Source: Candidatus Methylomirabilota bacterium (GTDB lineage Bacteria > Methylomirabilota > Methylomirabilia > Rokubacteriales > CSP1-6). Taken from it: a DNA stretch of 14,188 nt. Both the position numbers and the translations under genes were made by a program. Shown one piece after another: positions 1 through 14,188 of this stretch. The stretch is from NCBI GenBank assembly GCA_046726415.1, contig JBKPAK010000131.1, forward strand, positions 1 to 14,188, read 5' to 3'. Position 1 is the first letter of the stretch; the number at the start of each line of letters is the position of its first letter. Below the pieces are notes generated by a model. That model made no database searches. It saw only the letters and a program-made list of their open reading frames with translations, and was not told the DNA's origin.

Positions 1-116
1 AGGCGGCGCCCGTTCAGCTGCCCCTTGAGGACCCGGTTCTCCTCCACCAGGTATTCGATGACGCGGTTGATCCAACCCGCGAGGGTCACGAGTAGCACCT
101 GCAAGGGGGTAGACAT
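1..116 (-). mobile_element. 5' end of an rve/integrase-core-domain (DDE) transposase gene, running off the window
   Basis: ATG at 116 gives MSTPLQVLLVTLAGWINRVIEYLVEENRVLKGQLNGRR. This resembles the N-terminus (L.LAGWINR....VIEYL.EENRVL..QL.GRRL) of a widespread integrase-core transposase family. About 4 residues usually found between WINR and VIEYL appear to be missing. Confidence 0.75.
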
Positions 117-173
117 CGGTCGTCATGAGCCGATCGTACCGTGCCTCAATCCGGCCCGTGTACCGAGTGAGGC

Positions 174-196
174 CGGCTGAGTATTCGGACCATACG
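174..196 (-). mobile_element. Putative left terminus (IR) of the integrase-core element
   Basis: Minus strand reads CGTATGGTCCGAATACTCAGCCG, about 60-80 bp upstream of the transposase ATG. It abuts exactly the point (197) where an ADH fragment begins, and resembles recalled ends of this element family. Confidence 0.5.
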
Positions 197-293
197 GGCG
201 CCAAGGTCATCCTGGCTACGGCGACCAGCGGAGAGCGATGAGTGCCGTCCAGGGCGGCGTGGCCGTGAACGGGAAACCGCTTGGCCTTGTAGG
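197..293 (+). pseudogene. Internal fragment of a zinc-dependent (MDR) alcohol dehydrogenase
   Basis: GAKVILATATSGE, then a 1-nt frameshift, then (A)MSAVQGGVAVNGKPLGLVG. This matches the GAxVILATxxSGxAMSAVxGGLxVNG segment of MDR ADHs. No N- or C-terminus is present. Confidence 0.6.
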
Positions 294-352
294 CAGGGAA
301 TGCTCTGATCAGGTTCACGCTTCCAGACTCGCCCCCCTGAAAGGGTACGTAT

Positions 353-1249
353 ATGGCAACGGTGCTCATTACCGGTTCAAGCACGGGCCTTGGCCTCGCC
401 ACGGCCGTGGCGCTTGCCCGCGCCCGCCACGACGTCTACGCGACCATGCGCAATCCGGACCGCTCGCCCGAACTGCAGACCATCGCGCATCAGGAGTCGC
501 TGCCCATCACGATCCTGCGCCTCGATGTGGACAGCGATGACTCGGTCATGCAGGCCGTCCAGCAGGTGTTGGCAGTGGGCGGTGGCATTGATGTACTCGT
601 CAACAATGCCGGGATTCTCGCGTTCGGCGCGGTCGAGGACCTGCCACTCGACGTCTTTCGACGGACCATGGAGACAAACTACTTTGGCGCGCTCCGTTGC
701 ATTCAAGCGGTGCTGCCTTCGACGCGCGAGCGCAGGAGCGGGTGTATCGTCAATGTGACCTCGATCGGCGGCCGTATTACCATGGGCGCACACGGATGCT
801 ACACGGCCACGAAGTTCGCGCTCGAAGCGCTGAGCGAAGCGCTGGCGCAGGAGGTCAAGGCGTTCAATATCCGAGTGGCCATCGTCGAGCCCGGCATCAT
901 GCAGACAGCGATCTTCGCCAAGATGCCCGAAGATCCCCCTCCGTCGCATTATCCACACGAAGGACGCCTCCGGGCCCTCCATGCGGCCGGGCTCGTCAGT
1001 CCGATGTCGCCGTTCGTGGCGGGCGAGGCGATCCGCCAGATCGTCGAGAGCGACAGCGGGCAACTACGGTATCCGGTCGGCCCGGATGCCTTGCCGTTCC
1101 TGGAGAGGCGAGCCGCCATGACCGACGAGGCGTGGCTCAACTGGAACACCCCCCCGGACGACGACGAATGGTACGCGCAACTCGAGCGCGACTTCGGGCC
1201 GGACGCCCGGCCGTTTCGCGGGGTCCGATCCTTTGCGCGCGGCGTCTGA
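353..1249 (+). CDS. Short-chain dehydrogenase/reductase (classical SDR), 298 aa
   Basis: TGSSTGLG (TGxxxGxG), LDV, NNAG, catalytic S (VTS), YTATK (YxxxK) and VEPG motifs; intact ORF. Confidence 0.95.
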   Translation: MATVLITGSSTGLGLATAVALARARHDVYATMRNPDRSPELQTIAHQESLPITILRLDVDSDDSVMQAVQQVLAVGGGIDVLVNNAGILAFGAVEDLPLDVFRRTMETNYFGALRCIQAVLPSTRERRSGCIVNVTSIGGRITMGAHGCYTATKFALEALSEALAQEVKAFNIRVAIVEPGIMQTAIFAKMPEDPPPSHYPHEGRLRALHAAGLVSPMSPFVAGEAIRQIVESDSGQLRYPVGPDALPFLERRAAMTDEAWLNWNTPPDDDEWYAQLERDFGPDARPFRGVRSFARGV

Positions 1250-1384
1250 GCGGCGCGTGGGTGCAATAACGCCGATCACCGGTGCGGCGTCCGTCGCCGA
1301 ACCAGGGTTAGCGTCGCAGGAGCGGTTCGGTCGGCCGCTCCGCCGCATCGAAGCGGCGACCGGCGTGCGGGCTCGATCTTGACG

Positions 1385-1588
1385 CGCGGCGGTCTCCAGA
1401 ATCTTCACCAGCGTGGGAATCGCCGGCGGATCCTGGGTGGCGGCGATGACCCCCATGGCCTCGGTCCGGAACTGCAAGCTCAACCTCGCCACCTCGGCGG
1501 CGCTCGGCGCGAGGTCGAGCCGATCCGACGCACTGTCCATTGAGCCACCGACAAGACCCCGCACGGCCTCATCGCGCACTTCAGGATC
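1385..1588 (-). pseudogene. Possible HEAT-repeat protein fragment overlapping the 3' end of the cyclase gene
   Basis: Frame reads DPEVRDEAVRGL...FRTEAMGVIAATQDPPAIPTLVKILET, giving two HEAT/PBS-lyase-like units (DPxVRxxAxxxL; AxxxxxxxxDPxAIPxLxxxL). It then degenerates into low-complexity sequence. Confidence 0.4.
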
Positions 1589-4500
1589 CCTTGCTCGCCC
1601 CGAAAGCCATCAGGGCTTGCGCACTCTTGCGCTGCCAGAAGGAGATGCCCCAGGCGTCGAACTGGTCGCGCACGGCCGCGAGCAGGACTTGGGCGCGCGG
1701 GACCTCGCCTTTGGCGGCGAGCATCTGGGCCAGATAAAAGCGTGTCTGCGCGGCGAGCACCACGGCGCCCGTCGCCTCGTCGGCCTGCACGCTCTGGATC
1801 AGACAGGCTTCAGCCTGGACGAAATCAGGCAAGCGGCCCGCCGCCAGCAGGCGCCCCTGCAGGAGGGCGAACCTGGCCGTGCGCCGTTTCCCCTCTTGGT
1901 GGTAGCGTTCGGCGGCCGGCCGATCTCCCAGCTCGAGGCTGGCCCACGCCAGGTTGAAATAGACCTCCCCGAGCCCATCGTGGTGAGGGGTGCCGGCAAT
2001 CGCCTGCAGAGCCTGGGTACACGCCTCTCGGGCCGCGGCAAAGTGCCCCACGGCAATGAGGGCGGTACTGTGAGCCACGTGAGCAAAAAATCGCATGGAT
2101 GGCGAGTCGGTCTCGGCCGTGAGGGTGAGGAGCTGTTCGGCGCGGGCCAGGGCTCCGTGATCCTCCCCTAGCAGCACCGCCATCCGACTGTGCCACAGCA
2201 CGCAATAGATCTTGGTGAAGAGGTTGGAGAGGCGCTCCAGCGCGGGCGTGTAGCCCTTGAGCAGCGCGTCCTTGGCCTCGGCAACGCGGCCCTGCAGGGC
2301 CAAATTGTATCCCAGGGCCGTACACCCATAGGCGTAGGCCAGGAAGCCCACCCCCCAATCGATCTCCTTGGTCTGCGACTGCTCTTCCTCCTGCGCACGA
2401 ATGCTCTCGGCGAACAGGGGCGCGGCTTGTTGCCATTGGCCCTGGGCGTTGTAGGCCATGGCCAGGGCGTAGCGGGCGGTGGTCAGGGAGGCGTTCTCCG
2501 CGGTCCCGTTCAGGTACTCCAGGGCGCGCAGGAAATACGGTTCAGCGGTCTTGTACTCCCCTGTGAAGCCATAGCTGATGCCGTACCCCACGCACACTTT
2601 GCCCAGGCGCACCCGGTCCGACAGCGCGTGCGCCATGGTTTCAGCTTCCTGGCAGATGAACAGCATGCGCTCGAGTCGTCCTAGGAAGTGCAACGGCCAC
2701 AGGCTTTCCAGGTTCAGATCGATCAAGGCCTCCTGCTGGGCGCGCTCCTCCGGGAGTTGCAGCAACCAAGCCCGGGCCTGTTCGAAGAGGGTGACGGCGT
2801 CCTGGAATTGCCCGAGCCGGTGGGCCCGGGCAGCGGCGCGGCGGCCGTAGTGCACCGCCTTCGGCAAATCTCCCGCCGCGGTGTAGTGATGGGCCAGCAA
2901 TTCCGGCTGAGCCTCGGCCGTATTGGGGAACCGCGTGTCCAGCACCTCGGCAATGCGCTGATGGTATTGCTTCCGGGTGCTCCGGAGGAGCGACTGATAG
3001 GCCGCCTCTTGGAGGAGGGCGTGCTTGAAGTGATAGGTCGCCTCGGGTGGGACCCCTCGCTGGTAGAGCAGCTCTGCCGCGACGAGCTGCCGGAGGCCGT
3101 GCTGCAGCGTGGCCTCATCGAGGGGGGTCACCGCCTGGAGCAGGTCATACGCGAATGTGCGCCCCAGGGTGGCCCCCAGCTGGGCCACCGACTTGACCGT
3201 GTTCAGGCGATCCAGGCGCGCCATCAAGGCATCGTGGAGCGTGGTGGGAATGGCCAGGGTGGGCAAGGGACCCGTCAATTCATAGTGCTCTTCCGCCTCG
3301 TGGAGCACGCCGGACTCCACGATGGATTTGGTCAGCTCTTCGACGAACAGCGGCACGCCATCGGTGTTGGTCACCACGCGCTGGAGGACTTCCCTGGGCA
3401 GTGGTTTTCCCCCGGTCACCCGGGTGACCATCGCTTCGACGTGGGCTGCGGACAGGCGCTGGACGGACAGGGGCGTGAGGTCGGCCCCCAACTCCCAGGG
3501 AGCCTGGAAGTCAGATCGATAGGTCACGACGGTCAAGGTCGCTGCGGTGGGCCCCTGGGTGATCAGGAGCTGAAGGAATTCCACGGTCGAGGTATCGGCC
3601 CACTGGAGGTCTTCGAGGATCAACAGGACCGGGTGCCGTTCCGCCAGCTCCACGACGATGGCCAGGAGCGCTTCCAGCGTTTTCTGCTTCTGCTGCTCCG
3701 GGGTGATGGGCAGCGGCGCATACCGCGCCTCTGGAAGCGGCAGGGAGAGGACGGTGGCAAAGAGCGGGACCGCCTCCTCGAGAGGCAGACGGTACTGGGC
3801 GAGAGCGCGCTCAAGTTTCTCCAGCTTCGTGTCGGGGGCCTCATCCCGCTGGAAGTGCAGCACGCGTTCCATCATGTTGATGAGTGGGTACAGGGTCGTG
3901 TGCTGGTAATAGGGAGAGCATCGGCACTCCAACCGGGTATGCGGCTCGTCGGCGATGTGGTCCTTGAGCACCTGCACCAGGCGCGACTTGCCGATTCCGG
4001 CCTCCCCGCTCAGCGCGACGATGTGCCCCTGGCCGTCCTTGACCCCGGCCCAGCGGGCGAGCAGCAGGGCAACTTCCGCCTCCCGCCCGACCAAAGGCGT
4101 GAGTCCGCGCGCGGCGGCCACGTCGAGACGACCCTGCACCCCACTCTCACCGAGGACCTGATAGACGGGGATGGCCGTGGGCACACCGCGCAGGGCCTGG
4201 GGGCCAATGGCGTGGCAGGTGAAATGCCCCTGGACGAGACGCAGGGTGGCCTCACTGATGACCACCGTGTCAGGCCGCGCCAGACTCTGGATCCTCGCGG
4301 CGATGTTCGGCGCTTCCCCGAGCGCCAGCTGCTCCTGCCGGCCTCTTCCGCCCACGCTGCCCACGACGACCAGTCCCGTGTGGATGCCCACGCGGACCGC
4401 CAGTTGGATCGGTGGTTCCCGCTGCTGTAGCAGTTTGCGCGTCACGCCGAGGGCGTCGACGATCCCGAGCCCGGCCCGCACCGCCCGCTGAGCATCGTCC

Positions 4501-4967
4501 TCGTGCGCTTGGGGGTAGCCAAAGTAGACGAGCAGGCCATCGCCGAGATACTGGGCGATGTGGCCGTCAAACTGCTGGATCACCTCGGCGCAGGTCTGCT
4601 GATAGGCCTGGATCACCTCGCGCAGGTCTTCCGGGTCTCGCTCAGCCGCGAGCCCCGTCGAGTCCACCAGGTCGCAGAACATCACCGTGAGCTGGCGGCG
4701 TTCTGCCTCCTCGGTGAGAGGAGGGACGGGAAGCGGTGGAGCCTGGGGCGCCGGGGCGTGCGCCGGCGGCGCGCTGGTCGGCCTGCGCCACATTATGAGG
4801 CGGCCATCTACGTCAACCGCCACCCCCCGGGCGTCGATGAGCTCGGTCTTGAGGTCGTCGAGGCAGGGGTCATCGAGGTTGAAGCGGCGCTTCAGGGCCC
4901 CGTAGGACACGCGGCCCTCATGCTGAAGCAGCGCGAGAACCTCCACCAGTAGCTCATCAAACGTCAT
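1581..4967 (-). CDS. Class III adenylate/guanylate cyclase + AAA/STAND ATPase + TPR-like repeats, 1128 aa
   Basis: Cyclase motifs MFCDLVDST, YLGDGLLVYFG, VRVGIHTG and GEAPNIAARIQ. Walker A GEAGIGKS, Walker B LLILEDLQWAD, GVPLFVEE (GxP) and FKHALLQEAAY. Helical TPR-like C-terminus. N-terminal ~60-aa domain (GRVSYGALKRRFNLDD) followed by a Pro-rich linker. Confidence 0.93.
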   Translation of the reverse strand: MTFDELLVEVLALLQHEGRVSYGALKRRFNLDDPCLDDLKTELIDARGVAVDVDGRLIMWRRPTSAPPAHAPAPQAPPLPVPPLTEEAERRQLTVMFCDLVDSTGLAAERDPEDLREVIQAYQQTCAEVIQQFDGHIAQYLGDGLLVYFGYPQAHEDDAQRAVRAGLGIVDALGVTRKLLQQREPPIQLAVRVGIHTGLVVVGSVGGRGRQEQLALGEAPNIAARIQSLARPDTVVISEATLRLVQGHFTCHAIGPQALRGVPTAIPVYQVLGESGVQGRLDVAAARGLTPLVGREAEVALLLARWAGVKDGQGHIVALSGEAGIGKSRLVQVLKDHIADEPHTRLECRCSPYYQHTTLYPLINMMERVLHFQRDEAPDTKLEKLERALAQYRLPLEEAVPLFATVLSLPLPEARYAPLPITPEQQKQKTLEALLAIVVELAERHPVLLILEDLQWADTSTVEFLQLLITQGPTAATLTVVTYRSDFQAPWELGADLTPLSVQRLSAAHVEAMVTRVTGGKPLPREVLQRVVTNTDGVPLFVEELTKSIVESGVLHEAEEHYELTGPLPTLAIPTTLHDALMARLDRLNTVKSVAQLGATLGRTFAYDLLQAVTPLDEATLQHGLRQLVAAELLYQRGVPPEATYHFKHALLQEAAYQSLLRSTRKQYHQRIAEVLDTRFPNTAEAQPELLAHHYTAAGDLPKAVHYGRRAAARAHRLGQFQDAVTLFEQARAWLLQLPEERAQQEALIDLNLESLWPLHFLGRLERMLFICQEAETMAHALSDRVRLGKVCVGYGISYGFTGEYKTAEPYFLRALEYLNGTAENASLTTARYALAMAYNAQGQWQQAAPLFAESIRAQEEEQSQTKEIDWGVGFLAYAYGCTALGYNLALQGRVAEAKDALLKGYTPALERLSNLFTKIYCVLWHSRMAVLLGEDHGALARAEQLLTLTAETDSPSMRFFAHVAHSTALIAVGHFAAAREACTQALQAIAGTPHHDGLGEVYFNLAWASLELGDRPAAERYHQEGKRRTARFALLQGRLLAAGRLPDFVQAEACLIQSVQADEATGAVVLAAQTRFYLAQMLAAKGEVPRAQVLLAAVRDQFDAWGISFWQRKSAQALMAFGASKGS

Positions 4968-5190
4968 CTTCTCGCCCTTCCCGCGTGCGCGTCCGGCGGC
5001 CCGAAGCGGAGGATCTCCAGGGCCAGCGACTGGTCGAAGATGGGGGCGGCCTGGCGCAGCCAGTTATTCAGCGCGCGCCCGGCCTCGCAGCCGTCAACGA
5101 AATCGCAGGTGAGGGGGTCGTACTGGCCTTGACCATCCCGCACAGGGAGTGGCCAGATGATGGCGGCGTTGAGCACTTCTGACGGAAAGC
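4964..5190 (-). pseudogene. 3' remnant of an unknown gene translationally coupled to the cyclase gene
   Basis: Its TGA overlaps the cyclase ATG (ATGA at 4967-4964). The peptide is protein-like (SEVLNAAIIWPLPVRDGQGQYDPLTCDFVDGCEAGRALNNWLRQAAPIFDQSLALEILRFG). The 5' part runs into the IS91 remnant. Confidence 0.4.
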
Positions 5191-5209
5191 TCTGGTGGCC
5201 AGCTCCTGT

Positions 5210-5371
5210 ACGAGTTACCTCCCCGAGACGAACGGCTCCACGCACTTGTTACTCCATCCGCTAGAGCTGATCGAAAAGCTTTCGGTGCTAATTCCTTCGC
5301 CTCCGTTTCATGCGCTGCGCCTCTATGACTTGCTGGCCCCGCACGCCGCGTGGCGTTCGCAAATTATCCCC
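5210..5371 (+). mobile_element. Degenerate IS91/ISCR-family (HUH) transposase C-terminal fragment
   Basis: NGSTHLLLHPLELIEKLSVLIPSPPFHALRLYDLLAPHAAWRSQIIP matches the DGxTHLxxxPLELxExLxxLxPxPxxHxxRYHGxLAPxAxWRxxIxP motif. The conserved YHG is eroded. Confidence 0.8.
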
Positions 5372-5484
5372 CGGGCCTGGGGAAGATGTCGACCTGAAAC
5401 TCGGGGGGCACGGCGTCGTGTCCGGCGCGTCAGGGGGCTATCCGGCTGGCGAGCCCGCAAAGGGCAGGCGGGACCCACCCTGAC

Positions 5485-5517
5485 TGGCGGATCCCGTTGG
5501 GGAATCGAACCCGTATT
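5485..5517 (-). other. tRNA 3'-end-like remnant (possible att scar)
   Basis: Minus strand AATACGGGTTCGATTCCCCAACGGGATCCGCCA contains a T-arm GGG-TTCGATT-CCC and a terminal CCA. No D-arm or anticodon arm is recognisable. Confidence 0.5.
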
Positions 5518-5587
5518 CCGGGGAGCGCCGTGCGCGATCACCCGACTGGAGGTCGTATCCAGTAGGTGTCTGGTGTCGTGTAGTGTC

Positions 5588-5610
5588 TTCATATCCAGCC
5601 CCCTCGACCA
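5588..5610 (+). other. Second degenerate tRNA 3'-end-like remnant
   Basis: TTCATATCCAGCCCCCTCGACCA resembles a tRNA-Pro-type TTCAAATCC...CGACCA end and is followed 9 nt later by a strong hairpin. Confidence 0.35.
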
Positions 5611-5619
5611 GCAACGGCT

Positions 5620-5653
5620 AAGGGTTAGCGGACGTCGCAGCCGCTAATCCCTT
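5620..5653 (+). terminator. Stem-loop, terminator-like
   Basis: AAGGGTTAGCGG-9 nt-CCGCTAA(T)CCCTT is a 12-bp stem with one bulge, followed by TCGTTT. Confidence 0.55.
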
Positions 5654-5701
5654 TCGTTTACCCGGGATCACCGGGGAAGTCGCGTGGCTGCGGACCGGGC
5701 G

Positions 5702-6170
5702 TCAGATGCGGGGCAAGCCAAGCTCCTCGGCGCCGATCTCCTCGCGACCGCGGCGCATGACCGCGCGCTCGATCACGGCGGAGAGCTCGCGGACGTTGCC
5801 TGGCCAGCGGTAGCGTCTCAACTGCGCCTCGGCGTCAGTCGTCAGCCGCCGGGCCTCACCCTGACGCTGGGCCAGCCTCGCCGCGAAGTGTCGGGCGAGC
5901 GGCAGGATGTCGTCGGGACGCTCACGCAGGGGGAGTAGGGTGAGCGTGGATCGCGCAAACCGATCGAGCAGATCCGCGCGGAAGGTGCTGCGGGACCGCA
6001 TCGGCGAGATCGGCGTGCGTCGCAGCGATGACTCGAACGTCCAGCGACCTTGCCGCGACTCCGCCGAGGCGTTGTATCGATCTGTTCTCGATCACCGCCA
6101 GCAGCCTGCCCTGCAGATCGAGCGAGAGCGCATCGACGTCGTCCAGGAAACACCGTGCCGCCGTCGGCGG
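5702..6170 (-). pseudogene. Frameshifted sigma54-dependent activator (NtrC-like AAA+) fragment
   Basis: AADGGTVF, frameshift near 6147, then LDDVDALSLDLQGRLLAVIE...DVRVIAATHADL, frameshift near 5993, then FRADL...PLRERPDDILPLARHF...YRWPGNVREL. No clear Walker A, GAFTGA loop or Fis HTH. Confidence 0.85.
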
Positions 6171-6563
6171 CCCCTGCTGCAGCGCTTGGGGCTCGGCCAC
6201 CACTCCTCCCGTCCGCCCCCGAAGCCCTCCCGGTGACCGTGCCTTCCCGCTTCGCCGTCCCTCGCCTGGCCCGCGCCTCGCTGCTCGTCTGCCTCCCACC
6301 GCCGCTCGCCGCCCGGTCACCCTGATCGCACCGCGCTCGTCCGGGCACAGGGCCACGGTTCTCGCCCCTTCTCGCCTTCGCCCGCCCCGCTGACTGTCCC
6401 CCGCAGCCCTGGCCGGTTGCCGTCGCGGAGGGCGACCGGCTCGCGACCGCGGTGCAGAGGCAATGTTGTCCGGCGCGCCTCTTCGCGCAGGGCCTTTGAA
6501 CCGCCTATCCCCTTCGGAATCCTCAGAGCTTAGCGAGGTCGGACCAAGAGGATAGGCTCTTGC

Positions 6564-6635
6564 GCCTAACGCTGCCGCTGAGCGGCGGCGGCGAGCGAAT
6601 GCGAGCCAGCCGCCCGCTCAAGCGGGTTGTCAGGC
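6564..6635 (-). mobile_element. attC: Integron attC site 1 (72 bp)
   Basis: Minus strand: R'' GCCTGAC, 5 nt, L'' GCTTGAGC, central stem, L' GCTCAGC, 6 nt, R' GTTAGGC. Three unpaired bases all lie on the L'' arm. Begins 9 bp after the ankyrin stop codon. Confidence 0.88.
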
Positions 6636-6644
6636 AGCACTCGG

Positions 6645-7364
6645 CTAACTCCTGCCGCGTCGCGTCGATAGTCCGTTGGCCATGGCCTTGAAGTCTGGAT
6701 CTCGCTTTCTCGACATGATCTCGGCGGCCGTATCGCCGTTCTCGTTTTTAAGGTCGCCTCGGGCGCCGTATCGAAGCAGCGTGCGGAAATGACGCTTGTC
6801 GCTGTCCTTCTTCAGCATGTAGTGAAGCCCAGTCATCCCGTGGCTGTCTTGAAAGTTCACGTTTGCGCCCCTCTCAAGTAACGCTTCCGCCGCACGAAAA
6901 TGACTGCCCTTCACCGCGCTAAGGAAGGGGGTCTCGTCTTCGGCAACCGGATCTATATCGGCACCATGCTCAAGAAGCAACTTGATGGTTGCGATGTCGT
7001 CCTTGTGTGCGGCTGCCCACAGGCAATGATTCGCGTCGCAGCCGCGTTGCAATAGATGTGTGGCGAGCTGCAGATTCTGACCTCGGGAGACCGCGTACCA
7101 CAGTGGTGTCGCCTTCCAGCTATGCTCGCTGAACGCCTCTTGATTGATATCGATTCCGGCGCTCAGGAGCGCGTCGGCGGTGCGAACGCTGTCGACCGGC
7201 GACAGCTTCTTCGACCTCACGTTTACCCCGCAGCAGATGTGAAGGAAGTTCCGTCCTCTGTCGTCTCGATATGCAATCAGCTTCGGCTCGGCTGCTAGAC
7301 TCGCTTGCACGTCACGCCAACGTAGGCTCTTTACCGACTCCAGCACTTGCGTTCGCGATACCAC
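6645..7364 (-). CDS. Ankyrin-repeat protein (integron cassette gene), 239 aa
   Basis: Repeats GRNFLHICC, ATPLWYAVSRG, ETPFLSAVKG...LLERGANVN, GMTGLHY and GDTAAEI. GGGAGG RBS upstream of the GTG start. Visibly more A/T-ending codons than the flanking genes. Confidence 0.92.
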   Translation of the reverse strand: MVSRTQVLESVKSLRWRDVQASLAAEPKLIAYRDDRGRNFLHICCGVNVRSKKLSPVDSVRTADALLSAGIDINQEAFSEHSWKATPLWYAVSRGQNLQLATHLLQRGCDANHCLWAAAHKDDIATIKLLLEHGADIDPVAEDETPFLSAVKGSHFRAAEALLERGANVNFQDSHGMTGLHYMLKKDSDKRHFRTLLRYGARGDLKNENGDTAAEIMSRKRDPDFKAMANGLSTRRGRS

Positions 7365-7408
7365 CCATCCCTCCCTGATGTTCGCTTGTCCCGTGCGTCA
7401 CGGCGGCT

Positions 7409-7503
7409 GCCTAACGACCAGCTCAGCAGCACCGGCCGCCGAGGGGGCTACACGTCGGGGAAAGCGACATGCGGCCGGTGTCTGCTGCAGCGCCTGGTTC
7501 GGC
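7409..7503 (-). mobile_element. attC: Integron attC site 2 (95 bp)
   Basis: Minus strand: R'' GCCGAAC, 5 nt, L'' GCTGCAGC, 10-bp stem CACCGGCCGC/GCGGCCGGTG, L' GCTGAGC, 5 nt, R' GTTAGGC. Two extrahelical bases (C and T on the bottom strand) lie on the L'' arm. Confidence 0.9.
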
Positions 7504-7534
7504 GTGCCTTTACTCCGCGGCCGCCACACGCTAA

Positions 7535-7657
7535 TTAGGTCGCGTCCGGCTTCCGTTCGGTGGCGGGCGTGCCGCTGAAGACCTCGATGATCACGCCAAG
7601 ATCGCGGTCGGTCGGGAGGTATGCGACCTTGGCGCCGCTGAACGTGCCGCTGAGCAA
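7535..7657 (-). pseudogene. 3' remnant of a VOC/glyoxalase-like (methylmalonyl-CoA epimerase-like) gene, probable former cassette
   Basis: Not in the ORF track. Reads [40 protein letters not shown], a VOC-like terminal strand pattern (VAYL-x-T-xx-LGVIIE). The stop lies 31 bp upstream of attC2. Confidence 0.6.
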
Positions 7658-7835
7658 TCAGCACGGCCGTGGCCGCGCGGCCGATGCCGGGCATGTTGTG
7701 GTGCTCGGCCAGCCAGAACCGCGTGTAGCCCCGCCGCTCCGCGTGCTGCGCCAGCTCCAGCGTGTGGCGGAAGGCCAGGGCCGGCGTGCCGCCTTGGACG
7801 ATAGGAGAGAGATCCAGGGCCGAGAGCGGAATCAT
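7653..7835 (-). pseudogene. 5' fragment of an LLM-class (luciferase-like) flavin monooxygenase
   Basis: [61 protein letters not shown] is a typical LLM N-terminus ([11 protein letters not shown]). Similarity ends after about 61 aa. Confidence 0.88.
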
Positions 7836-8209
7836 CCCCTGCAGGATACACGCTCGAGTGAGCGGTTGGCGGGCGGGGCAACCTTACCTCTACCCCCACA
7901 CTTCTCGTTCCGAATTGAATTCGAATCCCGCCTCTGCCAGGCTCTGTGTCGTCCATCAACTGTGGCAAGTTCCTCTGCGCGCGGTAAGGTGGGCCGGATA
8001 GTCTTGCCAAAATTCCGTTTACGAGGGCGGCCCGGGCGGATGACCTCCGGCGGCGGCGGGCGACTGAAAGGCGCTCATACTCTGAGGCCCGTAGGTACAG
8101 CCCCGATCGTGCCCCCGCGGTGGGTACGGCCGTTTGACTTGGGTTGCGCCGAAGCATACGCTTTTGCGCAGCATCGAGGGTCTCACGACGGCCTTCCGGG
8201 AGGAACCAG

Positions 8210-9679
8210 ATGAGCGCGCACCACCATACGCCCGAAGACATCCGCAAGAATCTCGACCACCCCGTCATCGACGGCGACGGGCATTGGGTCGAGTACACCC
8301 CGGTCTTTGCCGAAAAAATCCGCAAGGTAACGGGCGACCTCGGCGCCAACGGGTTCTTGCAGTCGCAGCGCCGCATACCCGATGCGCTCAGCCTGACCCT
8401 CGCGCAGCGCGCCGAACGTGGCGTCGCGATGGAGGGGTTTTGGGGCCGGCAATCGACCAACACGCGCGACCGCGCGACGGCGATGATGCCCAAGATGCTA
8501 TACGACCGGCTCGACGAGCTCGGCATCGATTTCGGCATCGTCTACCCGACCGCCGGGCTCGGCATCCCGCGCATCGCCGACGACGCGACCCGGCGCGCGG
8601 TGATCCGCGGCTTCAACATCGTCACCCATGACTATTTCAAGGACCTCACCGACAAGCTGACCCCGGCCGCGGTGATCCCGGTGCACACGCCGGATGAAGC
8701 GATCGAGGAATTGGAGTTCGTCACCAATCAGCTGGGCTCAAAGGTCTGCATGTTCGGCAGCGGCGTGCGCCGGCCGATCCCGCACGCCAAGGGGGTCCCC
8801 GCCGACCTCGCCCGCTATGCCCAGAGCTTCGATCAACTCGGCCTCGACAGCGATTACGATTACGATCCGCTGTGGGAGAAATGCCGCGAGCTCGGCATTG
8901 CGCCGACCTTCCATACCGGCGGCCGCTCCTATGGCGAGCGCAACAGCCCGTCTAACTTCACCTTCAACCATATCGGTCATTTCGCCGCGGCCGGCCATAA
9001 CGTCGCCAAGGCTTTGTTCCTTGGCGGTGTGACCCGGCGCTTCCCCGATCTGCGTTTCGCGTTCCTCGAAGGCGGCGTCGGCTGGGGCTGCCAGCTGTTC
9101 TGTGATCTGATCGAGCATTGGGAGCGGCGCGGTGCCAAGGGTCTGCAGAACATGGACCCGATCAAGCTCAACCGTCCGCTGCTGCGCGAGCTGGTTGACA
9201 AATACGGCTACGCCGAGATCGCCGCCGAGCTCGACAAGCGTGAGGGCTGGCCGCTCGAAGAGGATTTTCTCACCGGTGGTATGCCACCCGACGACTACAT
9301 CCACTGCAACATCACCCAGAAGCAGGATTGGATCGACCTCTACGCTACGCCGTACTATTTCGGCTGCGAAGCCGACGACCGGATGAACTCGGTGGCGTTC
9401 GGCAAGGCGATGCCGCTGGGGGCGCGGATCAACGCGATCTACAGCTCCGATATCGGACATTTCGACGTCGTCGACATGCGCGATCCGCTGCCCGAAGCCT
9501 TCGAGCTGGTCGAGGCCGGCCACATCACCGAAGACGATTTCCGCGACTTCGTCTTCGCCAATGCGGTGCGGCTGTGGGGCACGCAGAACCCGCGCTTCTT
9601 TGAGGGCACGGCGGTGGCCAGGGAAGCCGCGGCGTCGTTGAAGAGCGGCGCCCCGACCTTGCGCGACCCGGCGAAATAA
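8210..9679 (+). CDS. Amidohydrolase family protein (Amidohydro_2-like metal-dependent TIM barrel), 489 aa
   Basis: VIDGDGH metal motif, PTFH, FLEGG and YSSDIGHFD. ATG 8210 preceded by GGGAGG is preferred over the track start at 8144. Confidence 0.9.
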   Translation: MSAHHHTPEDIRKNLDHPVIDGDGHWVEYTPVFAEKIRKVTGDLGANGFLQSQRRIPDALSLTLAQRAERGVAMEGFWGRQSTNTRDRATAMMPKMLYDRLDELGIDFGIVYPTAGLGIPRIADDATRRAVIRGFNIVTHDYFKDLTDKLTPAAVIPVHTPDEAIEELEFVTNQLGSKVCMFGSGVRRPIPHAKGVPADLARYAQSFDQLGLDSDYDYDPLWEKCRELGIAPTFHTGGRSYGERNSPSNFTFNHIGHFAAAGHNVAKALFLGGVTRRFPDLRFAFLEGGVGWGCQLFCDLIEHWERRGAKGLQNMDPIKLNRPLLRELVDKYGYAEIAAELDKREGWPLEEDFLTGGMPPDDYIHCNITQKQDWIDLYATPYYFGCEADDRMNSVAFGKAMPLGARINAIYSSDIGHFDVVDMRDPLPEAFELVEAGHITEDDFRDFVFANAVRLWGTQNPRFFEGTAVAREAAASLKSGAPTLRDPAK

Positions 9680-9713
9680 CCGGAGCGCGGGCGTCTCGCG
9701 CGCCCTTCTACGC

Positions 9714-9747
9714 TCATGGCCGGGTCACGCCCGGCCATGACGCTTTT
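9714..9747 (+). terminator. Perfect 11-bp palindrome, terminator or REP-like
   Basis: TCATGGCCGGG-TCACG-CCCGGCCATGA followed by CGCTTTT, located between convergent genes. Confidence 0.6.
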
Positions 9748-9749
9748 GG

Positions 9750-10306
9750 GGACTGCGACCAGGAAGACGCCGGCGCCACCGCCGACGTGGAGCAACGGCG
9801 CGGCGAGCAGCGGCCCCAGCAGCCGTGCGCCGTTCTGGTTGGCCTGGAGGGGGGAGACGGCGTTGAGCAGATCGCGTGCAGGGACTAGGTTCCCCAGCAT
9901 CGCCTGCTCGATCGGCGTGCTGGACGAGCGAGACGCGCCTAGGATGAAGGAGACGAGGACGAGCGGCCAGGCGTTCTGGCCTCCCCTCCCATGCGAACCA
10001 GGCGAGCCCGAGAGCCGCGAGCAGACCGACCGCGTTCATGGCCAGCAACATCGTCCGCCGATCGTAGCGGTCGGCGAACACACCGGCGAAGGGGGTGATG
10101 ATGATCGATGCCAGGAAGGCAGCGAACACGACGCCGACGGTCGAGTGGTGGTGCAGCTCGAACGCCACCCAGCCGCACGCCGTGAGCGCGGTTATGTAGG
10201 CGACGCCCGACAGGATCGACGCCGTCCACAGCGGCCGAAAGCGCTTGTACCGAACGGCTGAGAAAATGCCCGCCCGATCTCCGCCCTCAAAGATGTTGGT
10301 CGGCAT
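9750..10306 (-). pseudogene. Truncated, frameshifted MFS transporter (N-terminal ~6 TMs only)
   Basis: FRPLWTASILS and motif A (FAGVFADRYDRR). After a frameshift near 9980 it continues AWPLVLVSFILGASR...MLGNLVPARDLLNAVS...ARLLGPLLAAPLL...GVFLVAV, then stops resembling MFS. Confidence 0.85.
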
Positions 10307-10360
10307 CCGCTCAAGGCTGCGCCCGCTTGCCCCAGGGCGTCAAGGTGGGCATCCGGTCGG

Positions 10361-10412
10361 ATCGCGTAGGAGTCGGCTCGATCTCATAGGAGTGGGCTCG
10401 ATCTCATAGGAG
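10361..10412. repeat. 20-bp tandem repeat, ~2.6 copies
   Basis: ATCGCGTAGGAGTCGGCTCG / ATCTCATAGGAGTGGGCTCG / ATCTCATAGGAG, with no spacers. Confidence 0.85.
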
Positions 10413-10590
10413 CGATGCCGGGCTGCCGGCACACGCGTCAACGTCCAGATGAGCTCCAGCCGCAGGGTGTTGTCGATTGAAGCGGCCGGCTAGCCATCGT
10501 ATACGACGGGCATGCCCGACGGAGATACCGGGACCGTGTGTAGCCCCCAACACCATCCGCGCACCGATCGAGGTGCCCGAGGAGACTCCC

Positions 10591-11337
10591 GTGCCATTCT
10601 ATGAAAAAGGCAACGTCCGCATCCGCTACGAGGAGGCTGGCTCCGGCTTTCCACTGCTTGTCACCCCCGGCGGCGGCTTGAACTCCCGCGTGAGCAATTG
10701 GCCGACCGCGGTGTTCAACGCCATGGAGGCCTTCAAGAACGACTTCCGCTGCATCACGATGGATCAGCGCAACGCGAATGGCGGCGAGTCGACGGGGCCC
10801 ATTCCGGCCAGCGATCCGTGGGGCGCCTTCGCCGACGACCAGCTGGGGCTGATGGACCACCTCAGCATCCAGAAGTTCTTCTACATGGGCTACTGCATCG
10901 GTGGGCCGTTTGGCCTCAAGCTCATCGAGCGGGCTCCCGATCGCGTCGTTGCCGCGGTGCTGTGCCAGCCGGTCGGGCACCGTCCGGAGAATCCCGACGT
11001 CATGTACAACTCCGGCCGCGACGGCTGGGCCCCCGAGCTGCGCGGGCGGCGTCCTGAGATCACCATGGAGAGCATCGAGGCCTACCTGCACAACCTCTAC
11101 CGGGCTCGGCCCGACTTCGTGTACAGCGTTTCGCGCGACTTCGTGCGCTCCTGCCAGACGCCGGTGCTCGTGATGCCGGACGACACGCCGGCGCATCCGT
11201 ATCAGACGTCCGTGGACATCGCCGAGCTCGCGCCGAAGGCCCAGTCGACGGTGTTTCCCTGGAGAGAGCCGAAGGATCTGCTCGAGAAGACGATCGACCA
11301 GGTGCGCGGCTTCCTTCGATCGCATCAGCCAAGATGA
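10591..11337 (+). CDS. Alpha/beta-fold hydrolase with Cys nucleophile elbow, 248 aa
   Basis: GTG start after GAGGAG. Motifs IRYEEAGSGFPLLVTPGG, ITMDQRNANGGES, MGYCIGG (GxCxG) and TPVLVMPDD. Confidence 0.88.
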   Translation: MPFYEKGNVRIRYEEAGSGFPLLVTPGGGLNSRVSNWPTAVFNAMEAFKNDFRCITMDQRNANGGESTGPIPASDPWGAFADDQLGLMDHLSIQKFFYMGYCIGGPFGLKLIERAPDRVVAAVLCQPVGHRPENPDVMYNSGRDGWAPELRGRRPEITMESIEAYLHNLYRARPDFVYSVSRDFVRSCQTPVLVMPDDTPAHPYQTSVDIAELAPKAQSTVFPWREPKDLLEKTIDQVRGFLRSHQPR

Positions 11338-11705
11338 TGGCCGGCCGCTGAGACGCCGCGCGCTTTTGCCCCCCGCGCGACCTCAATCGAGGGGCCTCGC
11401 TGGCGCGGTGCCCTCACGCCCGCCAGCCGGGGCGCCTTCGGCCCTAATGGGTACGGCGCCTCGCGGCCATCGGGACGTGGCCGCCGCCTGATCCGCTACG
11501 TGCCCGTGCGACAGCGGGTCTCGACGGCGTGTACAGGTGGCGCTCGCCCGACGCGGCGCCCGTGTTTCATCCCCTACCTCCACCCCACTGATGACGAGAT
11601 CGCCGCCATGGTCTCGGCCCTGTTGAGCCCGCTGGTCAGCGCTTGATGGATCGCCGGGGGCCCACCCGCACCTCGGCCGCCGACGGCGCGGGGTTGGCCG
11701 GGGCA

Positions 11706-12866
11706 TCATCCGCGACCGCGGGGCCCGGCGTGCGTGGCGAGGAATGCCCGATCGCGGACGAACCGCCCGGGCGCGAAGGCCTCGAGTGACCCGCGTGTCA
11801 CGACCGAGGATGAGATCGGCGATCGAGCGTCCCATGGCGGGACCGTAGAGGATGCCCTTGCGGGCGCCGCCGGTCGCCATGTAGACGTGCTCGAGCCCGG
11901 GCACCCGGCCGAGCACGAGCAGTCCGTCCGATGCCACGGGCCGCAAGCAGGCGGTCTGGTGCGCGATCTGGGCGTCGGCCATCGCGGGCAGCATCTTCAC
12001 AAGCGCGGCCCCGATCTCGTCGCGGGCCGCGGCCGTCGAGTCCTCGTCGAAGCCCGCCTCCTCTTCGGTCGTCCCCGCCCAGAGGAGGCCGTCGGTCTTG
12101 GTCGTGGCGTAGTTATGCCCCCAGCCGACCGAGCAGTCGACCGGCGGCCCGGGAGCCTGCAGGCGGAGGATCTGGCCCTTGAGAGGACGGACGTCGATGG
12201 GCACGCCGATCCCGTCCGACACCTCGGCGCTCCACGGGCCAAGCGCGAGCACCACCGTGGAGCAGGCGACCACGTCCCGCTCGAGAACCACGCCGGTGAC
12301 GCGCCCGCCGTCGCGCAGCAAGCTGATCGCTCGCCCGTGCCGGACCCTCACTCCCAGGCCTTCGGCGGCCCGGGTCAGGGCCAGCACCAGACGATAGGGC
12401 TCGACGCCGGCGGTGTCCTCGATCAGCGTCGCTCCCAGCGTCTCGTCCGAGACACGCGGCTCCACGCGGCGAGCCTCCGAAGCGTCCAGCCAGCGCGCCC
12501 CGTAGCCCGGCTGCCGCTGCTGCCAGGGCAGCGCGGCCTGGAGTGGCTGGACGTCCGCCTCGCTGAAGGCCAGCGCGAGCGAGCAGCGGACGCGGAAGTC
12601 GACGTCAATCCCGGTCTCCTCGACGAGGCTCTCGCGCAGTTCGCGATGCAACCGCATCCCGTCCTGGGCGATCTCGGCCAGGGCCCTGGGATGCCGAAAC
12701 CACTCAGCGGGCTGAGCCCCCCGTACGCGAAGCCGGAGGCGTGGCTGCCGATCGCGTCGCGCTCGACGACAACGCTCGGTACGCGAGCCTTCGCCCGGTA
12801 GTAGGCGGTGGTCAGGCCAGCGATGCCGCCGCCCACGATCACGACGTCGGATGAATTCTCGGTCAT
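11706..12866 (-). pseudogene. FAD-dependent oxidoreductase (DAO / glycine oxidase ThiO-like) with two frameshifts
   Basis: DVVIVGGGIAG...VVVER...HASGFAYG, then a frameshift near 12682 into ...PLKGQIL...ACLRP...ATGGARKGILYGP. A second frameshift near 11787 leads into the canonical terminal LEAFAPGRF, with the stop at 11706. Confidence 0.85.
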
Positions 12867-12957
12867 CGTCCGCCGATCCTGTCAAAGAACGCGAGAACGG
12901 TCAAACCGCCCGGAGCAGCGCGATATTCGCGACGCACACGAGCGCCCAGCGAGGGCA

Positions 12958-13770
12958 TCAGTCGCGGGAACGGCGCCCCGTGAAGCACGGCGCCCGCTTC
13001 TCGCGGAAGGCGGCGACACCTTCCGCACGGTCCGGCGTGCGGCCGGCGATCGCCTGGTTTCGCGCCTCCATGTTCAGGACGTCCTCGAGCGACATGCCCA
13101 GTCCTTGGTAGAGTCCCGTCTTGGCCAGCCCGTACGCCAAGGTCGGCCCTTGGGCCAGCCGCTCGGCGAGCTTCAGCGTCTCGTTCTCGAGCTGCTCCGC
13201 GGGGACCACGCTGTTCACGAGACCGATTCGCAACGCCTCGTGGGCGTCGATGATGTCGGCGAGCAGGATCATCTCCATGGCCTTGGCCGTGCCGATGAGG
13301 CGTGGGAGGAAATACGTTCCCCCGCCGTCGGGCACGAGACCCACGCGCGCGAAGACCTCACCGAAACGGGCCGTGTCGGCTGCGATGCGCAGGTCGGTGG
13401 CCAGCGCGATGTTCAACCCGGCTCCCGCGGCCACACCATTGATGCTGCCGACGATAGGTTTCTCGAGCCGCTGCATGCGGAGGATACAGCGGTTCAAGCG
13501 CTCGACGAGAGCGCCCCCGAGGTCGCCGTCGAAGAACGACTGCTGGCCCTCGCCGGCGCGATCGCGCTTCTGATCACCGCCCGACGAGAACGCGCGCCCG
13601 GCGCCCGTCAGGATCACCGCTCGTACCGTGGCGTCGGCCTCGAGCTCGATGAGGATGCGCTCGAGCTCGCCCATCATGGGCTCGTTCATGGCGTTGAGCG
13701 TCTCGGGCCGGTTCAGGGTCAGGGTCACGATGCTGTCGTGACGGTCATACAGAACGGATCCGTTCGTCAT
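12958..13770 (-). CDS. Enoyl-CoA hydratase/isomerase (crotonase) family, PaaG-like, 270 aa
   Basis: LTLNRPETLNA, AFSSGGD, GVAAGAG, FARVGLVPDGGG and EGVAAFREKR; AAGGAG RBS. Confidence 0.93.
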   Translation of the reverse strand: MTNGSVLYDRHDSIVTLTLNRPETLNAMNEPMMGELERILIELEADATVRAVILTGAGRAFSSGGDQKRDRAGEGQQSFFDGDLGGALVERLNRCILRMQRLEKPIVGSINGVAAGAGLNIALATDLRIAADTARFGEVFARVGLVPDGGGTYFLPRLIGTAKAMEMILLADIIDAHEALRIGLVNSVVPAEQLENETLKLAERLAQGPTLAYGLAKTGLYQGLGMSLEDVLNMEARNQAIAGRTPDRAEGVAAFREKRAPCFTGRRSRD

Positions 13771-13909
13771 TCGTGCGCTCCTTGCCCGGTAGAGAACGTC
13801 GTGGTCAACGCGTTGGCCGCGCCTTCCCGGATCACCATCCTACCTCCACCTGACCCTTGACGACCTCGCCGCGCCCGCTGATCAGATCGAGCTGGGCGAT
13901 GCTCGGTCC

Positions 13910-13934
13910 TGTCCCTCGCCGAAACTCCGTTCGG
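13910..13934 (+). mobile_element. Putative right terminus (5'-TGT) of the integrase-core element at the right window edge
   Basis: TGTCCCTCGCCGAAACTCCGTTCGG (minus strand ...GGAGTTTCGGCGAGGGACA), about 200 bp downstream of the transposase stop. TGT/ACA ends are typical of IS481-like DDE elements. Confidence 0.5.
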
Positions 13935-14134
13935 CTGACATCGCGACTTAGCCGGATGCTGAACGGGCGACACGCCGCTGAACGAAGCTGGGCTTCACGA
14001 CACGCTACGGGACACGGCGCGCCGTGTCTCGAAACGCGGCGTGGCTGCGCCAATGGCGGGCAGATCACGAGGAGCAAGCATAACGTGGTAATGGCAGAGG
14101 CGATGGTGCGCTTGGACGGCCGGGCGAAACGCAG

Positions 14135-14188
14135 CTATGCCGCTCGCCGGATGTATCGATGATGCAGGCCACCGACTTCGCGGATGGG
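14135..14188 (-). mobile_element. 3' end of an rve/integrase-core-domain transposase gene entering from outside the window
   Basis: Reads PIREVGGLHHRYIRRAA*, matching the characteristic GGLHHRYxRxAA C-terminus of this family. Confidence 0.8.

Follow-up and report, generated by a model that had tools for sequence, protein, structure and literature searches.

Organization of the locus

The window (the whole stretch of DNA analysed, 14,188 bp) is one entire contig, C131, of a 7.6-Mb assembly comprising 352 contigs. The features considered here lie on the minus strand and are given in the direction of reading.

7651..7835, minus strand: N-terminal fragment of a luciferase-like monooxygenase, ~62 codons (Pfam Bac_luciferase, 7.1e-8)
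7416..7650, minus strand: preceding unit, 148 nt of unmatched DNA and the upstream attC
7409..7502, minus strand: upstream attC, 94 nt, R'' GCCGAAC (7502-7496) and R' GTTAGGC (7415-7409), belonging to the preceding unit
6570..7414, minus strand: 845-bp unit read below as a gene cassette, from the first T after G7415 to G6570; its homologues break at the ends
7406..7414, minus strand: 5' tail of the cassette, TTAGGCAGC, which would complete R' in the circular form by pairing with 6638-6629
7370..7376, minus strand: Shine-Dalgarno-like GGGAGGG, 5 nt before the GTG, conserved in the homologous loci L056-L058
6645..7364, minus strand: ankyrin-repeat ORF, 239 aa, GTG start (ORF list and Pfam)
6636..6638, minus strand: GCT preceding R''; its partner is AGC (7408-7406) in the own tail, whereas the in-situ GCA (6563-6561) does not pair with it
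6564..6635, minus strand: attC of the cassette in situ, 72 nt, R'' GCCTGAC (6635-6629) and R' GTTAGGC (6570-6564); 95 bits with the covariance model R1
6513..6569, minus strand: stub of 57 nt that follows the cassette and starts with TTAGGCGCA; at 6512, contigs from two soil runs either break off or diverge

The ankyrin ORF (Ank_2 5.7e-18, Ank 4.2e-17 in Pfam) is preceded by a leader of 50 nt, and nine bases separate its end from the 72-nt hairpin. The position of its start is common to the homologues L056 and L058 (both GTG) and L057 (ATG). The unit runs from the first T of one R' box to the G of the next and encloses the ORF (7364-6645) in the same orientation, so that only G6570 of the in-situ R' (6570-6564) is the cassette's own base. 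The cassette definition of the ACID database (PMC2674596) fits 7414-6570. In a scan of both strands of the window for GTTRRRY, 14 sites were found, and the sequence GTTAGGC occurs only at the R' boxes of the two attC sites. No sigma-70-like promoter was found in 6300-8100. It is very likely that 7414-6570 (minus strand) is an integron gene cassette: an ankyrin-repeat gene that lacks a promoter but has a ribosome-binding site of its own, and downstream of it a 72-nt attC.

The attC sites

The 72-nt hairpin of the cassette has close relatives in the same genome. Seven segments of 78 nt (the 72-nt site with 3 nt on each side) were aligned without gaps, and their consensus folds into a hairpin of 28 pairs, 8 of which show compensatory changes. 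The hairpin comprises a 7-bp R box, a short unpaired spacer, an L box, a bulged stem, and a small terminal loop. The bulges are located at columns 19, 26, and 31, on the R''-L'' (5') arm, with 6 pairs between the first two of them. The extrahelical bases are A, C, and A on the bottom strand, and the unpaired spacer has 2-4 nt in the consensus fold. The attC architecture, the bulge spacing, a length of 57-141 nt, and a spacer of 5-6 nt are described in PMC5027507; both sites in the window (72 and 94 nt) fall inside this range of lengths. The extrahelical bases are usually G and T (PMC7439510).

Both R' boxes (GTTAGGC at 6570-6564 and 7415-7409) agree with GTTRRRY, with the crossover at G|TT. 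With respect to the RYYYAAC form of R'', the upstream site conforms (GCCGAAC), whereas the cassette has GCCTGAC, which matches the complement of R' at 6 of 7 positions. Since the closest homologues all read AAC at the end of the box (GTCTAAC in L056, GCTTAAC in L057, GCCTAAC in L058), the GAC of the window is a derived single-base change. In the bottom strand, which is the one that recombines, the AAC/GTT part of the R box consequently contains an A.C mismatch.

The model R1 was built from the seven sequences of the 72-nt family, the cassette site of the window among them. In the genome it gives 26 matches at E<=1, with arrays on contigs C319 (at least 10 sites), C9, and C177. One site lies 1 kb past the intI-like gene on C132, which scores 324.5 bits with TIGR02249 (cut-off 265), and sites of the family are also found just past the TIGR02249 match on C9. 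Elsewhere in the genome, the family is thus found next to integrase genes (C132, C9) and in a long array (C319); the contig of the window has no such arrangement. In a search of the window with filters switched off, R1 ranked the cassette site first (94.9 bits), its reverse strand second, and the upstream site third (13.7 bits, E 0.028); in a search of 170 kb, the upstream site reached 26.0 bits over the full model (E 2.8e-5). Relatives of the upstream attC, which share its greater length, are found on C326, C139, and C87. No other site in the window stands out; these two share the minus strand and are separated by 845 nt. Their folds are more stable than those of shuffled sequences (z from -2.5 to -3.7): the bottom-strand fold of the cassette attC has z = -2.7 (0 of 200 shuffles as good) and the top-strand fold of the upstream attC z = -3.7. 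In a family-level search, sites of the R1 type (E<=1e-6) were detected in 123 of 150 other genomes, a tally that takes in the unpublished genomes G011, G025, and G067.

It is hardly conceivable that the two hairpins are ordinary intergenic palindromes or terminators that flank a gene. Such a reading would suit a contig without an integrase and extrahelical A, C, and A in place of the usual G and T (PMC7439510), but the 72-nt family forms arrays with the spacing of cassette lengths, which start beside the TIGR02249 integrase genes. The R'' and R' boxes, the positions of the bulges, and the length all fit attC, and a T-run terminator is found at neither of the two sites in the window.

Limits of the cassette in homologous loci

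The sequence-only reading had placed the limits of the unit at 7414 and 6570 and predicted that homology would break at G|TT, with different neighbours beyond. A metagenome scan with the ankyrin protein gave eight loci, among them three close relatives, L056 (95% amino acid identity), L057 (84%), and L058 (82%). At the nucleotide level they are 95.6, 87, and 84% identical to the cassette, respectively, and their neighbours are unrelated. The predicted break was observed on the 3' side of L056 and on the 5' side of L057 and L058, so that in each case the same unit is found beside different DNA.

For L056, the BLASTN identity of 95.6% extends over exactly 845 aligned bases (window 7409-6565). 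Anchored at the G of the 3' GTT, the two sequences agree at 39 of 40 positions upstream and at 13 of 40 downstream, and the similarity stops at GTTAGG. Five of the 13 downstream matches are TTAGG, which both neighbours have in common by chance. The unit in L056 is flanked by an alpha/beta-hydrolase-like ORF and by a carboxymuconolactone-decarboxylase-like cassette with a second attC (35.7 bits). The tail of this second cassette is GTTAGGTGGC; its reverse complement agrees at 9 of 10 positions with the cassette's own R'' region, CCCACCTAAC, and therefore TTAGGT belongs to that cassette and the crossover lies at G|TT. The 5' junction of L056 (CACG|AGACCAGT) has neither a GTT nor an upstream attC, and here the end is off by ~5 nt.

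On the 5' side the similarity of L057 and L058 starts at GTTAG. The junction reads GTTAGGCAG in L057 (longer: GTTAGGCAGT) and GTTAGCCAG in L058 (longer: GTTAGCCAGC), and the distance from the G to the start codon is 51 and 52 nt, respectively (51 nt in the window). The 40 nt upstream of the junctions match the window at 12 and 10 positions. The neighbours are genes of isocitrate lyase and an SDR protein in L057, and of a polysaccharide deacetylase in L058. An empty site for the context of L057 was not found; the SDR gene alone has relatives (G066, G065, G149), in which the upstream side differs.

A within-genome control is provided by a cassette present both on C132, as the first unit after intI, and on C319 (97% identity over 892 nt). 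The similarity of this pair ends within 2 nt of G|TT at both ends, and thus cassettes of this lineage have moved with exactly these limits. The same observation bears on the alternative that the ankyrin unit was spread by homologous recombination between attC repeats, or by another mobile element, and not by an integrase. Sites of one attC family have at least 40 nearly identical bases in common, L057 has a conserved R'' yet a different attC body, and the copies in L057 and L058 lie among ordinary genes, with no upstream attC detected, all of which would suit such an exchange. However, homologous exchange would break inside the hairpin, whereas L056 breaks at GTTAGG, L057 and L058 start at GTTAG, and the C132/C319 pair breaks no more than 2 nt from G|TT at both ends; no transposase or terminal repeats are seen around the unit. 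We regard this alternative as highly unlikely.

The 3' ends of the relatives differ from one another. In L057, the R'' is kept and is followed by a different attC of 89 nt (28.9 bits), while L058 has GTTATGC 15 nt past its R'', apparently an attC with an internal deletion. In G019, from the same family and a different genus, the gene (85% nucleotide identity) carries a 4-nt deletion and a frameshift; the stop codon marks the end of the similarity, with a convergent gene 8 nt further on and no attC (the contig of G019 ends inside the ORF and the comparison covers the 3' side). A tree of residues 72-239 groups the five copies in a single clade (support 99/97), with G019 beside the window and L056 (85/84). 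G019 is nested inside the clade, and its missing attC is therefore better read as a loss. The differing states of the attC in L057, L058, and G019 indicate that the ORF and the attC are sometimes inherited separately.

At E<=1e-20, 19 of the 158 other family genomes contain more distant ankyrin homologues (46-60% amino acid identity). No R1 sites were found beside such homologues in 19 loci of relatives (best E 0.14) or in L059-L061 and L064, with a model tuned to one attC family that could miss other attC types. A scan of genome contigs gave one homologue of 55% identity, in a MAG titled uncultured delta proteobacterium, which is uninformative for the limits.

Complementarity between the tail and R''

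On the minus strand the 5' boundary of the cassette reads G7415|TTAGGCAGC (7414-7406), and at the other end GCT (6638-6636) is followed by R'' GCCTGAC (6635-6629). The reverse complement of GTTAGGCAGC (7415-7406) is GCTGCCTAAC, which agrees with GCTGCCTGAC (6638-6629) at 9 of 10 positions. The in-situ segment GTTAGGCGCA, in which R' is followed by GCA, agrees with the R'' region at 6 of 10 positions (6 of 7 in the core and none of 3 in the extension). The complementarity over 10 nt with one mismatch, described earlier from the letters of the window, is thus reproduced with exact strings and coordinates, and so is the restriction of the in-situ pairing to the core.

Both R' cores are GTTAGGC, and hence only the three bases beyond the core, AGC versus GCA, discriminate between the own tail and the in-situ partner. 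The window contains three 10-mers complementary to the R'' region with at most one mismatch, as compared with 1.78 expected; 53 of 200 shuffles reach three, and one of the three is the R'' region itself on the other strand. Such 10-mers are not rare in the window, and therefore the weight of the match comes only from its position.

The fold of the junction was also calculated. In the in-silico circular junction, the bottom strand folds with -30.6 kcal/mol, as compared with -28.0 kcal/mol in situ. Seventeen junctions that carry the 5' tail of another cassette from this genome instead are all less stable (-24.8 to -29.9 kcal/mol). This check had been suggested along with the original reading, and its outcome, the most stable of 18 junctions tested, agrees with it. 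AGC is present in two of the 21 distinct cassette tails of this genome, that of the window included.

Own-tail pairing in the genome and its relatives

All 16 cassettes of this genome that lie between consecutive model hits were taken, unfiltered. At the four variable core positions, R'' pairs with the own tail in 54 of 64 cases and with the in-situ R' in 42 of 64; for the three-base extension the values are 26 and 20 of 48, respectively. Shuffling of tails against R'' gives p=0.014 (0.04 without the cassette of the window). The in-situ totals include an entry for the C319 site at 9745 that was read one base out of register; the own-tail totals and the permutation test are unaffected by it.

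For the related genomes, 107 model hits at 20 loci in 18 genomes yielded 60 cassettes after removal of one opposite-strand duplicate, 11 sites without in-register AAC and GTT, pairs with a spacing below 150 or above 2,000 nt, and three exact duplicates. The extension pairs with the own tail at 113 of 180 positions and with the in-situ partner at 79 of 180. The permuted mean is 71.7 with a standard deviation of 5.1, and none of 20,000 permutations reaches 113, although the related genomes are not independent and the p-values therefore overstate the significance. The signal is confined to two positions. At +1 the own tail pairs in 50 of 60 cassettes and the in-situ partner in 23, at +2 in 47 and 37, and at +3 in 16 and 19, respectively.

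The own-tail pairs at +1 and +2 are a real, lineage-wide trace of the circular form. Of the three extra pairs pointed out in the sequence-only reading, the first two are accordingly an informative signature, while the third is at the level of chance in the 60 cassettes of the relatives. Coincidence has to be weighed here, in the sense that the unit may well be a cassette whose three extra pairs say nothing about its history. Only three bases discriminate, the one at +3 is without an own-tail signal (16 versus 19 of 60), AGC is found in two of 21 tails, one of them that of the window, and a 10-mer match is expected 1.78 times per window. Nevertheless, coincidence is unlikely in view of the enrichment at +1 and +2 (50 and 47 versus 23 and 37 of 60) and of the own tail giving the most stable of the 18 junctions, more stable also than the in-situ form; moreover, the limits are independent of these bases. 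The argument from the window itself amounts to three bases, two of them with a signal, and the limits rest mainly on evidence beyond the raw sequence. The claim that the 845-bp unit once existed as a circle with the limits 7414 and 6570 is supported by the attC family, the breaks in the homologues, and the pairing rule of the lineage.

A possible generalization, which we put forward tentatively, is that the R box of attC in this family of soil bacteria effectively has nine base pairs, with the two extra pairs formed only between the own tail and the bases before the own R''. Equally tentatively, these two pairs would be confined to the excised circle and to situations in which the cassette's own two ends meet. 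If this is true, and if the integrase needs both pairs, they would be a lineage-specific recognition feature; they would also offer a cheap computational test that assigns tails to cassettes when the cores are identical, as they are in the window. In a literature search whose reach ended short of the key older papers, no description of an R box lengthened by two pairs was found. That R-box pairing is extended by two bases throughout this bacterial family may be new, in a small way.

Context of the cassette in the contig

No integrase gene or remnant was found on the 14,188-bp contig (PF00589, TIGR02249), and the contig does not show a complete integron, with intI and attI adjoining the array. 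With two attC sites and no integrase on the contig, the cluster is a two-site CALIN in the sense of PMC4889954.

Upstream of the cluster, the window resembles the same-genus genome G002 from 9748 down to 7651, where the similarity ends inside the monooxygenase gene at about codon 62; the gene is intact in G002. Past 7651 the window reads GCGGCACG|TTCAGC, similar to the 3' end of attC sites of the R1 type, a hint that the preceding unit is either a short ORF-less cassette starting from TT at 7642, or the 3' remnant of a truncated cassette or a deletion that joined the gene to the attC. The 148 nt of this unit show no family match and no homologue, and its 40-aa frame (7657-7538) has no Pfam match at E<=10 and no convincing tblastn match in the genome. 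On the 3' side, the 57-nt stub behind the cassette gives way to a GC-rich stretch of 390 bases and then to a fragment of a sigma-54 activator that contains a frameshift. The tRNA and Rfam scans of the window found nothing. Three conserved pieces (5003-5169, 5588-5663, and 7699-7793) were considered as RNA genes or attC and rejected; they look like coding motifs.

Contigs from soil sequencing runs were compared with this region. A contig of run X2 (1,236 nt) covers 6275-7509 with 2 mismatches and 1 gap, and so spans both junctions of the cassette. The contigs branch at 7509 (X3) and 7660 (X1, X2) and break at 6512 (X1, X3); the last position fits the start, at 6507, of similarity to DNA that is repeated in G001. 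The X1 contigs give no cover at ~6876-7277, which by the rule of the method is no sign that the cassette is absent there. Among the contigs of four soil runs, in which rare forms are invisible, neither a 6570-7414 circle nor a 7415-6569 empty-site joint is listed.

The fragmentation into 352 contigs, the branches at 7509 and 7660, the breaks at 6512, and a gene order permuted around 9750 with respect to G002 could be taken to mean that the whole arrangement is an artefact, produced by an assembler that walked through attC repeats and stitched C131 together. This is most improbable: X2 gives 6275-7509 in one piece, although it may itself be the source sample, L056 independently shows the ORF-attC unit, and an artefact at 7651 would alter the context but leave the cassette and its limits as they are. 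The join to the monooxygenase fragment at 7651 could itself be such an artefact; contigs with an intact monooxygenase gene exist in X1 and X2, and a contig bridging 7651 was not confirmed.

Proposed mechanism and present state

The integron integrase excises cassettes as circles by cutting the folded bottom strand between A and C of R'. This cut corresponds to G|TT on the coding strand, and re-insertion uses the identical cut. For the cassette in the window, an excised circle would have been recombined by IntI at G|TT behind the preceding attC. After such an insertion, the last six bases of R' and the bases beyond would end up at the 5' end of the cassette, and with the remainder of R' moved there, it is 7414-7406 and not 6569-6561 that would complement the own R''. 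Judged from the limits and the pairing, the cassette most likely arrived in this way. IntI would be the mover, and we know of no other process that gives both these limits and this pairing pattern.

The cluster abuts a truncated monooxygenase gene, and hence the array has been severed from its platform by a rearrangement or deletion. The integrases of the genome carry the IntI-specific motif, and all three intI-like genes are interrupted in the assembly, those on C132 and C9 by one frameshift each and that on C101 by stops and a frameshift. In such an assembly, the single frameshifts may be errors. The cassette is now probably stranded and immobile, a reading based on its R'' GAC (AAC in the homologues), on the lack of an intact intI in the assembly, and on the lack of a platform promoter. 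The change to GAC is on the R'' arm, which in the recombining bottom strand is paired to the triplet on the R' side, and it may entail a loss of recombination. Any expression of the ankyrin gene would come from read-through out of the truncated monooxygenase gene.

The clade of ankyrin cassettes shows several states outside an active integron. The copy in L056 is intact in an array, that in L057 is single between housekeeping genes, and that in L058 has an internally deleted attC; the copy in the window has a mutated R'', and that in G019 is frameshifted and without attC.

Comparison with known integron systems

Nothing here changes what is known of integrons. The cassette is a textbook example, an ordinary member of a well-known kind of mobile element. 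Like the cassettes of sedentary chromosomal integrons, it has one promoterless ORF followed by an imperfect R''/L''/L'/R' palindrome with bulges on the R''-L'' arm, and its attC length (within 57-141 nt) and G|TT crossover agree with theirs (PMC2674596, PMC5027507). It differs in the GAC of its R'' (instead of AAC), in bulges other than G and T, in a spacer of 2-4 nt instead of 5-6 nt, and in a lineage pairing that reaches two bases beyond the 7-nt box.

The cluster resembles a CALIN as defined with IntegronFinder (PMC4889954) in having two attC sites on the same strand, 845 nt apart, with intI-like genes elsewhere in the genome. In contrast to a typical one, it is of the minimum size, abuts a truncated housekeeping-type gene, and begins with a unit that is incomplete or ORF-less. 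Insertion of cassettes at secondary sites is a cited route to CALIN (PMC4889954), and an example of a GTTRRRY-like secondary site is found in PMC3518468. The copies in L057 and L058 resemble cassettes at secondary sites: each stands alone among ordinary genes, its 5' junction reads GTTAG, and upstream of it no attC was detected. The cassette of the window, in contrast, sits behind a regular attC.

That the attC belonging to a cassette is the one seen in its circular form, and with it the own-tail rule, is already part of the standard definition (PMC2674596). The present data put a value on such a short complementarity: of the three bases next to the 7-nt core, the first two carry information in this lineage, and the third carries none. 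They also indicate that a reading of the raw sequence can set the limits of a cassette to the base. The own-tail pairing rule is said to originate with Hall, Brookes and Stokes in 1991, who, like Stokes and colleagues in 1997, reportedly mapped the crossover from the complementarity between the start of a cassette and its inverse core. The logic applied to the window is the same in principle, but here the cores are identical and the flanking bases alone are usable.

Ankyrin gene copies and their attC sites

On contig C112 of G019, a genome from another genus of the same family, a copy of the ankyrin gene (locus L023, 10240-10889) shows 85% nucleotide identity and a 4-nt deletion. The match stops at the stop codon, the end of a convergent gene lies 8 nt away, and no attC was found at this copy. 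Because the copy is nested within the cassette clade, its attC looks to have been lost. The junction sequence, GTTGAGT, is consistent with GTTRRRY. In a metagenome contig (L058, 1673-1707), R'' of the ankyrin cassette (GCCTAAC) is followed by 15 nt and then GTTATGC; this resembles an attC that has lost its entire stem-loop.

Flanks of the cassette in the window

A repeated element begins near 6507-6512 in the downstream flank. The segments 6174-6507 and 5180-5376 show similarity (68% and 77%, respectively) to DNA present in at least two copies on contig C27 of the compared genome G001, where the two pieces are spaced by 210 nt, versus 800 in the window; contigs of soil metagenome runs break at 6512. 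Two further features are found here:

5714-6172, minus strand: partial sigma-54-dependent activator, covering the AAA+ region up to and including the WPGNVREL motif, divided between two frames and without the Walker A part
4964-5245, minus strand: 93-aa ORF, with no match in Pfam

Many genomes of the family share two stretches of 70-95 nt from this ORF (79-89% conserved), frequently as a pair with a spacing of 100-200 nt.

On the other side, a luciferase-like monooxygenase gene is broken off at 7651 (minus strand) in comparison with the same-genus genome G002. At this junction (7637-7660, minus strand) the window reads on as GCGGCACG|TTCAGC, which is similar to the L'-R' end seen in sites of the 72-nt attC family. 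Two copies of the 11-mer TCAGCGGCACG are present, at 7653-7643 and 7578-7568. The gene order of 7651-13784 is permuted relative to G002 contig C20, with the breakpoint at 9748-9755: there, block 9755-13784 is followed by ~1.8 kb related to contig C215 of the source genome and then by 7651-9748. This order reflects either a rearrangement or a difference between the assemblies.

Arrays and integrases of the source genome

One cassette is shared by two arrays (C132:4867-5749 and C319:12005-11114; 97% over 892 nt), and at either end the similarity stops no more than 2 nt from G|TT. The segment C132:4729-4871 is similar (78%) to the end of contig C319, which suggests that C319 may run on into a further integrase platform. 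Three integron-integrase genes, each interrupted in the assembly, are located as follows:

C132:3715-4658, integron-integrase gene
C9:41704-42647, integron-integrase gene
C101:2098-3039, integron-integrase gene

The C132 and C9 genes point in the same direction as the cassette array, with the 3' end facing the first cassette, the reverse of the divergent integrase arrangement of class 1 integrons.

Follow-up and report, generated by a model that had tools for sequence, protein, structure and literature searches.

Analysis of a 14,188-nt stretch of DNA (hereafter the window, overall GC 0.666) identified two genuine attC sites on the minus strand, which together with one complete and one truncated gene cassette very probably form a CALIN, i.e., a fragment of an integron cassette array that has been cut off from any integrase. 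We infer that this array derives from a longer one or from an integron. The element is a new instance of a common and well-described class and leaves the understanding of integrons unchanged; it adds one more catalogued case of cassettes stranded outside integrons, here in an uncultured high-GC environmental bacterium. Read along the minus strand, the start of an LLM gene is followed by the end of a VOC gene, attC2, the ankyrin cassette, attC1, 391 bp of orphan sequence and a broken sigma-54 activator gene (Table 1). Genes flanking this region include a cyclase/AAA/TPR gene (1581-4967), an amidohydrolase gene (8144-9679) and an enoyl-CoA hydratase gene.

Table 1 Features of the cassette array and its edges in the window.
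Feature	Position	Length	Strand	Description and evidence
attC1	6564-6635	72 bp	minus	3' end of the ankyrin cassette; covariance model and rule scan
Ankyrin-repeat protein gene	6645-7364	239 aa	minus	GTG start; Pfam
Complete ankyrin cassette	6570-7414	845 bp	minus	Boundaries predicted from the G/TT crossover of the R' boxes
attC2	7409-7503	95 bp	minus	3' end of the truncated upstream cassette; covariance model and strict rule scan
VOC/glyoxalase-family (PF13669) cassette gene, 3' remnant	7535-7657	40 codons + stop	minus	5' part gone
LLM-class (MsnO8-type) flavin-dependent oxidoreductase gene	7658-7835	first 59 codons	minus	TIGR03558, Pfam Bac_luciferase
Orphan sequence	6173-6563	391 bp	minus	Directly 3' of attC1, G-rich on the minus strand
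Sigma-54-dependent activator remnant	5702-6172		minus	N-terminally truncated and frameshifted; Pfam, blastn; other edge of the rearranged region

In the attC consensus, R''(RYYYAAC)-L''...L'-R'(GTTRRRY), the boxes are complementary, the spacers unpaired and the extrahelical bases confined to one arm. In the covariance-model alignment, attC1 comprises R'' GCCTGAC, a 5-nt spacer and the 8-nt L'' GCTTGAGC, followed on the other side by the 7-nt L' GCTCAGC, a 6-nt spacer and R' GTTAGGC, and attC2 comprises R'' GCCGAAC, a 5-nt spacer and the 8-nt L'' GCTGCAGC, followed by the 7-nt L' GCTGAGC, a 5-nt spacer and R' GTTAGGC. While attC2 fits the consensus fully, attC1 departs from it in R'', which ends in GAC instead of AAC, and this places an A.C mismatch beside the AAC cleavage triplet on the recombining bottom strand, because of which attC1 may recombine poorly. 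Folded as DNA, the plus (bottom) strand of each site forms a long hairpin with paired ends, an unpaired internal spacer and bulged bases on the 3' arm only, with energies of -24.7 kcal/mol for attC1 (z -2.6) and -27.8 kcal/mol for attC2 (z -2.7) against dinucleotide shuffles; taken by themselves, the folding energies of the attC sites are only modestly unusual (z -2.6 to -3.2). The hairpins were absent from the output of a gapless inverted-repeat finder, which missed them because of the bulges. The two sites lie 773 bp apart (6635 to 7409), inside the 4-kb limit for a CALIN, and GCCTAAC, the bottom-strand form of R' GTTAGGC, occurs at two places in the window, both of them at these sites.

A rule scan of the window, in which R' had to be exactly GTTRRRY, R'' complementary to R' with at most one mismatch, the spacers 3-6 nt long and the 8-nt L'' perfectly paired with a 7-nt L' around one bulge, returned exactly two sites, attC1 and attC2, with the caveat that the rule was loosened after attC1 had been seen; attC2 also passed a stricter version demanding AAC in R''. 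Across 300 dinucleotide shuffles the scan gave a mean of 0.013 sites per shuffle and in none of the 300 two or more sites, and a run over 50 other genomic loci (873,224 bp of natural DNA) yielded a single site. Applied to class 1 arrays as positive controls, this strict rule found the attC of aadA1 (twice) and that of cmlA5 and missed the others.

Covariance models were built from class 1 integrons, which were located on plasmids with the IntI1 of plasmid R100; their attC sites were delineated downstream of annotated cassette genes at nine plasmid loci including R100. When attCs of unequal length were aligned with MAFFT (sets of 10 and 6), the L boxes came out misaligned, and these alignments were kept out of the models. 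Model R1 comprised four attC sites of 58-60 bp with a hand-written structure, and model R2 the eight best plasmid matches (class 1 arrays), aligned with Infernal and with the window sequence excluded. On held-out plasmid sites R1 scored 48.5 bits for cmlA5, 38.3 for aac(6')-Ib4, 24.7 for dfrA27, 24.6 for VIM-4 and 14.5-17.6 for arr-3, and in the window 38.1 bits for attC1 and 15.9 bits for the L''-L' core of attC2. With R2 and filters off, attC1 reached 38.4 bits (E 2.6e-9) and attC2 36.8 bits (E 7.9e-9), each aligned over the whole model (positions 1-60 of 60) and lying on the coding strand; attC1 scored 16.0 bits on its reverse strand, and the rest of the window (both strands, filters off) held no further attC, scoring at most 10.5 bits (E at least 0.6). 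Both sites score higher than the true attCs held out from R2, namely VIM-4 (31.0 bits), dfrA27 (23.3) and arr-3 (21.9, 19.1 and 18.4), and the background was best at 15.4 bits (E 1.2) in the same 50 loci (873 kb, default filters) and at 14.0 bits in five of them (93,481 bp) with filters off. A fourth held-out site, delineated by eye downstream of dfrA1, was not reported by R2 at E<=1, and the sensitivity of the model is therefore incomplete. Both models are small (4 and 8 sequences, class 1 arrays only) and home-made, and their short calibration makes the E-values rough, but the bit scores are separated by a wide gap. In addition, Rfam gave no family at gathering score for the whole window and none at E<=1 for 4900-8200, and ARAGORN found neither tRNA nor tmRNA.

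Taken together, these results agree with most of what a preliminary description of this DNA had claimed about the two sites. They are co-oriented on the minus strand at the positions and lengths it gave, as seen by the covariance model and the rule scan alike; they differ in length (72 vs 95 bp) and sequence, again as described, and have unrelated centres; and each lies just downstream of a stop codon, attC1 starting 9 nt past that of the ankyrin ORF (6645-6647) and attC2 31 nt past that of the truncated ORF (7535-7537). The full attC architecture it had ascribed to both held for the box layout, the spacers, the 8- versus 7-nt L boxes, the one-arm bulges and R' GTTAGGC, with one deviation in R'' of attC1. 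It had also proposed a covariance-model search and folding of the bottom strands as checks, and both came out in its favour, with full-length matches at both sites (to R2, not to IntegronFinder's model) and two hairpins bulged on one arm.

The gene of the complete cassette encodes an ankyrin-repeat protein with matches to Pfam Ank_2, Ank and Ank_4 (E 1e-15 to 1e-18), and its GTG start is preceded by a GGGAGGG motif. We found 752 homologues of about 235 aa, the closest of them 91% identical, and the family alignment starts at residue 1, so that the ORF is full length for its family. With a GC of 0.579 and a GC3 of 0.679, against a GC3 of 0.80-0.87 in intact neighbour genes, it is compositionally foreign. 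Integron crossover takes place between G and TT of R' (G/TTAGGC), and the excised cassette is thus predicted to run from the TT of the attC2 R' box to the G of the attC1 R' box. Its layout is as expected for a cassette, usually a single promoterless ORF, with a co-oriented attC shortly behind it; the 5' leader is 50 nt long. A search for sigma-70-type promoters across 6200-8300 found none. Searches of the protein against NCBIfam and PADLOC returned generic repeat matches far under the family cut-offs, and the cargo may act in protein-protein interaction. In a literature search covering titles and abstracts, no paper on an ankyrin gene cassette was found.

The upstream cassette is represented by its 3' end. 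Over its full 40 residues, the VOC fragment (7535-7657) matches the C-terminal end of a 171-aa protein (P0123) at 98% identity, and 29 of its 36 matches at E<=10 carry PF13669; the fragment by itself has no Pfam match. Its full-length relative scores 41.9 bits, under the methylmalonyl-CoA epimerase cut-off of 114.95, and is best called a generic VOC protein. The preliminary description had counted one complete and one truncated cassette, ending at 7657, and both statements are upheld here: the ankyrin ORF is full length, the VOC gene keeps the last 40 of about 160-171 codons with some 120 codons missing, and 7657 is a real breakpoint, as seen by megablast and by alignment with LLM genes. Its further suggestion, that the cassettes came from different donor pools, is a weaker claim drawn from attC lengths and composition only (GC3 of 0.68 in the ankyrin ORF vs 0.88 in the 41 codons of the VOC fragment).

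On the far side of this breakpoint lies the beginning of an LLM gene, which matches NCBIfam TIGR03558 over positions 1-56 of 325 (E 2.6e-22) as well as Pfam Bac_luciferase. Megablast homology to three different plasmid LLM genes ends exactly at 7657, and the alignment with an intact LLM gene departs after GTGCTGAT(T/C)G. At about 7656/7657 the VOC remnant is fused out of frame to the LLM remnant; no GTT occurs at the joint, where the two sequences have at most 2-3 bases in common. Because it lies inside both coding sequences and lacks GTT, the junction is, to judge from its sequence, the product of illegitimate recombination and not of an integrase. A third attC remnant at this junction, where GCTCAGCGGCA occurs as it does in attC1, was ruled out, the VOC coding sequence being 98% identical to full-length homologues.

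At the other edge, the 391-bp orphan sequence has no convincing ORF, no plasmid homology and no Rfam match; its GC is 0.725 (computed for 6190-6563), and a strong GC skew runs across 6001-6600. This stretch may represent non-coding DNA or else the beginning of a third cassette that has been truncated. Behind it, the sigma-54 remnant matches Pfam Sigma54_activat (profile positions 97-151 of 168) and AAA_lid_14 in two different frames, with blastn homology to sigma-54 regulator genes beginning at about 6172, and further on an MFS transporter gene looks truncated. With gene fragments on both sides, the array is thus surrounded by decaying genes, with intact genes beyond them. Two other candidates in this region were considered and found unsupported: a hairpin at 6503-6557 (GCCTATC...GATAGGC) as a degenerate attC, which scored 8.8 bits with a fold z of -1.7, and an IS91/ISCR-type element beside the array, for which the sole support was a Pfam Y2_Tnp match at E 0.034 and tblastn against plasmids gave nothing.

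None of the 23 ORFs of the window contains a Phage_integrase (PF00589) domain, and a lenient tblastn search with IntI1 in all six frames of the 14 kb had its best match, at 21% identity (E 0.047), within the amidohydrolase ORF, in line with the earlier statement that the 14 kb hold no intI. There is no IntI-like sequence within about 6.5 kb on either side of the array and no intI pseudogene in the window. To our knowledge, no general consensus exists for attI. A complete integron carries intI with adjacent attI and Pc at the 5' end of its array; here that end is a breakpoint joined to an LLM fragment and no IntI is present, which sets the element apart. In the available text of Cury et al. 2016 (PMC4889954), a CALIN is defined by the presence of two or more attC sites and the absence of intI close by, and the window agrees with that definition at each testable point, as the preliminary description had proposed, with at least two attC sites recognised by covariance model, within 4 kb on one strand, and no IntI nearby (14-kb window). 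The same text counts 279 CALINs in 2484 genomes; most of these CALINs are small, and an intI pseudogene is usually absent. It names four possible origins, namely integrase loss, rearrangement, secondary-site insertion and an unknown cassette genesis. A later count, in the accessible part of Loot et al. (bioRxiv 10.1101/2022.09.11.507474), is 2961 CALINs in 21,105 genomes; 1362 of these CALINs have only two cassettes.

A plausible history would be that the array originally stood in a longer array or integron and that illegitimate recombination, by deletion or rearrangement with at most 2-3 shared nt, removed its 5' part; attI and intI, if any, would have been lost along with it, and two cassettes would have been left behind among decaying genes. 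If an IntI were supplied in trans, attC2 and attC1 could, by analogy with known integrons, recombine through their folded bottom (plus) strands, and the ankyrin cassette would be released as an 845-bp circle able to re-insert at attI. The earlier suggestion that the cassettes could be mobilised by an IntI encoded elsewhere is nevertheless one of the weaker ones, given the R-box mismatch of attC1. Without IntI the array would be inert, and expression of the ankyrin gene would then depend either on its own promoter or on transcription running through from the LLM promoter, which points in the same direction.

The absence of an integrase within 14 kb leaves room for the array to belong functionally to a complete integron whose integrase lies outside the window, on the chromosome or on another replicon, and from which it was split off by rearrangement. 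We hold this to be possible, if rather doubtful. For about half of all CALINs, an IntI is encoded in the same replicon or genome according to the available text of Cury et al. 2016 (PMC4889954), which adds that integrons can be split by rearrangement; the breakpoints on both sides of the array would fit such a process. Nothing in the window supports it, however, given that IntI-like sequence is lacking for 6.5 kb either way and that neither strand carries a further attC.

Alternatively, the cassettes might not be a remnant of a longer array at all, and an integrase acting in trans might have inserted them directly at a secondary or 'attG' site in the LLM gene. IntI has been shown to insert cassettes at genomic attG sites and at many non-att genomic sites, and such insertion has been proposed as the origin of small CALINs, both in the accessible part of Loot et al. 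(bioRxiv 10.1101/2022.09.11.507474); moreover, a resident LLM gene is indeed interrupted by the array, and the window is free of an intI pseudogene. However, an integrase would join host DNA to a cassette boundary, at the TT of an R' box, whereas here the host gene meets the middle of a cassette ORF that has lost about 120 codons, and the rest of the LLM gene is absent across the array, where a sigma-54 activator fragment is found instead. Direct insertion would thus still require one or more additional non-specific rearrangements. Since the upstream breakpoint lies inside an ORF, an origin by rearrangement or deletion is favoured over direct insertion, which we regard as unlikely.

Finally, that the two elements are not attC sites and are instead ordinary intergenic palindromes (REP-type repeats or terminator hairpins) resembling them is extremely improbable. 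Hairpins are frequent in GC-rich DNA, both elements come after stop codons, and their folding z-scores are modest. However, both match a model trained on attC sites only over its full length at about 37-38 bits when nothing in 873 kb of comparable DNA exceeds 15.4; in both, R boxes and unpaired spacers are combined with L boxes of 8 versus 7 nt and with bulges on one side; neither precedes a T-run or was called as a terminator-like site; blastn of each against 72,556 plasmid records gave nothing better than E 0.09; and GCCTAAC is confined to these two places in the window. REP/BIME elements would be expected as many near-identical copies dispersed between genes; in the 14 kb there are only the two sites, unlike in length and centre.

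The setting of ankyrin homologues elsewhere may give a hint to the origin of the cassette in this CALIN. We compared 50 loci with homologues of 29-86% identity, from MAGs and isolates of many phyla, which are also the loci behind the backgrounds given above (one rule-scan site in 873,224 bp, best R2 score 15.4 bits). None of the 50 shares flanking genes with the window, and no attC match by rule scan or R2 lies beside the ankyrin homologues at these loci, a result that is suggestive only, given the incomplete sensitivity. The ankyrin gene therefore stands here in a different, mobile-type context. Ankyrin and VOC homologues of 84-98% identity also occur on short metagenome contigs. At the closest genomic locus (86%, a Methylomirabilota MAG) the ankyrin gene is directly followed by a convergent gene, and in a group of related MAG loci it lies among aldo/keto reductase, nucleotidyltransferase, AHSA1-like and ArsR-type genes. 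Conservation of the VOC and ankyrin genes as a pair was also considered; at one MAG locus a glyoxalase gene sits just upstream of the ankyrin gene, and as this gene is of an unrelated VOC type (best tblastn E 0.11) the pairing was taken as coincidence. Overall, the family is usually an ordinary chromosomal gene and is a cassette in the window, which is compatible with recruitment without proving it. The more far-reaching idea, that the ankyrin cassette is young and was recruited from this widespread chromosomal family, with the identity of boxes between attC2 and the cmlA5 attC (see below) hinting that such lineages feed cassettes to mobile integrons, has in our view very little likelihood. 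If it were true, a comparison of cassette and non-cassette ankyrin copies could reveal the way in which an attC is added right after the stop codon. The locus offers a small lead on cassette origin and clearly shows, for one CALIN, an edge that is a non-specific breakpoint and not an integrase product; its practical value lies in correct annotation of the two attC sites, of the ankyrin cassette and of the VOC and LLM genes as pseudogenes.

Compared with the CALINs of Cury et al. 2016, as far as the available text on these and IntegronFinder describes them, the array in the window is alike in its two co-oriented attC sites within 4 kb, the lack of a nearby intI, its non-resistance cargo and its small size, which is the commonest size class. 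It differs in that its 5' edge is a non-specific breakpoint within a cassette ORF, fused to a truncated resident gene, and its sites were called by a home-made model and not by IntegronFinder. With sedentary chromosomal arrays it shares small accessory genes of unknown role (VOC/glyoxalase-type and repeat proteins) and an environmental bacterial host, yet it has no integrase and only two sites, of 72 and 95 bp with unrelated centres, whereas large arrays have homogeneous attCs according to the available text of Cury et al. 2016 (PMC4889954). The SALIN/attG insertions described in the accessible part of Loot et al. (bioRxiv 10.1101/2022.09.11.507474) are likewise integrase-less cassettes within chromosomal genes, but the window has two attC sites instead of one, and its upstream junction falls inside a cassette ORF and not at a cassette boundary. 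Class 1 integrons are further removed, as the window has no IntI1, no attI1, no 5' or 3' conserved segments and no resistance cargo, the host DNA has about 67% GC, and the central parts of its attC sites are longer than and unrelated to those of class 1 attCs. Nevertheless, the sites share with class 1 attCs the R''-L''...L'-R' architecture and score in the range of true sites, and the likeness is closest between attC2 and the 70-bp attC of cmlA5 (plasmid locus L056), in which L'' GCTGCAGC, L' GCTGAGC and R' GTTAGGC are identical and the R-box mismatch falls at the same position.

The sigma-54-dependent activator remnant is a pseudogene, because its N-terminal part is missing and its AAA+ core and lid lie in two separate reading frames. 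On the far side of the array, the similarity of the 193-aa ORF is confined to the N-terminal part of MFS transporters, and this ORF is probably another truncated gene. The 1128-aa protein resembles the TOMM kinase/cyclase fusion family at a score below the family cut-off (514 vs 706 bits). In PADLOC, the Pycsar PycC models match its cyclase domain.

Features flanking the cassette array in the window
Feature	Position	Strand	Remarks
Cyclase/AAA/TPR protein gene, intact, 1128 aa	1581-4967	-	adenylate/guanylate cyclase, AAA_16 and TPR domains
Sigma-54-dependent activator remnant	5702-6172	-	without N-terminal part
Hairpin, 55 nt	6503-6557		6 nt past attC1
MFS-type ORF, 193 aa	9725-10306	-	MFS_3 positions 3-95 of 524

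The hairpin just 3' of attC1 has the ends GCCTATC...GATAGGC, which mimic R boxes with the AAC/GTT triplet altered in a compensated manner; the attC covariance model gives it only 8.8 bits, and its folding z is -1.7. The surrounding stretch 6001-6600, spanning the orphan DNA between attC1 and the activator remnant together with the start of that remnant, has a GC content of 0.72 and a GC skew of about -0.2, with GC and AT skew both strongly negative, a pattern that differs from the remainder of the window. Further along, 5228-5340 (+) weakly resembles the C-terminal end of transposases of the IS91 family (Y2_Tnp; Pfam E 0.034), a likeness for which tblastn against plasmids gave no confirmation, and at about 5499-5512 (-) the motif GGGTTCGATTCCCC is similar to a tRNA T-loop with CCA close by; neither ARAGORN nor Rfam called a tRNA or tmRNA there.

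Among the loci carrying ankyrin homologues in other genomes, L010, L012, L016, L017, L020 and L037 come from related MAGs with the label 'delta proteobacterium'; judged from ORF sizes, the gene layout around the homologue (around 7800-11800) seems to be common to all six. Pfam assigned some ORFs of L017, L010, L012 and L016 to aldo/keto reductase, AadB-like nucleotidyltransferase, (glyoxalase), AHSA1/SRPBCC and an ArsR-type regulator, adjoined by an H+-pyrophosphatase gene. In L026, a Caulobacterales MAG locus in which no attC match was found, a segment at locus positions 119-298 encodes 60 residues that share 52% identity with the C-terminal catalytic region of IntI1, about 9.7 kb away from the ankyrin homologue.

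On plasmid pGZAF1_VIM (L054), an IS110-family element (1159-2322) adjoins an intact attC located between the smr cassette and qacEdelta1, in agreement with the attC targeting known for that IS group.
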